58,035 nucleotides of DNA. Origin: Rozella allomycis CSF55. Its lineage: Eukaryota. This document shows positions 1 through 58,035 of the stretch, piece by piece (the first letter of the stretch is position 1; every line of letters starts with the position of its first letter). Made by a program: the position numbers and the translations under genes. Where the stretch lies: positions 1 to 58,035 of the forward strand of contig KE560897.1 in the NCBI GenBank assembly GCA_000442015.1. Direction: 5' to 3'. The notes beneath the pieces were generated by a model. That model was not told the origin of the DNA. It did not search any database and saw nothing but the letters and a program-made list of their open reading frames with translations.

Positions 1-1242
1 TTACTTAAATAAACTTTTTTTACTAATTAAAAAAAAAAATTTAAAAAAAATATAAAAATAAGCTACTTTAACTTTATTTTGCGTCATCTTTTCCACTAAA
101 AGCATGAGGTCTGGATAATTAGTCTGATTTAAATCAAGAACCATTTTCCTTTTCCATTTTCGTCTCCTCACTACGTTGGTCATTCCTTGCTCACAGGAAA
201 AATTACTCCAATCAGTATCGCCATATTCCCAGTCAGGGCCAACAACTCTTTCCCAGCAATTCTCAACCCAACGCCAACCGCGGGGTAAAATAAAAGCTTC
301 TTTCGGCAAATATATGGATCCGGATTGGTCACTCCAAAGTCCTCTTTCGGTTGTAAACAAGTGAGGTTGCCAATTAAGGCCAATCCACCATCTTTGATTC
401 TCGTAAGTTGAAACTGTTCGCTCAAAGATGGTTCCTTTAGGATCGTATTTCAAAGTGCAACCAGACAATTCCTCGATAATAGATGGTGATGTTAACTCTC
501 TGCGAAGAATGCACTTTAATATTTTGCCTTGAATCCTGCCAAATAGAGACATTGTGCACCTCAAGAAATCAGGAAAATAGAACCATATCAGTGCGTAATA
601 ACCAGCAAATAGAAATATATAATTGTATGGAATATAAAGATATGCGAATGTTAGTGGAAAAAGTAATCCGATTAAAAGGGAAAGTGTGTGTAGCGTTTCT
701 TTTCTGTTAGACCAATCAAGGCTATCGAAAAACAGAAATACAACTTCAATTACTCCAATAGTTTTCTCAAGAGTATTCTGACCTAATTGTACTAATGCTA
801 ACATCGAGCGACTATTTTGCGAGAAACTCCTTTTCCTCTTTCTTTCCTCTCCTTTAAGAGTAGAGTGGACTTCCGATTCTGTGCTTAAAACTAAATCAGC
901 ATTCAAAAAATCTGGAAAAACAGGCTTCGTAACATCAGAAATGGGAGTTTGGTCAAAATGATTTAACAATCGTTTTCTATTCGGAATACCTGCCAGTTTA
1001 AATTGTGCGTACGAATAGTGGAATAATATTACGTGAGGAAGAAATATAACCAATCTGAAATCGATACAAAGCGATGTAAAAATGATCAAGTAAAGGAAGC
1101 CTTCCCATTTTCTTTCCAAAGCTAAAATTTCCTGGACGAATAATTGCAATTCGATAAGAACATCTAATCTGACCAAAAGACGATTCAAATTTCTGGGAGT
1201 TTCTATGAAAGATCTAATCAATTGCTCGAATTGTTCTGACAT
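1..1242 (-). CDS. Pex23/Pex30-family peroxin with C-terminal dysferlin (DysF) domain
   Basis: TM segments followed by YENQRWWIGLNW...LPRGWRW...WEYG...VRRRKWKR, the typical dysferlin motif. The last ~20 codons (1-65) are poly-A/T and may be intron, so the true 3' end is uncertain. Confidence 0.8.
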   Translation of the reverse strand: MSEQFEQLIRSFIETPRNLNRLLVRLDVLIELQLFVQEILALERKWEGFLYLIIFTSLCIDFRLVIFLPHVILFHYSYAQFKLAGIPNRKRLLNHFDQTPISDVTKPVFPDFLNADLVLSTESEVHSTLKGEERKRKRSFSQNSRSMLALVQLGQNTLEKTIGVIEVVFLFFDSLDWSNRKETLHTLSLLIGLLFPLTFAYLYIPYNYIFLFAGYYALIWFYFPDFLRCTMSLFGRIQGKILKCILRRELTSPSIIEELSGCTLKYDPKGTIFERTVSTYENQRWWIGLNWQPHLFTTERGLWSDQSGSIYLPKEAFILPRGWRWVENCWERVVGPDWEYGDTDWSNFSCEQGMTNVVRRRKWKRKMVLDLNQTNYPDLMLLVEKMTQNKVKVAYFYIFFKFFFLISKKSLFK

Positions 1243-1299
1243 GGGGTGTTAAGCTTTAAGGATGAGTTATCGGAAATCATCTAAATTAAGTAACAACCT

Positions 1300-1938
1300 T
1301 TATTTTTTGCTTTTAATTTGTTTGACAATTGGGTCTATAAATTTGCTTACAAATTTCTCTGCGGACTGAATTCCCTAGGTTGATTAATCTACACTACTTT
1401 ACCTCGTAATGATATATAGCACCAACTAAGGCCGCGACTGCTTGTGCTCCAACTATCTTTGGATTATGATTAGTGCCTTCAAAATCAGTAAATCGAACCA
1501 ATTCCGGTATCATCAGATTTGTTGCCACAATTGACAGAACATGTCGACTCCTGTACAGTTCATTCCTTTGAAAATCTAAAATATTCGATTCTTCAATATC
1601 TCCAGTATGCTTTTTAATTCCATAGAATTCAAGGAAAGTGGTTCCTATTACTTCAATATCATTAAATTACCAATATAGTTTAATCTATCATTGTGTGATG
1701 CCTCTCCGTTATAATGTGATTTATGTGTTAGTATCTGTATAATAAGTTCTGACGGGTAATGGGATATTCCTGCTTCCTTGGCAAAAATGCTGGTGTCTTT
1801 GTCTAGTTCAATGGCGTTCTTATTTAAATCGTTTGCATAGACATGCGGTAGGAAACTAGAAAATGAATTTGATTTAATGACATTAAATAGCGCACAGTTG
1901 TGTGAGAAAAGTAATTTACGTCTAAAAACGGTAAGCAT
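1300..1938 (-). CDS. RNase III-fold mitochondrial ribosomal protein (mL57/MrpL15-like), spliced
   Basis: Presequence-like N-terminus, LTHKS...HNDRLNYIG, a 26-nt intron at 1645-1670, then AVAALVGAIYHYE|GIQSAEKFV after a second short intron; stop at 1300-1302. Confidence 0.7.
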
Positions 1939-2167
1939 CGATTCAGAAATTTCTGATAGTTAGACCTGAGAAAGTTTTTTTATAAAATAACGCATTATAA
2001 AGCTCGTCGTTTTAATAATCTGTATTTATTGATCGTAGACAAATATCATAATCAAAATCATCCAAATATGTACAGTTGTGACATGTGAACGATCAGTAAA
2101 TGTACTTTAACAAATAGAATAATAATTAGTAAACTTCACCATGCTTTATTTATTAAATCATGGATCA

Positions 2168-2574
2168 TTAGATTAGAAGTTTTTCGATTTGGTTCTTGAT
2201 GTTCATAATCTGCGACTTCAAATCAGATCCTTCATTAGTAGTGATAGAGGCCGCAATAACAGGTCTTGAAACACCGCAAGCTCTTCCGAGCGCCTGCTTT
2301 GATGGCACAAAAACGTATGGAACATTTTTATCTTCGCACAACAATGGCAAATGAAGCAAGATTTCCAAAGGCTCGGTGTCGGCAGCCATGACAATAAATT
2401 CAGCAATACCTCTGTTCAACGTCTTGGTAACTAATTGTCACAAGTGGGAGTATGCTTACCTTCGTTGGCTCCTTTGCGAAGTTGTTTAAAGTGGGACGCT
2501 TGTTGCACAAGGTCGAGCATGGTGTTTGTGAGTGTATCGTCTGCAAGTGGGAACGCTTTTGGATTGACTGACAT
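2168..2574 (-). CDS. SNU13: Snu13/15.5K (L7Ae family) U4/U6 and box C/D snoRNP protein
   Basis: [13 protein letters not shown]...[49 protein letters not shown]; 29-nt intron at 2431-2459. Confidence 0.97.
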
Positions 2575-2797
2575 CTGTGTTTAATATAAGCGTATTTGAT
2601 ACCTGTAAAGTTTTTTGAATGTGGCTTGGCTCTTGTTGACCCCAGCATTTCACTATGCGGAATTCGTCTCCTGAATTCCATGTGACTTTTAATCAATGAA
2701 TTTAATTGGCAATGATGATCATCACAATGTAATAACTTATTATGCTTTTCTAGTATAATTGTTGCCAAAAGTCTAAAAGTGGCTTTGCCTCAATAGA

Positions 2798-3313
2798 ATG
2801 AAAGGCCAGCACCAATACCTATCCTTGCGTTCCAGATTTATTAAACTGCAAGAATCGCTTCATTTCTTTATACAGGACACCATGCAGAATCCCCTCGTTT
2901 GGAGCGACTCTCTTGATCGGTTTAATCTTCTATCTTCACAGTTCTACAACTTGCTGTATGAGCTGACTCCCGAACTAAAGAATGAAGCTATATTCCCTAT
3001 AAAGACTCTGCCCGACCCGAATATCATACCGAATGTGTTTATGCGTACAAGATTGATACCTGAGATTGAAGATTATCATAAAGAGCTGGAAATGGTTGAT
3101 GATAGTGTTAAAGATGATGAAGCTTTTGAAAGATTGGTTGAGGAGCACGATGATGTTTGTAAAAAACTGATTATGGCGTTTGATGAATTGTCTGATGAGT
3201 ATCACCTGCAGGATAGGGGTAAAGTGGACATCAAAACCAGTGTGAATAAGGAAGAGCCTGATGAGAGATTGTTGGATATACTTAAATACATGAATACAGG
3301 GGGAGTTGAATAG
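2798..3313 (+). CDS. MED8: Mediator complex subunit 8
   Basis: W..SLDRFNLLSSQ...AIFP...FMRTRLIPEIE matches the Med8 pattern (LRTK..PEVE); length fits. Confidence 0.75.
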   Translation: MKGQHQYLSLRSRFIKLQESLHFFIQDTMQNPLVWSDSLDRFNLLSSQFYNLLYELTPELKNEAIFPIKTLPDPNIIPNVFMRTRLIPEIEDYHKELEMVDDSVKDDEAFERLVEEHDDVCKKLIMAFDELSDEYHLQDRGKVDIKTSVNKEEPDERLLDILKYMNTGGVE

Positions 3314-3393
3314 ATTTTTGAATTGTATTACTTTCCAAATAAATGACATGAAATTCATAACATCGCAAAAAGTATTGTTTTTCAATGAATTTA

Positions 3394-5755
<2,362 letters not shown>

Positions 5756-5896
5756 TTCGTTGTCAAGTGGGACACAATATTTTAGTGACATCAATAAATG
5801 CTATTAATCAATAGTATTACATGACTAATGATTACATGGGTATTTTAATGATCAGCTGAAATTCATCAACTTTATTGGAAAAGTGAAATTACGGAA

Positions 5897-6150
5897 ATGT
5901 TTGTCGATCCAGGTGCAAGAGCTCGTTTCTTATTTAGCCACAGCAAAGGTATTTCCAATACAATGATTGGAACAATGTGCTTAACAATGTGGTTATTTGC
6001 GTATGTGGACTACAGAATTAGAAAGGGAGGTAAAATTGTTTCATTTCATTTTAATTCTAGTTGGTGCAGAGAATCCAGGTATTCAATTAATTAAAAATAT
6101 CAAATATAGGTCCAGGCGCTGCTCATGTCTTCAATCAACGTTACTGGTAA
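5897..6150 (+). CDS. 63-aa single-pass membrane microprotein, 3 exons (5897-6029, 6061-6078, 6110-6150)
   Basis: Removing two canonical 31-nt introns (6030-6060, 6079-6109) gives MFVDPGARARFLFSHSKGISNTMIGTMCLTMWLFAYVDYRIRKGVGAENPGPGAAHVFNQRYW*. Confidence 0.7.
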
Positions 6151-6203
6151 TAAAACTGGTTATGAAAGCGTTAAAATTGAAGTGTTTAAAATAATATGTT
6201 TTA

Positions 6204-8224
6204 TTAACGTCTGTCGTTTGTTCCACTCTTTCTCTTTCCTGAAAACAAATGTTTTGGCTTTGATTCAACGTAAATACGATCAGCCTCACCTCTGGTACCC
6301 TTGAGTCCTCTTTGTTGTTTCTTTTGAATAGCCTTGAGTGCCTTCATAACAGAAGCATTCTTCACACCTGTAAGAGATTTGCCCATAAGTGGTTTCTTGC
6401 GAGTAGCTTCTTCAACTTGCATTTCATCATCAGAGTCGCTGGAACGTTTTCTCTTGACAATTGATTCTTCCATTGGAGTGGCATCCAAGCCGAGTTTCTC
6501 CAAAGAATCTTTAACAGTTTTGAAGGAAACTGATCTTGCTTTAGCTTTGGCTGAGATCGTAGTACGATTCTTTCCTTTTTCCATTCTGTGTTGTTGAATC
6601 ATGATTTGTTTCTTTTCTCTAATAAGTTTTGCCTTTTCTCTAATTTCTTCCTCTTCTGAATCAATTTCTTCTTCCTCGACAGCGTAAATACCTTGAGCAA
6701 TGAGCTTCTCTTCTTCCTCTTCTAATGCTAAAAGCTTAGCTTCAATGTCTGGATCAATAAAATCTGCAACGTTCTTTCCATCAATAATTTCTGGAATAGG
6801 ATCATATTTCCACTCATCGTTTGATAAAATGTATTTTTCTAACTAATAGATTAAAGGTAAGTTTACTCTTCAAGTCGATGTTGTAAACACCAGCACCACC
6901 ATTCATTTGTTCTAATTCTTTTTCAGTTAATGGTCTATTCGGATCATTTTCTTCAAACACCATTCTGCTCTTGACGCTTTCAGGAATAAATGGAGTTCTT
7001 TGTTTTTGATCTCTTGGTTTTGGAACAGTCAAAGTAATTCTATTCAAAACATCATTAATCTTATTGGTCTTCATTTTAATATCAACGCGGGAAGCCAAAA
7101 GTTTTTCACATGCCTAATTCTGAAATTTCGATAAATTTACTTGTTTCTTAACTTCCATTGTTCCTTCGTCCATCATACAACTCATTTCAACAAAATGGAT
7201 TCCTTCGGTTTTAAGATTCTCAAGGAGCATTCTTGATTCAGGCTTCAATTCATCATATTTGATAACGTCAATCTTGTTAATAACACAGATCATTGGCTTA
7301 TTAGCAAAGAGGGGTTTAACGGTCTCCAAAAGCTTAACTTGTTCAGTAATAGAATAACCACATTGCTCAGAAATATCAATGAAGAACAAAACACAAGCAC
7401 GAAGATGAGCAAGAGCAGTGATGGATTGCATTTCAATTGTATTCATTTCCTCCAATGGATGATCCAAAATACCAGGAGTATCAATCTTAATAAAGGTTTT
7501 CACATTTAATTACCACTTGCCATCTAAGATAGTTGTAATCCATATGACCAACAAACAATGATTTCGTAGTGAAAGCGTATGGTTGAACATCAACTTCAGC
7601 TCTTGTCAACTTGTTCATAAAACTAGATTTTCCAACATTAGGATATCCACACAACAAGAGTGTACGCGTGTTTGGATCAATAGAAGGCAATCTCGCCAAA
7701 TGCTGGCGAATTTGTTCCAAATAAACAAGAGAATCTTTTTGTTTCTTCATAATAGTCGCCATTCTATCTATAATATTTGTAATTATTACCTTCCCAACGC
7801 AGCTCTCTTCAACTGCTTACATCTATAAAGCGAGTCACCAAACTTCAAAAGCCTCACATAATCTTTCCCAACTTGTTCAATCAAATGTCTAGCTGTATTA
7901 ATCTGTCCAAGCGCCAATTTATAATGATCTCTGTCATAAAGAACATTCATCAAATCCGCATAAAATGGATGAACTTCCTACGTATTTTTTCCAAACAATA
8001 ATTACATCTAATTTCGGGAAACTAGTAAGAATTTGATTTAATTTTTCATCAAAAGCATCCTGTGTAAACTTGACCTTGCGCATGTAGAATTTGCGGATAC
8101 GAGAGATTTTGTAATTTGGATGAATAACAGTAGGTGTCTTGCGGTTGGTTTTAGATAAAACTATATCGATAAAATCGGCCGAAGTGGGGACCACTTGAAT
8201 CTTTTTAAAGTTGTATAGAGACAT
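6204..8224 (-). CDS. NOG1: Nucleolar GTP-binding protein 1 (GTPBP4), multi-exon
   Basis: [43 protein letters not shown], and C-terminal [10 protein letters not shown]. Confidence 0.98.
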
Positions 8225-8304
8225 TCAAAAAAATGGAAAATGCAAGCCACCAGAACCGGGGTATGAATGAAGAGTAAAATCAATGATATTTTTGTGTGAT
8301 TTAT

Positions 8305-10964
8305 TTATTTTAATCTTTCGCTATATGAACGGTGCTGGGAAGATAAATTTGGCTTCATATGAAGCATGATTTCACTTTTGAGTCTATTGTGTTCTCGAAT
8401 GGAATTTTCTATTGTTTCTTTCGGCATTAGGCTAAGGTACTTTTCTTTTCCGAGTGTTGTTGTTGAAGCAGCTTTTTGTCTTTGAACAGAAGGCTCTGCT
8501 CTTAAATCGTAAATGCTTTTTCGAATATAAGGTTTTGGAACTCCTAGATTGGAAGGTACATCTTTTGATTCCTTGTTCTTATTACTTGTCGCTTCAGAAG
8601 CATTGTGTTCAATTCTTAAATTTTCATTGATTTGCCTGGACAGATGATTCGAAGATAGATGTGAATGACTTTTGAACCTTTGCACCACCGTGCTGATTTT
8701 TTCCCTCTGAATATTTGACATTGAATGAAATCGTTTATTTAATAAAGCGTTTGCGTTAAAAGAAGTTAATTTTGTTGGTGAACTTGCCCTACTTGTCGCT
8801 CTACTTGCTACTCTGCTTGTTGAGATTCTGTCGTTTGCGTTTTTAATTAATTTTAAGACCTCTAACAGTGAAGTTCTCTTTTCTAATGATTCTCTAATTT
8901 CTAGATTATCTAGAATAGAATATTTCTTTGATTCCTTGACTGGACTTGTTTCTTTTAGTGCATTTCTTTCATCACTTTCAAATTTCACCAATTTAAATTT
9001 ATTGGAATTTTTAAATATAACGTACAGTTTATCTTCAAGGGGATGAAAGTCTAAAGCTGAAATTTCACCATCAAAATCATGGGAATGAACGATTTGATTG
9101 TTTTCTGTTGATATATAGTACCTAATAGTGATTGAAAATCAAATTAATTTTTACAAATTGTTGTCAATTGAAGGAGAAATCAGAAATGTGCCACAAGGGC
9201 TTAAAATTGATTTAGAATTAAATTTTGAAATTAATTTTCTTGAAACCGTACAATCTCTTGGAAAATTTTTGATAGGGATTTGAATTTTTGAAGTGAATCT
9301 CTTTAGTCTTAAATCCAATGGATGAATGACCCCATCATCACATTCAATCAGCAGTTTTTTATTCAAGCATGTCAAGTTTATAATTGAATTCATATCAAAT
9401 GAAAATATATAACTAAATTACTTGAGATAATTCATTGTATGTTTTTATACAATCCCAACCATTTGATGTTCTAATCCATTCTTTAATAATCCCACCCTCA
9501 TCTGCAGAACAAAAATTCTTTGAGTCTTTATTAAAGATTAAATGCTTTATTGGCTTGGAATTTGCTTTTAATGTACAAACAAAACCCAAGGAAATCTTTA
9601 TCCCATCAAAATTTATCAAGTAATACAATATTTCACCATTCTTTGTTCCAATGAGGATATAATTTCTAGAATACAATAACCAAAACATTTCTACTCAAAA
9701 TTCTCATAAATGAATAAAATGAAGCAAGAATCTTTTATTTCAATTTTCTCAATTAAATATCCAGTTTCAGAGTTCCAAAAATAGATCTGACCATTCTCGC
9801 AACAAGCCGCAATAATTCTTTAAACTCTTCTAATTAAATTTACTGATCATTAAATGAAATGTCAAAATTAAAGATTCTTTCAAATACTTTTAATATTTCT
9901 TCCCTTTCTTTAATTAAAGCTAAAAATCCATCATTTTCGTTATTAAAACATGAGACACAAAATTCACCATAAGAACTAAATTTTAATCCTTTGCATGATC
10001 TTTTTCATATATCTAAATATAAATACTTTGCTTTTTGTTCAATTAGTCTCTCTTCTTTTGATCTTTTCGGAATTGAAACAATTTCCCCTGGATTTCTTCG
10101 TTTTATCTTTCATTTCTACTGATGCACTTTACTTCAATGTCTTTTTTCATTATATCCTCTACGATTTCAATGTTTTCTCTTTCGTTGATTCCCTCTTCAA
10201 GTTTTTCCTCTATAAGTTCAGTCTTTTCTAATTTAAGGTTTCTCTTTATTCCACATTAATTATTTTACAAAAAGCAATCCTTCAAAGCGACCCTTTCATT
10301 TTCTTTAATAGCCATAAATGGTACTGACATTATTTCATCTATTTTTAATTTGTTCCTTTTTGTATAAAGTTTAAATGCCTTTAATTTGACCTATTTCCTT
10401 TATTGCAATCTTTATACATTCTTTTCTATCGTCTTTTCTTTCAATTTACAAAATGCCCAACATAGAGGCGCACAATACTCGCTACCGAGTAACCCATTAA
10501 ATATCTCTATAAATAGCGTTGCATTGTTTATCAAACTTGAAATATCGGCCTTTAATTTTTCACAATCAATCCATGAAATCTCCAGTTTTTCGTCTAATCC
10601 CACCATGGCATCCTTTTATGAATTCATATAGCAGCCATACTTTCATAACAATAGGTTCCACATTTTTCTCCATTTGCTTATTTTCATCCCACATAATGTA
10701 TATTTTAGCAAAAAAGTTTCTCATTCCGCCATGATATTCGATGCCATTGAGGCACAATTCTTTAATTAACAAGCATTGCTTCACATTTTCAGCCTCTTCA
10801 ACTCTATCAAGATTAACTTGCGCCGGATTAGAATTCCCAATTCTGCTTCGTAGATGATTAACAAATGTCAAAGACACTTTAGCCGGTCCGGATTGTAATC
10901 TTCTCTTTGGTGGATTTGCTGGTGGTGGCGGTATAGAAAGAGAAAAAATTCTTTCAACAGACAT
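8305..10964 (-). CDS. AHI1: Divergent AHI1/Jouberin-like ciliary transition-zone protein (C2-like + WD40), multi-exon
   Basis: Spliced reading gives, in order, FIEIF...LCWAFCKL, RRNPGEIVSIPK, SCKGLKFSSYG, FCSADEGGIIKEW, LLIECDD...LDLR, SILSPCGTFL, ISALDFHPLED. These match recalled AHI1 blocks (IAWAFLKL, RLPGQACRIP, TLTPCGTFL, ISYHPFE). Confidence 0.7.
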
Positions 10965-11058
10965 TCCAATTTCCAAAACAATAACAAAATAAAATCTTAA
11001 ATAAAGCGAGAATGTATTTGTAATTGCTGGCTTTAGCATTTTCCCAGCCACTGAAAAT

Positions 11059-13420
11059 ATGCGTATTAGTGGTAATCCTTCCAAGCGTCGCAAAGGACCA
11101 TCCAGAAAAGAGTTGCGAAAAGAGACTAAAAAATTAATAAAAAATAAAAACAGGTCAGTTGTTAGACAAACCAGTCAGAAACAAGAAGTATTTTCAAAGC
11201 GAGATCAGAATGATAAAAAGAGACGAAATGAGAACACGGAAGACACACGAAATGTATCTGTAGAAAAGAAGAGACGTTATGAGGAAGATGATGAAGAATT
11301 TGGAGATATGAAAATGGAAAAGTTGGCAAAAAAGAATCCAGCCTTGTATGAGCTTTTGAATGAAGAGAAAAACAAGAATAATGATGAAGAGGATGACAAG
11401 ATGATTAAATATTATGGAAAGAAATTGAAAATCAAGGATAAGAAGAAGGTTCCAAAAGGATTTGTTGAAGATGGATTTGAAGATTTGTTCAACTTTTTGA
11501 ATGAGTTTGAAGAAAAGAATCCCAACGAGGAGGATGAAGAAGTTTTTAGTGAAGAAGATGAAGATGTTAGTGGAACAGGAGAAGATGAAGAATCTGAAGA
11601 GGATGGCGAAAGTGATTCTGAAGACGATTTGGAATCAGATCAAGATGATGTAAGCGTTGATGATGATGAAGAAGAATCAAATTTAGAAGATGATGAATCT
11701 TCAGAGGAAGATGACGAGGTATTTGAAGATGAAGAATTTCATGGATTTGACGATGATGAAGCTGCGGAAGAAGAAAAGCCATCAGGTGAACCCAAAGGGA
11801 AATATGTACCCCCACATTTAAGAAAGCAACCTTCAACAAAGTCAGAAGAATATCTAAGACTTCAAAGGCAAATCAATGGCCATTTAAATAGACTTTCAGA
11901 TTCCAACATGGAACCAATCTTTCAGCAATTAGAAACATTCTATCAATCTAATCCAAGACATGACGTGACAGAAATACTTCATAATATAATCACTAATAAT
12001 ATTCTTGGTCCTACATTAATGTTGGATGCTTTTGTTTTAAATTATTCTACATTAATTTCGCTTCTTTATCACACAATTGGTATCGACATTGGAGCATCAC
12101 TCGTCCAACTCTTAGTAGAAAAGTTTGAAACTGAGTGGTCCAGTTTGCCTCCATCTGTCACTGACGACGAATGCATTTCAGATAAGAAATGTTTAAACAT
12201 TTGTTCCTTTCTTTCTCATTTGTTTACTTTGAATGTTGTTTCATCCATCATTATATTCGATATTTTAAATTTAATTCAATCTAGATTGCAAGAATCTGAC
12301 ATGGAGCTGATTTTGAAAATTCTCAAATTATGTGGATTTCAACTTCGTTCAGAAGATCCTTCTGGTTTAAAATCCTTCATTCAAAATATTCAAGAAAAAT
12401 TTAAATCAATTCCACAATCAACTCGTGCAAAATTTTTAATGGAATCCATCAACGACATTAAGAATAACAAAAAGAAACGTATTTTTGATGACTCTATGAT
12501 AATGACAATGCTTAAATTTATTAGAAATACTGTTAAAAACAGATCTTCAACCTTATCTGAGCCGCTTAGAGTCTCGTTGGAAGACATTCACCAAATACAA
12601 ACCAAAGGAAAGTGGTGGCTGGTTGGTGCAAGTTGGGCGGGAAATGAAGCAAAGCCTGATGATACTTATAAAGCTATTCACAATCAAGCAACAGAGAAAT
12701 TAATGGAAAAAGCTAGAATGATGGGAATGAATACCGATGTAAGAAAGAGTATATTTGTCATTCTCATGTCCAGCGAGGTAAATTGATACATAATTGATTA
12801 AACTCAGGACTTTGTGGATGCTTTTGATAGATTTTTGAAACTAAATCTTAAAGATAAACAACAAAGAGACATCATCCGTGTTATTTTAAGATGTTGCGGA
12901 AATGAAAAAATATTTAATCCATATTATGCGCATTTATCACTTCGTTTCTGTCAGCAAAATCATGCGTTCAAAATAACTTTCCAATATTCTTTTTGGGATT
13001 TTTTTAAAGAATTGTCAACTGAAAAAGTTATTTTAAGAAGAATTTCAAATATGGCAAAATTATTGGCATTCTTATTTGGAAACGGTGGACTTTCTCTTTC
13101 GATTCTTAAAGTAACCATTTAAATTTACTGTCATTTAGACAATTGCCTTTGAGAGACTTGATAAACAAACGCTATTATTCCTACAAATTCTGTTTGTTCA
13201 ATTTTTCACTAAACACTCGCATGATTCCATTTCAAAGGCTTTCAAAAATGTTTCTGCTATTCGCGACCTTTTAGATTTGAGAGAAGGAATCGCCTATTTC
13301 TTGACTAAATTTATGGGGCAAGAACTGTCTGTTCCTGTCTCTGATCCAGCATTACTTTCAAAGAATGTTCGAATGGTCAAGAAAATTATAGAAACCGGTG
13401 AAGCTGCATTATTTCAATAA
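11059..13420 (+). CDS. SGD1: Nucleolar MIF4G/MA3 protein Sgd1/NOM1
   Basis: Basic and acidic N-terminus, KYVPPHLR, GHLNRLS, GKWWLVGASW, MNTDVRKSIFVILMSSE|D, FNPYYAHL; two short introns. Confidence 0.95.
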
Positions 13421-13523
13421 AATATTTTTCATTTTAAAGTTATCATTAATTATTTTAACCCGTGCTTTGGCCCTTCCCTTATTAGACGTTAGTGTACCCT
13501 GGTAAATTGTGATTTCAATTTCT

Positions 13524-14127
13524 ATGAATCAGCTATTTCGATTTGCGATTCCAATCAGAAACTATTCATTAAATTTAAGTCGGGGGATGGTTATTAAGCC
13601 CTCTCTCACAAGAAGCCTCGATGAATTTTTTGAATCGAAAAACTATTGCCCTCCTTACGATGAAAATTACAGGAGCAATGCTTATGGTATAGCATCTAAA
13701 TTATATTAGAAAAGGAAGACAATGGTCAAGAGTTGAACTCAAGGAAAAATCATTCGAAGATTTGCACAAGCTATGGTTTGTGTGCTTAAAGGAACTAAAC
13801 ATATTAGCTACCCAAAAAGAAGCATGTGTTAAGCAGAATATACCTTTCTGGGGACGAAATAGGACTCGCGTAGTAAAGTGCTAGGTATGTCCAAACTAGG
13901 TGAAAAAGACAATGGCGAATATTAAAAAAGTTTTGCATTTTCGTGACTTGGATTATTGGAGGCAATGGAGAATTGATGAGCATGCCAGGTTAGGCGTTGA
14001 AAGAAATGATGAAATGCTGCAACGAGAAAAGACGTTTATTAACCAACTTCGCTCATTGAAAAAGATCAAATTTTATCGCAGTCTCACTAGAGCATTTAGA
14101 GACCATTCACCATTGTTTGGAGCTTAA
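13524..14127 (+). CDS. Mitochondrial ribosomal protein uL29m (MRP-L47/MrpL4)
   Basis: Spliced GRQW...ELKEKSFEDLHKLWFVCLKELNILATQ...VKKTMANIKKVL is the uL29m signature. Confidence 0.9.
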
Positions 14128-14241
14128 TAAACTATTTACATAATTAATGTCTATTTTTAGCCATTGGTCCAGATCATGATCACGCACATGAACAAATTAG
14201 TTTATATATCAACATTTTCTTCAAGTGATTATTTAATCATA

Positions 14242-14724
14242 ATGAATCATGAATTGGTAAAGTTATTGAATGAAGCTAATAACCACTTTCACAGCTATGA
14301 ATACCTTGATGCCTTGGAAAAATACGATATAGTTCAAAAGAGTTTGCAATCATTAATAACAACAGAACAAAAAGAGGAAAACATTCGAATTATTGGATCT
14401 AATCTAGTTGATGTTACATGTCGAATTCGTGTGGTGCAAAAGAAATTGGAGTTCAGCATCAAGAAAAGAACTTTCGAGGCTCTTTCTTTCGTAAAGGAGG
14501 CAGTTGAATATGATGAAAATGGGGATGTGAAAAATGCTATAGAAAACTACATGAAAAGCTTGAAAAGCTTGCATGACACATTAAAACTGAGACCAGATGC
14601 CGCCGTTACAAACGTGATCAAATATAGAATTAGCATGTATACCAAGCGAACTGCATATTTGAAAGCATTATGCATGTCCGGAAATATTGATGCAGTCAAA
14701 GGGAACCGCCGTGCAGCTCCGTAA
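14242..14724 (+). CDS. Small MIT-domain protein (probably tandem MIT)
   Basis: ALSFVKEAVEYDENGDVKNAIENYMKSL...YTKRTAYLK is a MIT three-helix bundle; the N-terminal half has similar spacing. Confidence 0.75.
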   Translation: MNHELVKLLNEANNHFHSYEYLDALEKYDIVQKSLQSLITTEQKEENIRIIGSNLVDVTCRIRVVQKKLEFSIKKRTFEALSFVKEAVEYDENGDVKNAIENYMKSLKSLHDTLKLRPDAAVTNVIKYRISMYTKRTAYLKALCMSGNIDAVKGNRRAAP

Positions 14725-15106
14725 CTCTGGAGTCTATTCGCAGCGCAAATCATTACCCACTATCCCACTCTTTTAATTATAATAGAAATTCCAGAAATAA
14801 TAAACCGTTTTAAACAGTCAATTATTTTTAAGTTTACTCAAATCAACGTGTCAACGATGGTGGTTAAATTGACGGAAGACTCTTGCAAAATTGAATTATT
14901 TAATTTAAAATCTGGATTCAGCAAACCTATTAATGATAATATACTCAAAGTACTTGGTCATGACCGACTAACTAACTCTTTAAATTCATTAGGATTAGAA
15001 AATTGAGAAAAAGAGAAAAAAAGTCAATGTAATGTGGTAATATGCGCATTTAAACTTGAAGCAACAGATGCGATCTGAAAGAAGAAATGAAATATAATGC
15101 CCAAAA

Positions 15107-16964
15107 ATGTATAAATTCCATGAATTTTCCGAAATGATTTTGAGAACTTTACGGCAGTCTTCTTGTTTGTACAAAATTAACCCTTCATTACTTTCAAGAA
15201 GGCTTCTCAATTATGCAGATTTCTTATCAGTATATAGAAGGGCACCTTCCCGACATTTTTATAGTTCGCCAGATAACTTTAACTATTATTACCGAAAAAG
15301 AGGGGAATGGACAAGAAGAAAGTTATTTAATCTTGGAATGTTTGGGATCTTTGTGGGTACCGTGGCATATTTTACAGACATCAACACTTTTGCTTCAGTT
15401 CTTGTCTCTGCAGGCAATTTTCTTGATTACGATCGTAAATAATATTCTTTAAAATATTTCAGTTGCATTAAGAAACTTAATAGCGGATAGTTTAAGCAAA
15501 AGATGCGGATGCGAGGTTTCAATTGAATCGAGTATAGTTCCTCGTTGGGGTGAAAGAAAGATTCAACTAAGTAATATCCACATAAAGAAGAATCCCCTGA
15601 AAAAGGAAGATGGGATGTCTGATAATGAATACAACAAATTGAACAATTTTACGAAATATAATGTTTTCATTGAAACCTTTGAATTTTCTCTTTCCTTATC
15701 AAGATTATTGACAGGAGAAAGTTTTATTAAATCTTGTACAATATCGGGGATGAGGGGTGAAATAGGTAATGCTGATAATTTGGAGTAATTTATGACAAGA
15801 GAGGATTAGATTGGGAAGGCTGGATACCTGAAAGATTGAAACCCAACCAAATTGATTTAGATATAAAGAACGTTGTATTAAAAGATTGCAAATTTACTTT
15901 GCTATATGATAATTTCAGACCATATAATGTGTATATAATATCTTCAAATTTACCCCGACTAAGGCCTCAATGGCTCATGTATGATATACTCAATGCTGAA
16001 TCAATTGTGGGCATGTATGAAAATTCTCTGTTTTCAATGTATGCACCTCAGTTTGGGCTAATAAACAATCAGACGAAGGAATCCATAGAATACAAGAATA
16101 TAAGACATCTGAAAATTGATGGCATTCCGATCGACCATTTTACTTGGAATGCGTTGCCACCATTTGGTTGGGTGAGAGAAGGTTCAGTTGACGTATCTTG
16201 CGTCATTCAATTGCCCCTTTCAGAAAGAGAGATACTTAGTGAAGAATCGGTCAATAACATTAAGCAAACCATTTATTCTTGGCATCAAAAAATACTTAAC
16301 AAAGATAGTGTCGAAGATTCTGAAAATGTCATACTTGAATGGTTCCTTCAAAGTGAAATATCCAAAGGATTGAAGCACTACGAAGATTTATTCAGCAAAT
16401 CTATGTTTGCGATAAAGCTCAATGAATATATTTCAAAGAACGAGATCTTGTTAGAGAAGACAAGAATGATGTATGATAAGTCCAAGGAATGGTTATTAAC
16501 TCACAACTGGTTTTCCGATGGCAGTATCGATCATGAAATCCCCTTTACTGATCCTCAAAGATTTGAGCCTAAACGTGATTCAATTGGTTTTCAATTTGAT
16601 TTCAAATTCAAGAATTTAAAAGCTTCTGTTCCAATGAATAACGATGTATTAAACCCTTTTCAAAATGCTTTACTCCAGCCTATTATTGGCTACATGAACA
16701 TCCATAATGTGAACCTTCCAGTCTCATGTCATTTCAGCATGTCTATCGTAAAGAATGTAAACATATAATAATTAGGATAACTTTAACGGCGGCTTAACCC
16801 TCTATGATACTGAACTTATACCAACTACAGCAGACCAACTCACTCTTTCAATGACAGCAATAATGGAGAGAGAAAAAGAAAAAATGATTCAATGGAAAAT
16901 GGCAAATGTGGCGAATTTTTTTCAACAATTGTTTTCCCCTAAAAAAGTGCAATTGATGACCTAA
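15107..16964 (+). CDS. MDM31: Mitochondrial distribution and morphology protein Mdm31/Mdm32
   Basis: SIVPRW, NFTKYNVFIE, FRPYNVYI...LPRLRPQWLMYDILNAESIVGMYENSLF, LKIDGIPIDH, PFGWV..GSVDV; three short introns. Confidence 0.9.
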
Positions 16965-17151
16965 CCGTTAAAATGAATAAATTGTAACATTTTTATTTTT
17001 TGTGCTTTGATCTAAAAAAATTCTAGAAAAGGAAATATTGATAAAATGCCAAATTCCCGTGGCCGTCAAAATTACTTTCTTAAAACGTTTTCAAAACGTG
17101 ATTGTGGCTCATCTAGTCAAAAAAGGCGATCGATGAGGATCTACGCCACAA

Positions 17152-18588
17152 ATGCAAGAAAGGTCTCTTTTGTCTAGAAAAAAGAATACTTTAATCATAT
17201 CCTGCTTACTCTGTATCGCCATATCCTTATCAATATACTTTTCTATTCGGCTGAATTCATCTAGCGTTAAAAGATCTCGGCAGAAAAATCGAAGGGAGAA
17301 TGCAAAGAATTCGCTTTCGACTATTATTAAGAACACATTTGATGATTTCACTGGAAAGTACACTAGCAAAGAGAACGTCTTGGACTTCTTTCGCCCAAAA
17401 GCTCATATTAAATTTGTGCATAAACCCAATCGATCAAAGGAAATTTTTGCCACGCCCCCAACATCTTCAATGCTTGGCGACTTACATGATATAAATAACT
17501 TTGATATTGCAACTATTAAAAGATTAGATAAAGGAGAAGGAAAGGAAATCATTTCTAACTTGGCACTTCACGATTATGAATTCTACTATTTAGAACATCA
17601 AAACAAGAGAATCTTTGATCCTTTGTCAGATATTTTTGCATCATTTGATTCAATACCGGCCTGCGAATTTGATGAAATCACTCGCGAACCTCTAGATATG
17701 AGTAAAGTCATCACTTTCCACGAAACATTTCAAAGATGCAAAAAATTAGATCCGAAGGCAACATCGCAATGGCTAGAAGAAAAGAGAAAATCTTGCAAAG
17801 GACCTTTATGTGACTTGATCAATGCGAAAACTACTCATTACACTACAAAGGATATCGAACAGCTAAATTCTGTATCTCATGCTTTATCCGAGTTTGTTGA
17901 ACTTCCAAATAAGAATCGCCTTGTTCGCATTTTTTGTGCCACTGTCAGAGAGAAGATAAGCTTAAGTTGCGAAAGGCTCTTATTTAAAATTGAAAAGAAT
18001 GCATCGAAACGACGACAGCTAGAAATTATTACACCCCAATTGCTCGAATCTCTCGATAAAGGCGAGAAAATTGAAGAAGCTTTGGCTTTCATAACAAAAT
18101 CAATTTTAAAACTGATATGCGATCGTAAATATGAAAAGTTGCTGGTCAATTTATTCTTGGTTTACTTGAGCAGAGAAAAAGATGCCACTCTGTGCAAATA
18201 TGTTGTAATGGCTGTTAAGGAAATGCTAGAGTATAAAAAGTTTGTGCCGCGCCTTCAAGTATATTATTTGAATCTGATTAGCACTTTTAATGAACAATTT
18301 AATACGGACCCCAAGAGATACTTTGATGAACAAAGCAGATCTATTAAACGTGGCTTGAACTTCAACTTATACATAGGTTCCACCAAGGAAAAATCTAAGA
18401 ATCCAAACAAGATTATTCTTGGCGAAGACATTGATGTTTTAATAACAGATACTTCTTATATTGCAATAGTGAGGAATTGGTTAGACTATCATGGCTTTCA
18501 ATCTGTAAAAGTTTTAGATTTGGAGTATTTTACCACAGAGCATGAAAAATTGTCTATAGAAGAAAAATCTAAAATAAAATCTTTTTGA
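17152..18588 (+). CDS. Unknown type II membrane protein, tandem paralog A
   Basis: Intronless 478-aa ORF with an N-terminal hydrophobic anchor; shares blocks with the next ORF. Confidence 0.75.
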   Translation: MQERSLLSRKKNTLIISCLLCIAISLSIYFSIRLNSSSVKRSRQKNRRENAKNSLSTIIKNTFDDFTGKYTSKENVLDFFRPKAHIKFVHKPNRSKEIFATPPTSSMLGDLHDINNFDIATIKRLDKGEGKEIISNLALHDYEFYYLEHQNKRIFDPLSDIFASFDSIPACEFDEITREPLDMSKVITFHETFQRCKKLDPKATSQWLEEKRKSCKGPLCDLINAKTTHYTTKDIEQLNSVSHALSEFVELPNKNRLVRIFCATVREKISLSCERLLFKIEKNASKRRQLEIITPQLLESLDKGEKIEEALAFITKSILKLICDRKYEKLLVNLFLVYLSREKDATLCKYVVMAVKEMLEYKKFVPRLQVYYLNLISTFNEQFNTDPKRYFDEQSRSIKRGLNFNLYIGSTKEKSKNPNKIILGEDIDVLITDTSYIAIVRNWLDYHGFQSVKVLDLEYFTTEHEKLSIEEKSKIKSF

Positions 18589-18616
18589 ATCTAAATTTTT
18601 GCTAAGCCTTCTAGAG

Positions 18617-19921
18617 ATGAAAAGTTTTTCAAAACTTAATCCCAAGAAACAGCTTATTTTTGTATCTCTCCTTATTTTCGTTATTTTCTCGATTGTTTTT
18701 GCATTATTACTAACTGTTTGTCCTTCAGGCCGACGATTTTTTGCATTCAATAAAAGCGCAAGCATAGAAATTGAACAGACTGATGGAACAGAATTTATAA
18801 GCATATCTTCAATTATTTGGTTAAAATGCGGTCAAGCCAATACGTTGCTTCCGAAATTGACTCTGGACAAGATGCAGTTGCCAAAAATTAAGAATGCACA
18901 TTGCAATTGTGTTGACAGGTGGTCCACAATTATAAGCGACCCATTAATGATGAATGAATATACCCTCCCAATTTGTCATGATTTAGATAACATGCCAAAG
19001 ACTATGGAATCAAAAGCTATCCGGGCATTGGCAAGAGAGATTGACAATTGCAAGCAATACGATCTAGAAGCGACAAATAAATGGATTGAAAACCAAAAAA
19101 AATTAAATAACGAGAATAGTAAACTCTTCTTTGGAATCTTCAACACGGAAAATCTATTGGAATCAAAGTTCGTTCGAATTATTAATGTGTTAAGAAACGC
19201 ACATTCTATAGATGATATCACAGACATTGAAAAGCATTTTTCAGACATTTTCGGTTCTTTGCCGAAAATTAATTTTGTAACATTTTCACAATACAATGAC
19301 GATCAAATTATAACTTTTTTTGAAGAAAATTTTATACCAAAAGATTTTGATGAAAACTCTGCTATATCAATGGACGAGGTGCCAAAAAAGTTTGCGCATA
19401 AACTATTTGCGGATGATCCAGCCAAATATCTTTACAATTTTCTTATTCTGAATTATCTCGCTAGGGCATATGTGAAAACCAAGTTCTCAGATGGGAAATA
19501 TACAAAGCCCATTAAATCATATATTACTGGGATTAGTCTCAAAGTTTTGAGCTACTTGCGGAAAGAAATTGAAGAGACCAGGAGGTCAATTGACTATGCT
19601 ATCAATTCAAAACCCATTAGTTTAACAGAGGCTGACAGAATATTAATAAGAAAAGAAAAGTTTAATTTGATATTCGGCTCGACTCATCACAGAACAATCA
19701 AAATGAATGACTCTAGTACAAATGATATGGCACTGGTGAATAAGTCTTTACTCATTGGGGAAGATGTTAATGTATTCATTGTACCTGATGCACAGTATGA
19801 AGTTGTGAATCAATGGTTGATTGAACATAATCTAAGTAGCCAAATTTCACTACTTAACGAATCGGATTTCAAGCAGCGAAAAAACTATGAAATTGATGAT
19901 GAAAAGGAAAAGGAAAAGTAG
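18617..19921 (+). CDS. Unknown type II membrane protein, tandem paralog B
   Basis: N-terminal TM. PICH...CKQYDLEATNKWIENQKK aligns with PACE...CKKLDPKATSQWLEEKRK, and FNLIFGST...IGEDVNVFI...VNQWL aligns with FNLYIGST...LGEDIDVLI...VRNWL. Confidence 0.75.
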   Translation: MKSFSKLNPKKQLIFVSLLIFVIFSIVFALLLTVCPSGRRFFAFNKSASIEIEQTDGTEFISISSIIWLKCGQANTLLPKLTLDKMQLPKIKNAHCNCVDRWSTIISDPLMMNEYTLPICHDLDNMPKTMESKAIRALAREIDNCKQYDLEATNKWIENQKKLNNENSKLFFGIFNTENLLESKFVRIINVLRNAHSIDDITDIEKHFSDIFGSLPKINFVTFSQYNDDQIITFFEENFIPKDFDENSAISMDEVPKKFAHKLFADDPAKYLYNFLILNYLARAYVKTKFSDGKYTKPIKSYITGISLKVLSYLRKEIEETRRSIDYAINSKPISLTEADRILIRKEKFNLIFGSTHHRTIKMNDSSTNDMALVNKSLLIGEDVNVFIVPDAQYEVVNQWLIEHNLSSQISLLNESDFKQRKNYEIDDEKEKEK

Positions 19922-20138
19922 ATAAAATAATTAATAAATGTAATGTATTTTGTTAATACTGTCGTATTTGAATTTCGCTTTTAAGGATACTAATAAATAT
20001 GTCACATGTGGAAAGATAAAGTATCCTGTGTAATGGTAAGAAAAAAATGGTGGCAAGATCTGCAGTCCTGTCGAAACCTATCAGATGATCTGATAGAAAT
20101 TCCAATAAATCCTGCTGGGCGCACACGTGTCACTCAAT

Positions 20139-22474
20139 ATGGACAATTACATATTATTATGCCTGTTTGTTATTTTAAACTTCAGTCAAAAAGTAGAGTC
20201 CATATTAAATCCCTTACATTTTAATGGTCTCGAGAAAGCATTGGAAAACCGCCCCATCATCGAAGCTTGTTCCATGATTCACGGAGACTTTCTGCTATAT
20301 TCCTTGAAGACAAAAAGTTCGCCGTATCACGCTTTGGCGTCTAAAATCTACATTGTGACGGGAAACCAACTCAACATGCACACTAGAAGTGCTATAGGCA
20401 AATTAGAAATTAAAGACTGGATAAGGATTTCCGATTGGGCTAGGTAAGTATTTAGATATGAATTAAAATCAGTGAAATAAAGAAAAACAACTTAAACCGG
20501 GAGTCATTTGCGAAAAAGGTTAGAAAAGCATTCATTGATAATCCTTCAATTTCACTTTCTGATGTTATCAAATTTGCGATCCGGATCCATAATACAGCGC
20601 TAGATCCTAATATTGACGGTCACTTGCTTCATTCATTAATTTTATCACCTGCATGTTTTCTTGCTAACGACTCGAGTGATTTGCTAGAAAATGGTTTAGG
20701 CTTGGTGCCTTACAATCCAGATAACTATGGGATGATTTGTTCTGGATCTGATATTTTTAATAACCGGGAACAATTTGCATTTTGTCTATTCAGTGGAAAT
20801 CAATATCCGACTCTGTTACGTTACATGCGCCCTGTTGTGAATAGAACCGAATTTGCTGATTGCGGAGAAACAACTGTTTTAAATTTACTAGTCATACTTA
20901 TTTATGATATTGAAGCGAAAAGATTTGACTTGGATAGGTTAAAGTTAAATTCAAGGCCCACTCCTTATCTGAGCAAATTGATACATTTTTTTCAAGAATA
21001 TCCGGATGTGGACATTATAAATTCTATTAGAGCTCATAATGCCTTTACAGGTTTGGTTTCATTCCTACCTGGTGTTACGTATAGTCTTGATGGCATGGAA
21101 TTGACCGGAGGATTCAAAAGTTTCATGGCCGTAGTTAATAATCTTCTTGGAGTTAAAAGTCTTCGCCAATTATCTTATTTATACTATATAAAAACTGGCA
21201 TTACCATTGAATTCAAGGAGAAATTGGATAAAGAAGGATATGGTGATGTTAAAATAGGCATTAATAATTACGAATATAAAATGGAATTTTTTAGAGGCCA
21301 TTTTGGAATTCTACTTGTGTCATCTCCTGATGCACACCGATATTCTTTCCCGGTAATGCCGGGTACGGTCTTCAATTTGCCAAGTGTTGGCTTTTGGTTT
21401 GGAATGCTACAGAGTAGAGTCTATAAAAGTGAATTTGTTCTTAAATTGTCAGGGGAGAATTATAAAATTGACATTCGGGAACCTTTTTCCAATACCTTGT
21501 TGCTTCTAGAATCAAATGACAGAGTTTCATATAGACACACATTCTATAAGAATTTTGCAAAAATGATTATTTATTTAATGAAAGTGGAAGAAATGGAAAA
21601 TGGGTACTTAGATGAATTTGATTGGAAGAGAATTGAAGATTATGTTGTCCAAGAGTTGCCTCAATCAAGCTACGAAGTTTATAGAAATATAGTTATGAAT
21701 ATCAATTATTATCCACAAAGATTAATTGACATTATCATTAAAGGAGGGGATAGATTTGTTTTGGCGTTGTCTACTTACCATCCTAAATCCCTTGAGAGCA
21801 ATTTGTTGGGTACCATGGAAAGCATTAAAAATGTTCCTTTATTGAGTTACATGAAGGAAGCTGTATTGATGGGTTCTCCTTTCACTAAACCATTGATGAT
21901 TCTTGTTTTAAGGTCTGAAAATACGGTTTTAATTAAATGGTTCTTTGATGATAGCACGAATCCCGCCTTAAGAAAATTTGTTATTGATTCTATGCCTAAT
22001 CATCTACTCCTTATTGAAGATTACAATTTTAATGATTCAGAAGTGAAGATTGTTACAAATAAATTATTAGGAAATCCTCAAGGAAGTCTTAAAGTTCTCT
22101 TAACTTCAAATAACACTAAAGTGGTTGAAAAATTGTTAGAAAATTTGGATTTATCTGAATATGATCCTGAAGATGTTTATTCTCTAATGGAGTCTTCACC
22201 TAACTATGAAATGTTTCTATTGTTCCAAAATGCGCTAATGAAAACAAATGATGATTTTATGGCAAAACTACTGGAAATAATTTTAAATAACTTCGAATCA
22301 ACTGTTAATAATACGCACAACTTTTTACAACTATTAAAAACTATAGAATTAGATAAAACTCTTTGTGAAACGATTTTAGAGGCTTCTAAAAGTCAAGGAG
22401 TTCTAAATGCCCTTAAACTTCAATGCTTTGAAGTATTACCAGCAAGGAACTTTTACAACTTAACTTTAACGTAA
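20139..22474 (+). CDS. Secreted protein with FADCGET motif and helical C-terminus; function unknown
   Basis: Signal peptide MDNYILLCLFVILNFSQKVES; a 29-nt intron at 20444-20472 joins the two ORFs in frame. Confidence 0.75.
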
Positions 22475-22604
22475 TTTATTATTTCGTTTAATAATAAATT
22501 TATTTAAATTGAAGTAAAGTTGTACTTTTATTCTATTGTGACAATTTTGACCCCCTGGATATAAACGTTTGAGGCTGATCCAGACTAAGCCTGTCAAAGA
22601 TTGT

Positions 22605-22612
22605 AACCCTTG
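22605..22612 (+). promoter_or_regulatory. ACCCTTG start-proximal motif (one example of a recurring element)
   Basis: The same or a near-identical motif lies within 40 nt upstream of about nine ATGs in the window (see findings). Confidence 0.55.
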
Positions 22613-22614
22613 CA

Positions 22615-24331
22615 ATGCGAATGAACGTTTTGGGCACTCTGTCACTATTTATTCTGATTTTATTAGTAAATGTGTTAGCTTCTAGTGCCGACTATTTTCA
22701 TTTTGGCATCTTTCCTTTTGGGAGATATTACAGCCTTCCACCCGGAGAAGCGGAACGTAGTATTCACAGAGAAGCGTATATGCTAGAAATACTTGGAGTT
22801 AGTAAACAAGACGAAAAAAATATGGGCATTTTATATAAATTGAAAAACCGTGCTAAAAGGGAACCTCCACCGTTCAACAATCCACAGTGCATTTTCAAAT
22901 TGGACGCCTACATTGAATATTATTATGAATTGTTCATGAACAAGAAGATAACTTTCCATGATGCCGTATTTCATATCGAAAATCGCGACTATGAATTGAT
23001 TCTTGAAAACGATTGTCAAGGGGATATTAGAAAAGTTCTTGGTGAATTATATGAAACAAGCATATTTATGGAGCACAACTTGATTAACAACTTATACCGC
23101 CGTACATTTGTAAAGACCGAGTTTACTGATCCGCAAATTGTAAAAATATTTATGAATGAAATGCTAAATTATATTTCACAAAGTATTTTTGATGAATTGC
23201 ATACTTTAACATTTTATGTTGACAGTGACGTGGTGCAAAAACCTTTACTTGAGTATGCGTCCAGAAAGTTAAGAAAATATGCAAATGACGGTATTTTTTG
23301 ATGCAACATATTATATAGGCGACTATTCAATCTTTTCACCAAACCAAGTCTATGATGAAATTCTAAACAGGAAAGAAATCAGATACCTTCCTATTTCTTC
23401 TAGGGATTCTTTCATTAAAAGTGTTGTGATCATTTTGACAAATGCGTGTTCCAAATTATACAGAAGTGTTGACAAAGAGTTCACTGTTACTGTTCCAAAA
23501 GACGTTTTCTCATTTTCTAATATTTTCAATAGAGCAATTCAGGATATTGAAATTCCAAATGAAGCGGCACTAAAATACTTGAAAATTTACATTAAAGCTA
23601 TTATTGGCAGTGTTATCATTATGAATGATGATTTTGTATTTCGGGAAAGATTGAGCGACGATATAATGGCCTTTATTCATCCAATTATACGCCTTTCTTC
23701 ACATGTAAGAAGAAAAATGTCATCATCAAAAACAATTGCTTATTACGATCTATATAAATTAATCAAATCTTCTCGGTCGGATTTAGATGACGAAGCTACT
23801 GAAACGATAATATTTAGACTATATACATTGCTTAATGTTATATCTATAACTTACACGGATTCATTAGTATTATTTGACGCCTCTGCTAAAGTTGATGATG
23901 ATCGATCCTTTAAATTTAAGACCATAAATAGGCGGTCTGTTTCAATGATAAATCTTAGCCAAAAGTTCAAGTATGGAAACAAAAAAGTTATAGAATTGAC
24001 CGACAAGCTTATTTACTTGATTTCCAAACTGCCCATTTTTGATTTTATTCCTGCAAATTTTCTTGAAGATAAATTCGAAGATTCGGTATATTTTTTATCC
24101 GACTTAATACCTAATCAAAGATCGGTCAAGAAAGCATCCAAAGCAATTTTTAAGTTCTTTGCTATGGGATTACTTCACGTAAGCATTCAATTTTTTTGAA
24201 AGAAATAGATTATAGTATTTGTACTTTTGCTCATCTACAAATCTTTGCCACACATTTTCAATTTCATCTTGTTCTTAACAAAGATAGTTCTAAATTTCTC
24301 TATGGCCTGCATAATGGAACGTACAAATTAA
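22615..24331 (+). CDS. Lineage-specific secreted/membrane family, member 1
   Basis: Signal peptide; introns 23291-23318 and 24179-24208 join the ORFs; hydrophobic C-terminus. Confidence 0.75.
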
Positions 24332-24414
24332 TAGCTTGGTACTTTAATAAACTGTATTTCTTCATCTAATGTACAGGCGATCAGCCACCAAGTTTATTGG
24401 TTAACTCATCCATC

Positions 24415-24702
24415 ATGTCCCTGAATTATGCTTTTCGGCGCTTCAGGCAAATGAAGGCATTTTATTATAGCGTTAATCCATTAGATATGGCTTTAAAACT
24501 CAAACTTAAAACAACTTTGGGGGCAGCCGTCATTGTTGCTTTTGTATTTGCAGAGTGTAATCCTATTTGAGCATTTATATTAGGGTCTGTTGCTGTTCAG
24601 CTTACCAAACCGGACGATTTTCTTGACATCGATGAAGAACTTCGACGAAGCAGACTTGATTACAGTCATTATTTCCCGAAAGCGTATTATAAGGAATCAT
24701 AA
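24415..24702 (+). CDS. 86-aa single-pass membrane microprotein, 2 exons, possibly mitochondrial
   Basis: Removing a 27-nt intron (24557-24583) gives MSLNYAFRRFRQMKAFYYSVNPLDMALKLKLKTTLGAAVIVAFVFAEWSVAVQLTKPDDFLDIDEELRRSRLDYSHYFPKAYYKES*. Not in the ORF track. Confidence 0.6.
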
Positions 24703-24794
24703 TAAATGAGCAAACTAGTTGAGATTTTTTTTGGTTTTTTATTTAGCTCTGGCATACATTGCCTTGTTGGGATTGATATTTGCTGCGCCAAAGA

Positions 24795-26984
24795 ATGAGG
24801 TTTTTGTGCAGCAATTTATCGTACTCAAAAAATTCGATACGGTTTTTATGCAGGAAATTTTCTGTCAATGCGATGACTAGAAGTGGATCAGGACTATTGG
24901 GCTCAAAAATACATAGACCTCAGGATATTTTGAATCTGGCCAGAGAAACTAGAGATAGGTGTATAAATATACGAAACGATATATTGCTATCATCGAAACC
25001 CAAAGTCATAATTGAATATTTTGATACGCTTTCAGATCATTTATGCAGCATTCTAGATGTGTGTGAGTTTTTGAGGAATATTCATCCCAAAGAAGACTAT
25101 GTGGAGCTTGCAAACTACTCTTCAGTAAATTTAATGGAGTATATGAATACTTTGAATACTGACATTGAATTGTACAAGGTAAAGTTATCAAAACAACGGA
25201 ATTAGAAATTGGTGCAAGCAATCGACAATCCAGAATTTCAGGCTCTTCCTGCTGAAACTAAGCAAGTAGCGATGGTTTTTAAGAGAGACTTTGAAGCATC
25301 AGGTAAAAATCAATCTTCGTTGTTAAAGAAAGGAATAAACTTGACCTATGGGACAGGAAGGAAATTTGTGAGTATTTTGACTGAAATTGACAGTCTTGGC
25401 AATACATTTCAAAGAAATTCTGCATCTTTTGATGCTAAAAAGATCAAGTTTGAAGATGAAAGTTGGCTGAACAGCGTTTCAAAAGATATGCAGACTCAAT
25501 TCAAATCAATACAAGACAGAATGAGACTTGGAAGAAAGGAACTTCCCGTAGTTGATTCTGTTGTAAACAGCCTTCTTCATTACTGTGAAGATCAAAATAT
25601 AAGAAAGAGAATTTATGGAACAGCGTATTCTGCGTCATCAGAAACGCTGGATGTGCTAGACAACCTGTTAATAAAGAGGCAAGAGTTGGCTGAATTGACT
25701 GGACATAAAACTTATGCTGATGCGACTTTAAGAGATAAATTCTTTAAAAAGCCAGGTAATACACTATAAGAGTTGAAAACTTTAGACCAACTAAAGTCAT
25801 TTCTTTACGAAATTGCAAGTATTGTAAGGCCGCTGGCTGATAAAGAATTTAATATTTTAAGGCAGCTTAATGGAGGAAAAACTGTTTATCACTCTGACAA
25901 TGCTTATCTAATGAATAAATTCTCTCTTCAAAACCCAGTAGACGCAACCGAGCTAAATGAAGTGTTAAGCTTATCTTATTGCATGGACACTTTATCAAAT
26001 ATGTTTACCAAACTATATCAAGTTAAATTACAATGGTGTGATATGGAACGTAATGAGTCTTGGCATCCATCTGTTAAGAAAGTGAAAGTGATTCATGAAA
26101 CCGAAGGACTGTTAGGCTTCATTTACATTGATTTCTTTCAGCGTAGAGGAAAGCATAACACTCCAGCTCATTTTGTTATCCGTTGTGGAAAAGAAAAAGG
26201 AAGTCACAAATACAAAGAAAATTGTGTCTGGAATGAACCAGGATTGTCAAAGCAACTTCCTGTTGTCGTTCTTTCTTTCAATTTCCATGGAGAGTCATAT
26301 AATGATTATCATTGTAGCTTAAATGACATTGAAGCATTGTTTCATGAGTTTGGCCACGCGATGCACTCGATGCTCTCCAAAACTGTTTTCCAGAATACAT
26401 CTGGCACAAGATGCCAAATGGATTTCGCTGAAGTTCCATCCACTCTAAATGAATTTTTCGCCACAGATGAACGGGTAATTTTAGCAAATAATAAACATTT
26501 AACAAATATTTTGCAACGAAAGAAATATTCCAATTCAGCATTTGATAACATTGAAAAACTCGTGCAAATACATCATTCAATTCTAGACTTGGAATATCAC
26601 AGAGATTGGAAACAATTAAGAACAAATCTTGTAGGTTCTTCTCAGCATCCAACATCAATTCTCTATCACAAGTTATTAAAGGAAGTAACTCCATTTGAGC
26701 CCATAGAATCATCTGATCCTCAATATAAAATCACTCATTTATTTAATTACGGTTGCACATATTATTCATATTTACTTTGCGAAGGACTTTCTATGACAAT
26801 TTGGAGAAAATATTTTCAAAGAAATCCTTTGGATTCTAACCAAGGCAAGAGATGGCGAGAAATGGTTCTTTCTTTTGGTGGGTCCAAAGATGCTTATGAG
26901 ATGTTACGTGAATATTTGAATGAGGATCCATACGACGCCATGAGAAATTCTTGGCACGATATGGTCAAAGAAAAGAGTTCTTAG
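24795..26984 (+). CDS. OCT1: Mitochondrial intermediate peptidase (M3A metallopeptidase)
   Basis: FDTLSDHLCSILDVCEFLRNIHP, HEFGHAMH zinc motif, SGTRC..DFAEVPS, HLFNYGCTYYSY. Confidence 0.93.
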
Positions 26985-27029
26985 CTAAAATTACTTGTCA
27001 ATAGACATTAAATAAACAAATTTAAGCAT

Positions 27030-27857
27030 TTATTGTGCATTCTTGGTTTTAAATAATTTACTCTTCTTTTCCCCACTGACTGGTCTCACAAACTTTCCTG
27101 CTGAAGCTGTAGACTTTCTAGACACAGCAATCGCATCCAACAATGCATTCTTTTTCCCACTTGTTGTCATTTTCGTAAGTTTTTCACTAATATCCTTCTT
27201 TGTCATTTCTTCAGCATTTCTTCTTTGCTGTTTCTTATTCTTTTCAACTCTGGATTTCTTTTCTGCTCTTAATTTAGCAACAGGATCTTCATATGGATCA
27301 GCGTTGTTTGGAATTTCAATAGCCCAATCATCCATAGACTCATTAACTTTGCTCTTGTATCCATATCTTGGTTTATATTCTTCAGTCTCTTCATCAAACA
27401 CCATACGTGTCTTTTTGCGCTTAACAATGCCTTTGGCTTGCGCGAATTTCTCCCATCTTGTCTTGGCTTTAATTTTTGGCAACTAGTCTATCATAAAATA
27501 TCAAATTACTGGTTTTTCACGTGGCAAGATAGTTTTCGCGGCGGGAAGATGAGCTAGAACACTTGAAGCGGTCAAGGATGTTGGCAGTTGGAAAAGTTGG
27601 TTAAACAGTAATTGTACATTGTCTCTGGCTACCTCTTTTAAACAGTCCTCTTTAGTTTCACTACTTTAAATGTATTTTTAATAAGATACTTGGTTATTTT
27701 TTCCAAATCTAATGGATTCATGTCATAAGCTGTCAAATTTCCGAGATCTATGTCCAAAGGAATAGCTTTCTCGACGTTGACAGATTTCCTATTTAAATAG
27801 TATTTTTTAGCATTACATTTGTGACTTTATTTTCTCGAGAGCGGCAGTTGCATCCAT
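27030..27857 (-). CDS. RRS1: Ribosome biogenesis regulatory protein Rrs1
   Basis: DLGNLTAYD, ARDNVQLLFNQLFQLP, LPREKP, TRWEKFAQAKGI, PRYGYK, STASAGKF. Confidence 0.95.
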
Positions 27858-28235
27858 TGTAGTATATCAAAAATTCTTTTGCGAGGGTCTAAGCCACTAG
27901 TACTTATTATTTCTGCCAAGTTAGTACACAACCATTAAAATTTGGAATTCTATTTCACTTTTAAAAATTCATCATCAGTTTATGATTGGAACTTGGGAGA
28001 ATTATACAGCTTGTTTAATAGAAGAATGTTCTCTAAATTTTCCATTTCGCGAAAATTTTTTTATATTTTAAATATTTTTTATTTAAAGTAAAGGAAGGAA
28101 ACCTCGTCAAAGTTGGGACCAAACCAAGCCCTCCTGAAAATTTCAAAGAAATCAAGTCTTAAATCCACCCGATCCTTTGATCTTTTCAAATAATGTCAAA
28201 ATACTTAAAAAATCAGAAATCAGAAATGACATTTT

Positions 28236-30144
28236 ATGTGTCAAGTGAAACATTTTTGCCAATATAAAGTGATGAAAGTGATAGCTGATGATTCAATGAT
28301 TATATCAGTACTGCTTTGCTTGGTGGGTATTCTTTTAACGGGACAAGTCAAAGGGCAAGATCCTTCGCTAAATTCGATTAACTATGAAATTAATTTTGGA
28401 CCTATAGTCCAAATCAAAAACATAGCAAAAGCCGTGTTAAACATGACGTTTGAACAGCAGAGTGACTACTTGACAGCGCATGCGAACAATACACTAGCAA
28501 AAATGCATATTAATGTTGACTCGTACTTGAAATTTGGAAAAGAATCTGCTGATAGTGAGTTTAGTGATTTTAAAGAGTGGGTTACAAGTAGTTTGGAGGA
28601 CAAGATTGATTGGATCAAAAGTAGACTTGAAGAAAAGGCAGAATTAAAGAAGGCAGTCATGAGTTTCGTGGAAAGGTTTAAAATGAAGCAAATAAGTCTT
28701 TTTGATGCCTACTATTTCATTGACAGTGCTGACTTTATTTTCAAGCACATAGGCGCATACAAGAAATTGACAGATTCATATTCATTTGATAAGTTCTTGC
28801 TGAAGTACAACTTTGAAAGAGTGAACAATATTTATGCTAGGTATTTCGTGCGAAATTTTGTAAAGAAGAAAAGGCCAAATGTTGAGGATTTAACTGACCC
28901 ATTTGATTCTCCGATGGTTGCATTTCCTAGTATAGCGAGGCACGAGTTTTATTTTATGGATGAAATTGCAAAAGACAGAATTGTAGATGAATTAGCAAGA
29001 GTTGCTCTTCCAGTGGTCGGTTGTTATGAAAGGGCGCAAGGTAAAAATTAATTTGGAATATGATAGACATGAAAAGTAGAAACACGATAATTGATAATTT
29101 GCAAAAAGAGTTTTATTCGAAATTGAAAAATAACTTGCAAGGAATGGACCATTCAACATCATTCTATTTTTCAAAACTTTTAGCTGTTAGATTTTTGAGT
29201 ATTGTTCATGATATTGACGATGGAAGTGAGACTGTTGAAACAAATACTAGTGAAGAAATTATTGGTGCATTTCCTGTAGATACAGTAGATATATCCCAAA
29301 TAATTAAGATTTATAAATTACACGTAAATCGAAATGTTTTTGTTGAATCGTTTGAAGACATAAAAGATAAAATAATGAACCTTGACCCGATTGACAGTGA
29401 AAATGTTATATATCTTTATCAACTTATTAATTTCTTGAAAGATAAAGATCTTGGTGATGACTATTTTACCAAAAGCATGAAAATAATTGAAATAATTCGA
29501 TTCACATTTGATCTACAAGAAAAGGAAACGATTTCATATGCATATGCATGCAAGAAAGTAAATCAAAAATTTAGACGAATAATGAAAACACAAGAACCAA
29601 TGGAATATTCTAAGTTGTTTATTTATCTATTTTATGTGATATTTGGCGATACCGAAAATGACCTTCAGTTAAATTTATCAATGATGGAACATCAAGAGGA
29701 ATCTTTTATAAACACTATGGAAAAGATTACAAGTAAAGTAATTATACATGTTGAATAGAAATGAATGATTTCTTCCTATTGAAGCGAGCCACTGCCATAG
29801 CCAGTTATGATTATACAATTGTGAATGAAATTAGTTATTTGGCTACTGACAATCTTTTTATTTCAAGACTGCTGATATCATTCTTGATATCAACGTTAGC
29901 GAACCCTATTTTGTATAAAATTATTGCATTTATTCTTAACATCCCATCAATGTTGATACATGCTTTAACGTTTTTAATCATTTGGGTTGTTTCTAGTATT
30001 CTATTCTTGGTAACGTCCACTGCAAGCCTGATTTTTCGGGTAACATTGACTATTTTGTCGTCCAAGCTCTGTATCTTCAGCTTGATAGTTTACTTTATAT
30101 ATCGCAAAAATACAAATTCTTGGATCAGGTCCCTCGTAACTTAA
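28236..30144 (+). CDS. Lineage-specific secreted/membrane family, member 2
   Basis: Signal peptide (real start may be near 28296); short introns near 29041-29066 and 29733-29758; C-terminal TM helices; shares the IS..DA.....VNN.Y.R block with members 1 and 3. Confidence 0.7.
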
Positions 30145-30320
30145 GCAATAAAATCGATTTAACTTATGGATGTTTATGATTTCGGATAGTTTAATCATGT
30201 AACTTGTTAGTCGTTACTTTTTCCCGTTTGCATGCATTCAAAACGGCCGTAGGCGTAATATTAAGAAAAGAATGAATTCCTGCGATGAATAAACTATAAA
30301 GGGGAAAAAAGTTTCCACAT

Positions 30321-31660
30321 TTATTGAACAAACTTTTCATTAATGTAACGAGATATGACTAGACGTTGAATTTGCGACGTTCCCTCATAGATTTGAAAGA
30401 TTTTTGCATCTCTCATTAGCTTTTCAACAGGATACTATCCATGATACAAATTAAAGAATACCTCAGTGTTAAACCCATTTCCTCCAAATATTTGAACAGC
30501 ATCAGTAGCTGCTTTGTTGGCAAACTCGGACGCGAAAGCTTTGGCGATGGATGCATAATAGGTATTCGATCGTTTCTGATCTATTTCATATGCTGCTCTA
30601 TAAACCAAGGTTTTAGATGCCTCGTATCCAATCGCCATATCAGCAAGCATAAAGGATACTGCCTGATGTTCTATTATTGGTTTTCCCATGGTTTTTCTTT
30701 CATTGGCATACTTTGATGCTTCAGAAAGAGCCCTTCTCCCTAATCCAAGTGCACCTGCGCCAATTAATGGTCTTGTGATATCAAAGGCGGCCCTAAATCA
30801 CAACATGGATTCTGTTACATGGCAATTTTGAAGCCTTTTCCAACATCTCCCACGCGATTAGCGTCTGGAATTACAACATCTTCAAACGTGACAGCTCTTG
30901 TATCACTTGCACGTTGACCCATATTGATCTCTTTTCTTCCGATGCTCAATCCGGGTGTTCCCTTTTCCACTACAAAGCCGGTAAACGCTTTTCCTGTAGA
31001 TGCATTGGAATCAGTCTTTGCCAAAACAAAGTACCAATTCGCATGACCGGCATTAGTAATCCACATTTTCTGGCCATTGATTACCCATTCATTTCCCTTT
31101 TTGACCGCCGTAGTTTTTACCCCAGCAACATCGGAGCCAATAATATCATAATCAGCAATTAATTACCAGCACCAGGTTCAGTTACACAATATGAAGCCAT
31201 TAACGGCTCTTCAGTCATTCTGCCAAGATATTTCTTTTTCAGTTCCGGAGATCCAGCGACAATCAATGGCGCTTCTGCCAGATTATTCGCTTCAATTGCT
31301 GTGTTTATACCAGTACATCCAAAAGCAAGTTCTTCTGTTATTATGCATCCATCAAGAACTCCAAGACCTAACCCGCCATATTCCTGAGATATATGAGTGT
31401 TCATGAGGCCCAATTCCCAGGCTTTTTGAATAACCTTGGTTGGATACTCACCTGTTTGATCATAATGCGAGGCCAATTTTATAAGTTGCTGATTAAATTA
31501 CTGTAGGTATTATGTGCTCCTTGGCGAATTGTCTCGCTGTTTTTTGGAACTCCAACTGGTCGGATGATAATGTAAAATCTATAGAGTATTGGCGTATGGG
31601 GACAGAATGTTTTGAATTTTGCAGTATTCTTCCATTGAGGATTCTTTGAATTTTGAACAT
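30321..31660 (-). CDS. ACADM: Medium-chain acyl-CoA dehydrogenase, mitochondrial
   Basis: [77 protein letters not shown]. Confidence 0.95.
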
Positions 31661-31754
31661 GCGAATGTATGAAATTTCAAAATACCATTGAGAGAAGTAG
31701 AAAATGGATTATTTAAATATAAATGAAAATAGATATAGAGAATGAAAATGAGAT

Positions 31755-34132
31755 TTATTTTTCAGTTTCTTCTTCAGGTTTCGAATCTTCCGGTTTTGAA
31801 TCTTCAGGTTTTAAATATTTAGGCTTCGAACGGAATGATGCAACATAACTGCATACTCCTTTGGTTGCACAATATACGTTTTTGACCCACCCCGAAATTG
31901 TTTCTGCAACGTAACTTGTACCATCAACGACGTCTTCTGGACCTTTTAAAAAGTGGTAAAGATAGACGGAAAATAAAGTATATATAGTGGCAGCATAGTA
32001 AGGATGAAGATTAAAGATTTCAACAAGGAAGTCTTTAAGATGAGAGAGAATCACAATGACAAATGAGATGATTGAAGTGAGATTTAAGAAAGGAAGCCAG
32101 GACGTGACATGATAAAGAAAAGTAAATGCTAAAGGCATAAACATGTAAATTTTAAAAGAGTCAATACCAAATTGCAGCGGACGCTTCGTAATGTCATGCA
32201 TGATTTTCTTAAACCCATTCCAAAACTTGTCCTTTCTACTTAAAGGATTAAAAACATATCTTATTCCACCAAAGCCTTTCAATTCATCGCTAGGAAGTGG
32301 AATATAAATACCGAAATATTTAAAAGTTGTTACAAGAATTAAATAAAGTGGAGCGAACTGAAGGACACGCTTTAAAGCAGTATTCTTAAGAAATCCAAAC
32401 AAAGCAGGAACCTCATTTAAAGCACCATTACCGACTCTCTTTAGATATTCAACTGCATATGAGTAGCCAAAACCTGTCGTGCCAATTACAGCAGAGAAAA
32501 CCTTCCAAGGATAAAAATACAAGAAAACTTGAAAGGCTATAAAGGCTAATTTAAGAAAAATATTCTTTTTGAAGAATTTAATTCTCTTTAAGGGTCCCTA
32601 TTGTAGATAAAATAAAAATGACTTACCTTCACTGTGGACACTATAGATGTTACTGTATTTTTAATCCCCATAGATTTTTTAGCAACCATTGATTTTGTAC
32701 TTTTAACTGAAGAAAGAAAGCTTTTTATCAATCCTGAATCTCTAATGACTTTATTGTTAATAGAAACTTTTCCGATAGTAAATTCTTTTTGATTTTCATA
32801 GTCTGTCAAATCGTTTAAGTACTTTAAATAATTTGCTGTAATTTCCTTTCTAGAAATTATTATTTTTGAAATAGCAAAAGTATCCTTGTAGCCATTAGAA
32901 CCAATGTTTAACAATAAGAATGCATAAAATGTGGCTTGATTTGCTATGGAGTCAGAATTTTCTTCATTGACAAAAAGTTCAGCAAATTTTTTCTTTAAAG
33001 CTTCAAACTTTAACCCTTTACGAGAATCAAAGTCTGACATTTGATTGGCGTTTTGCACTGCTTTTGAAAATAACTTTGTAGCAGTCTCAATTAACTCTTG
33101 ATTATTGATTATTTTATTCAAGGTGATTCTAAAATAGAAGAGAACAAAATCGATTTGATCTGGACTTGGAAAATGAATAACATCCAAGGAATACTTTTTA
33201 ATGTCATCATATGAAGTTGGTAAAAAGTTTTGGTCAAATATCAAATCAAATTTCTTCAAGTTTTCAATATGATAATTTTTGGAATCATCATTCTGCTCTG
33301 TGACTATCGTGTTCACAGTATGGATGATAATAACTTTAGCCATCAATTCTCTTCTTCCCAAAGCAATATGTTCATTCATTAAAGGTAATCCTAGAATTTG
33401 CTTATATAAATGATTAATCGCAATGACTTTATTCTTCTTTCCATCTACTCTATTGAACAATTTTCATTTACCTTTATCCATATTCATATGCGCGCTAATA
33501 AATTCAGTTAATTTCCCCTTTATCTCTGCAAGCATCTTGGCCTTTACGTCTTCGTTTTCAATAAAGTAAAATTCCAAACCAACTCTGCCCATGACCTGAG
33601 TCAATAAACTATTCAAATGCTCAAAGTCTTCAACTTTAATATCAGCAACTCTTTTTAAATGGCAACGATTAAAAAAGTTATTCACCATCTTGTAATTAAA
33701 AAACATTCTTGACTCTTCAAACTTTGCTACTCTCTCAGAAAACTTCTCGCGGGAACACTTGTTCTTTAACAATATATCAAACGCAGGATTCTTCATATGA
33801 AATAAAGCTTCCGGGGCACTAATAAGATTTTTTGTATACTTTTCATAGTAGTACAACACAAACGAATCGAGTCTCGCTTGGCACTCTTTTCTAACCGACG
33901 ACCACGATGCTCTTGGCATTTTCTCCTCGAAAATTTTCTCCATAGTATCATCATTGTGCTCAGTTTGGTTTTTAGCAACTTGGAGCATATAAGCACCGGT
34001 TTCTTCTCTGGTCTTACCAATAAGCTCACTCGTGTCACTGTCAAATACATAGCTAAAATCAGAATTATTGGGACTAAGAATCCTTGAACTTGCAAGAGCA
34101 AAGAAAAATATAAACGCACACAGTCGCAACAT
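31755..34132 (-). CDS. Lineage-specific secreted/membrane family, member 3
   Basis: Signal peptide MLRLCAFIFFFALASS; two short introns join three ORFs in frame; multi-TM C-terminus; N-domain aligns well with member 1. Confidence 0.75.
31770..31812 (-). repeat. Short coding tandem repeat (15-nt unit, KPEDS x2 plus KPEE)
   Basis: Translation KPEDSKPEDSKPEE. Confidence 0.7.
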
Positions 34133-34745
34133 TTTTTTCTTGGACAAGGGTTGCTTATTTAGATGATTACACTTTCCTTTACCGGCAGTCGGTGTTATTT
34201 TCCTTCATTTAATATAAAATAATATAATAGTTTCTTTTTTGTTAATATTTATGGTTCAGTTCCATAAAGAGTTAAAGACATCAAATAATAGAATTGAATT
34301 TGTTGGCAATAATTTAAACGTTATAAATTTTCAGTAATTAAATTATTAATAGTCAATAGATATAAATTTGCACACCATTCTCTCCATTCTCAGGAGTTTT
34401 GAATCTTTAATTAAAGTCACGAATCCAACTCAAAGTTACACTAACACATCAATCGTTGGATCGCAATAAATTGATCAGTTGATTCATTTCAATGTAAGAA
34501 TTTATGTTTTTAACTTTTTTTGCAACGAGAATTCTACCAAAATATATCGAATATGAGGCGACGACTTAAAATCAATGTAGAAACAAATATAACATTATTC
34601 AAAAATTCGATGAATATGTTCAACATTTATTACATTTATTATTCAGGTTTTGAAAACCCAATATATTGTGAATAATTCTACTCAGCCCTGCACTGATGAG
34701 ATTGACTTTGCCACCACAGGGCACAGGGTGACATTATCAGTTGAA

Positions 34746-35747
34746 ATGAAAATTTCAAGCCACACCGCCAGCTACAATAAGCTGTTAGCCATTATCCATG
34801 CACTATGCATAAGCTGCACTGTTCTTTCGATAGGCACTCTAGTGTGGTTTCTCGTAGCTCCGCCGCGCTCAAGCACGACGAATATAGGTACTTCAGACGA
34901 AAGCATTCCAATGCTTATTTGGACGTACTGGGACAGCGACAATGACAGCGACATTCCGCGCCTCGTTTCCGCGTGCATGAAATCATGGAAACAGCATGCC
35001 GGCGACCATGTGATTACAATGATAAGACCGTCGGGTATCAAAACGCATATTAGGAGGGATGTCCCGAAAGAGTTTGTGAACTGGAAGCCGCAGTTCAAGG
35101 CGGACTGGATCCGACTGGCGGTGTTGAGTGAGCATGGTGGAATATGGCTGGACGCGTCTATCTTGATAACGCGGGATTTGGGGTACATCCATGAAAAGCA
35201 GCGGTGGATGCGCGCGCCGGTGTATGGGTACCATTTGGATGGGTATACTGTGGATGGCAATTTCCCGGTGTTTGAGAATTGGCTGATTGCGGCTGTGCGC
35301 GATAGTGCGACGATTAATGCTTGGTTTGCCGAGACGGAGTTTGCGTTTACTAGATTTGCGAATGACAGTGACAAGGAGGATTTGTATGACCGGTATTTGC
35401 AGGAGAAGTTTGGGATGGATGTGTATTTACAGTTGAAGCAGAAGATTGATATTAGCGGGTATTTGAAGATGCATATGGCGTTGCAGAAGATTATGCAGAT
35501 TGATGGTGCACCTGTGCCTAGAAGTGATGCGGCAGAGTTTTATCCGAATGGACCTTATACGTATGTTTATGAGAATAAATGGGAGATGAAAAAATCGATG
35601 CAGAAATTGATGAAAAAGGCTACGCAAGAGTTTTATCCAATTTATAAGTTTAATGGGTATAGTAGAATAGTTCTTGAAGAGCTGTTGAAAGAGGGTGAAA
35701 TAATTGAAGAGGGAAGTCTTTTAGGAAAATATTTTCATTCTCAATAG
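34746..35747 (+). CDS. GT32-like / capsular polysaccharide synthesis glycosyltransferase, type II membrane
   Basis: N-terminal TM, IWTYWD, CMKSWK, KADWIRLAVLSEHGGIWLDAS, ENWLIAA; intronless. Confidence 0.85.
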   Translation: MKISSHTASYNKLLAIIHALCISCTVLSIGTLVWFLVAPPRSSTTNIGTSDESIPMLIWTYWDSDNDSDIPRLVSACMKSWKQHAGDHVITMIRPSGIKTHIRRDVPKEFVNWKPQFKADWIRLAVLSEHGGIWLDASILITRDLGYIHEKQRWMRAPVYGYHLDGYTVDGNFPVFENWLIAAVRDSATINAWFAETEFAFTRFANDSDKEDLYDRYLQEKFGMDVYLQLKQKIDISGYLKMHMALQKIMQIDGAPVPRSDAAEFYPNGPYTYVYENKWEMKKSMQKLMKKATQEFYPIYKFNGYSRIVLEELLKEGEIIEEGSLLGKYFHSQ

Positions 35748-35842
35748 ACACATAGAACTTATAATAGAATAAACTTACGAATTAACAAAATTTCATTTGT
35801 AATATTTTCATTCACTTTAAATATTTCCATACTTTATTTGAT

Positions 35843-38800
35843 TTATTTGGAATCAATGTTTAAATAATTTTTAATAGATTCTTCAAGAATTGAAATTTCG
35901 GAATTAAAATCTTGAATTTTCTTTTGATTAGCCGATTTAGTTTCCTGGCTTGCTTTAGTATCATAGCTTGAATGATTAATGATTTCATTTAATTTGTTTA
36001 ATTGAATTTGAATAGAAGAAATTTTCTCGTTTGCTTTTTCAATTTCAGATTTAATGTCAACAACGCCCTAGAATGAAACAAGAAGAATGAAATTACTTTG
36101 ATTAAAAGAAAGATTGAAGAATTAGCGTTGATGTTAAACACAGCGCAGCCAGAAGGAATTTCATCAGTGAAAGAAATATCGGCTAGTTCTTTAACGAGAT
36201 TGATGATGAGAGATTTATTTTTGGAGAGAATTTGATTTTGATTTGATTTGATGAATATTTTGGGGTTTGAAGTTATTTTGTAGTCAGAGATTAGAGATCT
36301 GCAACCCTTGATGATTGACAAAATGAAATCAAATTCTTCTTCTTCAATTTTGAAATCAAATTCACTCTTGTGGGTTGGAAAGGAAGAAATGCAAATAGAT
36401 TCAATTTTATTATTTTTTCTTTTTGGCAATCTTTGGAATAATTCTTCAGTAACAAAAGGCATAAAAGGATGCAACAATTGTAAACCTTTTTCAATGCAGA
36501 AAAATAAAACATTTTTAGATTGAGAATTTTCAAGATTAAATTTTACAGATTCCTAAATTTATTAAAAAAAGATCTAAATTTACAATATAAATATCACACA
36601 AAGAATACAACCAAAATGAATGAATTAAACTTGTAACATTCATAAAATTATATTCATTAAAATTCTTATCAACTTCAAGACATGTTTTATTCAATCTTGA
36701 TAAAATCCATTTATCAACCAAACTTTCATTTCCTGTAATTTTAAACTCTTCTTCTGGCACAAAATCATCACCAAATTTATTCAATGAAAATTTAACGGCA
36801 TTCCAAATCTTATTACAAAACTTTTTATAACCTTCTATTCTCAACACATCCAAATTAATCGTTCCCCCTGGCGTTATATATGAACACAATCCAAATCTCA
36901 ACGCGTCAGTCCCACAACAACTAATTCCATTGGGGAAATCAATCTCTTGCACCTTTTTGGCTCTTTCCACTTCCTTTTCAGCTAAATTTCCCATTTCTAT
37001 TCTCTTTTGCATCTCTTGCAATGTTATCCCTTCAATAACATCCAATGGATCCACAACATTCCCTTTACTCTTGCTCATCTTCTCTCCATGCGCATCTCTA
37101 ACCATCGGATGCAGAAACACTTGCTTAAATGGAACTTGGTCTGTAAAATACAATCCAAACATTATCATTCTAATCACCCAAAAGAATAAAATATCTTGGC
37201 CAGTCTCCAACAGTGAATTTGGATAAAACGTTTCAAAATCTTTCGTCTTCTTTGGCCATCCCATAATAGACATGGGCCACAACCCACTAGAAAACCACGT
37301 GTCCAACACATCCTCATCTTGCTTCAACTCAAATTCATCTCTCACAACATTATACTTTTTCATAACCTTCAAAACACACTCTTCTTCATTTCTACCAACT
37401 ACCCACTCCTCTGGTATCACTTTGCTCTTGATCAAATAAGCTGGTATTCTATGCCCCCACCACAATTGTCTACTCAAACACCATTCTCTTATATTCTCCA
37501 ACCAATGGAAATAATTCTTCTCTTGCTCCTTTGGAAATATCTTCAAATCTCCATCCTTCACTGCCTTTATTGCCCTCTCTGCCAACTCTGAACAGTCCAT
37601 AAACCATTGCATCTTAATTCTCGGCTCGATAATATCTCCAGATCTACTGCATATTGGTATCGTCATCGCATGCTTCTCTTCCTTTCTATACAATCCTTTA
37701 CTCTTCAATGCTTCAATCACTCTTTCTCTAGCCTCAAATCTAGGAACTCCTTCAAACTCTCCTCCATTCTCATTAATTGTATTGTCATCATTTAATATAT
37801 TAATAAACTCCAATCCATGTCTCTTTCCAATCTCAAAATCAGTTGGATCATGAGCCGGTGTCACCTTAACGGCCCCTGTTCCTTTATCCATCTCAGCTTT
37901 TTCATCCAACACAATTGGAATCTCCCTCTCACTAAATGGATGCTTCAATTTCTTTCCATGGAATTTCTTATACCTCTCATCCAATGGATTAATAGCAACT
38001 CCACTATCTCCAAGAATAGTCTCTGGTCTAGTCGTTGCAACAACAATCTCTTCATCTTCATTGCCAACAACCTTGTACGCAAAATGAAGAAACATTCCAA
38101 ACTTATATTCACTCTTGGGATGTCCATGAACACTCAAATATGTTCCTCCCTCAATCTCTTTATTATCAACCTCCTCATTAGATAACACTGTATTCAACTT
38201 TCCACAAAAGTTCACCAACCGACTTCCTCTGCTAATCCTTCCATCCTCATACAACCTCACAAACGCTTCAGTAACAGCCTCACTCAAATCCTACACATTC
38301 ATCCACCTCCAACACACTTACCTGATCAAGCGTAAATTTAACACGGTCCCAATCATTACTAGCACCCAGTCTCATAAACTGCTCATAGATCCTATTCCCA
38401 TACTGCTCCTTCCACTTCCAAACCTCATCCAAGAATTTTTCTCTCCCAAGCTCGTGTCTCGTAACTTTCCTCTCCTTCATCAACCTCTTCTCAACAACCG
38501 CCTGCGTCGAAATCCCAGCATGGTCACAGCCAGGCACATACAACGCAGCATACCCGTGCATCCTCTTCCATCTCGTCAACGCATCCTGCACTGCAACAGT
38601 CAAAGCATGCCCCAGGTGCAGCGAGCCAGTCACATTCGGCGGCGGAATAGGAATCACATACGCGCCCTTCTTGTTCTCCGCCGGATCCCCATACACCTCG
38701 GGCTTAAAATACCCCTGCTTCTTCCACCACGCATACCATCCTGCTTCAACAGCCATCGGCTTATACGTCGACAACATCGGCTGGCTCATATCTACCATCC

Positions 38801-39153
38801 ACCCAAAATCAGCACCTTACCCTTCTTCTCGCCAGGAACAGTCGTATCAACAAACTCTGGCTCAGCAACTCGCTCCTTCACGTCCTTTTCCTTTTTCTTC
38901 TTGCTGCCCTGCTGCCCTTGCATCAGCGCCTCTCCCACACTTTTAGATTTATTACCTGCTTTTCTTGCTTGGCTTTCAGCTTTTCAAGCTTGGCCTTTTT
39001 CTCAGCTTCCTTTTTCAGCTTCTTTTCCAACTGCTTGGCACTAAGCTCCTCACTCATTTTTTGATAGTGGCGTAGTTGGAGGAGGGCATATGATATGTTC
39101 TGATGGCGGAGCGTGCGTGATAGAGGAGTCATCATGGAATGGATATTATTCAT
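35843..39153 (-). CDS. VAS1: Valyl-tRNA synthetase, probably cytosolic and mitochondrial
   Basis: [48 protein letters not shown]; in-frame ATGs at 39153 and 39057. Confidence 0.97.
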
Positions 39154-39698
39154 TGGATTTGAATAATTATGTGGATTATGTCTGGTTTAGGAAATTTTAA
39201 GATTGAATGTGATGAACAGAAAAGAATCAACATGAACTTTTACACTTTCTAATTATTTATCCAATTCCATTAGTTGGCGGTAAAAAGCTTTCTTAATAAG
39301 CTCTTTTTCTAAAAAAACATTTTAAGCTTTTTATGCCAGGTTTTACTTATGAGGACAAATTGCTAGGAATCCATACGAAATCGGTAAAGGCCTCGTTTTG
39401 AAAATCTGCAAGTGCATCCATAATAAACTGAATGGCAATGAGGATCGAGGAGAATCTTTTGACATTTTGACTAATGGAAGAGTTGCTATTTTATAAGCTA
39501 AATGGGCAGAAAGTAATTTTGAAAATAATTCTCAAGCGAATTAGGTCCTTGTTCGTTTAACTTCTACTTCGAATAGCAGATATTTAAATTAATTAAACCT
39601 ATAGGGCAAATGTACTTGCTATTATATAGTAAAAACAAAATTTTTATGCATAAAATTTATTATCTGATTTATCTGCACAATGTTTATTTCATTTCCAT

Positions 39699-41095
39699 TT
39701 AATCCGATTTTTTCGTTTGGTCTACCTGAATCACTTGCGGTCCGTTAATTAAAGCTCTAGCCATATCAATTACAGAAAATGGATGCTCCTTCATGTATTC
39801 TTCTTGCATCTTTTTTTGCTTTTCTACTTCTGCTGCTAATTCCTACTTGTAATATTTTTAATCCAACTACCTTTTTGTAATGCTCTACTATTTTTTGCCT
39901 TTCTTGTCTTTTTAGTACTTTAAATTCATCATAAGTCGGTACAACATATTCATCATTCGTATTTTGAGTCTATCATATATTATATGTGCAATTACTTTTA
40001 ATCCTAACCACTTTTTAATCCCTGAAGCAGTCTGCATGACTTGCAAGGTCTTCAACTGATTTTCTCTTGCTATTTCATATTTTTCTCTCATCAATTTATC
40101 AAAATCTTCCACTACATTCTTATCCTTGTAGGCCTTCAAATATTCTCTGACATCTTCTGTATTGCTTGCAGCCAAAGCTATTTAATATAAAAAGAAAATC
40201 TTACTCTCAAAAAAGTCTATATAAGAGTCAATGGAATAATCAAACTCTCCGTTCCATGCCTTTATCTTTACAGAATTCTCGGGATGCAATTGCAAAGATG
40301 GCTCTTCATAATCCAACATTACAACCTTCTTCATATCTCTGTTCAACATTCCAATATCTTTTAAATGAACGCCATTCTTAAAATGCGTCGAATCAGAATA
40401 CAACCTATAACCAACAATAGCGTGAAGTGGGTCCAAGTTATCCATTATCATAACCGCATCATTGGCATTCATCTTGGTAAACACGACTAGCTCATAATGA
40501 AACGCTAAATTATACAAAAACTCTTCAATCCCAGGTCTCTTTGCTATCCTCCACTTGCCAATATTTTTCTATCACTAAAATATACTTATCCTTACATCAA
40601 ACACATGACAAACAATAAACTTGTCTAAATTAATCACCAATGTATACGGTTTTTGATATGGCGCTGGTAGCGGATCAGGCAAAAGCTTTTTCGCCCGTGG
40701 TTGTGAATAGTAATTCCAAAAATCTTCAACACGTAATGGTACACGTCGGATAAATCCCTGGAAAGCATTTTCATTTTCTAAATTCGGATAGTCTTCATCG
40801 GCCCGTCCTTTGTTACACTCAAATTCATTTTACCAAAGCGGTATAATATGGATAACCCCACGGCAGACAACAAGGCATATGGCAGCCAAAGTGTCTTCTT
40901 ATTTTCACTGCTATTTGGCATGTCTGGAGTGTCAATGATTCGCTTGCTGCCCTCACTCTTTGTGGCGCTTGGTGGGGGCGAAACAGTCGCTTTGGGGTCG
41001 TTTTCAATGTTAGGTGATGCTTTATATGCATTTGTTGATTGATATCTGAGCCTATTTAAGGGAGTTGATCGAAATAGGCGGAAACGTGGTAACAT
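39699..41095 (-). CDS. TIM50: Mitochondrial import receptor Tim50 (NIF/FCP1-like domain)
   Basis: Presequence plus TM, KLLPDPLPAPYQKPYTLVINLD, WRIAKRPG, KDIGMLNRDMKKVV, LHPENS, EDVREYL. Confidence 0.93.
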
Positions 41096-41158
41096 TTTAG
41101 AACAAGGGTCTTAGATGCCGTAAATGGCTTTATTACAATCTATAATTAATCTTTTATT

Positions 41159-42166
41159 TCACTTTAATTTTCTAACGCATTTCACGTATAATATCTTTTT
41201 AACGTCAACGGGCAGGTTGCAGCTCTTCAACTTTACAATATTTTCTACCATATCAAATTCGCCGTTTCTTAAAAGTTTATTCAAGATGTTATAAATTGTT
41301 AATCGAAAGAATGGAATCTGGCGATTCATCCATCGCAATCTCCGGTCAAGAAGACCCATTGAGTGACGAGATAACTTTAATAATTTAATGCAAAATTGAA
41401 TGTAAGATCGATATGTTAGCACATAATTATTTAGCCTGGATCTTCTACCAGAGTATGACAAGAAATTCAACGTTCGTCTCGTTTCACGCTCTGATTTCAA
41501 ATTCATCGGTACATTGACTCCATAGGCCTTTAATAAACTGCCAAATCCGTTAATCTGAAGTTTATGCATTAAAGACATTGAAATTGGCGTACCACTTTCA
41601 ACACATTTTTCAAAACACATTCGCGTAAGTTCCTTTTCCTTATTTCTTATTGACCAATTCAGGAGAACTTCATATTTCTTTACTTGCATTTTCGAGAATA
41701 CGTATGAGATTATAGCCTTATCGCAATCGATGTGCACACAAATTTGAAGGATTCTGTTGAGCTCTTCATCAGACAGTTCAGACTCATGGCTTATCTTGAC
41801 GAGAAATTTATCAATTTGTCCACTTGTCCAATCCAAATTGCCGCTTACTCGTTTTGGCAATTTCTTGTAAATGTTAGCGAAATATTTCGGATACAAAGAC
41901 GGATTGTAAAGTAGAAAATACAAAGCGGTCATATTCTCAAGTGAGTTCGTACCAACAATGGCAGTGGATTGTTTAAGCATATCAAAAGCTGCTGTATATT
42001 TCTTAAGCATCAAATTTCTCTGTATGCCCAACCAATATTGTTTTTCTAGTGCTTTCAATGAAGATGAGTTGAGTGGTCTTATTTGCGTATTCTTCTCGAC
42101 AACTTTGGCGAATTTGATTAAAACAGCATTTTGGCGATACTTTTGAGCAGCCTTGATGAAACTCAT
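41159..42166 (-). CDS. Unknown basic helical protein, possibly mitochondrial (PPR-like at most)
   Basis: Intronless ORF of ~335 aa; only weak helical-repeat character. Confidence 0.55.
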   Translation of the reverse strand: MSFIKAAQKYRQNAVLIKFAKVVEKNTQIRPLNSSSLKALEKQYWLGIQRNLMLKKYTAAFDMLKQSTAIVGTNSLENMTALYFLLYNPSLYPKYFANIYKKLPKRVSGNLDWTSGQIDKFLVKISHESELSDEELNRILQICVHIDCDKAIISYVFSKMQVKKYEVLLNWSIRNKEKELTRMCFEKCVESGTPISMSLMHKLQINGFGSLLKAYGVNVPMNLKSERETRRTLNFLSYSGRRSRLNNYVLTYRSYIQFCIKLLKLSRHSMGLLDRRLRWMNRQIPFFRLTIYNILNKLLRNGEFDMVENIVKLKSCNLPVDVKKILYVKCVRKLK

Positions 42167-42281
42167 AATTTTCAAGATTTGTTTGTTGAACAAAATTTGT
42201 TCAAAGATATTATAAAGCCCGGACGGATCAATTTCAACTTTAGATTGATTAATTGACGGCAGTTACAACAAGGGTATTGAC

Positions 42282-43330
42282 ATGAAAAGCGAATCAAGAG
42301 TCTCCGTAATTGGCTCTGTAAATATTGACGAATTCTATTATGTGAATAAAATTGCGGCACCTGGAGAAACAGTTCAAAGCACAAAACTTGACGTGCGCGT
42401 AGGTGGAAAAGGTGTTGAATTAGTGTAGTTTTGAATTTTAGGCTTCAATCAAGCAGCAGCAGTGGCATGCGTAACTAATTATATTTATTTGAACAGTGCT
42501 TGATACATGTAGAGCTCTTTGCTGCAATAGGATCCAACAATTATGATATGATTTACGAATATTCAAAAGAGTTTCCTTTCTTGGATGCGCATTTGATCAA
42601 AATAGACAATATTGAAACAGGAAAAGCGTTTATTCAAAAATCAAATGCTGAAAACTGCATTGTTCTGCTACCTGGGGCTAATGTGTTTTTGAGTCCATCA
42701 CATCTCTCATTCTCGTCTGCAAGTGAATACATTATACTTCAAAATGAGACTAGTATTGATTTAAAGTTTCTAATCAATATGGATTCAGGCCTCAAGATTG
42801 TTTACAATCCATCCCCTTTCAAAAAAGTTGATGTTTCGGACTTGATGAAAGTAGACTATCTTTTTATCAATAGCTCCGAATTTGAATGCCTAATTGCTTT
42901 ATTAGAAATTGATAAAGTCAATAACATTAATCACTCTTTAGATTTAATAGGTCAAAAGTTACCTGCTACAAGCATCGTATTGTCATTGGGAGGCAAAGGA
43001 CTCTATTCCTTATTTGATGGAAGGAAAAAGTTTTATTCAGTCTATCCTTCATCTAATGTGGTCGATTCTACTGGATGTGGGGATGTATTGCTAGGCTTCT
43101 TTGTTGGTGCGTTGAGTATACTCGATAGGCCGGCAACACGTGAAGAACATGTTCAATTAAAGGCGTGGAAAAACACAAAAAATAATATTACTGACAGAGA
43201 AGCGGCATTGCTTGTGGGTATTTGTGCTGCTTCGTTGGCGCTTGAGTATGAGGGATGTGCACCATCAATATCCTTGGATGCAGTCATTAAAAGACTTAGT
43301 GAAGAAAAAATTAAAATGGAAGTTCAATAA
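42282..43330 (+). CDS. RBK1: Ribokinase (PfkB family)
   Basis: VIGSVNID, PGET, GGKG|FNQA, ILQNE, YNPSP, VVDSTGCGD. Confidence 0.9.
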
Positions 43331-43361
43331 AAAGAGTTCTTCAAAATGTTTATTTACTTTG

Positions 43362-44324
43362 TCATTTACGGCCTGTCCTCGAAATCAAATAGTAAATTAA
43401 TGCTGTGGAAAATCCTTGTGATGCAGTGAAAAATGAATGGGTCAGGAACAAGAATGGTATTGGATTAGTAGGATCTAGCATATTCTGGACTCTATTTACT
43501 GACCCCCAAATCCAAGTGAAGAAAACAGCAATAATAAAATAGCTAGAATGCTTCACATAAATGAAGGCTGCTTTGGAGAGCTTAAACGCTTTCTTCTTTT
43601 GCTTTAGTGAATCTGCTTCCGATTCCCTCCCGATTGTTGAAGTCGGAGCTTGAGACGTTGATGGATTCGTGTTTTCGTTGGCGTTGTCCTTATCTTTCTT
43701 GAAAGATTCGATTGAAATTTTCCATTTCATTATTACGTATACAATAACATTTATAATCAGAACAACCCAGATAGGTACGTAAAATAATGCCATCCTCAAG
43801 GTAGAATACTGGGGCGTAATCCAACACCTCATTTACAATTAGCAGCAAATAAATTACCACAGAACCGAGTTACCGTATACATCGGATGGGTAGAACAATA
43901 ATATGGAACTTGGCAAAACTGTTCCCACGAATACCGCAAAGTGATAAAACTTTTCGAACTTTTCAACTTGTTGCAGTGTGTATTTTCTTTTAAACTTAAT
44001 AAGCAGATTTAAAGCCATAAAGCCGGTGTACAATACACCACCAAGCAAAAATTGAATGAAAAATCCTTGAAGCTCACAAAGGCCTTTAACCCCGATTCCC
44101 GACCTTTGGATTTCAATGTAAATAATAAATTACTCTCCAATTATGGTCCCCAAATTTCCAATTAAACAGTAAATCGCTGTTGAAAATACAAGGCGGTTAG
44201 CAGGAGTACGATACGTCTTATCATACAAATAAGAAGCAATCACAAAAAGACATCCTAATATTGATAAAGCACTCGAGACTCTGATTAATATTTGTGATGC
44301 GAAAGTTACATCTCTCGAGAGCAT
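43362..44324 (-). CDS. cAMP-receptor-like (CAR/CRL family) GPCR, 3 exons
   Basis: SALSILGC, RTPANRLVF, LCELQGFFIQ, YGNSVLW|CWI, RMALFYVPIW, WIWGSVNRV, SQGF. Confidence 0.88.
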
Positions 44325-44436
44325 TTCGGATGTGTTGCTATGGATTGATAAGTGCCAGATTTAAATATTACGATCACATTTGATCTTTGTCTATTCACAA
44401 GAATATCAATATGTTAAAGCTGTATCATACTTATAT

Positions 44437-45438
44437 TTATTTTTTCAAGTTTTTGTGTCGGGTAACAAGAACGTATATGCTGGCATTCACTAATCCTTGG
44501 CATGTTCCAATGCTACAATGCATGATAAAAAGAAAAGAATTTGGATTCGCTATTTTATTAAACTGTTTGTATATCATTACCAGGATCTATCATATTTTGT
44601 ATTCTGTTCACTGTTGCCTGTTGGCCAAATCCAAACACATATGCCTCCAATTATAAAGTAGCTAGCCTGCCTAATGTAGATATATGTTGCCTTTGACAAA
44701 TTTTTCGATATCTTTTTCTTTTCATTGTCAGTCCCATTTGTGCCTGGCTTTACGGAATCCATGTCTTCATTCCTTGCTAAGCTTTCTTTTTTCCATGTTT
44801 TAAACTAGCATAACTACGATAAGAACTCTTTACTTTCATGAAAAAATACACAAATATGTTAAATGAAAGAACTATCCATATCGGAATGTAAAACACGCCC
44901 ATTCTTAGTGCCCCAAATTCAGGCTTTACCCAACACCTTTTATGAGTAATCGAATGAATGTGTACCACAACGTAGAATTTCATATGTATCAAAAAGTTGA
45001 GGTACAAAGAGTAATGAAATTGCTGGAGTAAACGATAGCAAAAATACACAAAAATGATAAAGTTTTTCGATTTTTTCGATTCTTTTTAGGTTAAACCTCC
45101 TGCTAAATTTTAACAGAAGATTTAGCGACATGCATCCATTATACAATACGCTACCAACCAATCTGACTTGTTTAGAACTCCTTGAAGTTGACAAAGCCAT
45201 GAATAGTCAAAAGATTGTCTATAATGAAAAAAATTCGCCGTTACGTGCCTATAACACTTCCTATTGATCCAACAGCGCAGTAAAAGGCTGTGTAGAAAAC
45301 TAATTTTGTCGCTGGTATTCTGTAATTTTTATCATAAAGATATGTTAAAATCACAAAAATGGATCCTAAGAGTGACAGACTAGGAAATATTTTTGTAAGC
45401 ACTTTTAGAGTTTCTAAAGTTTCCAAAGGTAACGGCAT
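44437..45438 (-). pseudogene. Frameshifted tandem paralog of the CAR-like GPCR
   Basis: Same motifs as its neighbour, but with apparent 1-nt deletions near 45172 and 44980 and a 7-nt duplication at 44611-44617. Confidence 0.8.
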
Positions 45439-45513
45439 GTTGCTATAGTAATACAATATCCGCAGACTTGCAGTGGACAATATACATGGTGCTTTGATAC
45501 GTTAAGGTTCAAA

Positions 45514-47118
45514 ATGAGGATTATCGGTGGCTCAGCAATGGCAACCTTATTGGTAGCTAAAATTTGTACGATATACAATGAAAATACCCTGCAACATAAG
45601 CATTTGAGATATAGCTTTATTAATTCCATACTAACATATGATAATTTAATACTAGGATCCTCCGATAAGTTGTTTATTCATGCAAACTGCATTTTAGCGG
45701 CTAATGATATAAAAAGGGACGACTTGATAGCCTTTCATATAAGGGAAGGTCAGAAATATGTGGAAAAAGAAATTGGTTCTTCTGGATCTCTTTTCTTCTA
45801 TGCATGTGTAATGTGCGACCAGGTTTTAAATGAAAACCAAGCAAAAGCATTTGTGAATTTATGTATAAAGTCGAAACAAATCGTATACTCCTTCAAAATT
45901 TATGAAGTGATGACAACAAGATATCTAGATGTAGAGAACATTTGTCTAGAAGCCGAGAAACTTGCTAAATCTAATAACAGAATGGATGTTAAAGTAACTA
46001 ATTATTAATGCAAAGACAGAAATATTTTGAAGCCGTTAGATGTAGGTTTTACTTTCTAAATAAGAACTTTCAGCAATTGGATGCTTTGTTGTCTCAATGG
46101 GAAACTGATGCGCTCGTTAATTCAGAGACTGATGCATTTGATATAGAGGCACTAAAGGCAGAAATTGAATTTATAAAGATTTTAACATATCTGCAGCAAG
46201 GTAAATGGGCGCTAGCACAAGAAATATTGCAATCATCGAAATTGCCAGAATCTAATGATAAAAAGTATCTTCTACCATCATGGCGAACAAACGATGAATT
46301 ATATGTAATGTTCCACATTATTGGATATCTTTCAATGAGGCATGAATCTTCCAACAAAGCTGAATTACTTTTGCAAGTAGCCGAAAAGGAAATTCAAAAT
46401 GTTTCAAATTCTACATGGAAAAGAATAACTTTGTTCATGATTTATTGCTACAAAATTGAGACTTTTGTTTCACAAGAAAGGTTTGAAGAAATAGAAAAGG
46501 TAAAATTCTGAGTTAAAGGAGAAAATAGTGTCTGATTGAATTTTCAAACGTTTCGCAAGATATTGATCGTTTAGATCAATTGGACATTTGGAAGAGATTT
46601 TTATTTGTTTTCGCATTATTACAACAGGCCAGAGGTGACTATGAAGCCGCTAACGTTTTCTATGATTTGAGCGCCAGAGATTGTATAGAACTAGATTTAA
46701 AAGTTATCGCGCTATCCCAAATGCTGCAAATACACGTGATTGGAGCAAATAAAACCGAAGAGATCATATCAATTAAAAAGGCCTTAGTAAAGATTGTTGA
46801 CGAAACTCAACCATATCTCGCTGTTCTCCTTCAAATTATAGATTGTATTTCTCTTATTTACTACGATGATTGTGTTGAAGCGAGGTATCCATAATTCATT
46901 CAACTCAGTATAGAAAAGGCCTGTATGACATCCTTGCCCAATTAACAGAGTCCGTTCATGACAATGTACTAAAAGGTACAGCTCTAATTCTTCTGTACCA
47001 TACTTATAAAAATTCAAGTGACGAATTTGCGGAGAAAACATTAAAGGCAGCACAGTTAATTATAAGCAGGAAGAAGATAGCAAACTCTTTACTTTGTGAA
47101 CTTTGTAAAATAGAATAA
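45514..47118 (+). CDS. TPR-like helical protein, probable cohesin loader Mau2/Scc4
   Basis: Multi-exon helical repeats; WRTNDELYVMFHII, LQQARGDYEAA and AEKTLKAA resemble recalled Mau2 blocks. Start uncertain. Confidence 0.5.
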
Positions 47119-47211
47119 ATATATTAACATTCAATCATTAAATGTCTTTAAACTGTCATCATTTTTAAATCTATATTTGCCTGAAAAATTCTTCGACCCC
47201 TGCAATTCGAA

Positions 47212-47686
47212 ATGGAAAAAACATACATCATGGTAAAGCCAGACGGAGTCCAACGTGGACTTGTCGGCGAAATTATCAAGCGCTTTGAACAAAAAGGATA
47301 CCAACTTTTGGCTGCCAAACTCGCTCAACCATCTCGCAAAGTCCTCGAAGAACACTACAAGGATCTTTCAGCTCGTTCCTTCTTTCCTTCTTTGATTGAA
47401 TACATGAGCTCCGGTCCAGTTATGTGCCTTGTATTTTCAGGAAAGGGAGTTGTCAAGACTGGTCGCTTATTACTTGGTGAAACCAATCCTTTGAGCTCTC
47501 TTCCAGGTACCATCCGTGGTGACTTTTGCGTTGAAGTTGGCAGGTAAATGTTAGCAACTAGATTTAAATAGAAATGTTTGCCATGGATCTGACAGCGTTG
47601 AATCTGCTGAACGTGAAATCAAATTGTGGTTCCCTGAAGGAATCATTGAATACAAGAGAGCCGTTGATCAATGGATCTATGAATAA
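47212..47686 (+). CDS. NDK1: Nucleoside diphosphate kinase
   Basis: [34 protein letters not shown]; one short intron. Confidence 0.98.
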
Positions 47687-48022
47687 ATTAAGAAAATTAG
47701 ATAAAGTGTCTAATTGTTAATTAACTTTGTCACTTAATGTCTAGTTATTTTTGATTTCTTTGAACAGTGACCGATATATTCCTAATCCGCGCAGAAACCT
47801 ATATGTAGCTAGATATTTGTCGATATGTGCTTATGACTTTATCTTTGAATCAACAGTAACTTTAAATATTGTTATAACAAACGCATTTGAAACACATTAG
47901 ATTAATGCTTCGTTTGATGTTTATAGCATGTTTGTGTGTAAATGTCACAAGCACGTGTAACACGTTTCCAAGTTTCCGTATCGGTATCCTTAAAACGCTC
48001 AATTACCCTTGTTTAACTATAA

Positions 48023-49561
48023 ATGCTAACAAGAACGGTTGCTTTCTGTCTCGCATTGTTAAACATTGCTTTTGCTAGCATCATTCATGTCCCTGTGCTA
48101 TACGATAAGACTACGAATGTGATCATTTCAGCCTATGAAACCAGCCAAATCCTTTATGGCGAAACTATTAGCAACCTCTGGTACCAATATGTTTTTCGGT
48201 GCACGAAAGAAACGATTCCCGAACGCATGGACCTTTGGAACTTTAGGAAGCTTGTGACTAACACATTGACAAAATTTTCTTGGCCTCAATATCAAGGGCC
48301 ATTGTCAGAGATTCATTACCAATTCTCTCAAATCCCCGTTCCTGGATATTCCCGTTTGGGTGTGTATGCACTTCCTGTTCCAGCAACATTTTACGATCTT
48401 TTCAGTATCGCTATGCATGTGGATAATAAATACGAAGAATCTGATGAAGTGAATATGTTTTTGTATTCTATGACTTCAACCAATCCAATCAGAGAGAAAT
48501 TCTTGGCTTATGGGTACTTAGAAAATGAACAGTGGGATCACTTGGTGAAAATGGATATCATGTCAAAGTTTGCTCGTAGTGTTCAAGGCTACAACATAAG
48601 AAGTTGGAACAAGGGAAGGTATTTTGAAAGATTGAACGTGAGAGCGAAAAATTATTTGAACAAAGTTGCAGACTTTGCATACATAATTGAAAGAAGAAGT
48701 GACAAAAATTCTCCTATTCCGCCAGAGTTATCTACATTATACGAAACCATATATGGACAAAAACCAAAATTTGAAAAGTGCGAGGTAGTTTACTGTATCA
48801 AGGCAAAGAACTCTGCAGTGATTTTGAATTCATGGCCAAGATCATTATACTTTTTCGACTCGGATCCTTACTTTGATGGTGATGCAAATGAATTCAAGAA
48901 GACAAGTTTGATTGCCAAGGTTATAAAATCTGAATGGAATGCCTATTATTTGGAACAAAAGGTTCTTTTGTACACTGCCAGAGATGTCATTGGATCAAGA
49001 AAGCCTGTATTATTAGATTTCCCAATGCCAGTTCATCTGGTTCCACAGAAGAATAATGTCCAAAATGTTGCCAACATTCTGAACATTGCAAAACGATACC
49101 CCCTCATACCTGGAAAGAGCATGCCTTTCCGATACACTTTTCTATCTGGTTTCATGAGGGATAATGTAGCAGCCACAAGATATGCCGCTGTTACTTTTCC
49201 AAGCATGATGACGTTTGCGCAAATTAATGTTGAGAATGGAAATCATATCATATATGCGTACAAAATGACGGTTGATGAAGCTAAAGAATTCTTTGATCTT
49301 CCACAAACTCCGATAAAAGACCTAATATATGCAAATAATCCGAGCGCGCTGCCATTCCTGAACTTGAGCGATGAAAATAGTCGCTATTCTCGTCTACCGA
49401 GCTATCGTATGTCATGGAACAAGTTAAAGAAGTTCATGAAAGAACATTACGACAATAAGGTGTTGCTACTTAATGAGAATGGTTTGTTTGAAGGGAATGA
49501 AGATGATATGAAGATTCTAAAATACGCTGATATCGCGAACGAAATGGAAAAATCTAAATAA
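48023..49561 (+). CDS. Unknown secreted protein (512 aa)
   Basis: Signal peptide MLTRTVAFCLALLNIAFA; intronless; no recognised domain. Confidence 0.7.
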   Translation: MLTRTVAFCLALLNIAFASIIHVPVLYDKTTNVIISAYETSQILYGETISNLWYQYVFRCTKETIPERMDLWNFRKLVTNTLTKFSWPQYQGPLSEIHYQFSQIPVPGYSRLGVYALPVPATFYDLFSIAMHVDNKYEESDEVNMFLYSMTSTNPIREKFLAYGYLENEQWDHLVKMDIMSKFARSVQGYNIRSWNKGRYFERLNVRAKNYLNKVADFAYIIERRSDKNSPIPPELSTLYETIYGQKPKFEKCEVVYCIKAKNSAVILNSWPRSLYFFDSDPYFDGDANEFKKTSLIAKVIKSEWNAYYLEQKVLLYTARDVIGSRKPVLLDFPMPVHLVPQKNNVQNVANILNIAKRYPLIPGKSMPFRYTFLSGFMRDNVAATRYAAVTFPSMMTFAQINVENGNHIIYAYKMTVDEAKEFFDLPQTPIKDLIYANNPSALPFLNLSDENSRYSRLPSYRMSWNKLKKFMKEHYDNKVLLLNENGLFEGNEDDMKILKYADIANEMEKSK

Positions 49562-49654
49562 AATCACTTGCATAATGTATAAAAGTTTCATTTATTTAAA
49601 AGTAATGGTTTTGACAAACATGGCATTCTTAATTCTGAAATTGGATTAATTAAT

Positions 49655-50110
49655 ATGCCCATTGTTTATCTAACAAGGAAAGAGCACTTCTCATCTGCCC
49701 ATCGCCTAGAATCAAAATATTTAACTGAAATTCAGAATAGAGAAGTGTATTCCAAATGTTTCGGAATTCACGGCCACAACTACACACTGAAAGTCACATT
49801 GCGGGGAACTATAGTGTAATAAAGCACATATAAATAAATAGTAAAGAGACGGGAATGGTGATTAATATAACTGACATGAAGCGGATCATTCAAGAACATG
49901 TATTGAAGAAATTGGACCACAAAAATCTTGGAGATCTGGAGTACTTTCAAAATGAACCGAGGTACAACAGTTACAATAGCGTATCCTAGTACAGCTGAAA
50001 ATATCGCGATATTTATATGGAATGAATTGAAGCCTCATTTTGGAGATTTGTTATACGAAGTGAAGTTGAAAGAAACTGAAAACAATACAGCCATTTACCG
50101 AGGCGAATAA
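49655..50110 (+). CDS. PTS: 6-pyruvoyl tetrahydropterin synthase
   Basis: FSSAHRL, KC..IHGHNY, TGMVINITD, LDHKNL, P|STAENIA, ETENN...YRGE; two short introns. Confidence 0.93.
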
Positions 50111-50185
50111 AAAATAGAAAGAAATTAATACCAATTTCATAATATAATAATTATATAGCCCACTTTCCAAATAACAAATCTTTAT

Positions 50186-53100
50186 TTAATCACTTAAACT
50201 GCAAAGCGCCGCCACTCCTCTATTAATCCAATGCGATTCCTGCAAATCAGTCGGCAGTCTAATAGAAAGCACATAATTAGTGCTATGCCCCGTCGTCGAC
50301 AATGTGCCTCTTCTCGTCGCCGTCTTGTAAACCGGACAATCATACGCATTCCTCTGCGCGATTTTTGCTCGATCCATCGGCTTGAACCACAGCACAGGCA
50401 GCTGGTCAAACAAAACTTTAGGCAGCGATTCAGCGAGCATATGCGTTTCCGAATTCCAGCGCGCGCCTTCAAGGTACAGTCCGTGCACATACACACCATC
50501 AACCGGCGGCACTTTGGTGTTGGTGCTGCCATCTAGAATTTCAAAATCTAATGCGAGGATATCAATTGGCAGAGAGAATTTGCGTGCATAGTTTTGTAAG
50601 CAGCCGGTGAGAAACGATTGCGTGAAAAAGAAGCCTGAAATCCAAAAGACGGGTGGTGGGCCGTTATCGTACCAGCTTTGGAAAAAGGATATGCGATTGA
50701 GGAAATCTGAAAAGTAGCTGCCGAGTGGTTTGATTGATGGATACGATTTGCTCAACCACAGTGGAGGTATTTTGGCAATGAGCATTGATTGAGCGGTTGT
50801 TTCTAGTTGCGGAGTCATAAGAACGAGTCCTTTTAATGCCTTGAGAAGTGAATTGAGAGATGACCGAATGAGATCCAAAAGAGCTTGGAATCTGATGCAT
50901 TCCTGGATGAGAACTGTGTTCATGCTATCATTGTAATTAACAGGATACTTTGTAGTGATATCAACCATATTAAAGTCATTGGGTAGTCTATTAAGTAAAT
51001 CCGAAGCTAGATCGATGATTAATTGTTCATTAGATTGACCACCCCTTGATTCAGTAGAATTTTGTGTCAAAAGAACAGCAGACAAGAGATTGAAAGTTTC
51101 CAGTTGATTCTTTGTAATATCAGCGTTGTCATTCAAGTGAAATACTTCAGGTTTAGAATCCATTGGCAGATTTTTGATAAATTCGAGGTACGAATCAAAA
51201 GAAGAATTTGTAGGCCGAGGAGCGAAATAAATTCCACTGTTGGAAAACTTGTAATCATCGTCCATAATCTTGGGAGTGTAGAAAATGTTCAATAAACTCA
51301 TCAAAGTTCTTCTATCCTTGTCATCAGTTACTCTTCCACCATACTATTAAAATAAATGAATAAACTTACGTTGCATTCACCAGTTAAATATCTTAGCGCA
51401 TCAAAAGGAATTTCATCGTAGCTATTCAAAAAGATTCTCACTTGTCTCGCACTAATTCTCAAATCTGTATCATCTTTAATCAAAAATATTAAGCATGGTT
51501 ACTAAATTCATAAGGAATATTCCAACCAATCGGACCATACTGCCTCCTCTCCTGGATAACAGCATGGAAGAAGCACAACCCAAACAATAATTTCTCAAAA
51601 GCGACTTGTTTATTGCATCCATTAAAGAACGAAGGCTCAGAGATGGGATCTCCAGTGAATGATCTATAAAGATTAGCTTTCAATCCCTTTGGAGGTTCCG
51701 TTGTCATTTTCACACCATTTTGCAGAATGGAAACAGGAAACTTTTCAGAAGGATACGAAGTCAACCAAAGTCTAAAATTTGGATTAGTTTGATCAGGCGA
51801 CAACTCTTCAACAATCTGCTCAAGCGACGGGAGCCAGGAGACAGCTAAATGGCAGTTCTGGAGAATCACCCAGGACCCTTCAGAAATGGCTCTTGTGATA
51901 ATCCTGCTAGCGATAACCCCCTGGCCCTGTCCAAGCGAAATTGAGCTGATCTTCTTGTCATCAAATCCCTTTGATTCAGCAAACTTTAGCAACCCAGTCA
52001 TTGGATCAGCACCAGGCGACAAGACAAATATCAATGGCGTTGTTGGACTGCTATCACTGTAACAAGAAGACAGCTCAAATGGCGGTGGTTCAACAAACTC
52101 ATTGCCAAGCGACTCTTTAACAAACTTTTTAACACCAGGCACAAGCTTATCAGAACGGAAACACCTCAACACTATCAGTTTCTGGAATAGAGATAATTCA
52201 GAATCCCATTTCCCTGGCAATGGCAGTTCATGTGGATCAGCATGATCATTAAAGTGTTTCCAATCATTCAAATTCAAAGTGAAATCAGCGAGAAATGAAT
52301 TAAAAGCAGGTAAATTGATCAATCTGTTTAATTCAGCCCAAGTTTTCTCTGATATCCACGACTTGTCAGGATTTGGCGGGATTTCCTTTTCAATAGACAA
52401 GCCACCAGTTAGCAAAAATCGCCATTCTTCTTCATTAATTTTATCGTGAGATTTAAGAATAGAAGAACAAAGCAAGAGAGAAAACACAAGTTTATCTTTT
52501 TCAAACAGAGATCGACAGACATTGTTGTATAGAGATTTAGTGAAATGATTTTTCAGATTTAGCAGGCGGTCTGAAACATTTGAAGACTTTTCGCTGTTTT
52601 CAATTGAAGAAATAAACAGATTAATGAACCATGGGAGAGAGTATTGGTACATTGGCTCAATATTAGCTAAATCAGAAATACAAAAAAACAAGATAGAAGA
52701 ATGAGTAGCAATTGAAGTGTATCCTAATCGAATTTCATCGATTTCTTTTTCTGTTGCTTCTGCGGTTGCTTGCTTTTCTTTCACTTGATTAGCTAAAACT
52801 TTTGAAGAAGATAAGATTTGAATTGCAGTTTCATCTTCTAAAATATTCCCTTGCGATGATGAAAGAATTTCTAAAATTTTATCTTCAATTTCTTTCAATT
52901 GTCGTTTATTGTCTGCTGATTGAACGATTAATTGATTTTTCATTTCTTCCAATTCTGGTCTTTCCTTTGCTATAGTAATGCCTAAGTAAGTTGTGAATAT
53001 CTATGTTACCTATATTAGTCTTTAATAACCTATTTACCTAGTAATTGATCTTCAAGCCCCTCTTTAGTTATCATAAAATTGATAATAGTAACTTTAGTAG

Positions 53101-56100
53101 AAATTTCAGGCAAATAATGCGGATTCCTCAGCTTTGTCGTAATATAAAACCTAAAATCATGCGAAAACTCAATAACGGAATCCCCAATCCTAATAAACAA
53201 CTGCCCACCCTGCTTAAACGTCTGCTTCAACAACAACGGCTCCAACACTGGGTCCAACTCTTCACCCACATTCTCCAACAGAACTGGCGTCCCAAACTGA
53301 ATTGCATTCTCCAACGTTCTCATGTAATCCGCGTCAGACAGTTTAATCACCTGTAAGCCCCTTGATTTCTCCATATTCTTAATCCACCTATTAGCCTGCC
53401 CCTGTGGATCTATCATCAGCGGCCATCTAGCTGTATTAGACGAAATCACAGCATTGTCAATCGAAAACGAATCATTCGGAAGCCCATTAATAATCCACTT
53501 TCTAATATTCACAGGCTCACCCAAAGTATTCGCAATCTTAATCGCAGAAGAACTGGGAATCTTCTTTTCTTTGCATATCTTTATCCAATCATTCAAACAC
53601 TCATCTCTAAAACTTTTGGTAAAGGCACCCAAATAAGCCACAGATCCAGACGCAATCAAAACATCACCTAACTCACCAACTAATAATCAATCTACCCAAC
53701 AGCGTCTCATAAACAATATCCAACTCTTCAGCAACCCTCGTCCATCTCTCTTTCTCATCTCCAAGCGAATTAATCAGCTTTTCCGCTCTCACAAGCTGTT
53801 TCGAACAATTATCCACTTGCAGTTCCAAAGATTCCTTCTTTTTCGTCATTTCTTCAAACTTTAGCTCCAACTTGGTCATCCTCTCTTCAACAGATTTCAG
53901 CTGCAGCCTCTTTTCAGTCAACTTTTGCATCGTTTCAGCCAACTCCTTTTCAGCAATCGCCAACGCTTCCTTCTTGGGCGCAACCACCTTGGCCACCCTG
54001 TCGTAACACTCCATCGCTCTCACCCATCTACACAGCCCTTCAGCTGCCGACGACGCATTCTTCACCTATCATTACATCTATTGAAACAAATTACTTTTTC
54101 AGGATCAAATTCAGGATTGTCCATATACTTTTGCCTAATCTGTTTCATTATAGCCGGCTGTATATTATCTCTATCATAAGTTCTCAACGAATCCAGAAAC
54201 TTCATATCAGACATCATCGTCTTTGCTGGCCCCCAATAGTCATCAATCTTCTTGCCAGGCGAATTCGGATCTGGTATTTTCACGCTCTTCACATCCTTCA
54301 TTATACAAACAGCCTCCATCACCAGCTTCACATTGCCTATCCCAATAAACCACTTTCATTACCAGGCGGAGACTTCATTGACTTTAGCAGCGTTATATCC
54401 TGCGCCTTCAAAGTATCCAAAGCAGCCAACGCAGCTTCAAGAGCCGGCAGCGCTTCCGCCAGATCATGCTCACACTCCTCCTTCATTCTCGTTGAACTCG
54501 CCGCTTGCTCACTTGCAACCGCTTCATCCTTTTGCACAACAACTCTAACCTGCTGAACTTCATGCGACTCTTTCTCAATCTGTTTCATAATAACGTCAGT
54601 CTCCTCCTTTGTTTTAATCAACTCTGGCTGCAGCGCTTCCAATTCTTTCTGCATTTTGGCCACCGACAGAGACGCAAATTTAAGCTTTTCCAATCCATTC
54701 ACATACCTGAATCTATAAGTGGAAATTTCTTCTTGTTTCTGCTTTAATAAACTCTTGAATGTTTTCAGTAGCTCTAAATATGAAGTTGGAGTGACATAGT
54801 TTCTTCTTTTGAGTTCTGAATAGTACTTTTTTGAAAGGGAAATGACGCTGTTGTGAAAGTACATGCACATGAATGAAATGTTGTCGATTGGAATGTCTTT
54901 GAAATCCATCACACTGAGAAATTTATTAGCAACAATTTTAAGAGCATCTTCAGGCCATGTTTGGTACCAAGCTATTGTACAACAATTAATAATGGATGGG
55001 TATTGTCTCAATCTAACTCTGAACACATCACCAATAGGACTCATGCACAATACTATATGAAGATTTTCACAACATCTATCAGTGAAACATTTCATTACAG
55101 CATTGGGTCCCTGTACACTTGGATTATTACTTTTAATTAATTCTGTTATGTTTTGTTTATCTTCTGCTGTTAACAGATTTGGTACTTGCCCTGAATTCAA
55201 TAGATTGTTTATATCTTGAAGGAATGTTTCATTCTTTATTTGATTGTCTGAAAATAGAAACACAACTTGTTTGTCTTCTCCACCCGCCTTTTTTAATAAA
55301 CCTCTAAGAAAATCTTGCCAATCTGCGTAACCAAAATTCTTTGATATTTCAACTTGAAACAAATCAATATTCTTAATATACGCTGCCAATCTTTTCAAAT
55401 AGAAATAAAATTAATTACCTAGATTAAACATAGATTATGTATTGGTTACCTGGTTAATGATTGTCTTCCACTGCCACCAACACCAACTAACAACATATGG
55501 CCTCTTGGTTGTTGCAGCACTCTACTAATCCTCAACAAATGTTCAATAGCAAACCTAAGTAACAAATTTAACAAATAATTTACCTAATTTCAAACTACAA
55601 AAACCACTTTACCTATAATTAACCCCTCAACACCATTTTACCTAAACATGACCAAATCCATCGGCTTCTTTGACAACGCATTATGATCCACCAAATACTT
55701 TTCAATCAACGCAGCCAACTCGTCAAACCTAACAATCTCTCTATAATATTTCTGATTCTCTTCGCCCGGCACAAAATCACAAAACATTAATTTGCGCAAA
55801 TCAGACTCTACAATCTCACTCTCGCTCTTGTATTGCTCCATACACGATTCAAAGGAATTATTAAATGAACTGTTCACAACATCTCGTATCAGAGTAAAGA
55901 ACCATTGGCGGTCAGAATCGTCCACTAGTCGGTCGTAGAACACGCGGTACACTTCGTGTGTCCAGAGTCTGACCAGCTGGTCTTTACTGGCAATACTCTT
56001 ACTACAACTAGTCAGTATTCCTATCAACTAAAACTTCAAATGTTTACCTTTCACTACTCGAGCAAAGTCTCTAAGATTAAACGTATAATGACTCTTGGCT

Positions 56101-58035
56101 GGCGTCGGCAGTAGATTCTTCATAGACTCTCTATAAACTCTTCTCGTAGCTTCAACAACTCGACCACCAAGCGAAACAATCTCTGCACTAAACTGCTTTG
56201 AGAAATGCCAATCAATAATAGTCTTGAATATTCTATCCAACGTCTGATCATCAAAATTGGTTAATCCAATGGCATTAAAATGACCTTTCAAACTCAACTG
56301 ATTCAATTACCCAAATATCTAGGTGTGACAACATTCTTTGCAGTTGTAGCAACCATCGCAGTAATAAACTGAATATCAACAAACTCTTGCATGTTCTTTT
56401 CATTCAAATTATACCAACCGCCATGATCCATCCACTGGCGAAGTAATTCTATTGGCGGCTGTGCTCCATACTGCTCTTTCAGTGGCATTGACAAATCATC
56501 AACAAAGATTAAACACTTTTTGCCAATTGGAGGTCCAAACACTCCCTTTCTTCTCTTTTCTATTTTAGATTCAATCATTTCTTGCGTTTGGTTGCATGTT
56601 GTTGTTGCTGAAAAGGTTATAAATATTTGATTAAACTTTTCTGCAGATAATTTCTTTGAAAGCACATCTTTTATATAAGCACTTTTACCTTGTAATGTTA
56701 ACAATAGTTTCTTTTACCTATATATATTCAACTTAGACTTCTGATTACCTAGTCTCAATAACACTATCTCTAATTACCTGTTCCAGTTGACCCAACAAAT
56801 AATACAGCCTTCATATTAACAACCAACATCTTCAAAAGATAAGAATATTTAGCAGTATCAGCAGTCTCTACCAAGATTTCTTCATATTTAGCATTCAATG
56901 GAATAACTGTTTTATTTATAGTTGAATTCCAATGAACCCATTCACCATCCTTTAAACAATAATCATACACATTCCCAGGCACGGCAGATTTCAATTCTAA
57001 CTTTGGAATAATTGACTGTTTTAAGAATGCGTCAAATTTTGTTCTTCCTTCTTCGTTTAGGCAGCCACCGAGAGACCAAACCAAGCAAAACAAAAAGACC
57101 ATTGACATAGGGTTTGAATTAGCTGAATTCGCATTAGAATTATTAGAACTAAACGTATTTGAATTGATATCATTGGAAATGTAAAAACTCTCAATCATAT
57201 TCATCAAAGAAACCACCAAATTAGAATCCTGCGTCTGACACATCTCCCCACAATTCCCTCTAACAAAGCCCAAACACTCATCCACCAGCTCAAACAGCGG
57301 CACATACCCACCATTAATCCACCTCAAACTCTGGTTCGCACCCGCATTCAATTCACACTTTCTCAACCACGAAACAAACAGCGGCTTCCATCCAAGACTC
57401 GACGGCTGCATATATATCATCCCACACCTGCTCACAGTCGCAGGAGAGGCAGCCTCCAGATCCTTCACCTCGAACATCATGCTCATCGTAGAAGACAGTT
57501 GTATAATCTCGCCGCTCGTCAAACAAAGCTTCTTGTTGTCGTCCAGCACTGTATTCATATTCTCAATCCAGATAGCATCCACTGGACCATCAAACACTAT
57601 CCACTTTCTGTCGGGGCTCGTTGATGATGAAAATGTGCGGAAAATAACAGCCAACACTCCGTCAGACCATTCATGCGTTATTTGGTCGAATTGGCCATAC
57701 AGTTGGCCCATTGTAATTGATTTGGGATTAATAACTGACACTTGCACTTTTTCATTCATTTCTGTTAATGCTTTCTGCAGAACTTTGTAACATGCTGTTT
57801 TGCCACTGAAGGGTTCTCCTACAAGCATAAATCCATGTCTAACCAGCATCATTTCATACACTTGCAACACCTTTCAAACATAAAATTAAAGTTTACTTTG
57901 TCAATGAATACAGGGACTGGTTGAAGGTTTAATTTTTCACATGATTCTGTTATAGATTTTATTAAATTTCCGTGATCAGCTTTTGGCAATTCAGTTCCCG
58001 GAAACAAATCAGATATTATACCTTTTGAGATTAAA
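50186..58035 (-). CDS. Axonemal inner-arm dynein heavy chain (DNAH3/7/12-like), 5' end outside the window
   Basis: P-loops [25 protein letters not shown]; stalk/microtubule-binding region; SLGQGQG; C-terminal [15 protein letters not shown]...HWINRGVA. Confidence 0.96.
52982..53037 (-). other. Stacked intron, 2 units (28+28 nt)
   Basis: gtaaataggttattaaagactaatatag|gtaacatagatattcacaacttacttag between DQLLG and [11 protein letters not shown]. Confidence 0.85.
55391..55449 (-). other. Stacked intron, 2 units (31+28 nt)
   Basis: gtaaccaatacataatctatgtttaatctag|gtaattaattttatttctatttgaaaag within RQSLTR|LAAY. Confidence 0.85.
55555..55641 (-). other. Stacked intron, 3 units (29+29+29 nt)
   Basis: gtaaaatggtgttgaggggttaattatag|gtaaagtggtttttgtagtttgaaattag|gtaaattatttgttaaatttgttacttag within MDLVMFR|FAIEH. 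Confidence 0.9.
56689..56777 (-). other. Stacked intron, 3 units (29+31+29 nt)
   Basis: gtaattagagatagtgttattgagactag|gtaatcagaagtctaagttgaatatatatag|gtaaaagaaactattgttaacattacaag, splitting the P-loop GSTGTG|KS. Confidence 0.9.

Follow-up and report, generated by a model that had tools for sequence, protein, structure and literature searches.

The question raised by this locus is what the four longest introns of a gene otherwise carrying introns of less than 30 nt are made of, how they may be removed, and how they may have arisen. The gene is located at the right end of a 58,035-nt stretch of Rozella allomycis DNA (contig KE560897.1, referred to below as the window) and encodes an axonemal dynein heavy chain, which from its sequence is predicted to be flagellar and of the inner-arm, DNAH3/7/12-like type.

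The dynein gene and its introns

The window covers the C-terminal 2,446 codons of the gene, which runs off the right end. There are 12 intron positions in this part, of which eight are single introns of 26-29 nt and four are longer (89, 87, 59 and 56 nt). The latter, called stacks S1 to S4 for the reason given below, are listed here together with the gene and the single introns, in the direction of transcription.

50186 to 58035, minus strand: axonemal dynein heavy-chain gene (homologue search; tblastn with P0002, P0005, P0008 and P0011; open spliced frame)
57871 to 57896, minus strand: single intron, 26 nt (stop test, open spliced frame)
56689 to 56777, minus strand: stack S1, 89 nt; units 56749-56777 (29 nt), 56718-56748 (31 nt) and 56689-56717 (29 nt)
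56285 to 56310, minus strand: single intron, 26 nt (tblastn, stop test)
56021 to 56047, minus strand: single intron, 27 nt (tblastn, stop test)
55555 to 55641, minus strand: stack S2, 87 nt; units 55613-55641, 55584-55612 and 55555-55583 (29 nt each)
55391 to 55449, minus strand: stack S3, 59 nt; units 55419-55449 (31 nt) and 55391-55418 (28 nt)
54337 to 54362, minus strand: single intron, 26 nt (tblastn, stop test)
54066 to 54094, minus strand: single intron, 29 nt (tblastn, stop test)
53668 to 53695, minus strand: single intron, 28 nt, starting with GTAG (tblastn, stop test)
52982 to 53037, minus strand: stack S4, 56 nt; units 53010-53037 (28 nt) and 52982-53009 (28 nt)
51474 to 51502, minus strand: single intron, 29 nt (tblastn, stop test)
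51344 to 51369, minus strand: single intron, 26 nt (tblastn, stop test)

The four long dynein introns are chains in which two or three complete mini-introns follow one another head to tail, with zero-length exons between them. A previous reading of the sequence alone had claimed that the long introns are exact multiples of two or three units that start with GTAA, end with AG and are joined at AG/GT (the slash marks the splice boundary) without an exonic base, and this description holds in every instance. The stacks divide into 29+31+29 (S1), 29+29+29 (S2), 31+28 (S3) and 28+28 nt (S4); all ten units, 28-31 nt long, have the GTAA start and the AG end, and the six internal joints all read AG/GTAA with zero exonic bases between the units. 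At each joint a complete AG is followed by a complete GTAA, such that both ends of every unit are intact before splicing, and the six AGGTAA joints are perfect at 36 of 36 bases. S1 falls within the Walker-A codons (Gly/Lys-Ser), and S2 and S3 are set apart by an exon of 105 nt (55450-55554). The exon following S1 opens with a donor-like GTAAAAG.

The claim that the conserved dynein reading depends on the removal of each whole stack was borne out as well. The outer borders of every stack coincide exactly with exon ends in tblastn comparisons with P0002 (71% identical), P0005, P0008 and P0011; excision at all 12 positions leaves 2,446 open codons with zero stops, and a premature stop appears in 20 of the 20 dynein products that retain at least one stack unit. 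The length of a unit is never divisible by three (0/10, versus 11/36 single introns).

It could be argued that the stacks are a chance pattern or an artefact of assembly or sequencing, a view for which we found no supporting point and to which we give next to no credence. Given the composition, the analytically estimated chance of such a partition is 1.3e-3 for the 56-nt, 1.2e-3 for the 59-nt, 1.6e-6 for the 87-nt and 1.4e-6 for the 89-nt stack, which gives a joint probability of 3e-18 for the four. As a background control, a looser search of both strands of 80 unrelated metagenome loci (1.04 Mb) returned 14 two-unit chains and no three-unit chain. The possibility of an assembly artefact, checked in the DNA contigs of four runs (X1, X5, X6 and X8), is countered by the absence of any unit-sized insertion or deletion in the stacks of these contigs. 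S4 is present in the contigs of all four runs, with a low-depth C>T at position 53030 in the X8 contig. S2 and S3 are both whole in the X1 and X5 contigs; in X6, S3 is whole and S2 is split over two abutting contigs, and most of S2 is covered by one X8 contig among those listed. S1 is whole only in X1, the run that may be the source of the window. The open, homologue-matching frame, which requires the removal of every unit, also argues against an artefact.

Stack units and ordinary introns of the window

The high-confidence single introns of the 58-kb window (n=36) are 24-33 nt long, with a median of 28 nt, and 34 of them start with GTAA. The range of 26-31 nt proposed in the sequence-only reading for ordinary introns was therefore essentially right, but slightly too narrow. 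The features of these ordinary introns (GTAA at the start, AG at the end, a length of 24-33 nt, richness in A+T, and a stop if retained) are found in ten out of ten units, whose A+T content (0.66-0.86) compares with 0.55-0.87 in the singles. The 3' profiles of units and singles are also alike, with T or A at position -3. The 37 candidate singles profiled (36 once one wrong-strand match is dropped) yielded no clear branch-point motif, which makes a full set of splice signals in each unit putative. It should be noted that the units are slightly longer than the singles (mean 29.1 versus 27.9 nt, p = 0.04), so they are possibly not a perfectly ordinary sample.

A scan for introns of 35-300 nt found no long intron without internal AG/GTAA joints at the approximately 40 intron positions of the 58-kb window. 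In our reading, the candidates beyond the four stacks were either intergenic or consisted of coding sequence joined to a short intron, and they were rejected. With no one-step long intron among about 40 positions, the window provides a weak ceiling on such introns, and the intron lengths in it look quantised.

A strict chain search of the window returned six chains, of which four are the dynein stacks. Of the other two, that at 32598-32653 was rejected because a named, 100%-identical gene model retains its first "unit" as exon, and that at 7764-7820 because its first "unit" is G+C-rich and continues an open frame, a judgement made by composition only. The chains returned by looser searches of the window turned out to be an exon plus a single intron, or to have frames that were not linked. 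Rfam and tRNA scans found nothing in the window. A metagenome scan with P0001 found no relative, and one with alignment A1 gave 80 loci, with identities not exceeding 50%. Being paralogues or from distant organisms, these could not serve to compare intron positions, and they provided only the background control described above. A high-scoring scorpion ValRS match, P0122, proved to be an internally duplicated protein only.

The 29 high-confidence introns outside the dynein gene are all single (24-33 nt), and stacks thus occupy 4 of the 12 dynein intron positions versus 0 of 29 elsewhere in the window (Fisher p = 0.005). As all four are in one gene, the label "system" that had been applied to them was an overstatement; they resemble side products of introns being gained or duplicated locally more than a dedicated mechanism.

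How the stacks may be spliced

The explanation that we consider probable, and the best one for the sequence data, is that the stacks are arrays of minimal introns with zero-length exons whose units are cut out in separate reactions. Under intron definition, a GTAA donor would pair with an AG located about 26-33 nt downstream, and the spliceosome would see each unit as an intron of its own and excise it in a separate reaction. Since there would be no room for two spliceosomes on neighbours 29 nt apart, we infer that the reactions would be sequential, and any order of excision would work because every excision re-creates the AG/GTAA joint. The true exons would be joined by the last excision only, and a leftover unit would cause a premature stop. 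At the sequence level, regeneration of a functional donor can be followed in all four stacks, where AG/GTAA is again present at the joint after the first step. In addition, the upstream exon ends in AG before 4/4 stacks versus 12/36 singles, so that the donor context is identical before and after each step. Stepwise, recursive removal of the stack units is plausible.

Support for the view that such sites are read when present comes from the coding sequence. The sense strand contains 42 GTAA tetramers, versus 75.7 ± 7.6 expected from codon shuffling (0 of 500 shuffles were as low), and 13 GTAA followed by an AG 24-33 nt downstream, versus 37.6 ± 5.8 expected. GTAA ranks second of the 256 tetramers in depletion, and GTAT, GTAG and GTAC are not depleted. 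TAAG, TAAT and ATAA are likewise depleted in coding sequence, and the depletion of GTAA may partly be a general TAA effect. This avoidance suggests that a GTAA suffices for splicing if an AG lies about 28 nt from it.

Alternatively, the whole 56-89 nt could be removed in one step, with only the outermost donor in use together with the branch point and acceptor of the last unit, in which case the internal joints would be unused relics, for example of a recent tandem duplication or insertion, or would be used occasionally. The mature product would be identical, and the DNA is therefore compatible with this possibility, which is also how gene predictors would model the stacks. Introns of 50-150 nt are spliced in related fungi and microsporidia. 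Introns of 120-152 nt in relatives are mentioned in the accessible part of PMC6349667, and a complex intron of Lipomyces starkeyi can be removed in one step or in two, according to the accessible part of PMC7138796. However, removal in one step would require the outer donor to pass over one perfect acceptor or two, and to act with a branch point at two to three times the distance seen in any of the window's 36 confident introns. We found no compacting or stable RNA fold that joins the distant ends of a stack (folding z-scores of +0.44 to +0.94 for the four stacks), and hence nothing that would bring these ends together. Moreover, unused internal sites should decay like the interiors of the units, yet six of six are perfect, and the avoidance of GTAA in exons implies that such sites are read. 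We therefore consider one-step removal unlikely. How much weight the intact joints carry depends on the history of the units: if they are old duplicates, intact joints together with diverged interiors imply selection on the internal sites, and if they are recent, independent insertions, the intactness of these sites could be explained without selection.

The unit-by-unit removal that we favor also has a stricter form, which we put forward tentatively as a possibility rather than as the probable case. The spliceosome would have a hard ceiling of about 33 nt, intervening sequence would exist only as whole multiples of the minimal intron, every longer intron would necessarily be removed recursively, by way of zero-length exons, and a stack would lengthen or shorten as whole units are gained or lost.

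Origin of the stacks

The most likely sources of the arrays are a resident intron duplicated in tandem, or intron gain that recurred at an AG/GT joint; once formed, an array would be retained because each of its units can still be spliced. Rogozin has reportedly modelled intron gain in which a segment containing AGGT is duplicated in tandem. A duplication of this type, bounded by AG/GT, would create a new spliceable unit and leave the mRNA unchanged, and duplication of a whole intron flanked by AG/GT would give exactly such a stack. The accessible part of PMC13685798 lists tandem duplication of AGGT segments among the mechanisms of intron gain. Copies made in this way are expected to be similar, and the interiors of units of the same stack are so to a weak degree: their similarity is 0.467, versus 0.40 as background (one-sided p = 0.011). 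The weakness of this signal suggests that the duplication event is old, or that the origin is different. An origin of the units from exons was rejected, because their similarity to flanking exons is not clearly above background (unit versus downstream-exon scores of 5.5-11.5; background 7.4 ± 2.0). An 8-base match seen by eye between the first S2 unit and the downstream exon was not significant after a hand-estimated correction for multiple comparisons.

The stacks could also be footprints of a small introner-like mobile or templated element that hits AG/G and re-creates its own target, such that hits pile up and splicing is secondary. Consistent with this are the AG that precedes all four stacks, their clustering within 3.8 kb of one gene with the Fisher probability given above, and the P0002 ORF, which is uninterrupted across the nine intron positions between 52982 and 56777, as would fit a lineage-specific gain, although the P0002 contig may not be genomic DNA. 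However, the units have nothing in common beyond their splice ends, and units of different stacks are no more similar (0.407) than random pairs of single introns (0.401 ± 0.087), which means that the defining feature of an introner family is absent; there is also no visible target-site duplication longer than AG. An introner-like origin thus appears improbable, and duplication of a resident intron or repeated gain at its AG/GT joint remains the favored source of the arrays.

Comparison with known systems

Recursive splicing through zero-length exons has been described for Drosophila Ubx and some 200 further fly sites, and for long human introns. The stacks resemble these ratchet points in that a 3' splice site abuts a 5' splice site (AG/GTAAG-type) with no exonic base, and the donor is regenerated. 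The joints in the stacks, TAG/GTAA or AAG/GTAA, fit the ratchet-point core (10.1101/006163). On the other hand, ratchet points divide introns of tens of kb into kb-sized segments and have a polypyrimidine tract, whereas the stacks are 56-89 nt long and their segments, of 28-31 nt, have the minimal intron size of the genome. Stepwise removal has been demonstrated for ratchet points, while the stacks are known from DNA.

The sequence-only reading had described recursive splicing as mainly a matter of long animal introns, and this has to be corrected, since zero-length-exon recursion also occurs in fission yeast, a fungus. Spliceosome profiling of Schizosaccharomyces pombe by Chen et al. revealed the use of an internal acceptor abutting a donor, which the authors present as the first case of recursive splicing reported for a yeast (10.1101/226894, accessible part). 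The likeness to the stacks is that a spliceosome of a fungus uses a zero-length exon. That study reports two instances, of which the one described in the accessible part lies within an intron of 336 nt in a transcript that hosts a snoRNA. The stacks seen here are, in contrast, chained minimal introns of a protein-coding gene, and the S. pombe genome lacks a tight ceiling on intron length. Fungal stwintrons, studied by Flipphi, Fekete and co-workers, are removed by consecutive standard splicing reactions, and duplication of splice elements has been proposed as their origin (PMC7138796, accessible part). A stwintron has its internal intron placed within a donor, branch point or acceptor, so that the external intron to which this signal belongs exists only after the first reaction, whereas every unit of a stack is complete beforehand and adjoins its neighbour without nesting.

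Genomes with ultra-short introns, such as those of Paramecium and other ciliates (about 25 nt), microsporidia, dicyemids and myxozoans, likewise show narrow length distributions near the physical minimum, with intron retention caught by premature stops (PMC5014332 and PMC13644364, accessible parts). Introns of about 30 nt were noted earlier in the ribosomal protein S23 gene of R. allomycis (PMC6349667), and the accessible parts of these three papers describe no whole-number chains of a minimal unit. Our literature search, which covered openly accessible articles without their supplements and found recursive splicing, stwintrons and unrelated uses of the terms, returned no chains of minimal introns. 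Such chains appear to be new, while zero-length-exon recursion is known in flies, humans and fission yeast.

Implications

Rozella adjoins the microsporidia, whose spliceosome is reduced. If confirmed by RNA, the stacks would mean that a spliceosome can be tuned so tightly to one length that any longer interruption has to be a chain of minimal introns in order to survive. Recursive splicing would then be a possible automatic consequence of intron definition and not just an adaptation to the giant introns of animals, and new introns could arise by the copying or insertion of whole units at an existing AG/GT joint. As a practical matter, gene predictors will call stacks single long introns, or will miss them. 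If the reading with a hard ceiling is true, tandem intron duplication would be a visible and ongoing route of intron birth. Confirmation would make what sets the minimum and maximum length of introns, and how introns are gained, directly testable.

Results

The last 8 kb of the window, at its right end, encode the C-terminal part of an axonemal dynein heavy chain, as judged by homologue search, tblastn and the open frame. A homologue search with its long exon at 54364-55389 (query P0001) returned dynein heavy chains in the hundreds, led by a 1,427-residue metagenome ORF (P0002) at 71% identity; the named matches are DNAH3/7/12-type proteins with ~50-55% identity. Alignment of P0002 and three further homologues to the window by tblastn gave colinear exon blocks; the block ends mark 12 intron positions, eight of which are occupied by ordinary undivided introns ("singles") of 26-29 nt. 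The other four hold longer introns, the stacks S1-S4, which divide into units of 28-31 nt.

50186-58035, minus strand: axonemal dynein heavy chain, C-terminal 2,446 codons
56689-56777, minus strand: stack S1, 89 nt (29 + 31 + 29 nt)
55555-55641, minus strand: stack S2, 87 nt (29 + 29 + 29 nt)
55391-55449, minus strand: stack S3, 59 nt (31 + 28 nt)
52982-53037, minus strand: stack S4, 56 nt (28 + 28 nt)

The sequence-only reading had proposed that this division is exact, and so it proved: read on the minus strand, all ten units start with GTAA and end with AG, and at the six internal joints they meet as AG|GTAA with zero bases between. Its further claim, that the flanking exons join into conserved dynein motifs only once the whole stack is removed, also held: excision at all twelve positions gives one open frame of 2,446 codons and 0 stops, and each of the 20 combinations that retain at least one unit of any stack has a premature stop. 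The chain anatomy of the dynein stacks is confirmed and robust. Along the coding sequence (50189-58035, minus strand), third-position G+C varies from 0.20 to 0.60 per 100 codons, and exon G+C from 0.31 to 0.47 with a strong excess of G over C, which makes the gene a compositional mosaic.

S1 lies within the Walker-A codons, and the next exon opens (56682-56688, minus strand) with a perfect donor-like GTAAAAG, derived from the Walker-A Gly-Lys-Ser codons, so that the last excision would regenerate a donor again. The nearest AGs downstream of this motif lie at 7, 21 and 35 nt, all outside the 24-33-nt intron range; this spacing, an after-the-fact observation, may halt the ratchet.

The window uses the standard genetic code and has a G+C of 30-40%. 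An ORF-linking census gave 66 candidate short introns, 36 of them high-confidence singles of 24-33 nt (median 28), with a GTAA start in 34. The intron size of 26-31 nt initially put forward is essentially right, the actual range of 24-33 nt being a little wider. When introns of 35-300 nt were sought, the rows returned comprised the dynein stacks and, on our own reading, intergenic sequence or coding sequence joined to a short intron; none of them was a long intron lacking internal joints. Stacks occupy 4 of 12 dynein intron positions versus 0 of 29 elsewhere in the window (Fisher p = 0.005). Two other strict chains were rejected: at 32598-32653 a 100%-identical gene model retains the first piece as exon, and at 7764-7820 the first piece, going by its composition, is a G+C-rich open frame. 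The stacks are therefore concentrated in a single gene. In the MDM31/32-like gene (plus strand), the intron ending at 15785 (15736-15785) has three frame-compatible donors, giving 20 nt (GTAA), 29 nt (GTGA) or 50 nt (GTAC, 30 + 20), none of which cleanly matches the usual rule of GTAA plus 26-33 nt.

The genes of the window point to a fungus of an early-diverging lineage. The best matches of ValRS (36536-38290, minus strand) are early-diverging fungi at 55-60%, the closest being Blastocladiomycota and chytrids, and the window encodes a Pex24p-type peroxin (1-1248, minus strand) and MDM31/32 (15779-16768, plus strand), domains of fungal-type families. An ORF at 32588-33463 (minus strand) matches, at 100% identity, an NCBI protein named from Rozella allomycis CSF55. 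The S23 gene of this species has two ~30-nt introns (PMC6349667), and an intron density of 2.5 per kb of coding sequence has been published (PMC8476143).

Under a chance model with intron interiors patterned on the window's singles and units defined as GTAA...AG of 24-33 nt, the probability of division into units is ~1e-3 for an intron of 56 or 59 nt and ~1.5e-6 for one of 87 or 89 nt, giving a joint chance of 3e-18 for the four stacks. As a control, metagenome loci that bear dynein genes but are unrelated (1.04 Mb) were searched under deliberately loose settings, which yielded 14 chains of two units and none of three. The stacks are genuine DNA sequence: the possibility of an assembly artefact, raised earlier, was checked in Logan contigs of four sequencing runs (X1, a possible source of the window, and X5, X6 and X8, from other samples and studies), which carry no unit-sized insertion or deletion over the region. 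All four runs cover S4, X8 showing a single low-depth C>T at 53030; X1 and X5 contain S2 and S3 in full; X6 has S3 whole and S2 split over two abutting contigs; one X8 contig among those listed covers most of S2; and S1 is whole only in X1. A high-depth contig (290-333x) of X1 and X8 matches only four 26-33-nt patches within 51505-53125 (joints 51537>51919, 51944>52873 and 52900>53093), and probably represents a dynein paralogue with conserved stretches in common rather than a product of splicing or deletion.

On the sense strand of long ORFs (~28 kb window-wide), GTAA occurs 42 times versus 75.7 expected from codon shuffles, a ~1.8-fold depletion reached in 0 of 500 shuffles. It ranks second among the 256 tetramers, after TAAG (81 versus 140.5), and a general depletion of TAA may contribute part of the effect; GTAT, GTAG and GTAC are not depleted. 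GTAA followed by AG 24-33 nt downstream is found 13 times versus 37.6 expected. This avoidance suggests that minimal signals of this kind are acted on wherever they occur, and it looks like selection on coding sequence against cryptic mini-intron donors.

Discussion

The AG|GTAA joint of the stacks corresponds to the ratchet-point core known from Drosophila and human. In fission yeast, biochemical work has demonstrated zero-length exons (10.1101/226894). Fungal stwintrons, as described in PMC7138796, undergo consecutive removal reactions like those proposed here, but are nested, as the sequence-only reading had stated, whereas the dynein stacks are tandem. Ultra-short introns characterize genomes of ciliates, microsporidia, dicyemids and myxozoans (PMC5014332 and PMC13644364). 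In the open literature searched, including papers on short introns and intron evolution, we found no description of introns built as whole-number chains of a minimal unit.

As to origin, P0002 reads without break across every one of the nine intron positions from 52982 to 56777, and terminates where the window's dynein gene is intron-free. This end point suggests that P0002 comes from the genome of a relative whose introns sit elsewhere, which would imply lineage-specific gain or loss. The upstream exon ends in AG at 4 of 4 stacks versus 12 of 36 singles (p ~0.012), which fits slippage duplication between AG|GT microhomologies and repeated AG|G insertion alike. An introner-like family is unsupported, because units from different stacks are no more similar than random introns. 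Within stacks, the similarity of unit interiors is barely raised, at 0.467 versus 0.401 +/- 0.087 for random intron pairs (p = 0.011), yet the six internal AGGTAA joints show no deviation in any of their 36 bases; should the stacks be old duplications, selection would have maintained these sites.

At the sequence level, nothing sets stack units apart from singles: donor, acceptor, length range and A+T content all agree. A donor-acceptor distance held within ~10 bases argues that splice sites are paired across the intron, and in a stack nearest-neighbour pairing would define one unit. Each excision would regenerate an AG|GTAA joint, so that any order of removal would be possible, and would continue until the true exons meet; given the size of the spliceosome, units would be removed sequentially, not simultaneously. 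Removal of a whole stack in one step seems unlikely to us, and no fold shortening the distance between the outer splice sites was found in the stacks (folding z = +0.44 to +0.94); mixed or origin-centred readings take the remaining probability. Unit-by-unit removal is the reading towards which we lean, with some confidence; it is plausible, and partly supported by indirect sequence evidence; the intact internal joints and the avoidance of GTAA both bear on it. None of the 10 stack units has a length divisible by three versus 11 of 36 singles, and, with a stop in every partial product, failures of splicing would therefore be caught by surveillance.

Follow-up and report, generated by a model that had tools for sequence, protein, structure and literature searches.

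A dynein gene of Rozella allomycis is interrupted, within its AAA3 Walker A motif, by 89 nt that read as three minimal introns laid end to end, and this raises the question of whether the spliceosome excises such a stretch in one step or unit by unit. The window analysed here is the whole of contig C549 (KE560897.1, 58,035 nt), in an assembly of 11,859,274 bases and 1059 contigs. Such stacks of abutting units are real and genome-wide, and their sequences suggest piecewise excision of the longer introns.

The dynein gene and its triple stack

Between 58035 and about 50186, the motor half of an inner-arm dynein heavy chain is encoded on the minus strand of the window, with Pfam domains in dynein order and DNAH7 as the best solved-structure match (E 1e-103), the exon end before the stack aligning to FVGPTGT. 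This part of the gene has 12 intron sites: four are stacks, of 89, 87, 59 and 56 nt (Table 1), and eight are singles of 26-29 nt, of which two are placed by a single reference. The 5' part is very likely on contig C662 (L063), whose alignment to the reference runs as far as the residue at which the window takes over, and which holds stacks of two, five and two units; counting these, the gene very likely carries at least seven stacks. The contig break (the C662 end and window 58035-58022) lies inside an intron that has on both sides the AG|GT typical of stacks and is possibly another stack, and large stacks may for this reason be under-counted.

Table 1. Coordinates of the dynein gene, its exons and stacked units, and of the candidate stack on metagenome contig L159
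Feature	Position	Strand	Description
DNAH7/3/12-like inner-arm dynein heavy chain gene, 3' part	50186..58035	-	8 single introns, 4 stacks
Upstream exon	56778..57870	-	AAA2, lid, AAA3 start; 3' end is GSTGT-G of Walker A
Triple stack, unit 1	56749..56777	-	29 nt, GTAA..TAG; TTGA at -10..-7; preceding exon ends CAG
Triple stack, unit 2	56718..56748	-	31 nt, GTAA..TAG; TTGA at -14..-11; zero-length exon each side
Triple stack, unit 3	56689..56717	-	29 nt, GTAA..AAG; TTAAC at -13..-9
Downstream exon	56311..56688	-	begins GTAAAAG (Gly-Lys-Ser codons); first AGs end at 7, 21, 35, none at 26-32
Second triple stack	55555..55641	-	29+29+29 nt, phase 2
Double stack	55391..55449	-	31+28 nt, phase 2
Double stack	52982..53037	-	28+28 nt, phase 1; paralogue C255 has a single 29-nt intron at the same position
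L159 four-unit stack	1511-1385	-	abutting 33, 33, 28, 33 nt, each GTAAG..CTAA..YAG

The triple stack (56777-56689) consists of three GTA..AG units joined at two TAG|GTAA junctions, 56748/9 and 56717/8, in which an acceptor abuts a donor, and it has AG|GT at its two outer borders as well. Five of six reference dyneins place the same 89-nt gap here, in phase 1 and ungapped, in spliced alignments made with a purpose-written protein-to-DNA aligner that charges one flat intron cost and has no length preference; the sixth is misaligned over 188 nt. Removal of all three units restores VGSTGTGKS. The stack is absent from the protein and leaves no micro-exon, as seen in the ungapped alignment to the five references and in the Pfam AAA_7 match, which takes its positions 3-44 from the upstream exon and 46-170 from the downstream exon. 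The first-pass annotation, made from the letters alone, had proposed just this, three dissimilar units splitting GTG|KS of the AAA3 Walker A. It had also held that incomplete removal would block a functional product, and indeed all seven retention patterns meet a stop, including the two that keep 60 nt and so stay in frame. When the interior is shuffled it divides into 24-34-nt GT..AG units in one of 1000 shuffles. The stack is of U2 type by its GT-AG ends and by the canonical U1 and U2 pairing regions found in the genome, where U2 snRNA (139 bits) carries GUAGUA and U1 snRNA (69 bits, just under the cut-off of 69.5; E 2e-16) carries ACUUACCUG.

Pairwise identity among the three units is 0.25, 0.45 and 0.33; random unit pairs average 0.31, with 0.57 as their 99th percentile. 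The units are thus dissimilar, at background identity, and the stack is therefore old. A branch-like motif lies in the -11..-4 window of unit 1 only, those of units 2 and 3 being slightly further upstream, and a hairpin test of the stack gives z +0.7. The GTAAAAG at the start of the next exon is donor-like, as had been remarked, but is largely dictated by the Gly-Lys-Ser codons; it has no partner because no AG ends 26-32 nt downstream, an observation that is weak alone as most sites lack one. Unit 3 is not a copy of the exon start, the letters in common being GTAAAAG only. Walker A glycine codons hold introns in other dyneins of the Rozella genome too, so the position of the triple stack is not special.

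DNA reads agree with the assembly here. An 862-nt contig of run X4 covers 56414-57275 with no other letters and no gaps, although the X4 sample is possibly the source of the assembly and does not represent an independent strain; the window's other three stacks are covered without change by a 6313-nt contig of X5, which comes from another sample. Of four runs out of 15 placed on 44000-58035, X5 and X6, like X4, behave as DNA, with long ungapped contigs across introns; the RNA run X11 gives only 34-44-nt pieces of less than 95% identity there, which are no evidence on expression. At 44600-51600 X4 has clusters of alternative letters, with about half the depth, as well as two indels, which would fit heterozygosity; several of these letters fall inside the single intron 51502-51474, and none is present in the X4 contig over the triple. 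Elsewhere in the window, 34614-35747 on the plus strand is a 377-residue frame matching capsular-polysaccharide-synthesis or DXD glycosyltransferases (PF05704, E 6e-15).

Stacks in dynein genes and across the genome

Ten further dynein loci were aligned, and sites were kept if at least two of ten references agreed ungapped, giving 63 sites and, with the 12 of the window, 75. Intron length at these sites is quantised: 54 are 26-31 nt long, and of the 21 that are longer, 17 (56-119 nt) divide wholly into 26-32-nt units. For each split site 0-4.6% of 1000 interior shuffles match (0.1% for the 89-nt stack), and the three C662 stacks also fit the unit lengths. The four sites that do not divide are one of 37 nt (a unit of 28 nt and 9 further bases in frame), one of 38 nt supported by two references, one of 45 nt that starts GTGA and is in frame, and one of 214 nt in C255 that is a local duplication with N; we read them, without proof, as alignment or assembly artefacts. 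The test of quantisation covers the dynein genes; an ab initio scan for introns with no length preference was too noisy to rule out ordinary long introns in the rest of the genome. The exon before the site ends in AG at 15 of 17 stacks and 17 of 54 singles (p=5e-5), and the downstream exon starts with GT at 12 of 17 and 22 of 54, respectively (p=0.05). Three positions common to dynein paralogues, 53037 among them, are occupied by a single intron in one paralogue and by a double in its counterpart.

The strict pattern TAGGTAA-N19-27-TAGGTAA has 161 matches genome-wide against 4 in the reversed control, and a second strict pattern 179 against 11; a loose pattern is uninformative (295 against 266). 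A chain finder, run on loci fetched largely because of a pattern match, yields 100 distinct high-scoring stacks of 2-7 units and about 53-210 nt. Stacks evidently cluster in some genes, since an unselected 200 kb of contig C861 gave only five doubles, all under the high-score cut-off.

Stack genes were named by Pfam on 100 neighbouring frames (99 of 113 picked, plus one), each name being that of the nearest long reading frame and not of a full gene model. Five of the 38 further stack-bearing locus-strands are flagellar and about 30 housekeeping. The named genes include PRP8, a BRR2-like helicase, an RPB1-like subunit, RNA polymerases, SMC, TOP2, SPT16, UBA1, RPN1, USP7, ECM29, Sec7, TRA1, GCN1, clathrin, three CCT subunits, glycogen debranching enzyme, phosphorylase and P-type ATPases, most of which encode large proteins. 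With the dyneins counted in, flagellar genes may be over-represented, but they also rank with the longest genes. The stacks at L065:5841-4103 and L056:5257-5169 lie in PRP8 and the BRR2-like helicase, both core spliceosome genes, and a feedback on splicing capacity is conceivable. The RPN1 double (L039:4564-4499), two near-identical 33-nt units ending GAAG, stands at the upper limit of unit length and stems from duplication of very recent date. Local duplications of an exon plus a stack in C255, C648 and C366 (L029:3365-3152; L062, L049), some with N, are likely assembly or allele artefacts.

Individual units carry their own signals. T[AG]A at -11..-4 is present in 76% of 234 internal units (42% when shuffled), in 65% of 100 last units (36%) and in 80% of the 54 homology-placed singles (41%), and the most enriched 4-mers are TTAA and TAAC; this putative branch-point signal is one of motif enrichment. 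Units that are both a multiple of three in length and stop-free number 11 of 334. Internal units end in TAG in 203 of 234 cases and last units in AAG in 53 of 100. Internal TAG is in frame in 79 of 203 units, compared with 13 of 31 for other ends, and we reject the explanation that it serves as an in-frame stop; our guess is that a stronger acceptor is selected at sites that are both acceptor and donor. A hairpin across the stack was also considered and rejected, there being no excess folding in the 80 of 100 stacks in which it was sought (mean z -0.12 and -0.06).

Sequence outside the stacks shows the same length range. In 333 long reading frames (335,367 nt), a set independent of the stacks, GTAA is followed less often than expected by an AG that ends 26-31 nt on, with 121 observed and 175 expected at 586 sites, and for lengths that are not multiples of three the depletion has p=5e-6. 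Six control 4-mers show no AG deficit (p>=0.15), nor is there one after GTAA at 14-25 or 38-43 nt. The depletion is weak in the context G|GTAA (12 against 20 expected, p=0.018) and absent after AG|GTA (22 against 23.7 expected); of the G|GTAA hits 24 of 38 have a length divisible by three, and hidden 27- and 30-nt introns in those frames are perhaps responsible. Such avoidance is what a ruler-like spliceosome would select for.

Neighbouring units are often related. Identity exceeds the 99th percentile of random in 74 of 234 neighbouring pairs, and similarity between neighbours together with AG|GT is found in 47 of the 100 stacks genome-wide, being undetectable in the 89-nt triple. Exon-derived sequence was sought in first and last units and not found (p=0.52 and 0.17). 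The polarity of internal TAG and last AAG is not a plain copy of the exon end, nor is it predicted by exact whole-intron duplication. The first unit of a stack is rich in G and the last in C (74 against 17 of 100, p=4e-10), and third-position skew of the flanking exons drops across stacks, from about 0.5 to 0.15, and not across singles. On visual inspection, most stacks in long genes sit where a strong sense-strand G skew is declining. This skew reaches +0.8 and falls towards the 3' end, for example in L031, L032, L037, L058, L063 and window 50000-58035. Stack-rich genes seem to have the strongest G skew, and a shared mutational cause of skew and stacks, e.g. transcription-linked damage, is a guess we would offer.

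Splicing and growth of stacks

We consider it probable that the 89 nt comprise three minimal introns of U2 type, each functional, with zero-length exons between them, that these introns are excised singly, and that stacks grow by duplication at AG|GT. The spliceosome would join each GTA donor to an AG lying about 26-32 nt downstream, by intron definition and a length ruler, and a stack would therefore be removed unit by unit. Removal of each unit would leave another intact donor or acceptor, and any order would work. Stacks would arise from ordinary single introns when a segment about one unit long is duplicated in tandem at AG|GT, and the added units would be tolerated, as nearly neutral changes, because every new unit would itself be spliced. 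Each internal junction would become a further AG|GT duplication site, and in old stacks the unit bodies would have diverged with their junctions kept.

Removal in a single step, from the first GT to the last AG of the 89 nt, with the internal AG|GT as leftovers of duplication, is unlikely. It would agree with the canonical outer ends, and many stacks are young enough to have retained their junctions passively, yet in the triple stack both TAGGTAA junctions and the unit lengths are intact though the bodies are at background identity. Nor would it lead one to expect that all 17 clean long sites, which were found without seeking junctions, split fully, that branch-like motifs are as frequent in internal units as in singles, or that no excess of hairpins exists to bring the ends together.

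Less likely again is a regulated delay or switch that withholds dynein until the flagellated stage, a possibility raised in the first-pass annotation. All partial products are indeed non-productive, but stops are to be expected in AT-rich introns and the internal TAG is not preferentially in frame. The dynein gene has its seven or more stacks and several flagellar genes are stack-rich; the named stack genes are nonetheless mostly housekeeping, the fetched parts of two axonemal dyneins, C265 and C589, have no stack in 14 homology-placed sites, and stack and single alternate among paralogues at shared positions. A delay is possible as a by-product of stepwise removal and a dedicated switch unlikely.

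An assembly stutter or a chance arrangement in AT-rich DNA, although local duplications with N do exist at some loci (the 214 nt of C255), can be set aside because the X4 contig crosses the triple, and the X5 contig the other three stacks, with no differences, and the units are dissimilar and the strict pattern so much more frequent than its control. The same dissimilarity had been held to argue against a recent duplication as well as a stutter; it holds for the stutter, but for duplication it shows age and not absence, as a near-copy pair is still present in 43 of the 65 stacks with three or more units.

A ciliate candidate and known systems

One candidate stack comes from outside Rozella. 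A metagenome scan returned at least 121 stretches, of which 80 were examined: 75 were simple or tandem repeats (by filter), four looked unrelated, and one, L159 (Ga0315905_10122899), was taken further. This contig is 2604 nt long, has telomere-like (C4A4) ends and, under code 6, contains a gene with a GAS2 domain; from its ends and code we take it to be ciliate. Without all four units its gene has a 786-residue frame; its three 33-nt units could be coding, because the frame needs removal of the 28-nt unit only. On the sequence of this one contig, a convergent ciliate stack is possible. More tentatively than for the triple stack itself, Rozella may represent a lineage with obligate piecewise splicing, in which the spliceosome spans no more than about 32 nt and introns lengthen by whole self-propagating units, through duplication in G-skewed stretches of long genes, the same solution having been reached independently in a short-intron ciliate.

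Should these readings be correct, recursive splicing would be the routine fate of any Rozella intron above about 32 nt, and the stacks would offer natural material for testing intron definition and a length ruler in the spliceosome. They appear to record gains of introns by duplication that differ widely in age, some with units still identical and others with units wholly diverged, and PRP8 and the BRR2-like gene are among the genes concerned. Rozella gene models and intron counts may score stacks as single long introns. We found no account of stacked minimal introns in Rozella or other tiny-intron genomes in the full text of openly accessible papers, and a term search of PMC13644364, PMC5014332 and PMC13685798 did not find recursive splicing or tandem introns. 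One study mentions, for R. allomycis S23, two putative introns some 30 nt long, and describes the long, 76-nt intron of E. cuniculi as a single structured intron, unlike the Rozella stacks (PMC6349667). The tiny-intron genomes of microsporidia, Paramecium and nucleomorphs have a narrow intron length class, as does Rozella.

AGGT tandem genomic duplication creates a new donor and acceptor with the protein unchanged (PMC3443670; PMC3265369). It is described for exonic segments and gives one new intron, whereas in Rozella it has apparently been repeated at intron junctions to give arrays. Fungal stwintrons are likewise complex intervening sequences, which are removed by consecutive U2 reactions under intron definition, an internal intron interrupting the donor, branch point or acceptor of an external one so that the order is forced (PMC7138796). 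The Rozella units, in contrast, abut with the GTA donor and AG acceptor intact in each, and their order looks free; the stacks are not stwintrons by definition, as no splice element is interrupted in the DNA.

Recursive splicing is known mainly for huge introns, with zero-nucleotide exons at Drosophila ratchet points and in vertebrates. Judged from their sequence, Rozella stacks would work most like recursive splicing at such exons, with removal in steps. The likeness lies in AG|GT with a zero-length exon and in a donor, branch-like motif and acceptor for each part. Where animal recursive splicing occurs in very long introns, the Rozella stacks measure about 53-210 nt. In Cryptococcus BOT1 one 375-nt intron is split 210+165, and according to that report recursive events had until then been known only from very long animal introns (bioRxiv 10.1101/224170). 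The Rozella segments differ in being 26-32 nt long, in lying up to seven in a row, with about 100 stacks catalogued, and in often being tandem copies of one another.
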